Shown one piece after another: positions 1 through 64,000 of a stretch of 64,000 bases of DNA; position 1 is the stretch's first letter, and the number at the start of each line of letters is the position of its first letter. A program made the translations under genes and the position numbers. Below the pieces are notes generated by a model. That model had not been told where the DNA came from. It did no database searches and saw only the letters and a program-made list of their open reading frames with translations. The DNA comes from Haplodiscus bocki. Taxonomy: Eukaryota. The stretch spans positions 85,498,001-85,562,000 of the forward strand of contig OZ296652.1 in assembly GCA_965655095.1 (NCBI GenBank), written 5' to 3'.

Positions 1-2079
1 CCTTGGATTCTGAAGAGACGGTTGCACAAGTTCTGGGATATACGAGTAACGCATGAGAATAGGAGGCCGTCTGCAGCAAAAGGACAAACATATGTAAGAA
101 AAGGAGACGGTTGTGTTCTGAAAGGCTCTGCCACAAATGAACAAGAACTTATCGAGTGTTGTGTTACAAGATGCAAGGGACAGCTCATTAGCTCGGACAC
201 AAAACACTCTTATATTGGACACACGAGTCAGGAAGGGGATGGATCACATATCCAACGAGAACTCGAGTGGACAGCTTCGAGGGCAGCGTCTTTTCCAATG
301 CATTCATTCACAAAAATATGAGGCAATTCATTGTGAGCCAACATAAAAGTGAGCCATTGGAAAAGTCAGTAGTCAATTTTACCTAGTCAGAGGTTCCGAG
401 AAAACCCTGTAGAAACTGAGAAAACGCGGTTGTTTGGGAATGAGGATCAAAACTTGCCTCGAAACGAGTCGGCGGAACCTTCAGCTAAAAGTTCAAAAAG
501 ATCCCCGGAGTAAAGTCAAGATTTTTTAAAGGCAAGGCTAAAAATCATCCTCATATATTTAAAATTCATATCCGTAACTTGAGTTGATTTACGTACCACA
601 AGCCTACTTTGGAATCAAGCTCACAGAGAAGGACCGTAGAGGGCGAAGCTCTGAAAAACTCTGCGACATGGCAAAACTTTACGTTGACTTTTGGTTAAAA
701 CTTCTGGTACAAAGTGAAGGAGCGAGAAAGCTGTCAAAATCTCTGACATTTGTCAAAAGGACAGGAAACAGATATTTCGTGAAAACATGAAAAGCTCTCA
801 ACGTATGCGGTGAACTGGTTATTTTATCCATCCAACCAGATCAATTTGAAATGTTCCGCCTGGATAACAATTAGGCGATGCCAGTAGTTTTGAAAGTTTT
901 TCCAAGTTTTTTGACTGAGCGCATTTAAGTGGGCATCTCAGGCAATTTTTGACCGTAGACGTTAACAATTCTTACAAATTGGAAAATAAAACCGTTTGCG
1001 AAAGTATTTAGATATTTCGGCAATGTCAAAATGTCCGGCGGTTTCTGCATTGTCAAAGTGGAACACTTCACGCCATCAACTTTTTCGTTCACAAAGTTGT
1101 TTGTACTTCACTTTGCCGAAATCCTCGTAGAAAAGACGATATACGATACCAACTTAAACTACTGAGCGGTGAAACTTTCCGGCATTTGCGCCAAGCAATA
1201 CGCAAATTAGGGGGCTGGTCAGTAGTCCTCCGAGTTTTCCACATAATTACTCCACGGATTGTTTCGTTTTTTTGTTGTTCTTTAAGTTAGGAGGTTGTGA
1301 TCGATTAGGTGAAAATAAGAAATGGTTGAAAACATCCTGAAAGTCAATAGTTTTGATAAAACTGACTTGTAGGACGTGTGTAAAAAAAAGGTCCTGAAGT
1401 TTTCAAATCCGGCTAAACCGTAAGCGTTTTCGATACAAATTGCTCATAAAGACAAAGGACTTTGTTTTGGTTGATGAACTGTTGATCAACAACGTTCGGT
1501 ATTTTATCAGAAAAATAGTCCACTCCCGCAGTAATTGACAAAGATACAAAGGGTCCGTCTGCTTGCTTTTGAAGTTCAAAAGCACGTGAAACTACATGAT
1601 CAGTAAGCTCAAACTACGATCCGTTTGCTGCAATCGTGATAGAGTATCACCAGCAGATTTTGCTGCCAGGAATATGAACAACCGAAATGTTGAAGGACAG
1701 GACTCGGTCTAGGCAGTTCCGTAAAAACGGAAAACTTCTCGACTGGAAAAATTGAGTCAGGCTTCCATTAACAGCTGAAACTAGGTCCGCTTTTGATGCT
1801 TCAAATGAGAGAACTGATCCAAGGAAAGATACTAGGCTAAAAATTCTCTGTAGTACACAACAAACTTCAATTCAGTAGCGCTGAAAAGTCGTGAACCGAA
1901 GGAAAGTGGCGCATAGCTTTTCTCAATTTAGTAAATTGCTAAGTAAGATATTCTTCAATCATCAGAACAAATTCGATGCCATGAAACCAAGCATCACAGG
2001 GGATGATGTACTTAAGGCCTTCATTTGCTAAAGGTAGTGAAGTTCGTACCACGAGTTAAGTCTGATATTAACGTTGTCA

Positions 2080-5000
2080 GAGATTCAGGATGTTTGTCAG
2101 TTACAGTAAAATTGTTCTATTGTCGTAGCCAGCGATAAAATGAGAGTGATTTTTGGCAAACATTAGGAATAAAATCACAAAAAAACTGGGCAAAGCCAAT
2201 CAGGCGTTTCACTCGTTCCCCAGTGCTCGTCACTTAGACTTGCGCAAGAATTTATTCAATAATATCACTTTCCGGGGACATTCCTCTAGGCACTGAAAGT
2301 TTCGAACTTGATTGCCACAAGCCACGCAAAATCTTTCGTAAGGAAGGAATCATTCCATCAAAACTAGTACCTCCGGCAACAACAACATCCATTGAGTGCG
2401 TACATACCTTCGCTGCTAGGCAGGGGTCAACAGTGCTTCACAAGAGAACTAAATCTTAGGACAGATTTATTATACCTTGATCAAAGCAATTGTAAGCGAA
2501 CTGTTTTGAGAAACGAGGATGATTGCCCAAAGTTGATTGAAAGGTCGTATGCCATTTCAACTCGCGCGACATGTTTCTAATCAACCCAGTTTACGAAACA
2601 AACTTTTCCCACCGATGTGAAATATAGAATGCCTCATTATTGAAACCGGAAAAATGGTTTTTAGGTAATCATGCCGTAGATGGCTCGGGCGGTGTAGGTC
2701 AAAAAGTATTCCCGTTTCGCCAGATGATTTCAAGTGAGCAAACATCGTACTACTGTATTTGGAAGTTGTTATAATGTTAAGGCAATGCAAAAATGCGAGC
2801 TCAGCCAGAACTTCATTTCATCGGTGAAGTGGAGCTGGACCTTGAACACACACCAGTAGTGGGTGTTCAGCCGTTAGTTTAATTTTGAGTTCTGTATTAA
2901 AACCCACATCAGAGCAATTTTTGGCCAAAATATCATGGTGTTCAACCGAGAACTGCTTCAATTGCCTTTTTCCCAAGTCTAGGACACAAATGTCCGCACG
3001 AAAACATTTTCCAAAAAGTCAATTCTGTCGGAGTCATTGTTATTTGGACCCAAGTTTTCCTAGCTGCTGAAATTTCAAAAGTTGAACTTAAATGTCTATG
3101 CAGAGGTGTCAAACTAGAAAAATCATTACACATCTCTGGAGTTGGGAACCAGCGTTTTGAGTAATCAGGAGGTAGCCGATGTGGTGGTGTGTCAGTTTTT
3201 TCAAAAGAGTTACACATTTTTGCAAATCAAATCAAATGGGGATCAATTTCGAATAAGTTATCAGCTTGTCTTTCATTCAAAAAGTCGAAATTCGCTATTG
3301 CTTGCTGATTATTAAGGGTAATTTAATAATGCGAAAAGTTTAGAGCTGAAACAAGCACTTTCCTTTCATCGATTTTAATAAGAGACAAGTCAAGAGCGAT
3401 ACTGCAATGATCTCCAAGTTGGTCAGTATGAATAACAAGTCCCGTACAAGACTTATACCGAAGTGAATGCTTGGCGTAATGGCACTCATGGGGTACTTGA
3501 GACGGAGGCGAATGGTGTAATTTTTTCGTCAAAAGCAAAGGTGTTCACAAAAACTTTTCCGTACAGTGCGGTTTCTGGCCCTGTTCAGGTAACATTTATT
3601 TCAACTGAGCTGCCATATCTGGCAAAATCGATGCAGTTTGTTTCGGATCAACAGTAACATTGTGTCTTTTGAAAAGAAGATTTCCAAGAAATACACTGTT
3701 CGTGGAAAAGATCTGACAAAAGCTGCGCTCCAAAGTCTGAGAGAATTTCTTGATGTATGTAACTGTATTGGAACATGATGGACACTAAAGCCGTTGCAAC
3801 TGAAAGCGCACTGATTGTAGTCACTGGTATCGCAAAAAAGTATTTAGTGAAGCCATCAGTAGCTGTCAGGACGTTCTTGAAAGGTCACGATGGAAATGGT
3901 CCTGGAATGTCTATCTGCATGAGGTCTCCTGGGAAAGATTTCAAGGTCGAAACCTCTTGTAGGGGTGTTCTAAGTCTCGAGGTTTGTACTTGTTTCATTT
4001 GGAGGCATGTCGAACAGTTTCTGAAATAGTCTGCAATTCATTCCACATAGTTTGCGCAATGGAAGCATTTTCTGAATTACTCAGGGGTTCACCTTTTCCC
4101 AACTGTCTTCCACTTGAGGCGTTGTGTTTTCTGTATATGGCTTCTTTTAGTATTGTTTTTGGTACGCACAATTAATTGTGAAACATTTTTCCATCTGCAA
4201 AGTATCTTCTGAAGAGTGTTCCATTTTCAGTAAACAACCGTCGTAACTGTTTGAGATACTTCTGTTCTTCTCCTGTAGAGTAAGATGTTTGTTGTAGGTG
4301 CAGAATCGGTTTCCAACCATTTGATTAGATTTAATATCACCGGGTCAGAATTTTGTTCCCTTTCAAAGTGAGCTATAGCTGTTTCCAAGTAAGGGAAGTC
4401 ATCCATTCGGTTTGTGTGCTGAATTGCGATAACTTCTGTTGCTTTCTTCTAGTACTTCGTCAGTTGAAGTTCCAAGTTTGATGTCAAATTATTCAGTTGT
4501 TGAACTGCTTAACCATAGTTTCCGGATTGTTTAGGGGTTATAAGTGGGTTGATATCTAAGACTAGGAGTAGATCAAGAGGTAAATCTTCTGCAAAGAGCA
4601 TTGATTGTGTTGTCTGGTAGCTTTGCTCGTACATCAATTTCTATTTCCCTGATTGGGATTTCGCCCGTTCGTTTTAATTCAATTGTTTTGTTCGGATCTG
4701 ATTGCAAGAGGGATATGAAATCTGCTACAGCATTGGTTCTCCTTGGAAAGTCAGCTACCACTATGTTGAATGCTGTAACTCTCCATGTAGCTCAATAGTG
4801 AAGCAGGAGTTGTTTTGACTTGGAAGAATCTAGTCAAACTTTTGTCAGTCAGTATTAGTACCGGTTGTTTTACATCCCCCCATGAAGTCCGAGGAAGTTT
4901 CCAAGGCAAAGCAGAGGGATAGGAATTCCTTGCAATATATTGACATTTCTAGTTGCGCTGTATTGAATTATTAGCTCGGAATGAGACAGGTGCATAAGAT

Positions 5001-8000
5001 TTAACAGTCTTTCCTTGGTTGTTTTTGACATAGTCTTCTATCATTAATACAAAACCACTCGCGTGATAACAAGCGTCACATAGAAGGGCATATTAGAGTA
5101 CTTGTTTTGCAAGTCGAAGTGTTTGCGTTCTGGTGGTTTCGAGTTTTTCTCTGAGTATTGCAAAGCATTTTTGATTTCATCTGCTATTTCAAACGAGACA
5201 TTTTCCGCAAAAGTTTGTAGGAAGGTATAAGTTGTTCTTTCAGATTCGAGATGAAACTGTGAAAGAATCGTAGGTAGCCAATTAGGCGTTGACTTATTTC
5301 ACTGAGTTTGGTATTTCAAGTGTCTTCAGGGACTTTTATATTTTGTCCTTTTCAGGTTGTAAACCGTCGTCTGTTATGATATTTCCGAGGAAACGAACTT
5401 TTTCCGATCCAAAAACACAATTCTCTAGCGATAGTTTGATTACTGATCTGCGTAAGCATTTGAAGATGAGTTGTAAATTGGGTGCAAGTTGTTCAGTTGA
5501 TTCCACTCCACATCCATTATCATCCATGAACTGTGTGCAGACATTGGCTGAGAGGCATGGTTCTAAGTACTTTCTACCGAAGGCGCTGAATCCTGTAACT
5601 GATCTGTTCAGACCTCTAGCTAGTCTTTGGTAGGCCATAGTTCTGGAAGCAGAATTGAATGCGAGCAGTTGTACTGAAAGAGGATCAGCCATTCCTAGAC
5701 AATGGTAGGGTTGAGAACAAACTAGTTCACAAAAGATTGATTTACTCGCGAAGTGTGCTGTCGTGTCTGCATCGTTGAAATCGGGTAGTTGTTGTTATGG
5801 TAGTCATGTAAAAGAAGGTGATTGATTCGGCATAAATGTACTCAAACTCGGAGTTCACCGTTTGGTTTGCTGTGTGCAAAAAATGGAATGCTATATTCGG
5901 AATGGTTGAGGCTTGTTATAACACCGAAGTATTGTAGAGGGGCCAGATCTACTTGTAGTTTTTCACGTGAGTCAATAGGTGTTGGTGGGCTTTGGGTATA
6001 GACCGATTGGTCGTGCTCTGGCGTTAGTTTCATGGAGATTTAAGAAATAAATCCAACATGAACTCTAATCTGCGAAATTATCCGAAAATTCGACCAATAA
6101 TTCTCAAACGTGCTGTTTTTTGTTCGCTTTGAGTATAGATTTGTTCCATATGAATCTGTTCAAGAACTGGTTACGGTATTCATTATTAAGGTGTGGGTCC
6201 ATACTATTTTCTGGAGTTCAGTGAATATCCTTTCGTCAACACCTTTCAGTGCTGATGATTTCTGGCATGTTTCTGGTGTTGGGAACCAGAATTTATTGTA
6301 GTCTGGTTTCGGTATAGACGGTTGAGAGGTTGCTTTAAGTTCTTTTTACCAACTGGTTGATTTCAAGCTCAGAGTCGTCTGGGTTGTTAATTTCGCCAAT
6401 GTTAGTAATTGCGGGTCTATCGGGATTAACGTTTACGCTTGTTGTGGTGAAAAAAAATTCAAGTGGGCTATGTCCGAATTTCGGGGAATTGTGATTTCAT
6501 TGGTTTGGTAGTTTAAAGTACAAATTTCTTGCGGAGTCAGTTCGCGATAATGAAGAAGTGATGCACAATCCAGTCTTTCCTCAAAAACTTACTCTGGTTC
6601 GACTACACCATATATTTCAGCAAATCGTTTGTTTTTCGTTTGGAGATTGCATTTTAGTGTTGCTGGTTGCGCGCAATGACGCAATTGTCAACTGTTCTGT
6701 TAGTGTATTGGGGTTTTCCGATTTTATCTGGTGGCGTTGATATTTCATTCAACTGAAGCGTCAAGTCTGGTATTTCATCAGGTTCTCTCTCTGGTGAAGT
6801 TCAATGGAGTTGTTTTTGAAAAATTGATTTCCGAAAATGATGCTATTCGTGTTGGGAAGCACCAAAATTGTTCTTTGAAATGTTGTTTTGCTATTGAAAA
6901 GTCGAGCTGGACTTGGCCACGCACAGGTATAAGTTGCGCTGACGCTACTTTAAATTTACTGACCTCAGAAGGTTGTGAGAGGGTTGCTGTTGTTGCGGAT
7001 GAGGATTTTAGCTCCTCGTAGTCTCTTTCACTGATTGCAATTGCACAGGCACCACTGTCTATTAATGCTTGCTCTCTTGTTTGTTAGTGAAATTCGATTG
7101 AACATAAGATAGGACGTCACTTTCAAGAGAAATGCATGCAGTTATTTCCTCAAGATCATTGGTTGGTAATTACCTCGTGGTTAAGGGTTGAGCCTGTTGT
7201 CACGGGCAGTTGGATTTTGGTGGCTCGGAACGTTCAGAGCATTGATTCTATTGGACAAGTCTGCCTGTTGCTGTTTCAGTTCAACTTGTGGCAGGATAAG
7301 TTTTGTTAATGCCCCCCACTAAATTTTCTGGAAGTCTTGAGCTAACCTCATTGAAGGCATCTCTGGTCCAGTCGTCACGGGCAATATTCGAAGAATACCA
7401 TTTGGCGTCTCTCAACTGTACCCAGGTCTTGCACTGTGGCTGCCTCATTTTGGTCCAGTAGTTTCCTGTTGGTGAAGTTTGGCATTGCGTTGGTAAAGAT
7501 TTCCTTGATTCTTCTGCTTCCCTCGTTAACTGCATTATCCAGTGTTGCTCGGTTGGCATCTTGTGCGTGTTGAACTCTGCTTGGTTGTTCGCTGGGTCAG
7601 CTGGCGGAATTGAGAATATTGGATCAGGGTAAGCTTCTGTTGCTTCGATCTGCACTTGCACCAAGAAGTCTTCTGGGCTCCTGTTCATGGTCCAATTTCA
7701 AGTTGTAGTTTGTGTAGTTTTCGTTGGTTTGGGTTCCAATAATGAATTCTCAGCGCCATTATTGCTGCATCAAAGTCATGTCTGGTTACTTGCGTTAATG
7801 TTCTGAAGAATTGCAGGGCTTGGTCAAGTAAGTTAAGTTGGAGAAAGTGCGGTCGATTGCCGTTCGGTATATTGCCATCACTTATCAGGCTTCTGACAAA
7901 ACTTTCAAAATCTGGCCAGTTTTAATCTGCTTTTGCGCGGAATGGGTTCAAAGTAAAACGTGGTTGTGGATTTGCTGCTGCCATTGGTTTCAATTAGTTG

Positions 8001-9100
8001 TATTTCTCACGTCCTCCTTGTCAACATGTGAAATCCCTTGGGTATAGTTAATTTGAATTTAGGTTTCGATTTTGTTACACTTGACTTTATTCTTTGGTGG
8101 CTATCTTCAGTGCGTGGTGTGAGGAAAATGCCGTTTAGGAATTGAAAAATTTTATTCAAGATTACAGTCAACCATTCAGTAGCAATCCCGAATATGTTCT
8201 CCCTTTCTTCAAATCTCTGATTTACAGCTCCATAATTTATTTCATTTATTTTGTTAGCATACGGAAATTAAAAGTCAATAAAAGTTTATTTTTAACGTCT
8301 TCATTGCGTTTAACTTCCATGCGGATATTGGATATTTATTTTTTGGTCCACTGGTTTATTGGTTGCTTATTTCTCCGGATATTAATATTTCCGTCCAAGG
8401 GAGGATTCGCTATCTCAAGGTAATTTTAGACTTCAAGATATTTAGCAGCCGCAAGATTTAATGATCCAATGATAAATCAAATTAAGACCATGCATTGCGT
8501 AATTTCTCAATTTAATAAATAATAGAATAGTCATCAGAAAACTGGTTTTCAAATTTTGAGATCGTTGGCTATTATCGAAGACTTCATGAGTAGACAGACT
8601 GAAAAAAAAAAGATGAGTAGGTTGACTTTCTTGCTCAATTGAGGCTGTTAGCCCATTTCCAATCAATTGCGAGGCTGACTGAATTGTTCCAAACTTTCAG
8701 GCGTTTGATCATTAGGCTAGTACTTCGGGTAGACATTGCCTTTTCTTGGTAACTGACTCGATCGAGTTCGATTGCTTCTGTAATTTGCTTGGGAAATATG
8801 ATGACTGATAGGTTGGTTGCGATTCAAGAAATCTATTATGGTTTATCAATTTCATTGAGGGTAGATGTTCATGGGGTTATCGCAGGAGGTAGGGTCGTAC
8901 GATGATGTTCTTCTGGGCAAGTTCGCCTCGATTACGTTTACGAAGTAATCGCAGAGCTCGGTGCACATTTTATCGGTTTTTGTGGCAGTCCGATTGGATC
9001 TCTACTCGCTCCAGCATATCAATCATGTCAGCATATCATTACTTCAGTATCCTCCATAGTGCACTCATGGAATTATTTCCCTGTTTCAGTTTCGCACTAG
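2080..9100 (-). mobile_element. Decayed Ty3/Gypsy LTR retrotransposon internal region (gag-PR-RT-RH-IN); outer limits approximate
   Basis: Minus-strand motifs in Gypsy order: protease ALIDSG (~7049-7068); RT ...YQRLARGLNRSVTGFS...QFMDD...VRFLGNIITDDGLQP (5336-5692, plus 5842-6033); RNase H YALLCDACYHASGF (~5055-5095) and TNAVADFIS (~4715-4740); integrase PGDLMQIDIPGPFP and VLTATDGFTKYFFAIP (~3825-3935). Many stops and frameshifts. LTRs not confidently delimited. Confidence 0.85.
5336..6033 (-). pseudogene. Gypsy reverse transcriptase remnant
   Basis: ORF fragments 5842-6033 and 5336-5692 carry the FMDD catalytic motif and FLGNII thumb-proximal motif; frame-disrupted. Confidence 0.85.
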
Positions 9101-9601
9101 TGATGAAAATAACATAATGGATGGGCCCACAATTGACACGACTACGAGCAAACGAAAATTATTTGTTTGTAATAACTAAGCTTCAGAACTTGTTAAATTA
9201 ACGTATATGACTTTTCGATCCGGAGCAAGTTAACGACAGCTAATCGGTCAGTAAAATGTACACGCTATATGTACATTTGAACGAAATCTAAAACATGTAC
9301 AGAAATTGGATTCACGTTTTTCGCCAAATTCCAACACTTCCATTTGTATATGTTGTCCCAGTTTTTTTGAACAAAAATTCGATCCAGAGATTTCAAGAAA
9401 ACCTTGTTACCAGACATTCTCACTATGAAAAACCAATCACTATACCAATGAACATTACAAATTTCAGAACCGAGAACTCAATTTAACTGATATTTAAAAC
9501 GCCATAATTGAAAATGCAACTATTATTCGCGGACTCCCAAATACATCAGAATCGTCGCCTATGTTCTATCGGAATTTGAGAAGCATACAGTTGGAATGTA
9601 C

Positions 9602-10007
9602 CTTTTGGTGCAGACTGTTGAGGTGTTTTCCTGAAGCTAATATCATTATCTTCCATTTTGGTCTGCATATTTTCATCGGGCTCCACGTAAGTAACATGCA
9701 GAGTTTTGGTATTCACACCACTTTCTTTGCCATCCGGAAGACACGCCAGAGCTTTGAGAACTATTTTTCCAGCTGGAAGAGTGAAAGGTCCCACGTACAT
9801 GAATGTACTTTTGTGCAGGTGATTGGACCTGTTGAAGGGATCCGGCCTAGTTCCATTTATAGTGTAGTGAATGGAAATACTCTCAGAAGCAGGAACAGCA
9901 CTTCTAAGCTCCACTCTAGTATTGGTGTTGATGTTGAATTTACTTTCACCTGCTGCAGGAACCCTCAGTGGAACAACTGTGGGTACAGGAATAGAGCCAG
10001 CCGTCAT
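9602..10007 (-). CDS. DZANK1: Double zinc ribbon and ankyrin repeat protein 1 orthologue, first coding exon (N-terminal Fn3-like/chitobiase-C-like domain)
   Basis: MTAGSIPVPTVVPLRVP...IHYTINGTRPDP...TFMYVGPFTLPAGKIVLKALA...KESGVNTKTLHV closely resembles the vertebrate DZANK1 N-terminus as I recall it (MTAGSVCVPQIIPLRVP...YYTLDGSKP...TLPDGKIQVKAIA). ATG at 10007. Candidate donor AAAG|GTACAT after 9602, so the exon end is inferred. No downstream exons were recognised in the window. Confidence 0.88.
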
Positions 10008-10387
10008 TGTCTCTGAAACGGTTTTTTCGCTAGTTACAAGCACTGTTTAGGAAAATTTCTTGCATTTCTATCGTGTTGAGAAATCTCGCGTCATTTGTTT
10101 CAACCCCATCCATCAAATGCCTGTTTCCCGAGCTGGGACTTCACACCAGTTAAATTACGAAAATATGGTGAATGGTTCAATCATAAACACGAATCTTTGA
10201 TCACCAATGTTGAGTAGCTTGACAAAAACGTGTTGAACAAAGCAGACGATGAACTAATTTGAACCAGTTTTAAAACTCGAAAATATTTGAAATTATTCGA
10301 CGCCATGTTGTCAACGATTCCATACCGCAACTCCGAAAATAATAAAAGTAGTTCACAACTCCGAAATTTAAAAAAGTGATCCACAGA

Positions 10388-11219
10388 TCCGAAAATAAAT
10401 TAAGTGTAGCTTAACTCCGAAAAATATTGAATGAATTTTCTCACATAAAAACGGAAACATTGCAATTTCATATTATTGGTATCACTATATTAAATTCTAT
10501 TGCAAAGTTGGACCATCGTATCCCAATAGTTGTTCATTTCTCTGAAATTAAAATTTTCCGGAAATTGATCACAAGTACGGATAATCAAATTAAAAATGTG
10601 AAATTAAGAACAGCTGAATCAAATAATAATCAAATTATTAATAAAAATAATTTGAATGAAAAGAAAAATGAATCAGGATAACAAATTCATTTCAAAATAA
10701 ATATCTACCCCCCCGCCCCGCTTTCCCCATTTATTCACTCCCCATCTCTTGAATTCCTCCACTTCCTCAATCCCTCCCAGGGATGCCAAAATAAGTATTT
10801 GATAATTATTGCATGTTTCCAATAATTTTCATTTTTTTGCGCTCCAACAAATTGTTTTTTCTAACTCATCCAATGAATTATTTTTATTGGATTAATGTAT
10901 GCAATCGATAATTTATCGTATATTCATGAAATTATTGGTTAAAAATTATTTTTTGCCCCCCCCCCCCAAAAAAAAATCCATTTCATTTCCAGTAAACAAT
11001 GCCATTTTCTTGGATTTCAGTTGAGTGAAAAATGGAAACGACGAAAGAGGGTGAAGAAAAAACGGGTGGGGGGGGGGGGGGTTGAAGAAACAACGAAAGG
11101 GCAAATTGTTAAATATAAATTGTTGAAGTGTTATTCAAAACGAACGCCGAACACTTACGCCGCGTGGGTCACGTGACTGAAAATTTTCGGAGTGGAGCTA
11201 CACTTTATTTATTTTCGGA
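10388..11219. repeat. 36-bp imperfect inverted repeat pair (possible MITE/foldback remnant) upstream of DZANK1
   Basis: 10388-10423 (tccgaaaataaattaagtgtagcttaactccgaaaa) matches the reverse complement of 11184-11219 with 3 mismatches. Extra ~28-bp ctccgaaa units lie at 10330-10390. Confidence 0.6.
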
Positions 11220-11299
11220 GCAGTAAACGTTTGAAGCTGTGACACGACACCTTGTCAACTGCTCTAGGATTAATTATTCATCTACGTCATTCACAATAT

Positions 11300-14100
11300 T
11301 CCGTAACATCCATTCAAAATGCAAAAAAATCTAGTACCCAAAAAAAGCATTGAAAGCTGGGACCAGGTCAAAAATCTAAGGTATTTCAGATTTGACTTTG
11401 TCGCCATCTTTAGTGAGGTCCTCTTTTTCAATCTCCCGAAAGGCTCTCTCGATTGGTACTCCTTCCTCTGGTCAAGTCTGGGTTTCAGCCACCTGATGTA
11501 GAGCGCTTCAAGTGTGAGTAGCCTGTTAGTGTTTAGGAAAAAAACCAGGTTTTCGGTTTTTACAGTCATCGGAGCACTAAGTACTCAGCGAAGTGTAAAC
11601 TCCGGGTGAACACCAAGGTCTTTTCGGCTCAGTCGGGTTGGTGTCTGGTCGTATGACCGACATGGCGGCCATTACAGCCCGGATATTGGATCAAGTAAAC
11701 CAATCAACTGTTAAGATTTGCGTCTTTTTCATACATCAGGCTTCGCAAACACTTTCTGAGCTTCCAAAAAAGAACATCTTTGCTACTCAGATTGTTCGCA
11801 AAGTGATCGCTTTCTTTTCCTCTATAGTGCAACGTTAAAGCAGGAAGATTTTGTCTTCTATTACCTCAATGTGGTTTTTAGTTCCTTTTTCACCGAACCT
11901 TGCTCGTGACAACCTCCTTTGTCACATCTGTCTCCTAGAAATGAGGAGCATACCTGATTTGCCGAGTGATGTGAGCTTTCCGGACACTTGTGTTGTCGAA
12001 TTCAGACCAACCAGATAAAGCGTGACTGATGCGGTTGATCATACCATCAACGACCTAATTTTAGAATCTTGATGGGCCTATACTGTGAGGACCCATAAAA
12101 GACACCATTGCTAGCAGGTTTCAAGTACCATTCTCAAACCAAAACTTTTATTTCTCTGTTGATCATCATATCCAGAAAAGGCAATTGGCGACCCTTTTCA
12201 ATTTCAAGGTGGAATTCGATACTTTTATGGAAAGCATTCAACTTTGTCAGTGTCTTCGGTTTTCACTGCCTCCGACAAACCTTCAAAAAATTTAGTTTTC
12301 TGAGGGAGTTCAGTGGTACAACCACAGAGCCAAAAATCAGCGTTTTCATCAAGAGCCGTAATATCGTCAGAGATACAAACTTGGTGAAACCAACAACGGC
12401 AGCCAACAGAGCAAAAACAAAAAAACACCGTTTTGAAAGTTGTTTCCGCCTCTGGCACATCAGAACCAGTCGTCTCTTGATCGGCTTCCACTGATAGTTG
12501 CTGTTTCCTTCGCCAGAACATCTTCAAAATTGTGCGTCCAGGTTTTTGCCAGCGCTACCGATAAAAAAGACTCCGAGGCCAAGAGGTCAACTTGACGCCA
12601 CTCTACTCCAATGCAGGTGGAATGCGCGTTCTCTACAGCCAAGTTCAAGTGGTTGCAAATTTTTTTTTCTGTCAAATGTCAAAAGTCCGATAGACGCATC
12701 CTACTACTGTTTGAATCATTGCGTTTTGTCTTTTTTTTGGAAAACACGGTAGCTGTAACTCAGAACACAGGAGTTTATCGTTTCCTCCTCAAAACATTTA
12801 CAGCCCTTCCATATTTTCTGGAATCAGGAAGAGCATTCAAAAGTACTGCCCCAGATGTTTGAAAAAATTCATCTCCGAAAAAATTTGAGGAAATGTTGTC
12901 ACGTCTTCTAAAGTAACCAGCGACGCAACTCTTGCTTTAAAGTTTGCCTAGGCGATCAGCATGTGGTAGAATATAAAAAAAAACGAAAACATCGGAGTAA
13001 AGGTTGCGTACTTAGGATTTTTATCAACTGTCAGCAAGCATACCTTCTCTAATAATGGTCGCTCTTGAGTGTATTTGTCAAACACGAAAATGGGGCCAGC
13101 TGCTCCTATTTGAACTCCTTGCTTAATAAATGATATGTTTTTCGGAAAATCGTAAAGTGAAGAACTGCAGTGGTCCAGACAACCGGGAACGAACAAAAGA
13201 ACTGAAGATTTCATAGGAGCAAACCTCATTAGAGATGTGATTGCAAAAGTTTCTCTGGATGATAGAACAAGTTCTACGTATAGAGTTACTAGTTTTGGAA
13301 AATGACCACTTGCGCTGAAGAGTTCCCTTAAGAGTTTTCTGAAAGTCAGTACTAGTAAATCTTGTTCAAAAAACCTGACCATTTCTTCATTGAATGGTTA
13401 TATCAGATACCAAAAGGCCTTACCTTCTCGCACTTTCGGCTATAACTTAAAGGCAAATAGGAGGCATTGTAGTTGGTTGAAAACCCAATCAGGTATATTG
13501 AAAGGGTCATCACGCAAACTACCAGGAATTATCATTGAAAAAAGTCTACTCTTCTGCATAGATGTTAAAGTTTAGTCAAAGGGCTAGTAGTATTCCTTGG
13601 ACAGGCTCCAAATAAAACACAAAAAAACTGGTTCTAGTACGGAGCACTATGCAACGTTTTGAAAACTTTTTCGAGGGGAAACATATGCAGTTGAGGTGGA
13701 AGTTGTCTCTTTTTCATGAGTCAAAGCTTTTATATATTGAAGAGTTAATTTTCTTTCCAGACAAGATTTCAGGTGATACGATGCGTCGTAGATCTCAGCA
13801 AGAGAGTTGCAAAGGTTCGCACCAACCACTCAGAAACAGCGCTCACCAAAAATTGTTTGTTTGCAGGTTTCAGGACATTTTTCTAGTTACTCGTTTGTCC
13901 CAGAATGTACTCAGACAATTGTTTCTCACTGAAAAAAAGATTTGACAAGTTGGAAAGCACAGGCAGTGGAGAATCAACACATTTTAGGAAAACTGTAGCT
14001 GTAGAGCTGATTCGTATCCGAACAGGAAGCCAATGTAACTCACGAAGCAAAACTGTAGTTGAAGTAAAAATTTTGGGCGCTTTACTGCAAAATAACTACA
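11300..14100 (-). mobile_element. Decayed Penelope-like retroelement (RT plus C-terminal GIY-YIG endonuclease); ends approximate
   Basis: Minus strand: IKQGVQIGAAGPI (RT motif-4-like, ~13090-13128), YFRRRDNI (decayed YxDD, ~12893-12916), LNAFHKSIEFHLEIEKGRQLPFLDMMI (~12160-12245), GIY-YIG-like VYLIQYPGCNGRHVGHTTRH (~11640-11700), terminal LLTLEALYIRWLKPRLD (11291-11569 ORF). Confidence 0.82.
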
Positions 14101-16450
14101 GTTTTCCTATCCAATTTCCAGGAAAACCCTAAAAAAGTCAGTTACAAAAGTTAGGTCTGCGGGTGATGAAAGTCGATTTTTTCAATTTTGAAGTTTCAAG
14201 ACAAATCTTTCCCAAAAAACAAAGTGCGCCTCAATTGTTAATAACGCCAAGCACAGTCCAGGTTCATATATTTGCAAAAATTCAAATTGCTGTTGATTTA
14301 AGGTTCTTTTCGCACTTCTTTTTAGATGTTTCAAATGTAAAGAATGAGCATCAAATTAACTATTTGATCCCTGGATTTTAAACTCAGGAAAAAAGTTTTT
14401 TTTTCTTGCCTCTTTTTCCATGCGTTCCACTACTTTCTCTAGTAGAGGACAATCATAAGTGTCAAAAAAAATTTCCCTGCGTGTAAAAAGACCAACGCGT
14501 ACGTTTAGTGGGAAGAAGGTTTACTATACCAACATCGGCTTTGAGTTTTCCAACATTTTTCTTCCACAATTTCATCGTAAACTACGAGCTGTAATGCTGA
14601 CTCCATTGGCTTTTTTAATTTTATGTGATTTAACTATGTTTATAGAAGTGGTTTTCGTCAATATTACTCTACGTGACAATTTTTTTCGCACTGTTTATGG
14701 TCACAGTAAGCCCTTCTGAGTTCCCAGTAAATATTTTTCTATTCTGCTTCTTTTGTTTGGACTAACCATATTCATACCACTTTTATGTCTTTTTATCATA
14801 GAATCCGATCACCCTAATCATTATGCAAGACTATCGTGCTAATTCAAGATTGGTTGCTTTCAGTTCTTTTAGTTTTGTTGAAATTCTTGTTTTGATTTGG
14901 CGTTGTATTAAGGAGCCATTTTTGTTTGCAGTTTTTGATATGAACTGGAAATCAGAAAAAGAACTCACCTAAAGTTTAAAATTGTTATGAACGTATACAA
15001 TTTCATAACTTTTTGAAGACAATATTTCTTGTCAAAAAAACATTCCTCAGTTTTTTCATTATGGTTTCCAAGTAAAAATGTCTCAGTATTGATTTGTTTT
15101 TGAAACCTTCAATTATTTAGCAAACAAAAAGTCAGTTCTTGTATGCTTTTTTGGCCCAAGATTTTTCCCGACATTTCAGTTATGTTAAGACTCTGCTGCC
15201 TTGTCTGTAGCTCAGTTGACGAACAGCACATTTCACGTGTTGTTACGTGCAATAAACAATATTCTTTTGAAGGAACATGAATGTTGAGTGAAAGATTTTC
15301 CTTCCATACAAAATAAGGGTGGGAAAAAAGTTTTTCTACAAAAAAAAATATGTTGGTCAAATTTCTCATCTTTTTCTTTCGGCCTAAATTTTCGTAAATT
15401 TCACTTAAATTTCTATGTGGAACAATTTAGTTCCAATATTATTGCCTGATAATTTTTTCATCTAATAAAACATTTGCTTTCTATCGTACAATTCTCTAAA
15501 ACCTCAATAATTTCATCTCTGGGTGTTTCTTCACTGATTAGAGCTCCTAATGATTGAGAATCAACCTCTATTCTTTCTTCTGAGTGTTATTACAATAATT
15601 CTTTTATATTGGCATCTTGTTTGCAATTTGAAAGTTTTTATTAAGCTGAGAAACGCAGGCCTCCAAAAAATATTGAAGAGAAGTCACAAACAATGCGCAG
15701 AAAGTCACAGTGAAACGAAAAACTTTGCGAAATGGATTAATGGCGGCATCATTGCCTTAGCCCCTCGGCTGTTTTCGCCTGAAGTCCTAAAATTGAAAGA
15801 CTGCGATAGCATGACACTTTTAGGAGGCTAGCCGACCCTCAAATCTCTTTGTTTTTCAACAACGAACACTCAAATATAAGAAACTAAAGATTGAAAATTA
15901 TATTCTCATTAAAACAATGAATTTCTTTCTCAAATTTTTTTTCTGTTTTGAAGTATATCTTTATGTATATAATCATATTTTTATGCAGCGAGGATTTAAA
16001 AAAACCTAAGGTTGGTTTTTTAGGATTGAGGTTGGGTTAGCTTCCCGTAGAAACCATGCTACTGATCGATCTATATTCGAAAAATAGCTATGTCTAGAAA
16101 TGGCATGCAAGCGACAGAAAGCGTCATTTTGGAATAAGCGACATTCGATGTATTACGAAACACTGTTGCACCAAAGTTTTACTCACAAATAGACAAATCA
16201 TTGCCACGCCATTAGTTCGACTGTTTGTTTGCTGTTGAGTCTTTGGAAGCTTCTTACAACTTCGTAGGTGCCCCCTACTTGAACCTATCCTGTTGTGCCA
16301 CCCGGTCACGAAACTGTCGAATGTCCGACTGGTATTTCAATAACTGATTGAGAACTCAATGGACTCACCTATGCCAACTAGAGTAATAACTTTCTCCCGA
16401 ATTTTCCATTGGCATTTCATCCCAACCTCTTTCGAGTACTCTACGGTTTC

Positions 16451-17856
16451 TGTTGAAGCATTGAACTCGAAGTAATGACTTCAAAGCGTACCGGTGAAGA
16501 TTTGATAAAAAACTGAACATCCATTCGTATGGCCATTACTGCCACACCGAGTTCACGGAAGATATGTACGATGAAATTTCAATCAAATACTTCCCCGCAA
16601 AGAAACAATAATTTGTAATTCTCCATAACTTCATAGATGTAAAATGATGTCATCTGTGTTGTTTAAAAAAGATCCCATTTCTACTGAATTGCTCTTCAAA
16701 CCAGCGTGCTGCACTGTACATGTTTAGAAACGCTGATTGAAAATCTTATGTTTGCGTTTTAGGCCATTTTGCCACAATTGACTTTGCTTCAAGCCCTCAG
16801 AGATTGCTAATATCTTTATATGTAAACTAGTTTCATAAATATTAAATCAAGCCTGTTTTTTTTACAAAGCTCATTGAGAAACTTTCCCAATAATTCTGAA
16901 AAGCCCACAAACTATCAAGCAATCGTTTTTGGCGCTTTTATGATTTTTGTTCTCATTAATTGTTTTGCGCGCTAAACGGTTCTTATCGTTTTAATTATTA
17001 GGTTGTAGAGAAGTACCCATTCAACATCATTGTTGTCACTGACATTTTTCTCACAGTTTCTTACACCTTACGAAATGGAGCTTAAATTTTTGGCGGCCGA
17101 ATTTTGAATCACGTCTTTATTGCAGGAAAAAACTGTTTTGTTCCTTAATTCATTATCCCCCTCAGTCAAACAGTTTATATTTTTTGAATGACATACACTA
17201 AAGTTATTTAATTAATCTTATCGACCTTCGATGGCGCCGGTATTCTATTCAAACGTGATTTGCCGGTGCTCCGTTAATGTCAATTTACTTCAGTATTGGT
17301 CCTTTTATCTAGCTAAACAAACGATCTGACTTGCTTCGAGATTGAAATATGATTTTTGGCAACTCGTCATTTACTGAGCACGTTCCTTGATCGTATCTCC
17401 GTCCCAAATTTTTGCAAAACGCACCTGTAATCCGCACTTTAGCGGGTAATAAAAATTCACGCTTATCATATGGAAAGTAAAGATTTTTTAACAGATCTTA
17501 TCGGACTATTGTTTGTAAAAATAATAATTTTTTAATCAAAACAAAAATTGTTGCTCAAGCGGGAAAATGGTCGTTAACTAGATATTTTTTCCTCTATAAC
17601 TTGCTCAAATTCAAGCCCAGGAAACCGACATTCAAATGATGGCAGAATTGGTATCACTATAGTGCTTCGAAGGAAAATTTGAGAACACAAATACTTAAGT
17701 TATCAACACTTAGGAGTAGTAGTTTGGAACTATTCCACGAAAAATTTTCCATACAGCCCTTTTAAACCGAAACTTACATGGATTTGTCCCCAAGCTTTAC
17801 CAACCAGAGTCGTTGTAAAGCTGGAATCTGTTTTTAGGATTGGAGCAGCTGTTGGA
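16451..17856 (+). repeat. Bel/Pao 5' LTR (~1.4 kb)
   Basis: Starts TGTTG. Colinear with 23624-25040 along its length (e.g. ctttattgcaggaaa, gacatacactaaagt, acttgcttcgagattga); roughly 70-75% identity by eye. Confidence 0.8.
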
Positions 17857-18086
17857 TTTGGTTCATCGACCCGGATATTCCTTTGTCGTTTTTTCAATTT
17901 GTGGTTATTATTCAGTAAATTTACTTAAAAAGTATATGTGAAGCTAATGCTTCCCTTAACTTGTGGTACGCTTTTTTGGATGGTGTTGAAAGAAGGCACA
18001 AAGCATCACATAGCAAGTCAATGCATTTTTTTGGCGGGAAAAAGGACAAATTCACGGATTTGTAAGCAAGACGAAGCAGCTCCATT

Positions 18087-21000
18087 TTGGAAACAACTAT
18101 GATGATGGCCGAGAATGAGTCTTCTTTGCCTTTGGGCAAAGCTGAGTCCAGCGACGAGTCCCAGACACCTCCAGATCCCTTATCAACAAAGTTTGCAGGT
18201 ACATCGCATGATTCATTGACTCCTCTGGTAAGCTGCTCGTTACCTGTGAAAAACCCGGTAGAACAAGTTGACGTCAAGATCGAATCGAATATAAATTCAA
18301 AGAAGTTTGCGTCCAAGAACTCGTGCGTATCCACCAGACGCATACTTGGGCTAAAAACCATCTCATTAGAAGAACAAGCGCAAGTCAATGTTCTCGCAAT
18401 GGAAGAAAAATTTGCACTCCATCAGAAACAACGAAAGATGGAACTTGAGGCTCAAAATGAGGCTCAGGAGTTGGCGGCGATTGAACAAGAGAAAGACCTA
18501 GAGGTAAAAATCAAAACATTGTAGATCGATGCAGGATTTGGTCCTTCACGCAGCAGTCTGTCATGTGTTAATTCATATATTAGAGCAGAAGATAATACGA
18601 AAAGCTGGGCAATGTTTCCAATCAAAAAGTTTGGAGAAGCAAGTGATCCACCAGTCACTGTTGCAACTGTGACGGAAAACTCACAGCCAAGTTATAACTC
18701 TGACGGCATTACTTTCGCAGCTAGAAGATCAGGCCGAGTGAAGCTGGACGTTTCTCAATCCAACATGGCACCCGGAATAGCCACTGGTTTATTTTTATGA
18801 TCTCAACAAATTCTTCATTCCTTCCACAGTGCGACAACCCACTCGTCTACCAGCATCTGCTCCGAACAATCAATTGATTCAAGTTCCGATGAGTCGTTCA
18901 ATGCCAAATTCATCAGCTAGGATGAAACTCCCGAAGCTTATTCTCGACAATTTTCTGGTGATCCAATTGATTGGCCGGAGAGGTCCGTACAGATTCCAGC
19001 AACAATCAATCAACCTCCTCCTGATGATGGTATGGAAATTAAATAATTGAAAACACCTGTCAGTTGAAGAACTTAAGTAGTCATCGAAGCCATGGGCTCA
19101 AACGCAGGCAGTTAAGTTACAGATTTAATTGGTTTATTTCAGCCAAAGGCTTTGGCCGACCGGAACTAGTATTAAATGCGCAACTCAAAAGGTTGCATTC
19201 CTAACCTTTCATCAAACCGCATTAGACAGCAAAAGTGATAGAGTTTTCTCATATTGTGTCATCTTGTGCAAACATTCTGAGCGAGTGTGCTTATGAAAGT
19301 GATTTGACGTCAGAATCAGTTCTGCACAATGCGGTCTGGAAGTTGCCAATTGATTTGAAAACTAAGTGCTTGACTTTTCAGCAGAGTTTCAACCCGTTTC
19401 AAAGAAACGTGGGTTCTCAATGCCTGGCTGAAGGATATTGTTGAAGTTCAAAAAAGCTTGAAATTGCAGTTCGAATCCGCAACAGACAAAGGCAAATTTG
19501 TTCGGAAAGCAGTAAAACAGAAATTTACAGTTCTTGAGTCAGAGGCTCAGAAGAGCACCAATCAAAAAGCGAGTGAATGCTTCATGTGGGAGGGCGAGCA
19601 CAAAATTCGGATTTGCCAAAATTCAAGAAATTCGCAGTAAGGGAGAGAAATGAAACGGTTAAAAGTTTCAACCTCTGTTGCTGCTGTCTAAATTGACGAC
19701 ATCGTGATAATCTATGCATACTCAAAAGAAGCTGTGGAAAAGATGGCTATATTCGAAAGCATAACAGACTGTTTCATAGGGATAGAACTGATCCATCAAA
19801 CTGACATTTGACTGCTTCCGAAACCAAAACTGTTTTGACAGCTATTACTTGGAGTGGAACCCAGTAAGTAATGTCCGTCAAGTTGTCAAATAGTGCAAAC
19901 TCGTTTGAAACGCTAGCGGTTTGTGACACTTGATCAACATCATCTTTCATTGATTTGGGAATCAAGTCTTTGTTGGGCAAGGATGGAACGAAATTGACAG
20001 TCAGTGTGGCCGGCGTAAACGGCATGAAACACACGAAAACTGAGAAAGTCTCAGTAAAGGTATCTGCGAACAATCATGATGAAATTGTGACGTTTCACGT
20101 ACATCCAAAAATGTACCTCGGGAGTCGCAGGTATGATTTTTCACAAATCAATCAAAAATACAAGCCTTTCAAGGATTTGCTGAAAATTTTTGTTGATTTA
20201 CATGATGTGAAAGTTGTCCGTCAACAACATTTTTTTCATCTGCTTTTCTCAATAGGGCACAAGAAACAAACCTTGGGCCGTAAAAACAAATTTGGGTTGC
20301 ACGCTTAATGCACCGCTAGCAAAACGCGAAAATGCACAGATTGCAACAACTTTCTCAGTCAGCCATCATGATAAGTTAGCTCAGCAACCGCAAACTTTGT
20401 GGAGTTCTGAGTCCTATGCATCCTGTTGCAATGTAAGTGGTCGGTCTCGTAAAGATAAGACGGCAATTGAGTTTTTGGAGAAGACAAAAAATCTGTCGGA
20501 AGGAAAATACGACGTTGATCTTCTCTGGTTGGACGAAAATATCGCCAACATTTACTTTTCAGTCCATACACAACTGTGCTCACTGGAACGGAGGCTACAG
20601 AAGGACTCTAAACTGCGACAACGGTATGAATGAACTACACACGTGGACTTTGATAGTAACCATGTTCGAAAACTTGAGGCCCAAAGCCTAGAGGCTTCGA
20701 AAAATGAGCCACTGTGGTTTGTTCCACATCACCCGGTTATCAAACCAAACAAACCCGAGAAAGTTCGGCGAGTGTGTAACGCTGCATCGAAATACAAGTG
20801 TTTAGCACTAGATGCCAAACTGACGAGTGGTCCCGATTTTCTACAGAACCCAATGGGATTCATTTTCCGGCTTTGTGAGTACAAAATTGCCATGAAAGCT
20901 GATATCGAAGCTACGTTTTTGCAAATTAAAGTACCCCAGCTGATTGCAAAGTTCCGAAACTTTTTTCGAGGAAAGATTTCAACAATGTAGTCAATGTCTA

Positions 21001-23590
21001 CAATTTACAAGGCACATTTTTGGCACAAAAGTTCGCCTACCTGTAGGAATCATGCACTCCAAAAAAGGCGAATCGATAGCGAGAACTTTAACCCAATAGC
21101 ATCCTGAGCCAGCGAACGTAACTTTCACATGAACGACTTTGCTACGTCTGTAGCAAAACAGCAAGAAGAGATCGAGTTGTATCAACAATTGAAACAATCG
21201 CTCTGCAACGGATAGTTCAATTTGACCCAGTGGCTCAGTAAAAGCACTACTGTAATGGAATTTTTTGAGGGTGCTGACAAGATAGAGAAAACAGTCGAGT
21301 CCGTTGGGCCGAAACCAAGCGCAGCATCTTCACTGGGCGTTCAAGGGAACATGGAAGATGACAGTTTAGGAGTTTATAGTGGCGCAAAGACAAAAGTCCC
21401 CGGGAAAATAGCACAGCATATGGTTGTGTCTTTTGTAGCGTCTGTTTTTGATCCCCTCGTATTTTTGGCCCCTTTCACAATGTGACTGAGAATTCGGTTG
21501 AACACAATTTGGTCAAAACTGGGTCAACTGTGGAATGAAGTGATCCCAAAGGATGACAAAGTGAGTTTTGAGGACTGGGCAAAGGAATTGCAACAACTGA
21601 AAGAAAAGAAATTTGACAGATGTTATTCCAGAGAAAAACTGTATTCAGTTGACCTTCATATTTTCTCATACGCCTGCTCGGAATCAATGTGCGTGGTTGC
21701 AATCGCAGAGCAGAGATTGACAAATGTGTTGATGTCAGTTTTCTATTTGGAAAAGGTCCAATTGCGGCCATGGAGCAGAAAACTGCATCGAAATGCGAAC
21801 TACAAGCACTTTTTATGCCGTGAGATTGAGGCAGCCCATTCTAGAGGATCATTACATAAGTATTGGGAAGGTGTACTGTTCGATAGAATCTTTGACAGTG
21901 CTTCTGGAAGTTTTCGTAGCAAAGAGAATAGATGAATTTTTGGACAGTTAGACAGTCCTTGAATTCAACATGTGCAGGGAACGCTGAAACCAGCTGACAT
22001 TGGAACGCGAGGAATGGCAGTGTCTCAGCTTCTTGAATCGGTATGGTTAACAGGGCCGTCTTGCCGTCGCAACCCTCCGGAAGCTTTGACTTAGCCAAAG
22101 CAGCAGGAAAAACCGGAAAAAGTCAGGCCGTTTGTTTGAATCAAGCATTGGAGTCTCTAATCAACTGGACAAAATTCAGTAACTTCAGAAAATCATTCAG
22201 AGTAATATTCTACAGTTTGAGAGTCAGAAGCCGACAAACCGGCTCATTTAGCGTTGATGAAATGGAACGCGCCAAGCTAGCAGTGTTGCAGCTCATTCCA
22301 AATGAAAAAATTGAAGAGCTTTCGAAATACCGACTGAAACTTTCAGAGAAAAGTTTCCACAAAAATTGAAAAGTTGCGTCCATTCGTGGATGAAGAAGGA
22401 ACCATCCAATTGAAAGGCCGTTTGAGACGATCTGGATGGAATCCACCAGCGAGGCATCGAGTTTTGCTATCATTGAAACATCTGCTTGTTATAATGATGT
22501 CCAGACAAGCATTTGAAGCCACTTATCATAAGAGTAATGAGTATGTTCGAAGTATTCTTCAGCTAGAACTCTGGATCATGTGTCTCCGAAACGCTTTACG
22601 AAGCATCAAGCACCAATGTGTTAATTGTACAAAAGTTGCCGCCCAGCTAATACAGCTTGAGATGGTTGACCCGGAAGAGAGAGTATATGGATTCTCACAA
22701 CCCTTTCAGAACTCTGGAATAAAATCTTTTGGCCCGTTTAAAGTTCAATTTCCACGAAGAATCATGAAAAACCGGTGCTCTCTATTCACCTGCCTGCCTA
22801 CCCGCACTGTTCAAATTGAGGTTGTTGACGGCTTAAACAGCGATGCTTGCCTGATGGCTCTATCATCATCCAAGGCAAGGCGAGGCAGATCTCACACTTT
22901 TGTCAGCGATAATGATACCAAATCTTTCGGTGCGGCACGTGAATTCCAAAAAATTTCGATTGAATGGAACAAAACTCTAATTTTTTAATCCTCTGCGCAG
23001 CAACGTGTTGTCTTGAAGTTCAACTTTCCGGGAAAGCCAAATTTTGGAGTCGTCTGGGAAGGCCTGCTTAGAAGTTGTAAGAAAGCATTGTACTCTATCT
23101 TGCGCACGAGAACTGTTACTGTCCCCGTCCTCACAACGACTATGTGTTTAGTCAAACAGATACTGAAATTGCGCCCAATCATTCCAGTGGAAAACGATGC
23201 TAGTGACTCGAAAACACTGACACTGAATCACTTTTTACTTGGGCCGAGAGTCTCAGCTCAACCATTGCTACCCGATGCCTCGAGGTTCTTTTACTGCCGA
23301 CCAATGTAAAAAATAGCTCAAAGCAAGAATGAAATGACTTGGCAACGTTGGGCTAAAAACTATCTCCAACAATGCAATGTGCGAGCCATAAGGAATCGAA
23401 CGGCATAGTAGTGTTTGGAAGTTGAAATTTTAGTTTGGCTAATCGATGTATCAGTAGAAAAGCACTTTTTCAAAATGGCTCAAGTGATGGAAGTCTATCC
23501 CGATGATGATCGTATAGTACGATCTGCCAAGAAAAAAACTGAAGCAAGAGAGGTCTGAAGACCTGTCGTGAAGTTGGCACCTTTATTCCA
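18087..23590 (+). pseudogene. Bel/Pao gag-pol, fragmented
   Basis: Series of plus-strand ORF fragments from 18087 to 23309 with gag (MKLPKLILDNF), PR, RT, RH and IN motifs; numerous stops and frameshifts. Confidence 0.88.
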
Positions 23591-23623
23591 CGAGTGTTCT
23601 CGAGCGGAAAAAAGGGCCGGCGA

Positions 23624-25040
23624 TGTTGGCTCCTCGTACCAAAAGTAATAATTCCAAAACGTACCCTTGAAAATTTGATAAAGAACTAAACATTCAATCT
23701 TATGGCGATTGCTGCTAACCTGCATTTACTGAAGATCTGTTTGATGAAATTTAAATTGAGTAGTTCCCAGCAAAGAAAAATTAATTGGTAAATCTCAATG
23801 TATTCAACGAAGTAAAATGAAGCCGTCTGTGATAATTCAAATTGCTTACGCTTTTACTACAAAGCTTTTCAGGCAACCGTGAATCTCTGTGTAGGTTAAA
23901 ACAAGTGGGTTGTAAGTCTTGTGATTGCGGTTTCCCCAATTTTGCCCTTGTTCATTTTGTTTCAAATCTTCAAAGAATATAGATAGTTTTTTTGTGTGCT
24001 AGTTTTATAAATAGATATCAAATCCGTTCTTAAGGAAAAACTCATCGAGGAAAACTTCTTAGAATTTTGCCAACCCCTCAACATAACGCGCGATCTCATC
24101 AAGGTGCCTTTTCCATTTTTGGTCTCATTTTTTTTGAGCATTAAACGAACAAAAAAATCCGAACTTTCATGGTTTCAATCAGATTCTAAAATAATACCGT
24201 TTCCACATCATAGCTGGCATAGACATATGTCCTACAGTTAATCAGACCTTACAAGGTCGTGCGTAATTTATTGGATGCCGAATCTCCATTCACGCCTTTA
24301 TTGCAGGAAATTAAATCTTTGTTCCTTCATTCAATATCCCCAGAGTAAGTTTTTTTAAAATAGTTGGAACGACATACACTAAAGTCATTTTATTAACCCT
24401 CATCGAATTTCGACGGCGCCAGTGTTCTTTTCGGACGTGATTAGCCGCTTCTTCCTCAATAACACTTCATTTCAGTATTAGTCTTATCACCCAGGTAAAC
24501 AAACAAACAACTTGCTTCGAGATTGATAATATGAAGTTTGGCAAGTCATTATTTATTGAGCACGTTTCTAGATCTTATCTCCCTCCTTTTTATTCCTATG
24601 GCGCACGTGTACCCGCCATTTTAGCAGGAAACAAATGTTCACGTTTATCATAAGAAACGTTTTGATTTTTCAACAGATCTTAACTGACTAGAGTTTGTAA
24701 AAATTATTAATTTTTTAACCAGAACAAATATTGATGCTCAAGTCGAAAGGTGGTCGTTAACTGATTTTTTTCACTGTAAAGCGTGTTCAAATTGAAGCCC
24801 AGAAAAGTGATATTCAGTTGAGATCGGAACTGTTATGACCAGAGTGTTTCGGTGGAGAAGAGTTGAGAACGGAGAAATTGAAGTTATGAACACCTGGGAG
24901 GAGCAGTTTCGAAAAATTCCTCGAAAATTCTTGCATGCAAACCTTTTGAACTGAACCTGACCTGGAGTTGTCCGCAAGCAGTACAAACCAGAGCCGGCGT
25001 AAAGCTTGAATCTGGCTTAAGGATTCGAGCATTCGTTACA
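23624..25040 (+). repeat. Bel/Pao 3' LTR (~1.4 kb)
   Basis: TGTTG immediately after the PPT; ends ...GTTACA; homologous to 16451-17856. Confidence 0.82.
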
Positions 25041-25889
25041 GTTCTTTACTTTTACTTGTCGTACCGATTCGCGTCAATTCTTCCCGACGAAACAGCTTTT
25101 AATCGGACTGCCTACCAGAAACAAGCTTGGAGCGGCCGAAATTGGGCCAGCAGTGAAGCTGAAAGTCCTCATAGTGAGGAGGGCCCCTGTTATTATGAAT
25201 TTCAATTTTTTAACAAAGGGCCGCATCACAGGATAATAAGGTAATCTCTCGTTTTTCTGCCAGCACTCTCGTTGCTTTTCGGGATGATAGCAGAAAACAA
25301 TAGCTGACACAGGCCTTGCTAGAGTTCCATTACCTTATTATTACTCTATTAAGAAAATACCAAACAACTAAGGTTGAACGCATAAAAGTGAGTTTGCCCG
25401 TTATTAACACCAGATAGTCCTAACAGTAAACTATGGAGTTAGTCACTGAGTCTCGTTTTTTCAAAACTCTCGAGATTTTTCCGAAGCTAATGCCAAAAAG
25501 TCAAAGCAAGCAAATGAAAGTAGCGAGCCAAAAAAATGAATGAGCTCAGCGAATGTGTTTTGGACATGGCGTCATGTTGATCTTGGCGAATAAAGAGACC
25601 ATGAGTGTCAAGTCGTCCAAAACACCTACCTGCTTCGTCCGTTCAGCGTGATGAAACTCCAGTGAGGAGAAAAAATTTTCTTGATGCTAATGAACAGAGT
25701 GATAAGATAATGAGAAGACAACCGGAAATCAAAATCCATACGATTACATGATTATTAGCCTAAGTAGCTTTAAACTTTTTCTTAGCTCACAGAATCATTG
25801 CTGACAAGAGACCATCGGAACAAATGCTGAAAACGCCCAAAACCGAATAATTCAATATACTAAAACTTAATAAAAAGAAGAGACTGAAC

Positions 25890-26480
25890 ATAAAAAAGGA
25901 TCCATTTATTTGGAGTTGGCTGTCTTTCAAATCTGAACCAAAGCCTGAAGCATCAAAAGCACAAAGATAGAACTCTAGAAATTTGAACAACTATCCGTGG
26001 ACTCTCAGTGAACCCCAACACAGAGAAAGCTATCCAAGGACTCATCAAGAAGAACCAGGTGCTTCGTGACAAACGCATTATCATCTGGCACGAGGTGATC
26101 AGCAACAGCACCTCTGAGCACGAAGGCAACTGGTGTCCAATAAACAAGCATTACCGCCGCCTCGTTCCTATCCAACTTATCCAGATGATAAAAGAGCTCA
26201 ACTAGCCAGGTTTAATCGAACCCATAGTGTACGCCAGAAGACAGGATGCTCCAGTCATGTCAATTGAACGGCGGAAAACAGGCATTCTGATCACACAAAA
26301 AGCAAACAATTTCATCCCAAAAGAAGCAGCAGAGCGTTGAGTTACTGCACGAGCTCTCACAAGTTCCTCCTGAGTCATCAATCGCATTACAAAATGTTGA
26401 TATAAAACTTCAAAAGTTAGAATCTGCAGCGACTCATCAAAAAAGTCCGTTCAAAAGAAAAAAAGCCCAACAAGAGACAG
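25890..26480 (+). pseudogene. Decayed ORF, possibly SGNH/esterase-like, upstream of a LINE
   Basis: Frame reads IRGLSVNPN...KRIIIWHEVISNS...IVYARRQDAP through a single stop. The alternating beta/alpha pattern is reminiscent of SGNH folds; the assignment is weak. Confidence 0.3.
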
Positions 26481-26689
26481 AAAGAAAAAGTCAAAAAATG
26501 CAACTAAGCCGCTCAACCTGCTTCCTGTTCCGAAAAAGGACAAGGAAAGCCCCACATGAACGCCGAACTTCAAGGTAAGTTGAGTTATGCCAGTTTGTTC
26601 TCAGTGACTCTTGGGTTTACCTCGGATTCACGATAGGAAAAAGTTTAGTTAGGCAAGTCAGCTTATACATGTTTCTTCTCAGTGACTCC

Positions 26690-29600
26690 GGAAGATTACA
26701 TCGGAGTGGCGACGAGAAACAGTTTTCCATGTTTGTGCACTGTTAGTGAACCCGAAAGTGTGTATTTTGGAATCGCAGCAGTACAATGCGGCCGCCTGAA
26801 AAGACTTGGAAGAGCTGCGAAGGGCGAATAAGCAAATGAGAGGCTAATAACTACTGGGTCGGATGCGGTGAACCAATGCATATGAAACCAACTTGTGTTG
26901 GCAAATCTGAACAAGCCATTTATGGACGGATGGAAATCAGCCAAAACGTTCTAACCTTCTGCAACGACTGCAATAGAAACACTGAAAAAGTCAAAAACTC
27001 AGGGTTCTTTGCAAAATTGCAAGTCATCAAGATGAATCTGTGTCACATAGCTTCTCCGAAAAATTGAAACAAGGTATGAAAGACATGGTAGATAAAAACG
27101 ACGAGAAGTTTAGTTCTGTCCCAACAGTGGTTGACGAAAAAAGCCTAAGTCAAATCCCTTGGATTCCAAAAAAAAGACAACCCTACCCATAACGAACAAA
27201 CTCACCAGAATTCAGAACCAAGTGTAAGAAAAACAGAGCTCCAAGGAAGATTACGACGGCATCCGAATCCGTGGGATCCCTGAAGTGAAATCTGAAATGG
27301 CAAAGGAACGTCTCGAACACGACACACGCGAAGATGAAGCACTCCTCAACTTCCTTCAAATTAACTGTCCGATAACAGACTTGAATCGTATAGGAAACTT
27401 CGAAAAAGGGAAGACGAGAACTGTTGTGATCGCATTAGCGAACGAACATCAGAAAAGACTAGTCCTTTCATCCGTCCGAAAACTTGCCGAATACATGCAC
27501 AAAATACATTTGACTAAATAACTGAGCCTTGATGAGCAAATACTGGAACACAAGGCCTTAAGAACGGGATGCCAACTTCTCAGTTATAGCCCAAATCCGG
27601 GACGTATCGTCTGAGAATGCGAGATCTTCGACTCCAAGAGCTGATAAGAAACGCATGGAAAAGATTAAAGTGAAAAACACAAGACTTCAATGACTACACG
27701 AAAACGAAGATAAGCTAAACATACTCACTTACTAAGTTGGAAGCCTACTTGAGCTTAGAAGACGATTACGTTTCGCAAACACCTTTACACAGAACAACTA
27801 CGATAAAACTTGTCTCACCCAAGTATGGCTCACTCCGTACATACCGGGCAACGTACTCTTCCTCCCAAACTATACAATTTACCGTACAGACAGACATACC
27901 ACTAATTACAAAACCGAACACAGAGGAATCCTGATAGCGATTAAAAACTTACTGAGCAACGGCTGAATAGTAGATACTGAAGTTGAAATTATCACTGCCG
28001 AAACATTTACGGATGCAGGAAGAATCGTGATCAACTACCTGTAAAATCCTGCTCATTTCCTTGTACTCAAAATCTTACTCAATAAAATAACCAACTTTGA
28101 AACCCTGGACACCACAAATTACATCCTTACCGGTGACACAAAATTCCAGCATACAAACTGGGAACATAGGACATCAATGAACAAATACGAGTCAACTATA
28201 CTTGAAAATTTAGAAAAATTAAACTTCAACACATTTTCCATTGCAAAAATTCCGGAAATCTGGACATCTTTATCTTGAACCGATCCACACAAGTCAAGAA
28301 CTCAATCATTGACAATCAACTGCAGCAAGGTTTCATGCATCATCACACCACCATTCATACAGATGAGTCATTGGAGCGAACGTCCAAACGTCCCCAAATA
28401 TCCCAATAAACTGTTTGCTTAGAACAAAGTGGACTTGATTTTGCTGGATGACCACAAGACACTAAATTCGTCATAACCATACTGTTATAGTGGTATAGAG
28501 GAGCTAGTGCGGCAATGGTACAATTGATTACAGGGAATACTTGACCAAAACAGTTCTCGTGTTGCCAAACAAACATAGATCAAATCTACCCCCCTTGTGT
28601 GGTAAGTATTACTTCTCACCAGATGAAAAGACTGGCGACATTGAAGAAAAAGTATAACAGAAGACCATACATCTCTCCTTTTGAAGAATGAGCGCGAAGA
28701 AAAGCTTATTCAAAGTGAAATGGAAATAGATCAAACTAACTTCGAAAAAAAGACATTCCGCGATAGGAAAATGTCCGACCCGCAGAATTATTTCAAATCC
28801 TTGCACAAAACCTGATCACTCTCAGAGGAAATGTACCTCGAAATAGACGACAAACAGCTACCCAAACATGATCGCACAACAGACGACTTTCAGAAAAGCG
28901 AACTTTTCAATCAGTTCTTCTGCAACGTTTTCAAGGCGGACGGATAAAAACCACCCAACTGTAAGTACGGAACGGCACACATGAGCTATATAAAAACAAC
29001 AAACGAAATCAAGGAAACGCTCACCAAACAAGACATCAAAAAAGCAGGTGGACCTGACTACATTGGGAACATAATTCTGAAAAACCTACCTGTTCTGTCT
29101 AAATCGGTGCGACTTATCTTTGAAACCTGTGATAACAAAGGTTGCTATCCCATCTAGCGAAAAATCAGGGAAGTCGCAGCTACATGCAAAGAAAATGTCA
29201 AAGCAGACTTTAGGCAGTACTACTCAGTTAACATCCTCGTCAACGTGTCTGAAGTCTTCGAACAACTACTACTCAACCACCTCCAGCCAAAAACCGACCC
29301 AAAACTCGAAAATCGACAAAATAGCTCTGCGATAAACGTTTGGCAGTTATACAACTCCTGATGTATCTCAACAATGTCTATCAAACCTGCAATAAAACTG
29401 AATCAGACTGAATGTTTGTCCTCTATATTGACTTCAAAAAAAACTTGACAAAGTTGCTCATAACAAACTAATCGATAAACTCCAGGCTTTTGGTTTCGGA
29501 GAGAAACGTCTACAACTGCTGGGCATCTATTACAGTGAAAGAAAACAATGTTTCGAAATAAAAAGCGTTAAATCTAAATTCAAGAAAGCAACCAGTGGTG

Positions 29601-30563
29601 TTTGCATGGTTCCAGCCTCAGACCACTGATGTTTCACGTCTATGTAAACATTCTGCCTCAGGCCGTACAGAACTTTTCTTCTCATGGCTACGCGGATGAT
29701 TTCAAAGTTCTGATGAAGAAGATCTGTGAAGCCATTCATGTTGTCCGAGAGATTGAAATCTGGTGCACAGAAAACCAGAGGTCCATCAATATGGACAAAA
29801 GCAGAATTTTTGTCTCACCCTCATGAAATTGGCAGTGTCCTTGAAACTGTCTTTTTTCAGAAAGACTTTGGAGTAAAGACGAAACTGGTCTTGCACTGAA
29901 AATTGCAACAAAAGAATAAGCAAAGCTTAGCACTCCTTTTTCTTTTTGAAAACAAACTGCTCCAAAAACACAAATGTAACTACGAATCTGAACACGTACA
30001 ATGAATACATTGTGATTGGCCTAGCGTATGCATCCCAGGTTTGGTATCTGTCGAAAACTAACCTAAAAATTGCAGAAAAGGTGCAACGAAAAGCGACAAC
30101 ATGGCTATATTGCCAAGAAGATCACAACAAAAACAGACTAGTGCAAATAGACCTTCTACCCGTATCCTTGTACCTGGAGCTTCACAACGTTCTGTTCCTC
30201 AACGCTACCCAAAACGACAAATACAATATCCGCGTAATGTTTCTTACGAGATCTACCGACACGCGTCAAAAAGAATACGAAGAAACAAAGAACTTTTTGG
30301 GAAAACGCACGAAAACTTTTGGTTACGAACAGCCAGACTCGTCAAGATTATAAGGAAGCACTTAAAGGACAAACCCCTAGACAAAACGACACTCACCAAG
30401 ATGTACCAGCACTATTTCAACAAGAGCTACAGTGAGGCCGAGACGAGCACTTGGCGCATTCTCTTCTCATGCGGCTCCTGCAACCCAAGCCAGAACCTGT
30501 GTCAGATGCAAACTGAATGGGTGACACCCTTGGCAGCTCGTCCTAGACTTAACTACTACTACT
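26690..30563 (+). mobile_element. Decayed CR1/L2-group LINE (PHD-type ORF1, APE-RT ORF2, (CTA)n tail)
   Basis: ORF1: Cys-rich C..C/H..C/FCNDC at 26720-26975 and IRIRGIPE...RIGNFEKGKTRTVVI. ORF2: EN fragments, KKAGGPDYIGN, YIDFKK..DKVAH, HGSSLRPLMFHVYVN, GYADDFK, EKVQRKATTW, TWRILFSCGSC. Tail ctactactact at ~30553-30563. Confidence 0.88.
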
Positions 30564-32846
30564 AACCTGGCAGAAGTGTTTGCTATGAAGAATAAATTGG
30601 TGGATATTCGGAATATCAAGTGGCAGTCATTTGAATGTTGTGGGACGATCGAAATACGTAGGTGTAAAGCTTATTGGAAACGGATGTGTGGATAAATCGA
30701 GTCTTGAAAAACGTTTTTTAGGTCTGTTAGCTGTCCCTAAGCAAACCATTGCTAGAGCATTTAATTTTTCTACCGTATATATTTGTGCAGCTGACGTACT
30801 GGCCCAGGGAGACGTGATCCTACCGTTGAACTTCTGTGTATGATAAGTGAATTCGTCATTTTCCTAATGCTCTCTGCTTTTACCCCATGTCTTTTTCACT
30901 CGAAACAAATTCGATTTCGAGAGCTTTTTGTGTGATCGTAGCCCTTACCAGGTGCTCCCAATTTCCACCTTTACTACTTTGGTTCTAATAGGGATGCAAT
31001 AGATTTTCCCATTACCTGCGGCCTCGCCGTTCAGAACTCACAGCAATTTCTTCAATATGCGTGCTAAGAACGCTTCGTATATGCTCCCCTTAGCTCCTTT
31101 CGAAAATAATCACCAATTTTCAAAAAGGTTCAGTGAAAATTTTCAGGAAGAAGTGGTTGTAACAAAACTCCATTTAAGCTTAGCAAATTGATACCTGACG
31201 TTTACATGTCCTGCAGAGAATGAATTTTTTTCTGAAGTCTCAAAAACCCGATTTTCACCCCACGGACATTTCAGCCCACTTTTGAAATCATATCAATTAG
31301 GAATTCTAATTAAAATTGTTTTTCATACTTTGTTCTACACCTTATATTTTTTACTCAATTTAATGGATTATCAAACGAATATAGCTATTAACAGCTTCTA
31401 TGGCACTATCGATCATATCTTGTACTTTTCAAATGTTTGTGAAATGTCCTTGCGCTGCAATGTCCTGACACCCTTCAAAAGTTAGCTGGACTTTGTGCAA
31501 TGACAGGTTAGAATTACAGGTTAGTATTAGGTCAATTATCATTGGAACTATGGAATGCCACCTAATACCTCACTTGAACACCTCATATTTTGCTCATGAA
31601 GAAACGAACGCCGCCAATTGACTTTTCACATGCTTCTCTTTGAAACATTGCAAAACATGAAATTAAAATAAAATTTAATTTTCCTTCAACCAATACACCT
31701 TTACCAACTATCAGATCTTTATTAAACCAAATTGCTAATGGGAGGTCGACGTGGGAGCAATAAATTAATGATTTATTACTACGTATATATTCATGACTTA
31801 AAATGATCAACCTTCATTCGCTTTCTTCAATTGTTTTGCTCCTTAAACAACGCATGACTCTGATCCTTCTACCTACAACGAATCTACACATCAAATCCGA
31901 GGATCAGAATAAGAACGAAACAACGAGCTATGGAAGAACACAATAGTATGAGTTCAAGTACATTTATGTCTTGCAGTTGTAATGGTCTTCGGTCAATGTA
32001 GTTTGCAAAATGTAGATCAATGATAGCAAAACAGCACAGTATTTTTGAGTAATAATATAAATTCAAGTCTGTTGATAGTTAACAAAATGACTAAATATAA
32101 GCAGTACATAGCAAGACGACGGTGGTTCAATACTTCAGTACCAGAAAAACAACACGCCACATCTCACATATTCATATTCAGGATGGTATTTTAGCTAGTG
32201 CATGTAGTACCTCTTCAAACATCGCAGGCCTAAAACTGCTACCAAAGATAAATTCGATTCGTTTCATTTCTTCTATTCAAACCAAATAGATAATGATGCT
32301 GAAAAAATTTAATGACGAACACACACACACGAATACAAGAATCGTACTGCCATTCTATGCAATTTTTGATTCACCTTCAAAGTAGAACGTTTACTTCCAA
32401 CAGTTGACGAAAAAGAGTGGATGGGAAACCCGTTGTTTCGTTTGGGGCGAGGGCAATCTTTATGATGAATATGACAACTCTGTTGTCAATGAGAAATTTT
32501 TTTAATGAGGGACTGGAATTAGTCTGGAACTTTGGTGAGGGGAAAGCGCCATACATTACATAGCATAATGAGAAATAAAAGCCCCGAACAAATCAGAGTT
32601 ATACAATCTTATTTTTGAACCGTAAAAAATATGATTTAGCCGCTTTGTATCAGAAAACATCAAATGTCTCAAAGATAAACTTCAATTCCAGACATCACAG
32701 ATTTGCATTTTTAGGCGAACTTTACCGCATTTTTACAATACAGATTACATAATGAAGCGAGTAAAATACAAATATATTAATCGAAATCAATGTGTGGCAT
32801 CGATCTTATCCAATCTTGGAAGAATGCCGCCGAGTTGTTAGATCGA

Positions 32847-33437
32847 TTAATGTTCTTTCTTGGTTTTCTTGGCTGGTTTCGATTTGGGCTTAGTCGGTTT
32901 TCGGGCATGAGCCGGCAGCCATTCACTCAACGAAGCGCCGTTCCGGACATTAGCTCCCTTGTCAAAAACCCCTTTGACTTTGGATCGTTTGGACGCAGAC
33001 AGTTTGAGATGTCCTCCAAAGGCATAATAGTAAACAATAACAACAACCAAAACAAAAATTGCCCCAAAGAGCAGATACATCAGCAAAGCTTCAGCATCCA
33101 AAATGTCATCAACCTCCACAAAGTTGAGTGTCTTGTTAAAAATAGTGTGCACGTACGCTTTATCCTCGTCATCAAAATAGTTCGCTTCAATCACAAACCC
33201 AAAAGGTCGACCCGCAAATCGCTCCGAAGTTTTGAACACATACAGAAAAGTGCTCTCCCGATTTGCATCCAAAGAGCGGTTGAGCAAGAGCTGTGTATAG
33301 TTCTGTAAGTAGTAGTTAAAGTCTACAGGGTAACGCAAAGAGGCTCCAACGGTGTTAACCAAGTAATTCTTCTTGGTTTCGCCCACGTTACGCATTGATA
33401 TGAGACATTTGATTATTTTACCTGCAGGCAGTTCTTC
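32847..33437 (-). CDS. SSR1: Translocon-associated protein alpha (signal sequence receptor alpha), coding exon 2
   Basis: Acceptor ttgtttacAG|GAA. Translation EELPAGKIIKCL...ASLRYPVDFNYYLQNYT...ESTFLYVFKTSERFAGRPFGFVIEANY...FNKTLNFVE, a TM helix, then EWLP and a basic tail; these are hallmark TRAP-alpha motifs. Stop at 32849-32847. Confidence 0.96.
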   Translation of the reverse strand, partial: EELPAGKIIKCLISMRNVGETKKNYLVNTVGASLRYPVDFNYYLQNYTQLLLNRSLDANRESTFLYVFKTSERFAGRPFGFVIEANYFDDEDKAYVHTIFNKTLNFVEVDDILDAEALLMYLLFGAIFVLVVVIVYYYAFGGHLKLSASKRSKVKGVFDKGANVRNGASLSEWLPAHARKPTKPKSKPAKKTKKEH

Positions 33438-33937
33438 CTGTAAACAACAATAGCTTGCTTTTTACAACGCAAACGTAAAACGAGAAGGAGAAACCTAAGA
33501 AATGCTGACACAGTAAATATTTGACAAAAGGAAACTTTCACACTTCTAGGGACTCAGACTCTTTAAAAAAATACGGACACCTTATTTTTCGTTTCCTCAC
33601 TTCAAAGCTTCAACGACCAATTGAACAAATAGACCAACTTTGGTTTTAAATACATGAAGACCTATTTCCAGTCCTTCATGTGTCGCCATCATCATTTCGC
33701 TCAAGTTTATTTTCCGTCCATATTCCATATATGGAAATCGAAAGAAAATCTTTCACTCAACATTCAGGTTTAAAATAAAATCTGCCATGGGACGATCAGC
33801 AATTGCACGATTATTCTTTTCTGTCCCCAAATTGTACAAATTTACTACAGAATACCTCTAATCAAGAAGCATTTCTTAAAAAACAGGCCACTAGCGGGGC
33901 TCGGACATCAAATTGAAACATTATTATTTTTCGCCGC

Positions 33938-33940
<3 letters not shown>

Positions 33941-34008
<68 letters not shown>

Positions 34009-34015
34009 TAATAAT
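33941..34015. repeat. (TAA)n microsatellite = LINE 3' tail
   Basis: About 24 TAA units starting ~50 nt past the ORF2 stop, on the LINE 3' side. Confidence 0.95.
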
Positions 34016-37000
34016 AGTTATCGGATTTACAACAGAAAGTTGTAGGGATTTCTCCCGGGCAGTTTATGCAGTGCATTGAGGGCATCTGCAAGCTATTCGC
34101 CAGGTGCACAGGTTGTTTTCATTGTACTTTGTTTCAAAGAAGTTCCAGAAGTTGCGGAGAATTTTGGGTTTCAACCCAACTGTTTTGGTGATATCCAAAC
34201 AGGGGAGGAATCTGATGAGGCGGCAGGTTCTTGTGAAGAATTCTTGTTGAGCATTTTCAAAATTGGGAGTTTCGACGACTGGGATGATGCGATCTTCTTT
34301 TCTAGGTCCTTGTTCGAGGGATAGAAAACCTTCGAGGTTGAAGTCGTACTGTCCGTTGCAGATGTTTGAAAGTAGGAGGATATCTAGCATTTGTAGATAT
34401 AGAGGGACTGGGAGTAAGTCGAGCTTTATGAGGCGGTCTCTGTAATCCTTGATAGATGGGATGATCCAGTTTGTTACTCTTTTCTGGAGTTGCTCAATTT
34501 TTTTCATGTCCCCGCGAGAGGGGAACCAACAGGAAGATGCAAAGCAGAGAACAGATAGGACTGTGCTTTTGTAGAGATTTAGCTTAGAGGAGGTGCTCCA
34601 GTTGGGAGAGACATTTCGTTTCAGAAGGTAGAAAGCTCCATAAGCTTTTCCCAGGCGGAGTGAGATGTGATCGGACCAGGTGAGACTGCTGTTGACGAGG
34701 AGTCCCGGGTCGCGGTGGGAGTCTACGACTTCGAGCTTCACATTGCAGAACGTGTACTCTGGAGGAGGACCGTGGAAGCAGATTACTTCACTTTTGGAGG
34801 GGTGGAAGCACATTTTGTTGGTCGAGGCCCACTTTTCGAGGACTGGGAGGCCATTGAAGAGGTGTGAGTTTGACGCTATTAATTTCCCATCGTCGGCTAA
34901 CATGAATATAGTCGCGTGGACTAACTTGATCAGTTCGGGCAGATCGTCGATGTAAACCAGAAAGAAGAGTACTGCAAGAAGAGCCCCCTGTGGGACTCCG
35001 CTGGTTACATCTAGATTACCGGACACACTACCATCGACGTCGACGTGCTGTTTTCTGTTAGGTAGTCCTGGATGAAAAGAAGAAGTTTTCCTCGAATTCC
35101 CTTTGCATAAAGTTTCCTTAGCAGAATTGAGTGGTCGACTTCGTCAAAAGCTTTGCGGAGGTCAAGACAGAGCGCGTGGGTTGTTAACCTCTGATCTTTG
35201 CTGTTGTAGATAATGTTGAGCGAGGCTAGTAGTTGGGTTATACAGGAGCGCCATTTTCTGAATCCATATTGGGCGTCAGAGAGGGTAGGGGAGATGATTT
35301 CCCAGACTTTGGTGTAGATACATTTTTCGAAGACTTTGCTTGCGCAGGGAAGCAGGGCAACTGGCCTGTAATTGGAGACTGAGTCTTTTGCTCCATCTTT
35401 AAACAGAGGTTTGATGCGTGCAATTTTCCACTGGGAAGGGAATTTGCCCACTTGTTTGGATTTGGTGAAAATATTGGATAGGGGTTTTGCTAGGCCTGTG
35501 GAGCAGGTTTTGAGAAGGCGTGGGGGTAAGCTGTCAGCTCCCGTGGCTTTTGAAGTGTCGAGATTTGATAGGATCTCGGTGACTTTGCTGACTGAGGTGT
35601 CGAATGAACTGTCGGGGTGATAGTCGAATGCTTTGGGAGGTAAGGCTGGCTCGGAGGATTTGGTATTGAATACTGAATGAAAGTATTGATTTAGCATGTG
35701 GCCTTTCTCGAGACTGCTATGTGCACAGTCGGCACCGTTTTTGAGAACAGGAGGGAGGTGGGCCCCCTTCTTAAGATTCTTCAAATGTTTGAATATGTGT
35801 TTGAAGTTTCGGCTCTCGGAAAGACGTGCCTGGTATGTACACAGGTCATCATCGGCGCTGGAAGATACTCTTTCTTTGAGTGAGAGCAGTTTGGTTTGGT
35901 ACGATGTGGTGAGTTTTGGATTGCTTTCAACACGAGTGTGTTGAGTTTCTTCATCAGATGAGAGGTCTCTGGGGAGATCCAGGGTGGTAGTCGAGAGCGA
36001 TGCACAGATTTCAGAGGTACGAACTTGTTAAGCAGAGGTTTGAGCCATTCATGCCAGAGGGCTAGGAGAAGCGCGGGGTTTGTCCAGCAGTAGGGCAGGA
36101 ATGGGGAATCGAGAGCAGCCCTGTTGAGCCCTTCGTGATCAATTTTGTTGAAATTGAAGGACTTGGAAACCCTTTCGAGGGGTGCTAAGGCACTGACATT
36201 TAAATTGATGGAGACAGGGTGGTGGTCTGAGAGTGGCGAGTTGTTTATATATGCGTCGTACGTCGCTAGAGAGGATATGACTAGATCGGGGTTATCTGTG
36301 AGGCAGAGATCCAGAGCTTTGGAAGCAGTCGTGATGGAATGATTGATTCAGTTGATGCAGATTGTGCTCCACGAAGAAGTCAATGCATTTTAGTTCGTAG
36401 TCCGAGTTTGTCGAGTTGTCCTCCCAGTTTATCCCTGACAGGTTGAGGTCTCCTGTTGGAATAACTGGAAGTTTGGAGTTTGATGATTTTAAGTGGCACA
36501 GAATGGACTCGAAAATGGATGGTTGCCATCTGTAGTTGCTGCCTGATGGTGGGTTGTAAGCGTTAACAATTACAAAAGGCTTGTTTGATTGGATAGTGGT
36601 GGCAACACAGCAGCAGCCAGTGGGTAGAGAGAGCGGGATTATTTCATGGCTGATAGAGCTGACAGCCGTGAGCACCCCGTCGTGCTGGGATGCATCTCTT
36701 TCAGAACGTAGGCAGTTGTATTTGGGGAGGAAGAGTTCAGTGTCTCTGAAACTGCTGTCAAGCCAGGTTTCGCAGAGGCATAGGATGTCGAAGGGGTTGG
36801 CTGTGATGAAGTTTGCAATGCAGCTTCTTCTTTGCTGAGATATGAGGCTTCGAACGTTGTAAGAGAATAGAAAGTGACTGGGATAGTCAGGCAGAGGAAG
36901 CAGCACTGCCTCCATCAGGAGGCCCCTTCTCGTCTTCGCATGTAAGGTCATCGACCAGGACGTAGTCTAGAAACAGTTGAAAGTTTTTGATTTTAAGCGA

Positions 37001-37219
37001 TTTGGCTTGAACGCCTGAGTTTATCAGCTCTCGGCGCTTTTTGAGGCATTTGCGTTCTTTGGTGATGTCTTCTTGAGAGAAACTGGGGGAGAGGAAGGCT
37101 TTAAATTTGGTGCAGCCTCGGAGTAGTGAAGCTTTCCCCAGGATTTGTTTTGCCTCCCAGACGTTTGCCACGGTTAGTAAGGTTGACCGGGGTCGGGTGC
37201 GTTTCTCTTTGAATGATGG
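33941..37219 (-). mobile_element. Young 5'-truncated CR1/L2-group LINE in the SSR1 intron
   Basis: ORF1 C-terminus (36887-37219). APE endonuclease YNVRSL/LCETWL/YNPP/GDLNL/SDHHP. RT KATGADSLP, NYRPVALLP, LDLRKAFD, GVPQGALL, LADD, ending CTWRIACRCPQC at 34064. Only a few frameshifts. Short 3' UTR and (TTA)n tail. Confidence 0.95.
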
Positions 37220-38772
37220 TATGTAATAAGCAAGAAAAATTATTCATTCAGTAGGGTCGTTTTTCTTTTTTTTTCAGACCAAAATTGCCAACTCTTTTTA
37301 TTCAAAAATAAATGACAGCAGTAGGCTTAGGACAAGGTTATCAAGCAGTAGGTTCGGCGTTCGAGTCACTGCCCTGCCAAAAACTTTTACGATTTATCCC
37401 TAACATTTTTCGATACCCGAAATTAGTGAAAGACTAAGGGGTTCCCCTATGAAAATTTTCGGCACTGTGAGACAAAAAATTTTCGACGAAAAATCTTGAT
37501 ACTCTCCCCTCCCCTCTTATCCATAAACTTTTTGGCTACCGGAAATTTTCTGAAACACAACACAGAAGGGTTCCCCTACGAAGTTTTTCGGTACTGTGAG
37601 ACAACAAATTTTCTATAGAAAATCGTGATATTCCCCTCATAGGCATAAAATTTTTCGATACCAGAAATTAAAGAAACACTAAAGCGTTCCCCTACGAAAA
37701 CTTTCGGCACTGTGAGACAAAAAATTTTCGACGGAAAATCTTGAAACCCCCTCCCCCCCGCCCCCTCTCTTATCCCTAACATTTTTCGATAACAGAAATT
37801 TTCTGAAACACAGAAGAGCTCCTCGACGAAATTTTTCGGCACTGTGAGACGAAAATTTTTCAATGGAAAATCGTGATACCCTTTTGCATAAAGTACAGAA
37901 ATCAGTGGTGGAACTGATTTGTAAAAACTCTTTGAAAACTAATATCAAAACAGTAGTTTTGTTTTTAACCGTTTGCAAAAATTGATCAAAATATTCGTAG
38001 TTGGGTGTAAAATATGCCGGTGCTAGCCGGCCGTCTTGTTCATCTTTTAAACCAATATTCAATTGCTTGCAAAACTGCTTCAAAAAGTATCGGTGAAATT
38101 TCAAAAACAAGCACCAACAAATTGACGTGTATGACACCCTTGAATAATCTGAAAATTATCCGGAAAAAATACTGGACATTTCGATAACTTTCAGAAAAAA
38201 AAATTACGCTATTTGTAATACCGAAACATTACGTGGAACCCCGTTGCCTACACCAAAATATTTCAACTAGTGGCATTCACGAGACGCTGTGATGCACATT
38301 GATATGATCATTCAAAGGGGAGGCCCGCGCGTTAGGCAGACAAGCAATTAAACAAATCACTGGGACAAAAAGCAGAAAAAGAATGAAAACGAATGAATGC
38401 TTCAATTTAATGGGTCATTGAAAGTATTTGTAAATTCTCTCGGGTTACAGTAAATCGCTGTACTTGCATAGTTGCCCGGCTAACACACTTGAAACAGCTT
38501 CACTTCACAGCGTAGCTGACGTAACTATTACAATCAACCAACAGATGCCTGGAAAAAAGGTCAACGCATGTCCCTTTAATATCGAAATCCTTCGGTTCCG
38601 ATATTACAATAGTTTAATTGATAGAATATAGTGTTTTTTCACTATGCTTTGAATTTTAATGCGTATTTTTAGTCATTGTGTGGTTCGAATGGCGATTCTT
38701 TTCAACGTTTATTCCCTAAATTGGAAGGCAGAAAATATCCTTAAGCTAGCCATGCGTCTTCTTATTGATTAC

Positions 38773-39045
38773 CTCGTTATGGTCGACAAAAATGTAGCTT
38801 GTTTCGACATCTATAGCGGGCCCTAAAGCAGGCTCAACATCTGGTGCAGTCATGTCCTCGGCCTTTTCTCCAGTTCCTGGTTCTGGTTGACCATCATCAA
38901 TTACTTCATCCTCTGTTTCCACGTGAGCCTCGCCATCCGCAGGATCTTCTGTCTCAGCAGCAACGAATATGCCGAACGAAGCTGCGGAGAAGACTCCAGC
39001 TGTTAGTAACAAGGCAAGTAGGAAAACGACTCGTGAGGCTTTCAT
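38773..39045 (-). CDS. SSR1: Translocon-associated protein alpha, coding exon 1 (signal peptide plus acidic region)
   Basis: ATG at 39045. MKASRVVFLLALLLTAGVFS signal peptide, acidic segment, LGPAIDVETSYIFV. Donor GAG|GTAATC in phase 0 joins exon 2 in frame, giving 91+196 = 287 aa. Confidence 0.93.
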
Positions 39046-39169
39046 TTTGAAGGAAACGAATGAAGGTTTCAAAATCTGAAATCAAGCTGCAATTAAAACA
39101 TAAGCGACATGAATTTTGTGCTTGGTTTGAGAACGATGGATCAGCGCTTTAAAAAACTGCGAAGCAGCC

Positions 39170-39358
39170 TGTTGTGATCTCTAATACTCGAACGATAACC
39201 AGAGCTAGGTAATCTCGAAGGAAACAATTACTTGCAAAGATTCAACTCACCAAATGTATATATTTATATATATTACTGGCACGAACATGTCACTGAAAAC
39301 AAAACAACACTTTATATATGATCAACCGTATCAACTAATAATAGATATAGTCATCACA
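39170..39358 (-). repeat. 3' LTR of mini element
   Basis: Direct repeat of 40726-40914; preceded on the minus strand by the PPT. Confidence 0.97.
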
Positions 39359-39655
39359 CTCGCCCTCTTCCTTTTTCCTCGTACGCACGCTTCGTCGTAA
39401 TGGTTGGTCAGGCATGTTCGATTGGCATGAATGCGTCTTAGCCTCGAACGGCGAAGAAGGCAACGGTTGAATAGGCTCAGTCTGGCTGGTATTCGGAAGT
39501 TTCAAGGTTTCTGATTCATCGATTGTCGAAAGGCTACTAGGCCCCGGAACGTCAACAGCTCTCTTCGTGACATCCGGTACTGAAGAGTCAGCATCATCAG
39601 GTACCAGTACGTCCTTCCCAGACCCTGATCTTCCATCTGTACTCTCAGCAGCAGT

Positions 39656-40636
39656 TCATCTCGCGACATATTTCGTATTCACAGTATCCACGGTGTTCTT
39701 GTCCGTATATGCCACTACAGCATGGTGAGGTGACAATACTTTGACAACTCTAGCTGGCTGTACCAACGGATCGTCCTTAGAAGTCTTGTTGAAGTTCTTC
39801 ACGTATATCGGCTCGCCAGCTCTCATCCAGGCGGGCGTCAATGTAGGGCTCGAACGAGTAGTCATCTGTTCTTTCTGCAGATCGAGTGATGATCTCCTGC
39901 TGAATCCAAAGAATCGATTATGAGGTGACTCGAAGCCTATAGCGCGACTTCCTAATGAACGAATGTTCATCAATGCTGCGGGTAACCCTTCATCCCATAA
40001 TCCAATCGGCTTGCTAGACTGTTTTAGACGTAGCTTCACAGTTCTCCAAATGATACCATTGACACGCTCACATTGACCATTTCCGGCTGGGTTGTACGGG
40101 GTTGTTCGAGTCTTCCGGACGTTCCACCGTTCCAGAAAAGATCTGAAGTCGTGACTCTCGAATACACTTCCGCGGTCAGAGTGCACCGATTCAGGTGGAC
40201 CGAATAACATGAACAAATGGTTTAATGCTTTGATCGTATTAGCCGTAGTTGCCTCTTTCATAGCAAAGGCAAAAGGGAATCGTGAGAATTCGTCGACGAC
40301 CGTCAAGAAATAACAGTTTCCACCTTTCGATGGCTTCTTAGGACCGACAAAATCGATGGAAATCCGTTCCCAAGGAGTAGACGCCGTCACTAGATGATTT
40401 ACTGGTGGACGGTGAAATCGTGGCTTCAGCTCTAAACACACTTGGCACTTCTCAATGTGTTGTTTCACCTTTGACTGTAAACCTGGAATATCAGCAATTC
40501 GCTGGATGAACCCCACTGTTCGGGCAATCCCAGGATGAACCATCTTGTCATGAACTTGGGATAAAATATAGTCAATGTTTCCCGAAATAAATGGTTTCTC
40601 TAAGTCTGCCTCGGCATAGGCGCATACACGGCTCAT
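39656..40636 (-). CDS. Gypsy integrase (HHCC zinc finger plus DDE core), 326 aa from the first in-frame ATG
   Basis: HDKMVHPG...CQVC; PWERISIDFVGP; LTVVDEFSRF; HSDRGSVF; TTPYNPAGNGQCERVN. The catalytic D, D, E are intact. The frame stays open for 106 more codons after the TGA at 39658-39656. Confidence 0.9.
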   Translation of the reverse strand: MSRVCAYAEADLEKPFISGNIDYILSQVHDKMVHPGIARTVGFIQRIADIPGLQSKVKQHIEKCQVCLELKPRFHRPPVNHLVTASTPWERISIDFVGPKKPSKGGNCYFLTVVDEFSRFPFAFAMKEATTANTIKALNHLFMLFGPPESVHSDRGSVFESHDFRSFLERWNVRKTRTTPYNPAGNGQCERVNGIIWRTVKLRLKQSSKPIGLWDEGLPAALMNIRSLGSRAIGFESPHNRFFGFSRRSSLDLQKEQMTTRSSPTLTPAWMRAGEPIYVKNFNKTSKDDPLVQPARVVKVLSPHHAVVAYTDKNTVDTVNTKYVAR

Positions 40637-40701
40637 GGCATCAGCCACGGTATTCAACCTTCCTGCTCATCAGCCTAATTGTTGTGATAAACTTTTTAAA
40701 T

Positions 40702-40723
40702 AGTGACATGTTCGTGCCAGTAA
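40702..40723 (-). promoter_or_regulatory. Primer-binding site complementary to the element's own LTR (putative self-priming PBS)
   Basis: Minus-strand TTACTGGCACGAACATGTCACT begins 2 nt after the 5' LTR end and is the exact reverse complement of the minus-strand LTR sequence 40850-40829. Confidence 0.85.
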
Positions 40724-40725
40724 AC

Positions 40726-40914
40726 TGTTGTGATCTCTAATACTCGAACGATAACCAGAGCTAGGTAATCTCGAAGGAAACAATTACTTGCAAAGATTCA
40801 ACTCACCATATGTTTATATTTATATATATTACTGGCACGAACATGTCACTGAAAACAAAACAACACTTTATATATGATCAACCGTATCAACTAATAATAG
40901 ATATAGTCACCACA
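40726..40914 (-). repeat. 5' LTR of mini element
   Basis: Direct repeat of 39170-39358; followed on the minus strand by the PBS. Confidence 0.97.
40848..40874 (-). promoter_or_regulatory. LTR core promoter: TATATAAA plus TCAGT initiator (copy in 3' LTR at 39318-39292)
   Basis: Minus strand reads CATATATAAAGTGTTGTTTTGTTTTCAGTGAC; predicted +1 is the A at 40850. The TATA starts at -24, slightly closer than canonical spacing. Confidence 0.6.
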
Positions 40915-41899
40915 CAGCCCGCATGGGTCCGAAAGTCGAAATGGAAACTGATGAAATGTCGTGACGCGAAAATAGGCGCAACTAGCGTTGCCCATGGGCT
41001 TCAAGTAAAAAGGTGAAAAGTATTGAGTTATGGCAAATCATCAATGCAATGATAAAGTAGCAACTGCATAACGGAAAAGCTAGTAAAGTTGCAAAACCTA
41101 GCGAAAAACTTGGCGGAAATCCAATTTACTGACTACCGATAAAAAAGCATGTCTTGTGGGAGTCCACAATTTGTAGTGCGCTGATAGTTCAACAAATTTC
41201 TCTCGCGAAAAACGATCAGCAGAAAAGCACATCCATCTTTGATCCTTACCTCGTCGACTAACCGTATGAGAAGACTGCCAAAGGGAGTTAGGTTAAAAAA
41301 ACTCCAGAAATTCCTATTTCTATTCTAGTTCGACGAAAACTAAGTAAATTCAGAAAATTTTCGACGGCCGAAACTTTCCTCTGAATATTCTTCTAGGAAT
41401 CGCTTGCTCTCCATTGGTACTAGATTGTCGATTTAGCTGAGTAGCTGGAACAAAATGCTTAACGCTTAGTTCAAAATCGTCGGCAGAAAAACGTTTTTTG
41501 CAGACTTTTTCTGGTGGAAACATTAGAAAAAGACGCACACTTATCCGAGTACATTCTATCTAGGAGGTGACACAGGGTTCCACTTGGCGCTAAATGTACA
41601 ACAGTTACTTTTACCCAAGAAAACATCATGAAAGTAGGTATAGATTGGTTGTCGTAACTTCTCAAAAAAACAAGGCGAAAAAGTGAAAAAGCAGCTTGGT
41701 TGTTTGTGCTTTTGGCGTAGAAACTATGTTAAAGGTTCATTAGTTTCGGAGACAAGGCTGGTCGAACAAGAACTGTCACGAATTCAACAATTTTCAAAAA
41801 AAACGCCAATATAAGGGCATTCTTGTTTTCATTCGAAGACCTGAAAATTACCTTCCTGATATGTAAATAACGAAGAGATAGCATAGAATAGAAAATATC

Positions 41900-43760
41900 A
41901 GAAAGATAAAAAATCTCAAAACAATGACAAAATATTTACATACGGAAATGTTTCGAGAAACTATTTGAGAAAACTTTGGCGTGCCAGACGTTCTTTCCTC
42001 CTTGACATCCAGGATGACGATCTCGCAAGGATATTTGGTCATAGTCTGATCTCTGCTCGATGATTATTCTGAGCAGACGTGTCCCTTTATCTTTGATTTT
42101 GATAATCAATTGTCTGTCGAGTAACCAAATAAAAAATCTAATAGGCTTGTAATCAGAAATAACGCCCACTCGAAATGCCTGCATTTGAAGTTGGTCAAGC
42201 TTCTGCAATTTCGACTTTGCAAAACAACCCCATGAAGTAATTCCATTTGTCAAGTTCGACAAGACGGACTTTGGGTGCAAAATTCAATTCTGTCGCGTCA
42301 AACCAAAGACGATCAAAATCGAGTAACAGGAATAAAGTTGGAGAAGCTGCCGAAGTTGCCCTGGAAAATTGTTCATGGAATTTCAGTTGTTGATCAAAAT
42401 ATTTCCAAGCAATTCGAACTGTTCTTATCTCGGAATGTTTTGAATATACAGTTTTTGATTTTTTTTCTTGGTAAGCCAAAGAATAAATTCCTCGGACTTT
42501 TCTGCATTCAGAATCAAACCTCTATTTCGAACAAACCTTCAAAAAAATGAACTTTTATTTGAGCGTTATCAGTGGGTTGTCTTCAAATCGGACATATAAA
42601 ACCAGCGCACAGAACATTATTGTCGTCCGCTGAAGATGAAGAATCACCCTCAGTAATACAAAAGGAATCAAAAACTGCACCTGGCAGATTAAATTGTACC
42701 GGTGATTTTACTCCTTTTTGTACCGCTGCTTGATTTTTTAGTAGACGTTCCGATATGTCACTTTAGAAATCAACCCTCTGTGTACGATTTTATCGAAAAT
42801 CAAAATTAACATCGATGATAATAGAGTTAAGGGTAGGTTTCAAACGTTTCAAGGCTTCAATGATGTCCAAATGCATCAACCGATCAAATGCTATATATAA
42901 TTATAAAGCAAAATGCGTACATAATCATGCCCAAGGCTGTCCAATTTCACTAAAAAAGTCTGTATTGTTTTAGTGCGTTGGATGTTCAACCCACTTTTCT
43001 GAACCAAAAGTATTTTTTGAATAGTGGAAAAATTTAGCCTAATGACGCCTTTATTTGACAGTTTTGCAAATACCTTGGCAAGACTCGGCGTTACTGATAC
43101 ATGCCTGAAGTCACCAGCAGTTTTGATGAAGTTCTTCGTCGGTAAAGTAACAACTTTCTCCATTTTCATTGCTCTTGTAAACCGTCTGTTCTTCAAGAAG
43201 AAATTGAATGAATATGTCACAAGCTCAGCTGTTATGTGTGCGTTTCTTTTGAAAACTTAAAAAGGAGTCTCTTCAAGTCCAGTTGACGATCTCCTAATAG
43301 AATAAATAGTTTTGTAAACTCGGTAAACATTAAATGTTGGTTGTACCCAACCAGCCACAACAGATTGTGTTGGCCTTTGGGGATCAATTTTGGTGCAAAT
43401 TGTGGCAAAAAACCTGTTTAGGTCCCTTGCAGACACCTCGCAACTTACAAGGGTTTCTTCTTTACATTTGCAGTTGACAATATTCCACCACCCACGAGAA
43501 CCCCTTCCCTTTTCTGCTTCTTCTTACACAGAGCCTTCAATGCAGGAGTCATATAGCCCAGTTTATCCTTAAAAATCTTCGCTTTTCTAATGGGCCATGT
43601 TTCATTCAGAATATAGGAACGAAATCTTGCAGTTTCAGCCAAAATAGTCCACTTATGAAGTGCTGTTTTATACGGATAAATTCTCACATTCTGTCAAACT
43701 TTTCATCCAAGCATACCCCAAAGGCGGTGTATTTTGGATGACAAGCTCAGTACCGTTCTC
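41900..43760 (-). mobile_element. Decayed LINE RT fragment
   Basis: GDFRHVSVTPSLAKVF (42891-43220 ORF), SADDN (~42620-42635), GITSWG...KLDQLQMQAFR (41936-42280). Confidence 0.7.
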
Positions 43761-44249
43761 CGTCGCTAATTTTCTGTTTAGTAGTTCATTCGGTCTTGTA
43801 ACCAACGGAAACGGACGTGTAATTGAATGGAAAAATTAGTTCCAGTATTTGGTGCCTGTAAACGCAACTTCCAGCTGGTGTCAAATGAAAAACGACACCA
43901 TACCAGGTGGTTTGGCAAACAACATCGGTCAGTTTGGTGCACCCGAAAAAGTAACAAATGGCTATGGTCAGGTTCAACAATGCAGTTGAACACTGCCGGT
44001 TTTCTGTAGTGATAATTTGACAAAAAAGGTTGTGAAACGCCTCGTACGCACCAGGATGCTTTTGCCTCAAACGAACCTTATGCCGCCGTGCAAGACAAAA
44101 TGTACCTGACGAACTGTAAAGGTACTGGCGATGGTACTTTGGACCCAAATATTGCTTCAAACGAAAATTCACAAGAGACTCCTATCAGAGTCATTTCTGT
44201 GCAGTTTCTGATGTGCAGCAAAAACAATGAGTGGACCACCACAGAGCGT

Positions 44250-47200
44250 TGTATCCCAATAACTTTCTCTCAATGGAATGTTTCAAGCGGATGCTATGGA
44301 GCAGAACAGGCGGCGAGAAAGTGTGAAGATTTCTGGTGTGACTGAACAGTCTGCGAAAAATTTCTACCATAAAGTGGTTTTTGTTGCACCTGAATCAAGT
44401 ATTGCTATCGGGGAGGAAACTGTCAGCGTAACACAGACAACGGATTCGAAAACCGCGGTCGAGAACCGTTTTTGCAAAGCCTGTGAGACACGACACCAAA
44501 CAAATCACAAAAACCAACAAAAAGCGAAAACGAACCGACAAAAAATAAACATTGATGACGACATTACACCATTTAGAGGAAAGTTGCTCTTCTTTATTAG
44601 ACAAAGAAATGATGTGGCAATTGCTGTTTCTATGAAAAAAACATTTGTGAAAAAGACAGACGGATGTGCGAGGCATTTGATGATGAACTTAACCATTATG
44701 AAAGGGACATGTCATTATCCATTGGTTCGGTTACTCGCTTATTTGAAAATTACAACACCAAAGTGTAAACGATTCTATAACAGAATACATCTTCAAAAGA
44801 AGTTGATGAATGGTAATTCTGAGGAATTTGCACTTTGTTCTGATTGAAAATTCGTTCACTCTCTAAACGTTTTGATGAAATACAACAGGTAAAAGATCAA
44901 TAGCACTCAAAAAGAGGCATGATAGGTTTCCTCGAGACCTGACTCTTTCTGGTGATCGAACATTCGGACAGTTTATTCAGAATGACTTCAACCTAATTAC
45001 TTCTGGTTATTCAAAAAGAAAATGCTAATTGTAATAATCAAAGAATTTCTTTCGGGATAACTGAACACCCGTATCGCAAAATCAGTGAGTTGACTATTCA
45101 ATATTTTCACGAGCAAAACGTGTTCATGGGTGTCCTCGAAAATCAAAACGAAAATTTCTAACGCAATTCATCGAATACCTCGAACATTTGCAAAAAATGA
45201 ACTGTCAATACGTAATAGTTGGAGGAATGGAAAATTGACGTTCTAAAAAAACCAAAAAGAGGATTGATTTAACATGGTGTTTACACAAAACGAATGTACA
45301 CTGAGGCTAGATACGCTATGTTGTACAACCAATTTTTCAAAAGTCTGGTAGATAATGTAGTACAAAAAAAAGTTTTGTCAAACTTGGACGGTCAAAATGA
45401 GTTTGTCAACATCACAGATCATTGTCCTATACACGTTTTGTACCCTTTTTCATTATAGAGAGCCCCTAAGAAAACCAAAGAAACTTCTCGGTTTCCCTAA
45501 ATCTCCGCCCAAGGTACTAAAATTTTGGGAAAGCGTTGAACAGAAGAGACTATCTTTCTTCTCAAGTGATTGTGTTGACAACGACCTCAATCGACTATTA
45601 AGAATTCTCCAACAAACAATTGATGGACTTACAAAAAACTCCCAAGTGGAGTAAGAGCAAAAAAACTGTTCTTGGTTTGAGAAATTCATCAAAAATTTTC
45701 TCAGAGAGAGAAATAGTTTTCATCGTGAAGTAATCGCTTCTCCAAGAGGATTGGCTGTGAGAAAAAGAAAAGAAGTAATCCATACCATTAGATTGAAGGA
45801 GAGGCTGCATTTTTCTGAAATTTTCACAAGGCTTCTGAAAAGCTGACGTTTGTTTGAAAAACAATTATCAAAATTGTGTGGACGAAAACAAAAAACAGCT
45901 AGTTTGAAATTGCATTTTATTTCAAGCGCTCTACTTGAAAATGGAAAAGAATTAGCTAAAAAAAATTTGGAAACTTTGTTTTTCCATAGATGTTGAAGTA
46001 GGAAAGTCTTTTGAATCCCTGTTTCATTGAACATTTGCTGCGAGCTCGGTAAATAGTGAAAAAATTTTTGTCATGCATGATTACAATGTTGTAGAAAATT
46101 ATATTCTAATAACGAAGCCTGATAGTGGAGAACCAACTAGAAGCGCTGAAAATGCGATTAAGATAACGAAATTTTGCGGACTTATTCAGCACAATTTTTG
46201 TTGACGGCAATCGGTAATTCTTTTTCCAAAGGTGTTTTCCAACTTTGCTTTTGAATCGTGACAAAAACAACAATACCTATAACTGGATCGAAACAAATGG
46301 TTTAAAAAAGTAGGCCTATCTCTTTTTTTTCATCTTCCAGTGATAACTTTGAGAACTACGTTTAATCGTTTTCAAAGTTTCCTAAACAGATCAAAAAATT
46401 TAAATACCAGGCAGATCGGATTTCAACTTTATGTTTGGCCCACTTAAGCTCTTGTTGATTTGGTTGATGAGTTAGACTTTGTATGAGGTAAGGGGTGTTG
46501 TTGAATTTTTCTTGATTTTAAGGAGGCAGTTGATACAGTAGACCACGACCGACTATTGATGAAATAAGTACAATATGGCAGTAGAGGGTTTGCCCATGAG
46601 TGGCTCCGCTCTTGAGTCTACGTCCGGTGTCACAGTTTATAAAAGGGGGATACATTCTTTTGTTGTGCTGCTTTTATATGCGGCATTTCACATTTCACAA
46701 GCGTCATTGCTTGGTCTTTTCTTGTCTAATTTATATATTATTGATCTGCCAAATAATTGTTGATGAATCATACCCAAAATTTTCGCAAATGAAACTAACT
46801 TAATGTAAGAATCTAAAAAGTTTTTTTTTGCTTTTTGAACGAAGAATTTACTGGCAAAATCTCGTGGTTTGCTAAAGAGAAGTTGCTTTTAAACTCTTCC
46901 GAGACAAAATTAGTCACAATGAAATCGTGTAAGAAAATGGTGTTCAAGACAAAAAAATACTCCCGGAATCCAAAAAAGGTCCCAGATTTAGGTTTCAATA
47001 TTGTCAGAGGTATGAAATTTGGTTTTGCTATCAACGAAAATGTCAACAAAGTTTGGTCACATTTGTGTACACTGTCCACAATGCGTCAATAAGCAACACT
47101 ACTTTTTTTGTTGACTATCTATAGAACATACATAGAACTCGTTATATCTACGGGTTTTAATTCTATAAAAACTGTATACTGTGTACTTTAAAGCGTCAAC

Positions 47201-47720
47201 TGTTTTATCATGATGAATTGCATCCAATTTTCAATCTGCTGAAAAGAATTCTGCCGCAATTTGCTTCAAAAAAACTGAAAATGTTTACTTTCTCTCTTCA
47301 ACAATTAAGGCACGTACTCTCTATGAAAATTTTGTGACGGAATTTTTTGAAAATGTTCAAAAAATTGCCAGTGGGCTCTTTGCAGATGGTCTTCTAAAAG
47401 TTTTTGCGTGAATGAATCTACAATTTTCTGCAATTCTACTCGAAGTAAACATTCAGGCCAACTGCAAGCCCCTCAAATAATCAAAAATTGGAGGATAAAT
47501 TCTGTGAATAACCGTGGAGTACTTTTATTCAAGCTTTTTTTAGACCGCGGTGCAATAACAGAGCGCAACAAAACACTAACAGAGCAGGTTAAAACTTTGG
47601 TCAGAAAAATTGTGATAATCTGTTTTATTGTTTTATTGTCGCCATACTTTTTAAAAGTTTGTTTTTGTTTTCAGGGCAGTCGTAGGCAGGCCGCTTAGGC
47701 TTCGGAGGGTCCGTTTTCCT
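44250..47720 (+). mobile_element. Highly decayed L2/Crack-like LINE (ORF1 plus ORF2 remnants)
   Basis: ORF1 MEQNRRRESVKISGVTE...INIDDDITPFRGKLL (44278-44847). RT FLDFKEAVDTVDHDRLLMK (~46508-46565) and SLLGLFLSNLYIIDLPN. Confidence 0.72.
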
Positions 47721-50299
47721 GCTATGTTTAGGTATATTCTTCATAAAGATTATGTATTTTTAAGCATCAAAGAAAATTAAAATATAGAAAATTGAAACCA
47801 AAGGACAATAAAAAGATCCTCAGTTGAAGACATTGACCAAGCACAATTTTGAGTGATAGAAATATTGTTTCGCTTCGATTGCAGTTTGGAACGTCTACTT
47901 TTACTTTCATTTGTATCATACTTCTGCACATCGGAAATTTCTTTTTTTTTTGGAAGGAAACAGCTTCGTGTGGACATGTCAGTTGCGAGGAAACCAAGAT
48001 TTGTATGTATACAAACAACGACAATAGAAAAAATGCGGAGTTGCAGAGATAACACAGAATTCATGAGTACGGGGTGTCCAATGATTGGTCCCCTTTTAAA
48101 AATATCAGTCTTTCTTAATCGGAGCCGGCATTCTGTTGGAGGTTTTTTCTGCCATCAGAGGCGCAATCGAAATCTCTATGCTGCAGTTTACTTTTGTGTC
48201 ACAACAGAAGCTACTTGAATCATTGATTTGATTTGAACTGACAGAACTGCGTTATAAACATGGCGGCAGTAAATTCTTCGTTTTTTCACAATCTTTTTTT
48301 GTTTCCAATTTTTACCAAAAGCCATTGAATACGTCCTCTTTATTCACAAGCATTACTGAAATCGTTTTTCAGACCCTGGGTGATGTGGTGAGAAGTTATG
48401 TCGTGTGGCACTCCAAGCCACTTCTTTTGTTAAGGTCCAGATCACGTTCTTTCGTAAGAGGGGAAACAGCAGAAGTTACTATGGAAGAAAAAACTTATTC
48501 AAGTGGTTACCAACAGCTTCTACGCCAGCGTTTTGTTTGGTTTTGGTGAGTTCCTAGCATATGTTTGGCGCCCCATGATGAAGGTTTTCAAGTTTTTCTT
48601 CTGTTTAGCGCCTCGCTGGGGAGGTACTTCTTATGATGGCGATGTGTATAAAAATTGTGCTTATCCGAATGGTAGATATGTTTCCAATCGTTCAGTGCTA
48701 TGTGTCTTTGGGCTTTCAGTAGGCGCAGCTCTGTTAATTCAGACATGTTGTCTCAAATTGTTTTGTTCAATCCATTACTGCAGAGCCTGACTCCGATGTC
48801 TTAGCCTCCTTTTAAACTGATTACACTTTCCCACCATTTGACTACTCTAGAAATACCTGACCTCAAAAGTCTTCGTAGACCCATACGTAACTGAAAGTTT
48901 TTGTCTTAGATTTAATTTTGACTTTTTAATCGCTAAATTAAAAAATTTTAGAGTCTTTTTGTACACGGTTTCCACTCTTCCAGTAAAAAAAGTGATTGAA
49001 CAAATAAAAATAAATATGGGTAGGAAATGAGAAAGAGACATTAGTTACGCTCGGTGAGTTTTGTCACATCACATTTTTCGGAAAAAACATTCAACTTTAT
49101 TTTTCCTTCCTAAAATCTTCTTGGCGAGTACAAAACAGAGAACTCTAGAGAAAAAAAGTTCTGAACAAAAGCATTGCTCCCAAGCATTTTTTGATTTTTA
49201 ATTGATTGTTTCACAGTCACCAAAAATTGAAAAGCAATCGGTGCTGCAACACCTTTGCAGTTTGCCTGCGGTCTCGTAAACATTTTTCTAAGAAGAGTTC
49301 TTTCTGGGATGACTCAAAATCTATCAAAGCACACTGAGAATACGCAAATAATAGCATCTAAACACTTACTTTTTGGCAAAGTTTTCTTCCTGGTCTGGGA
49401 ACAAGCTAAAAAGTGCATTTCGTACCAATTGCGTGTCACGTTCATAAAAATACGTGAACTTCCGTGAACACCACTACCTGCTGGAGTGCAAAAACTAAAA
49501 CCAATCAAACTGGTTGCTTTGGAATGTAGATTTTTCTTCCATAAAATTCAACGCTTTGTGTTTAGTGAGGTGGATCATGCTTTTGATGAACGATTGAGAG
49601 TAGCTGAAATCCACTTTCCGCTGAGTCGGAAAATTGGGCCTTGCTCCGAGCACCGTAACGACTAGATTGCAGTGTTCGTTTTGTTACCATGAGCTCGCAG
49701 ATACATCTCTCATTGAGATCAATTTATCAATTTAAGAAATCAAATACCGGGAGAAAATTAGAAAATATACTTTTTTTCACACTGGAGTCGAATGTATCAC
49801 CGTTTTTCTGGTAAAAACCAGTTACTGGTAACAACCTATGAGTTCACATAACCAAACACCGGCTTGTTTCAGTGAGGATTTTCCTGGATTGATATCAGGA
49901 AATAAGTTCGTGGAACTACCGAAACGTGTAACGCGTAGAATGCGGAGCCAAGTAAACGGAATCTATTCACTATCGAAATCACATTGAGTCCTCATTTGAT
50001 CTTGCCAAGCAAACCTATGAGTCGTTCACTATACTTGAAGGAGAAACAACGAACGGGAAAGTTTTTGGTTGGTGGAAATGGTGGAAAACGAAAATGGACG
50101 AATTGTCCCAGTTGACCTTGATAATACTAACGTCTCCACAAAGTACTCTGTTGAGAGAAACAAGAAACTCAGTTAAACCCCACCAGGGTAAAAAACTATC
50201 CACCAAAGTGATCAATTCCTGATTTCTGCATATTGTTGTATGCTCTGAACGAACATAAGTTTTTGGAAAACAAATTTTGACAAAAATTTTTCATTGAGG

Positions 50300-51400
50300 A
50301 TCGAATCTTTCAGCAACGTAGTTTTGACATCAACGGCATCCAATAATGTGGAACCGCCAGCAAAATTGATCAAGCAGTATATGAAAACCAGTATGTCTCC
50401 CCATTATCACAAATGAAATTTAGATGTTTGTAGGAAATTTGATCGAAAGATGACATTTTTTTGTGGGACGACCTTATTTTTTTGGTGAAATACGTTTTTG
50501 ATGAGGTAAAGTTCAATTGATTTCGTATTTCGTTAAAAAGCAATGAATTCATCTGTTGCCGAACATTTGAATTTAAAAAGTTATACAAAGAAGTAGAAGC
50601 TATGCTTGAAATAACTGAGACATTTTGGTGGCGGGAGTTGCATCTCAAATTAGTATTCTTTTCCGAGACCTCAAAAGCGCATTTGACACAGTATAATCAT
50701 GCCAAATTAATTGGGAAATTTGAAAAAAAATGCTTGTCGTGTACCTTCAAAAAATGTTTCGAAAGCTATGTTTGCTATTCGACATGAGTGTGGGCAATTT
50801 AACGGTACAAAATTCACTCGTCTGCTAGTGAAATGCGATGATCTAGAAGTTTTGTGACTTGGTTCTCTGCTGTTGTTGATTTACGCGACTATTCTGCCCA
50901 ATCGTTGCATGCCTTCAACATTCAACTTGGCCAGTTTTGATGCATCATTTGACACATTGTCTCGGATGACGAGCGTTCAAATGAAGTTTGACATTCAAAT
51001 AGGTTGTCTGAAAAGAACTAACTGACCTCAAGTGTAAAAACAACTAAGTTTTTGAAAATAACCTACAGAAAGCTTTCTAGATCATCTCAAGATTACGACA
51101 CTTGCTTACAGAAAGTGAAGCAATTATCCCCTTTTTTTCTCAACCACACATCTTTGATTTGCTGACACGATTGAGCTGAGAGCAGAGTACACCTGAAAAT
51201 TGTAAAACCTTTTGCCCCCAAAAACACGCTCGTAAAGTCCTCCAGGCCATAAACTAGGTCTATCTTTAACAATGGAATCTAGTTTACAGATGTTGTACCG
51301 AAAATATTTTTTTTTCATTTTTTGAAGATTCATTGTAGAATTTTTTTCAAAAACCGTGGCGAAGTACGGGTGTTTTGTTCGTGTAAATTTCAGGTACTAA
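50300..51400 (+). mobile_element. Highly decayed LINE RT remnant
   Basis: DLK-x-AFDTV-x-HAKLIGK (frameshifted, ~50665-50720) and LGSLLLLIY (~50858-50885). Confidence 0.55.
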
Positions 51401-52319
51401 CGGTAGCTCAGCCTTTCGTATATGAGCTAGTTAAATCTGATCTGCGTGGCTTGTCAATCTTGCTTTCCGAGATTTTTCTCAACAATCTATAATCAATCGC
51501 AAATCCCATCAGAAAAGCAGAAAAATCAACGTTTCCCCACATAACGCTGCATCAAAAAGCCAAAAGTGCTTGTTGAAGTTTAGATGTGCAAAATTGTTCA
51601 AGCTATTTGTAAGCATTGAAAAAATTGATAGCATTTTTTCCTGATCTTCATTTACTCCTTTTTTTGTTCACAAATTAACTCAAGTTGGTATACTAGGGAA
51701 TATAGGGGTAGTCAAATACATATTTCTTTGTTAGTGAACCTTATCTTTTTCGGGTTTTTCTGAATTACTTCAGTGAGCTGTCAGACGCTAAGTTGCAACA
51801 CAGCATGTTTTATGGTGTTTGGCTCGAATATTGTTAAATTCTGCCCTATGTAACTGCATGGAGTTCTACGGATCCTGATCACAAACCGTAGAGTGGTCGA
51901 AGCTGTTTCTAGGGCTAGGTATCGGGGAAAAACGGACGTGTCACTGAATGATTCCTCATATGAAGTTTTTCAACTGTTTGCGAGGTTTTTTTGAGTCAAT
52001 TTGTCCTCAAAGTCCTCCCCTCGCTTAAAGCATCCGTAACGTTTTCAAGCGCATGGGCCTTTGTGCAGTAACTTACATTGTGCAAAAACTTAATTTTTCA
52101 TGATATATAAGGGTTGATTTTATTCTCTTAGACTTAAAGAATGCGTAAAACTTTTCCGTTGGAAGATCTGTTTGACTTTTGTATCAGGCTGTTTCTTGTT
52201 TGCTTTTGTTACTACAACATTGATCACAGTTGATAGAGACTGTAGAACCCGTTCTTTGTCCAATCTATATTGATTTAGTTTGATAAAATTAAAAAGATTG
52301 TAATTGTCTTAGAAAAGAA

Positions 52320-52382
52320 ATTTCTTCTTTTCTTCTTCCTTTTCTTTTTCTTCATCATCTTCTTTTTCTTCTTCTTCTTTCT
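52320..52382. repeat. Degenerate (CTT)n pyrimidine tract
   Basis: tttcttcttttcttcttcc...cttcttcttctttct; possibly the tail of a minus-strand LINE. Confidence 0.7.
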
Positions 52383-52399
52383 CAGAAAAGCGAATACTT

Positions 52400-55300
52400 T
52401 TCCACAGACAAGGCATTACAACATCACTCTCAATGTATGAACTTTATTCTTTATTGGCACTTTAGGTTTTGTTCCTGGCACTCATTTTTTGCCAGAAATT
52501 GAATTTCACAGTGATTTTCAATGGCATCTGTTGGTTTTCTTCGAACATAGTCTTTATTGGCAGCTACACATATAGTGGTTGAGCACTGAATTGCATCATT
52601 GTATCGTCTGGTGATTAAATCATCTTTCTGCATTCCAAAACATTTCTTTCAGTGCCTTGGAAAGTGTGACGTATAAATGGCCTTATTTTAGTCTACGGCG
52701 CACCAAAGCGATAACAATATATCGAATGTCCTGATAAGCCAACTTCTCATTCTGGAAACTTTTTAGATTTACACCATGTGTATTGATTCGAGCATCTAGT
52801 TTAGAACCTTAAAAAATTTTCGTTCCTATTAATTTTGCCTCCCATACAGCATTTCAATTCAACAGTGTCTTTGGCTTTGTTTCTGACATGTTTAGGGTGA
52901 CACTAATACTGGTTTGACTATGCAGGCTTTCTCTAGCTAGCTAATACATGTTTCTGAAACAAATATCTGCAAATTGTGCAGTCCGAATTTTGTTCCAGGC
53001 CACTTACTTTACAGTTTAACTGTCTATCTTTGATTTCTTCGAAAAACGAAAAGTGTATAATCATTTTTAGCTTGCATCTCCGATGGAAGTCATCGGCTCT
53101 CAAAAATTCGATTGTTCCTTCTTTTTTGTGAACGCAGTACCTGGCTCAGAGTATTTTCACATCGTGTGCGTTTTTGTAGTATTTTTGTAATTCGCATTGC
53201 AATCACCATTGTAGTTCAAGCTTTCTGTTGATCTTTTTGGTGTCAATGTACTTTCTGATTTTAGTAACATAATCCACCATAGCATACAGACGATGGGCCG
53301 CCCTTGCGCTCCACATAATCTTTGCTTATGATGCTTTCTATGTGTGATCTATCAGGTATTGCTTTTGCTTTTGCATTTGTTTTTGCATTATAGTTTTACT
53401 TTTCGTTGATTTGTCTTCAGTTCTTCTTTTCTGACATTGCCAATTATGGCTTTTCCTGATGATGTTGTCTCAGACATCATTCAGTCAATTTATCAAATTT
53501 TTCAAGTAGTACGTTTCGCAGTGTATCTTATACATCTTCTAAACCAACGTACATCTGAATTGTCATTTTCCGCCTCCAAGTTCCTATATGAGAAGGAAAT
53601 TTATTCAACGGCTAATGGCGTTTTTCTTCATAATTGTTATTTTTCGCCGCATATGTAATATGCAAGAAAAATTATTCATTAAGTAGGGTCGTTTTTCTTT
53701 CTTTTTCAGATCAAAAATGCCAACTCTTTTTACTCAATAATAGATGACAGCCGTAGGGTTAGGACAACAGGGTTTCTTAAGCAGTAGGTTCGGGTTTCGA
53801 GTCTCTGTCGTGGCAAATTTTTTAATGATTCATCCCTAACATTTTTCGATATCCGAAATCAGTGAAACACTAAAGGGTTCCTTTACCAAATTTTCAACAC
53901 TGTGAGGCGGAAAATTTTGCTACTTCCTCCCACCCCCCTTATCCATAAACTTTTTCGCTACCGGAAATTTTTTGAAACAGAAGGGTTCCTCTAGGAAATG
54001 TTTCGGTACTGTGAGACAAAACAATTTCGACGGAAAATCGTGACATAACCCTCTTAAGCATAAAATTTTTCGATACCCGAAATTAGTGACACACTAAAGG
54101 GTTCCCCGACGAAATTTTTCGGCACTGTGAGACATCAAATTTTCTAGAGAAAATAGTGTATTCCCCTCTTAGGCATAAAATTTTCCGATCCCTGAAATTT
54201 TTTGAAACAGAAGGGTTCGTCGACGAAATTTTTCGGCACTGTGAGACAAAAATTTTTCAACGGAAAATCGTGATACCCTTTTGCATCAACTACAGAAATC
54301 AACGGTGTAATTGATGTTTGTAAAAACTCTTTGGTAACTAAATTGAAAACTCTAGTTTTGTTTTTAACCGTTTGTAAAAGTTGATCAAAATGTTTGTAGT
54401 TGGGCGAAAAATATGCCGGTGCTAGCCGGCCGTCTTGTTTTTAATATCAAAGCCAAACATGAAAAAAGATGCAGGGCCTACATCGACTTTTCTTTCAGAC
54501 CACCAAACTATATCCCCGACATTTCTGGCACAAATTTACTACCACACCGCTTTTATCATCATGACGTCAGTGTCGCTTAGTGGAACGTATTTGTTTACAT
54601 TGTTTTGCTATAACAAGCATGAGCAAGTACTCAAAAACACTAAAATGTTCCTTTTATGGAAATTTTTAGCATTGTGAGACAAAAAGTTGCATCGAAATAT
54701 TGTGATAACCCTTATGTAAAATTGTTTTCGATAACAGTAACACCAAAAAACACCCTCGCGAATTTTTTTGAGACAAAAGTTTTCGACCTATTTTTGTGAC
54801 ACCCCATTTGTGTTCTACCGAAATTTTTGCACCCAACAAATTTACGGCGCCAGAAACACAAAATGGGCTCCATCAGTAACTTTATTTGGTACTGCGATAG
54901 TGCGAGACAACAAGTTTTTGACACTTTCAATCTGATACTTCCTTATACGGCTCAATCGAAATTTTCGCCCTTGACAGACGGGAAGCGCCACTTTTCAGTT
55001 GTTGTCAGTTAGTTTAACTACAAATAAATCACGTAAGATGAAAAGGCACATGTTGTTGTTACAAATCCATACTTCAACAAGTATCAGTCTCGATTTAAAA
55101 ACTAAGTTTCTGAATCAAAAGCGGGCCTCCTCGAGCCCTAGAGTGCCATGTTTTCATTTGGTAGCCTCAGAGAGCATTTTTTACATTTTTTGCCTCCGTA
55201 AAATAAATAAGGGAAGGAAAATCATTCCATGGCTCGTGGCGTTTTTCATTTTTATTCACAATCATTTTGCTTATTTACAATTTCGCTTCCATTGACAATT

Positions 55301-58300
55301 TGTGACTTCCACCCTGTATTTCTTAAACTTGAAGCGTCGTAGCTTCTAACGCCTTGATTGGAGCGTTCTAATTTTCTTGAGAAAATGCACGACAAGTTTG
55401 TATTTGACTATTTTCCAAGTTTTGGGTATCCGCAGACTTTTCGCAGAGAAAGTAGTAGTGCAAATAATCTAGAAACGCCGAAGATTTTCCGGGCAAACCA
55501 TCAAATTTCAAAAGCATCACAACTATTTGCTCCGGATGAATACATATGAAATTGAAGTTGATGCAAAAACAACCCTTCTTATTGTCCTAAAAATGTGAAA
55601 AATTTTTGAAACTTTCGTTCGAATATAAACAGAAACACTTGCGGAAAAATAAGAAAAAATCAATTTTACCGGCAATGTCACCTTTTACAAAGCATCAAAG
55701 AACTTTGGTTGGCTTCAATCTCTCGTTGGTCAACTCACAGTGGTCAAGTAGGCCTTACGGTGCGCCAATCGATTCTTTGCTGTTTTCTTTCAGTGGTATT
55801 TTAGCTGGCACTTTTCGAAAAAAAACAGAAAGTTTTAGGTTTTTCTGTCTTCTACCAACGTGAAGGTGCGGAAACAACTTGATTGCTTTTTTTTCAAATG
55901 TTGATTGATTTTCGTGGGACCAGTAGACAATTTCGAGGGTCAGTGAAAAGTTTCGAAACTTTGTCAGTACTTTTTGGGCAAAAAGGTTTGTCGAAATCAA
56001 CTTTGTTTTTCATTCTCTGGAGCTTTCATGTAACCTAACGGGTCTGTAAAGAGTTAAAAAATTCCAATGTAAAATCTCTGTTTTTGCAAAAAACCATCCG
56101 AACAGCATTTTGGAGCTTGTGTCGTTTTTTCGACAGGTGTCACTGTATTTTTCTAGAACGTTTAGTAAAAAAAGTGTCCAGAACTTCCTCTTTTTTCCTT
56201 TAAGTGTTCACTTTTTCAACCGGTCCTCCTAATGTTTTCCATAGATCAGTTCGCCAATCCTAGCTAAAACCGAGGGCAACCTTGGATAGACAGTTTCTTT
56301 TCTGGGAAACTCAACTTTTTTTCTGGCAAAATATTGCAACAACAGGAAGATCTAGTGTACCGCCAAGTGATCATTTGAACATGTGGTGATCGACTTCATC
56401 AACAAACCACGTATGCTTGCAATAAAACCGACGGCACGTACAGTGTTCGTTCTCGGAATTTTTTCCTGGTTTTGGCGCGCCGAGCGTGAAGAACTTTGAG
56501 CTGATGCTTTGTCACATATTTCCTCATGCAGATTATACAAAACCGGCAGACTTTCAAACAAAAAGTTCTACTAACTCGACGCTCATGACACTCAGGTAGA
56601 TAATTTTTGCTGATTCAATTCGAAAAGCCTTTCTACTACATTTTGCTGAAAACCTTCCAAACATTTTTTGTTTACATGCTTTTTTCTGCTGCAAGAAGGT
56701 GAAAATTGACTTCTTATACAAAAAACCTAAGTTTGCAATCATGTTAACTGGATGTTGAGGAATGTTTTCTGAAATGAAAAAATTCCGTAGTGAACAGTTT
56801 TCTACTTTGAGTTTTTTCCCTTTTGGCTGACAAAGTTGATTTCCAGGCTTTTTTATCTTGTCTGAAACTACTTTGTTTTTTTTACTGATTCCCCTTTCAA
56901 TTGGTGTCCATTTGCCTGCTGCACTAATCCATCCATTGCAGTTTTCCGCTTAAGATTCATTAGCTGTAACTTAGTATTCACTACTGGCAAATCATTGTAC
57001 GACTTCGTTTAACTAGAATTCAACAACTGAGAGAGCGAACTTCTCATGAGAAATGTTTGGAATTTTTTTGATCTTTTGAGCGCATTTACTCAGCGCCCAA
57101 GTGCAACGCTGGTTGCATCTATGCTTCTACTCAATTCATGTTTCGCAGATTTTGTAACATTCACTCAAAATTTCCTCATTCTACCTGTTTTTCGGCGTCT
57201 TTTGTACCTAGAGGGTTATTTTTTGCCAATTCATCTCGAAAATTTTCCGGGCTACTTTTCAATATTGCGATGTTTTGTCAAATTCATGGTTTTTCCACCA
57301 GAACATCGTAAAAAACCGGGAACATTCACTAATAAATTGACAAACTTGCAAGTCTAGCCCCTCCGGGCACTCTCTAAAGGCTTCTACAAAGGATGAAGGA
57401 GGTTCAATCTTGCCACTTCGCTGGGATTTTTAGTGACTTCATAAATTTTTTGACAGTCAACAGTTCGTCCCAAGTTTCAAGTTTTGGTCAGAAAATCAGG
57501 TTTCTACACAAAACGTGTCTTGGTAGCAACCATTGGGCCGTTTGGCACGTATCTATCAAAAAAATGAATTTAGCTTTGAAGTTCAGTTTTAGTTCTTCTC
57601 TTGAGATGGAAAATTGTTAACTTCCTCCGAAAAGTCTCTTTTTCAAAAAATTTTTTGTGCTCAGAGTCACACTGAGATCAAAGAAGCGAGGCATTAAAGA
57701 ACTATTTTTCAATGCAGCGCATCTTGTGGGGCAAAGTATTCAAGACAACAGAAAGTTTGGCTAGAAAAATGTTTTTTTTTGGGATGATTTCCCATTTACC
57801 TAGAAATCGTTTCTTTCCAGGTATCATCTTATTGTCAGAATCTACTTCCGCTCATTTTTGGGCCTTATTTCAATTTGTGTCAACTTGCGATTTACGCTAA
57901 TCCATCCATTGGTTACTCTGTTCAGAAAAAATGTGATATAAGATGTCATTTTCTGATGACTACTTTCTCTGCATATTTTCTTTTAGGTGGAATTCAACAG
58001 CTGGAGGAGTGAGAAGTTCTGAGAAGCGTTAGGAACGCTTTTGATTTAGTAGGCGCATGCACTTGCATCCGAAACAAAACGCTCGTGGTGGCTATATTTA
58101 TGGTTAATTTTTTTCCGCTTTTATTTTGTATATGCAAGGAAAATCATTACCTCGACATTCAGGTTTCTCTAACATGAATTTTACCATTTGCACGTTAAAG
58201 CGAAAACCTACGCTCAAAATTTAAGTTTCCCAATTCTTTTCCAAAGTTGCCGTACAGTTCATTTCTTATGGTAGTCTTTCTCAATAAATGCTTCTCTATG

Positions 58301-58500
58301 CCAAAATTTGGGTTTTCTGAAAAAAAATACACTTCAGAAGGTTTTGAGTTTTGATGCAATTTGGCACATGTTGCAGACATTTTTTCGCTCGAATTACGAC
58401 TTTTTAGCAATTCTTTTTTAATTTGGAAGGCGGAAAATATCGCAGAGTTATCTCGGCGTCTTGTTTCTATTTCACGTGTGTGTACAATGCTTTCATAATT
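52400..58500 (-). mobile_element. Very decayed LINE fragments (RTE/CR1-like), interrupted by HINE copy 2
   Basis: Only scattered motifs: YVRRKPTDAI (52451-52633), MLYG (~52845), KACIVKPVL (~52905-52930). Boundaries and family are uncertain. Confidence 0.35.
53638..54438 (+). mobile_element. Helentron-associated non-autonomous element (HINE/DINE-1-like), copy 2, intact
   Basis: 11-bp subterminal inverted repeat TATTTTTCGCC (53638-53648) / GGCGAAAAATA (54403-54413). Hairpin GCCGG-tgctag-CCGGC (54415-54430) then CGTCTTGT into a T-run. Four ~107-116-bp internal units. More eroded units follow at ~54620-54950. Confidence 0.78.
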
Positions 58501-58899
58501 TTTCAGGGGTGATGCTACCAAATCTTATCAATTGTTCTGATTTCTGCCGTTTTGTGGGTCCTAATTTCAACTCTCTGCAGTAAAATTCTCCTAAAAATGC
58601 ACCTTCAAGAGTTTTTACTTGGTCTTGTTGCGAAGGTTCGTCTTCAATACACCTCTCTATTTTCTGGAGGTTTTAGACGCTTGTTGTATAAGTAGAATGA
58701 CAAAAGCGACATCTACGGGTTCCGTGCTGCTTTTCACAATGCATCCGAGATAATTAAAGCATGCTATCCAACATTCACATTGTTTTCCAATAGAAGTTGC
58801 TCGTCGTGATTGTTTTCAGCTCTTTTTCAGATCCGTAGTTGTCCGGTTTCCCCAAGGTGCTGATATGTCACTTCCAAGAACCGTTATTACATCGTAAAC

Positions 58900-59900
58900 A
58901 ATTTGAAGATTCAGACGAAAAAAAACACTTCTAGCCTCGACCAAACAATCCCGTGAAACACGTGGCCCCCAAATGCAAGAATGGACGACGGACTTTGTAA
59001 CCAGGCAGAAATAAATTGAAAAAAATTGAAAAAAAAACATTCAGATTAAAACTGTTGGAATTTTGCAAGATGAGAACTGAGAAGTCAAGTCCCGACGTGT
59101 TCAATTTTTATGTAGTCTTGGCTGGTGATGACATTGTCACTATAGCTGGCCAGGCCACCACGTGCAGGCGCAAATTCAAAACCCCATTATCACAAACAAA
59201 AGTAAAAGAAATGAAAAACCTTTCGAAAACCTAGGTTTTAACCGAAAAACAGTGTGAAGATTTAGGACAATAAAAAGAACAGAAGCATTATTCTTGACCT
59301 TTCAAAAAAATCTAGTGGAACACAAGGACCCTAAAAGCATCAATTGAACATGGCCCTCGTAAACAGTATGAATTAAACTAAACAGAGCTTGGAAAAAAGT
59401 GAAATCAGATCAAAACCGTTGGAACTTTGCAAAACCAGAATTAAGAAGTGAAGTCTTGACATGCTCAACTTTTACGTAGTCTCGGCTGGCCCTGACATGG
59501 TCAATGACACTGACAAATCTACCACGTGTCGGAGCAAATGCAGAGCTCCACCATTACAAAGAAAAATACAAAAAACGAAGGTCCTTCCGAAAACATGAGT
59601 TTCACTTATTAACCGTTTGAATAATTCAGACCAGAAACTCAATACTTGCACCTTTGGCATTAGAGAACAAAACGTAGCAACCACAAAACTCCAAAGGCAA
59701 CAGCTGAAGATGGACCTGGCAACCAGGAAGGAATAAACTAAAATTATTTTGAGAGGCCTTTAGGTTAAAACTGTCCAAATTTCTGCAAGACTCCAACTAG
59801 TCTACTCGTAAAATGATCAACTTTTTTGTACACTTGTTTGGCCGTGGCAAGTTCAATGACACTACCAATACCGCCACGTCCAGGCCCGGACTCCAGTCCC
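58900..59900. repeat. Diverged ~360-bp tandem repeat, ~3 units
   Basis: Anchor aaaacYgtYNNaa at 59048, 59412 and 59767; ccacgt at 59158, 59522 and 59874. Confidence 0.7.
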
Positions 59901-60299
59901 GGCAGCTGTCCCACACTTTCGAGGAAATATGCTCTTAAAGCCTCCTAATCCTTTGTCAAAAAAATCATTGACCATGAGTTTCTCTTTCTTCATGGAGTGA
60001 GAAATTCAGATTTTTTGTAGAAACATGTTTTTTTTGGTATAACAGCGTTAACGACGTTCAACCGGAACGCTACAGGCGTTAAAAGCGTTTCTTGTCGGTA
60101 TGAAGGCGTAAACGGCGTTTTGCTTGTAAGTTAGCGGCGTTAGCGGCGTTTACGCCACTATACATGTTGACTCGATATCACAATTTATTAGGATGAACTG
60201 TCAGAAATTGCTGTTGTTGCTGTTGTTGTGACGTTCAAGTGTTTATCGACACCGGTACTTAGTTTTGAAGTGTGCACGTGAAGAAAAATCACAACGAAA

Positions 60300-63200
60300 C
60301 TGCATTACCAGGATTCGCGGGTATAAACTTCTTGAAAACGAAATTTTTGTGAGTGCAACTTGATGTTTTTTCAGATTTTGAAAGAGTTGACGTCGATGAG
60401 ATTTTCATATGTGTTGCTTATCCTTTACCTGAGGATAACAATCTTTTTTTTTTGGTTTCTTCTGACTTTATTCAATTGGTGCCAAAATTCTTCCGTCTGT
60501 TAATGAAATTTAGAGCTTGAGGAATGTTTATACTAGGGTGCTTTTGTTCTACTACCACACATAATAGCATTAAAGATCTCGTAGTTGTAGAAACAACGAG
60601 ACGAAAATTTAATTGCATTCAAGATGATTCAGTAGGAAATTTTAAATATCATATTTGTAAACATATCCAATAAAGACGAGGAAGGAGCTTAATTGCTTTT
60701 CCATTCCTCGCCCCGGAAAACCACTTTTGGCACAAAAAAATGTCTAAATATATAAATATTGCACCGACCGGTACAATAAAACAATTCAAAATGATAAAAG
60801 TCAGTCTGTTGTTTGTTGAATCCATAAAATCAGAAAAAAAAAGTGAGAAGAGTTCCCTATTATCAACAACATAAAGTTGCCCTATTTTCGCGGCCAGTTT
60901 TCCAACTTGAGCTCGGTTCGATTGGCTAAGGTATTTTGGTAATATATAGAAAAATTTCAACCAGCTGTACGTTTTCCGCAGAGTGTTTTCTATTGACATT
61001 TCTTTACAACCGTTTGATGGTATATAGATGGTAGAAGTCCTTTTAAAATCCATCAAGTAAGATACTGACTAGGGTTATATTCTAAAACACAAAAATACTC
61101 TGTTGGTGCCGTAACTGTTTGAATAGCTCATTTATGATTTCGATTATGTATAGCGCAACGACTGTGAAATCAATCCTTGCTTTTCAAATGTCGGCCAGAG
61201 AATCTATTTCCTTCAGAAAAAAAGGTTTTAAAATACTTCTGTTAGAAGTTTCGTTTTTTCAAATTAGTTTTCGCATCTACTCTATGTACACTCATACCAT
61301 AACAAGTCACAGATATACCTAAGGAAATGTAAAACAGTAGCAGGCACTTTCTTGGGTACAATTGTCGAACCCTATCAATCAATCCGCAAAACTTGTCAAT
61401 TTTTTCAACAACATAATCAATGTGTTTCTTTATTCTGGGCCCACTATTTGGATGTATTCCAAATTATCTGCATGACTTTTGATAGGTTGTTGCTTTGTCC
61501 ATCAAAAAGCTATCGTGCTTTTGCTTTGATCTAAAAAACATTGCTTCACACGCTTCTACATTGACTGTTACTTTGTTATCAACGGACCATTTTGAGACAT
61601 GGCGTAAATCACTATCGAATACTGGATTGGCGCTATGCTTACACTTGACGATAGCAACATCACATGCAAACATATCTGTTTAACCATCTTCAATACATTT
61701 ATCCCACTCATTTACAAAAAACAAAATTATGAATGGTGCTAAAACCGATCCCTGAGGTGCACCTGTCGTAATTTTTTGTGCTGTTGATTTCGTTCCATTC
61801 CACCTACTGTACTGCCACCGATCACCTAAATTACTCGAAAGCAGTTCATTTGTAAGTCCCTTAAAACCATACTAATCCAATTTGCTGAAGATTTTTCATG
61901 ATCTAATGCACCGGAAGTTTCATTGACATCTATGAATGAAGCTTGTCCAGTGAAATTAGGTTCAATTTATGGCCTCATGTCCTCAGTTACCTGATTTAAA
62001 GCATCAATACCAGACAGTTTTCATCCTGAGTTTTGCTAAGCAGAAGATAATTGATTATTTTTATTGCGAATTTTCATCATTTTTGTTTTGAAATTTTTCC
62101 ATATTTTTTTCCTAAAGCGTTCAACAAACTGATCAATCTTTAATTTGAGGGATTTGGTTTATCGCATTTGTTGTGTTCTTGTGTAAAGAAAAAACATTTG
62201 ATGTCTCCTATTTCTTTGGGTAAGTTCTGTCCAGTGTGCACTGATTGACGCAGATGCCATAAACGATTGGATTATTGGAGAGCAGCAATCTAAAATTTCG
62301 TTACTGATTTCGTCTGGACCACTGCTCTTCTTGCTTTTCAATTCCTTCAGTAATTTAGCGACTTCTTGCGGATCAATTCGTTGAATAACAGATGTGTTTT
62401 CAATTCGGTCAAGTAATTTTCGGTGGCTGCAGACTTGCGATTAGCCTTGGATATAGCGTTGGTCCCACGGATGCAAAAGAAAATGATTGAGAGATTGTAA
62501 CTTGGGTAGATTAGTGCATGGTTGTTGCTGTTTCTTATATATTTCATCGGTTTTGTGAATGTTTTTAGCAGTGAAAGTTTTTCCAATTTTTCTAAAGTTG
62601 TCCTCCTTCTTGCTTTCTCTAATCCACTTTTCAACTTTCTTTGTGAAACCGTTTGTTCCGATTATGATTGTCTAAACTAGTATTAGCTATCCCTTTCTGG
62701 AAAAAATTGTTTCTTCTTTGTAGGGTTTTCTTCATTTTTTTTTCGTTATCCATTAAAACTGTATAACAGTTTCTGTATATGGTCTTTCTGGTGCAGACTG
62801 ATTGACGGTTTCAAAGATTGTTCTTGTAACGCTATCAACCCTTTCGTCTGTAGAGACGTTTTAATTCGACGGATTAAGTCGGTGGCCTAGAAGGAGGATT
62901 TCAAAGTGTTTCAATTTTTTTTTGGCTCCAATTTTGTCTTCCTGGACAGGGGAATAGTTTAAGTAGTTTGGCTCTCGGAGACTAACACAAGAAACCCAGT
63001 TGCTGTTGTGTAGTGATCACTTGTTCGATCAATGCAGCTTTCAGATTTATCTGTTACACTAGTTCGTTCAAAAATGTGAACCTCAAGATCATATGCCAGT
63101 GAGTACATTCTCATAGTTTGTTTTATCTTGTTGGTTTTCCAGAGTATCAAGGTTGAAATCACCAAAAACTAAAACATCATGTTTAGAAGACTTTGAAAAG

Positions 63201-63900
63201 TGGATCAATTCAACAAATTTGTTAAGAAATTGAGTCGCTCGAAATGTTCTAGTCAGTAAATGACACAAAAAACTCGTGTATCTCTTTCATCCAACTTCAC
63301 TTCATTCAAATAGCGTTCTATATCGGATTCAAATGCGATCGCGTGTTACTCTTATCCTATTTTGTCGAAAAAATCAATGCCTCCAGAAAGTCTTTTTTTT
63401 TGCATTTTTTTGATGCCGTGACTCAATAGTTTGATTAACTTGCAGTTCATATTCAGCCAGATTGTCATCTTTTCAGAGCCCTGTCCTAAACAGTGCCAAT
63501 ATCTCCGATCGCTCTTGGAGAGTCTCAAGAAAAACAAAAACATCATCTTTGTGACTTTTCAGACTTTGTATGTTAACTCCTAGAACGATTTTTCTTTTTT
63601 TCTTACATTTTTTGTGCCAATATATGGTTTTCAGTTGAAAACATAAACACGGTGTACATTTACTGCTGTATTTTGTTGGTAATTTCGTTGGTTTTATTCA
63701 AACCCGTCATTACTGCCTGTTCTTCCATTTTCACCTGTTGACGTAGTTATAACTTTGATTGTTTTCTGCCAGGGTTTTTTCCATTGTACACTGAAATTGC
63801 ATCGTCATGGACATTTACCTTCCTTTCCTTCTTAATGGCAGCATCGGCTATGTTTTCGGCAGCGCCTACTCATTTCACTTCCTGACTAAAGTGTCCACCT
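60300..63900 (-). mobile_element. Decayed L2/Crack-like LINE (APE plus RT); ends approximate
   Basis: SCIDRTSDHY (EN, 62959-63165), KSKKSSGPDEISNEIL (62159-62341), TGAPQGSVLAP (~61735-61766), MFACD as decayed FADD (61673). Confidence 0.8.
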
Positions 63901-64000
63901 TCCGGTTTTTTCGAAAAAAAACTTTAACAACACAACATTCTGAAGCCGACACCTGTCCTAATTGGTTGCATTTTCTCTTTCTTTAATGACTGTTTTGGGC

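Follow-up and report, generated by a model that had tools for sequence, protein, structure and literature searches.

The question raised by this locus is how a Ty3/Gypsy LTR retrotransposon of an acoel worm begins its reverse transcription when the sequence directly behind its LTR is complementary to the element itself. The window, a stretch of 64,000 nucleotides of Haplodiscus bocki (GCA_965655095.1, contig OZ296652.1, positions 85,498,001 to 85,562,000), contains a perfect 22-nt inverted repeat that links the primer-binding region to the LTR. From the sequence alone, the initial annotation proposed that this repeat is a self-priming signal, that the duplex is about twice as long as that of Tf1, that its end marks the transcription start (+1) at 40850, and that an integrase without a chromodomain may indicate a separate self-priming lineage. 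To evaluate these proposals, the repeat was compared with the other copies of the family in the host genome and with relatives from other animals. The repeat was confirmed exactly as it had been described. Its interpretation was supported only in part, in that self-priming is strongly supported, and better than could be known from the window alone, while the 22-nt length and the +1 are not.

An atypical copy of a small Gypsy family

An inverted-repeat search recovered arms at 40702-40723 and 40829-40850 that are 22 nt long, 100% complementary and 105 nt apart. The same primer-binding site (PBS) side arm also pairs with the 3' LTR copy at 39273-39294. The arithmetic expectation for a perfect 22-nt inverted pair in 20 kb is about 1e-5. 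The 156-nt RNA from 40850 to 40695 folds with this duplex at -56.7 kcal/mol (z = -8.2), with 0 of 200 shuffles as good. As the initial annotation stated, two nucleotides separate the LTR end (..ACAACA, at 40726) from the PBS-side arm, and TCAGT spans 40852-40848. The element lies on the minus strand at 39170-40914 and consists of the following parts.

40915-40919, no strand: target-site duplication GGCTG on the 5' side of the element; the same 5 nt flank both LTRs
40726-40914, minus: 5' LTR, 189 nt, TGTGGTG...ACAACA, 98.4% identical to the 3' LTR
40867-40874, minus: TATATAAA, a possible TATA box conserved in the LTR alignment, 24 nt before 40850 and 30 nt before A40844
40849-40865, minus: pyrimidine-rich tract plus AG, a 3' splice (trans-splice) acceptor inferred from DNA copies, conserved in most LTRs; the exon would start at T40848
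40843-40848, minus: TGACAT, six exon bases between the acceptor and the primer segment
40829-40842, minus: primer-forming segment GTTCGTGCCAGTAA, with the inferred primer 3' end at A40829; it complements the PBS in the copies of this family, with single changes in a few decayed ones
40724-40725, minus: GT spacer between the LTR end and the PBS
40710-40723, minus: family PBS, TTACTGGCACGAAC, 14 nt
40704-40709, minus: ATGTCA, read as a copy of the primer bases upstream of the 14-nt segment; full-length copies read GTTTTC here
40669-40703, minus: reverse complement of the host spliced leader, 32 nt plus 3 further 5' bases
39359-40668, minus: remaining internal region (end of RNase H, integrase and 3' untranslated part), equal to full-length positions ~2678 to the 3' LTR, with 96.7% identity to the copy L031
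39656-40657, minus: integrase open frame, 333 aa, with a zinc-binding H2C2 domain and a core domain and no chromodomain
39359-39379, minus: polypurine tract just before the 3' LTR, also present before the 3' LTRs of other copies
39170-39358, minus: 3' LTR, 189 nt
39165-39169, no strand: target-site duplication GGCTG on the 3' side

Only about 1.35 kb lies between the two LTRs. About 1.3 kb downstream of the element, at 37401-37891 of the window, four tandem units of about 114-130 nt (61-87% alike) overlap a long open frame with repeated ...RFS.E.F.SHSAE.FRRG.L motifs.

In the 1.5-Gb host genome the LTR has at least 35 matches, many of which lie in pairs about 3.97 kb apart, so that the full-length element measures about 4.17 kb. 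Full-length copies carry one gag-pol frame with the domain order protease, reverse transcriptase, RNase H and integrase, and the best solved match is the Ty3 Gag-Pol polyprotein (E = 1.4e-63). Together with the TG..CA ends of the LTRs, the 5-bp duplication and the polypurine tract, this places the family among the Ty3/Gypsy (Metaviridae) elements. All eleven full-length copies examined are interrupted by stops or frameshifts, their longest stop-free stretch being 376-1,033 aa of about 1,230. Their LTR pairs are 91-99% identical, and other copies also have 5-bp target duplications (GACTT, ATGTC, ACATG, GAAGG, ATACA). Two further arrangements were observed within the family (L numbers denote the individual sequences compared, C numbers the host genome sequences). 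At L040 (C1:27406305-27414478) two full-length elements in tandem share the middle LTR (LTR-internal-LTR-internal-LTR), with one GAAGG duplication at the outer ends. At L028/L029 (C5:43374620-43375546) LTRs lacking their first 38 nt, each with a PBS behind it, are repeated 756 nt apart and preceded by the same foreign sequence, a local duplication of a rearranged 5' end.

Comparison with these copies demonstrated that the window copy is an atypical, internally deleted one. In full-length copies the LTR is followed by GT, then TTACTGGCACGAAC, then GTTTTCATG, and the gag ATG lies 6 nt after the PBS. In 18 other LTR+PBS copies of the family the perfect complementarity is 14 nt or, in a few decayed copies, less; counting one G-U and one A-U pair, full-length copies reach 16 nt. 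None of 20,000 shuffles reached 14 nt. In one full-length copy, L010 (C4:56891936), base 15 behind the PBS is A, as in the complement of the primer, instead of the usual G, which could be a trace of partial primer copying or a plain transition. Bases 15-22 of the window arm (ATGTCACT) were found in only three copies genome-wide: the window copy, L041 (C8:44235294) and L042 (C1:194702631). The claim of a duplex about twice as long as that of Tf1 is therefore not supported.

The spliced leader behind the primer-binding site

To determine the origin of the extra bases, we examined what follows them. The 33 bases that come next in all three copies match nothing in the full-length element, yet they have about 1,486 matches in the genome, each with a sharp end. 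In the opposite orientation this sequence forms the first 32-35 nt of 3.9-kb LINEs (for example L079:5954-9851, at C4:33677153-33681050, with endonuclease and reverse transcriptase, a PHD-finger ORF1 and a (TACA)n-like 3' end) and of several other unrelated sequences. In one case it is joined exactly behind a pyrimidine tract plus AG that sister copies still retain. At L059 and L061 some leader copies are followed by a partial inverted copy of the leader itself, which suggests snap-back synthesis at the 5' end of the RNA template. The sequence is identical to the spliced leader published for the acoel Symsagittifera roscoffensis (PMC9911081). Followed by GT, it occurs 1,162 times, mostly in tandem arrays with periods of about 1.7-2.7 kb (C9:72.47-72.65 Mb and beyond), 9.6 kb (C7:57.91-57.99 Mb) and 15.6 kb (C2:147.40-147.45 Mb), which are presumably spliced-leader RNA gene arrays. 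The identification of the leader rests on the published sequence and on these arrays. A terminal inverted repeat of a DNA transposon or MITE was considered as the source of the 33-nt filler and rejected, since most loci have one copy only and the sequence is the 5' end of the LINEs. A splice junction as the cause of the internal deletion was likewise rejected, because 41 bases absent from the full-length element lie at the joint.

The LTR reads TTGTTTTGTTTTCAG/TGACAT-GTTCGTGCCAGTAA, in which the slash marks the end of a good 3' splice acceptor. On the strand opposite to the element, the three copies read leader, TGACAT, the 14-nt segment, AC and the complement of U5. This is an RNA-sense 5' end that is continuous with the start of minus-strand DNA, which is the signature of a primer and its extension product, although the copies fix the primer/DNA junction only to within the 14-nt segment. 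The leader ends in AG, as does the LTR acceptor TTTTCAG. The 22 nt are consequently 14 (PBS) plus 6 (TGACAT, copied) plus 2 (the AG at 40850-40849 that leader and acceptor share), and the complementarity stops there for a trivial reason that gives no evidence of a start site. The initial proposal, in which the first 22 nt of a transcript starting at A40850 of a TCAGT initiator form the functional primer, can draw on the perfect complement and its position 2 nt after the LTR, on the TATA-like box upstream, and on a primer segment overlapping TCAGT in the Maniola relative as well. We nevertheless consider it unlikely, because full-length copies contradict it, the extra 8 nt occur only in three deletion derivatives and run on into the leader complement, and the first T of the TATA box is only 24 nt from 40850. 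A start at A40844, 30 nt from that box, would give an RNA whose first 16 nt pair with the PBS region, as in Tf1, but this is inference only.

The three copies differ from one another in ways that point to independent events. They belong to different LTR subtypes, carry three leader variants and resume at different full-length positions, ~2678 in the window copy, ~1601 in L042 and ~3900 in L041. The joint of L042 carries a 17-nt local duplication and that of L041 an inverted duplication. L042 has a T-to-G change in its LTR and the matching A-to-C change in the bases behind the PBS, which fits copying and not chance. The 541-bp L041 and the window copy both have two LTRs and a 5-bp duplication, indicating that they were made by reverse transcription and integration and not by later DNA deletion. 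A DNA-level accident was evaluated in this context, since leader-capped LINE copies are very common in this genome. A leader-capped LINE that inserted and was later deleted down to its last 33-35 nt would have had to do so three times with the same left end and three different downstream joints, and neither a parent copy with a whole LINE at that place nor LINE sequence beyond the leader in any of the three copies was seen. A replication template switch at the 14-nt inverted repeat would have copied the pyrimidine tract of the LTR and not the leader. We regard both versions as very unlikely. A search for sense-orientation retrocopies of leader plus R found none, which is uninformative.

Primer identity in the family and its relatives

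A host RNA serving this PBS would be a tRNA or small RNA whose 3' end is ..GUUCGUGCCAGUAA. The search of the host tRNA set for such an end had been set as a test beforehand, and no tRNA was found to fit. The exact 14-mer occurs 45 times in the genome against 7 for the control, and all sites lie in family copies except two, neither of which holds a tRNA. A pattern for a canonical T-arm plus acceptor end ..GTTCGTG, which could miss unusual tRNAs, gave 9 hits against 6 for the control, none of them a tRNA, and the window has no tRNA gene. A primer ending ..GUAA cannot be a mature tRNA 3' end, as tRNAs end in CCA.

To investigate whether the arrangement extends beyond this family, relatives of the polyprotein were examined. 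These are single-frame proteins of ~1,200 aa on 3.7-4.3-kb contigs, called 'K02A2.6-like' where sources name them, and relatives show the same domain order of protease, reverse transcriptase, RNase H and integrase. LTR and PBS could be read in nine of them, with 41-50% protein identity: two JGI and two ENA metagenome contigs, the ctenophore Mnemiopsis, the sea anemone Actinostola, and the Lepidoptera (butterflies and a moth) Maniola, Hyposmocoma and Melitaea. Each has ..CA, two bases, and then 10-15 nt complementary to its own LTR, with a different sequence in each, and at most 2 of 20,000 shuffles reached the observed length in any of them. This is covariation at family level, and no single host RNA could serve them all. 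The gag ATG follows 2-20 nt after the PBS in most of them. In six (L081, L082 and L084-L087) the paired LTR segment ends in AATAA followed by an A or more, so that the polyadenylation signal and the 3' end of the primer overlap; R would then be very short in this lineage. In the five relatives from hosts that are unknown or known to trans-splice, a pyrimidine tract plus AG lies at the start of the segment, while two of the three Lepidoptera elements lack it, which is suggestive only.

The minimum-energy fold of the full-length 5' RNA, with or without the leader, closes on the primer/PBS duplex around three U5 hairpins, which resembles what reviews describe for Tf1 (PMC7175516). It remains conceivable that the complementarity is merely a structural stem, for packaging or dimerization for example, and that a tRNA, tRNA half or other host RNA is the primer; retroviruses also have U5-leader stems, and priming here is inferred from sequence alone. 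This appears unlikely, given that the complement always begins exactly 2 nt after the CA of the LTR, where the 3' end of a primer must sit, that PBS sequences differ between relatives, that no tRNA matches, and that the three copies place the RNA segment in continuity with the first bases of minus-strand DNA.

Self-priming is established for Tf1 and proposed for the Tf1/sushi chromoviruses, Tcn1-like elements and the plant copia TAR lineage (PMC4600332, PMC6317226, PMC6934838). As in Tf1/Tf2 of Schizosaccharomyces pombe, Tj1 of S. japonicus and the Tf1/sushi group, the PBS complements the element's own LTR-derived 5' RNA, the duplex is of similar length (11 nt in Tf1, 10-15 nt here), and here too the primer would have to be released by a cut at the 3' end of the paired segment (PMC7175516, PMC4600332). 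In contrast to that group, the hosts are animals from acoels to butterflies, the paired segment ends at or in the AATAAA signal in most relatives, and in the three atypical copies the paired segment would have lain 39-41 nt inside the RNA, behind a spliced leader. No chromodomain was found in the window integrase, in the full-length copies, in seven intact relatives (E <= 0.05) or in the precomputed domains of 120 relatives, which agrees with the impression in the initial annotation. Architecture and the names given by sources suggest a Mag-like, 'K02A2.6-like' affiliation, with a size of about 4-4.3 kb, one ~1,200-aa gag-pol frame and short LTRs of 103-281 nt ending in ..AYAACA. The motif evidence is mixed, since the 5' end TGTGGTG fits the CsRN1 motif of the same source better (PMC3601003). 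Outside the older subscription literature, we found no statement that Mag-like animal elements self-prime and none of a spliced leader recorded next to a PBS. In C. elegans Cer1, SL1 trans-splicing was reported only for the subgenomic mRNA and not for the full-length RNA, and its PBS fits tRNA-Pro (PMC3315495). In the leader-capped LINEs of the present genome the leader is in sense orientation at the 5' end, whereas here it is inverted and internal, next to a PBS; in both, transposon RNA would have received the host leader and been reverse-transcribed with it. In retroviral and Ty products, plus-strand strong-stop DNA that reads too far into the tRNA primer leaves primer-derived bases directly behind the PBS and reveals which RNA primed. 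Here the extra bases are the element's own 5' end plus a host spliced leader, and the products are integrated deletion derivatives.

A proposed route and its meaning

Taken together, these results led us to the following account, which we hold with fairly high confidence. The 14-nt LTR segment (40842..40829) would fold back onto the PBS (40723..40710), the RNA would be cut after ..CCAGUAA, and that 3' end would be extended into U5. In the case of the window copy, the priming RNA would have been trans-spliced, with the host leader joined at the acceptor AG (40850-40849), so that the primer was leader plus UGACAU plus the 14 nt. Plus-strand strong-stop DNA would have copied this primer to its very 5' end, adding ATGTCA and the leader complement behind the PBS. 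With no matching partner on the minus strand, that end would then have landed at a non-homologous internal site, here full-length position ~2678, deleting gag, protease and reverse transcriptase, before normal integration with intact LTRs and a 5-bp duplication. The sequence anatomy, its occurrence three times with different downstream joints, the identity of the leader and the conserved LTR/PBS complementarity in relatives were established directly by the analysis; the trans-splicing, the RNase H cleavage, the 3' end of the primer, the order of strand transfers and the status of trans-spliced RNA as a side product and not the normal template are deduced from them. The four sequencing runs found to contain the element, all of one study, behave like genomic DNA of the sequenced animal when aligned to a full-length copy, and they merely show the window-type and L041-type junctions again, adding nothing independent. 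With only three such copies, all defective, they may record accidents and not the normal route.

Alternatively, trans-spliced RNA may be the normal genomic RNA, the LTR having no working promoter of its own. All three copies carry the leader, U3 is only 64 nt, the acceptor is conserved in most LTRs and, as described above, precedes the primer segment in five relatives, and LINEs of the same genome are leader-capped. However, a 39-41-nt 5' overhang on the primer gives plus-strand strong-stop DNA a non-matching end, every such copy is defective, and a start at A40844 would suffice for Tf1-like priming. We therefore regard this alternative as possible but tentative. If it is true, a widespread, chromodomain-less animal Gypsy lineage self-primes and, in hosts with spliced-leader trans-splicing, carries a trans-splice acceptor in its LTR directly before the primer segment, so that host read-through transcripts are trimmed into replication-competent, leader-capped genomic RNA. 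In effect it would be a promoter-poor LTR element that borrows the trans-splicing of its host to define its 5' end, in parallel with the leader-capped LINEs of the same genome.

Self-priming has been demonstrated only for Tf1-type chromoviruses and predicted for a few plant and fungal groups, and here a separate, very widespread animal lineage shows the same logic. Annotation pipelines that look only for tRNA-type PBSs will mis-handle this lineage, while searching for a PBS followed by the complement of the leader is a simple way to find such primer fossils in other trans-splicing animals. The genome itself supplies evidence that normally needs biochemistry, in the form of three integrated by-products that, in our reading, kept a DNA copy of the primer; because that primer would have carried the spliced leader of the host, it could only have been the element's own processed RNA. 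At the level of their DNA, the three copies also indicate that the RNA of an LTR element is trans-spliced in an acoel and that such RNA enters reverse transcription.
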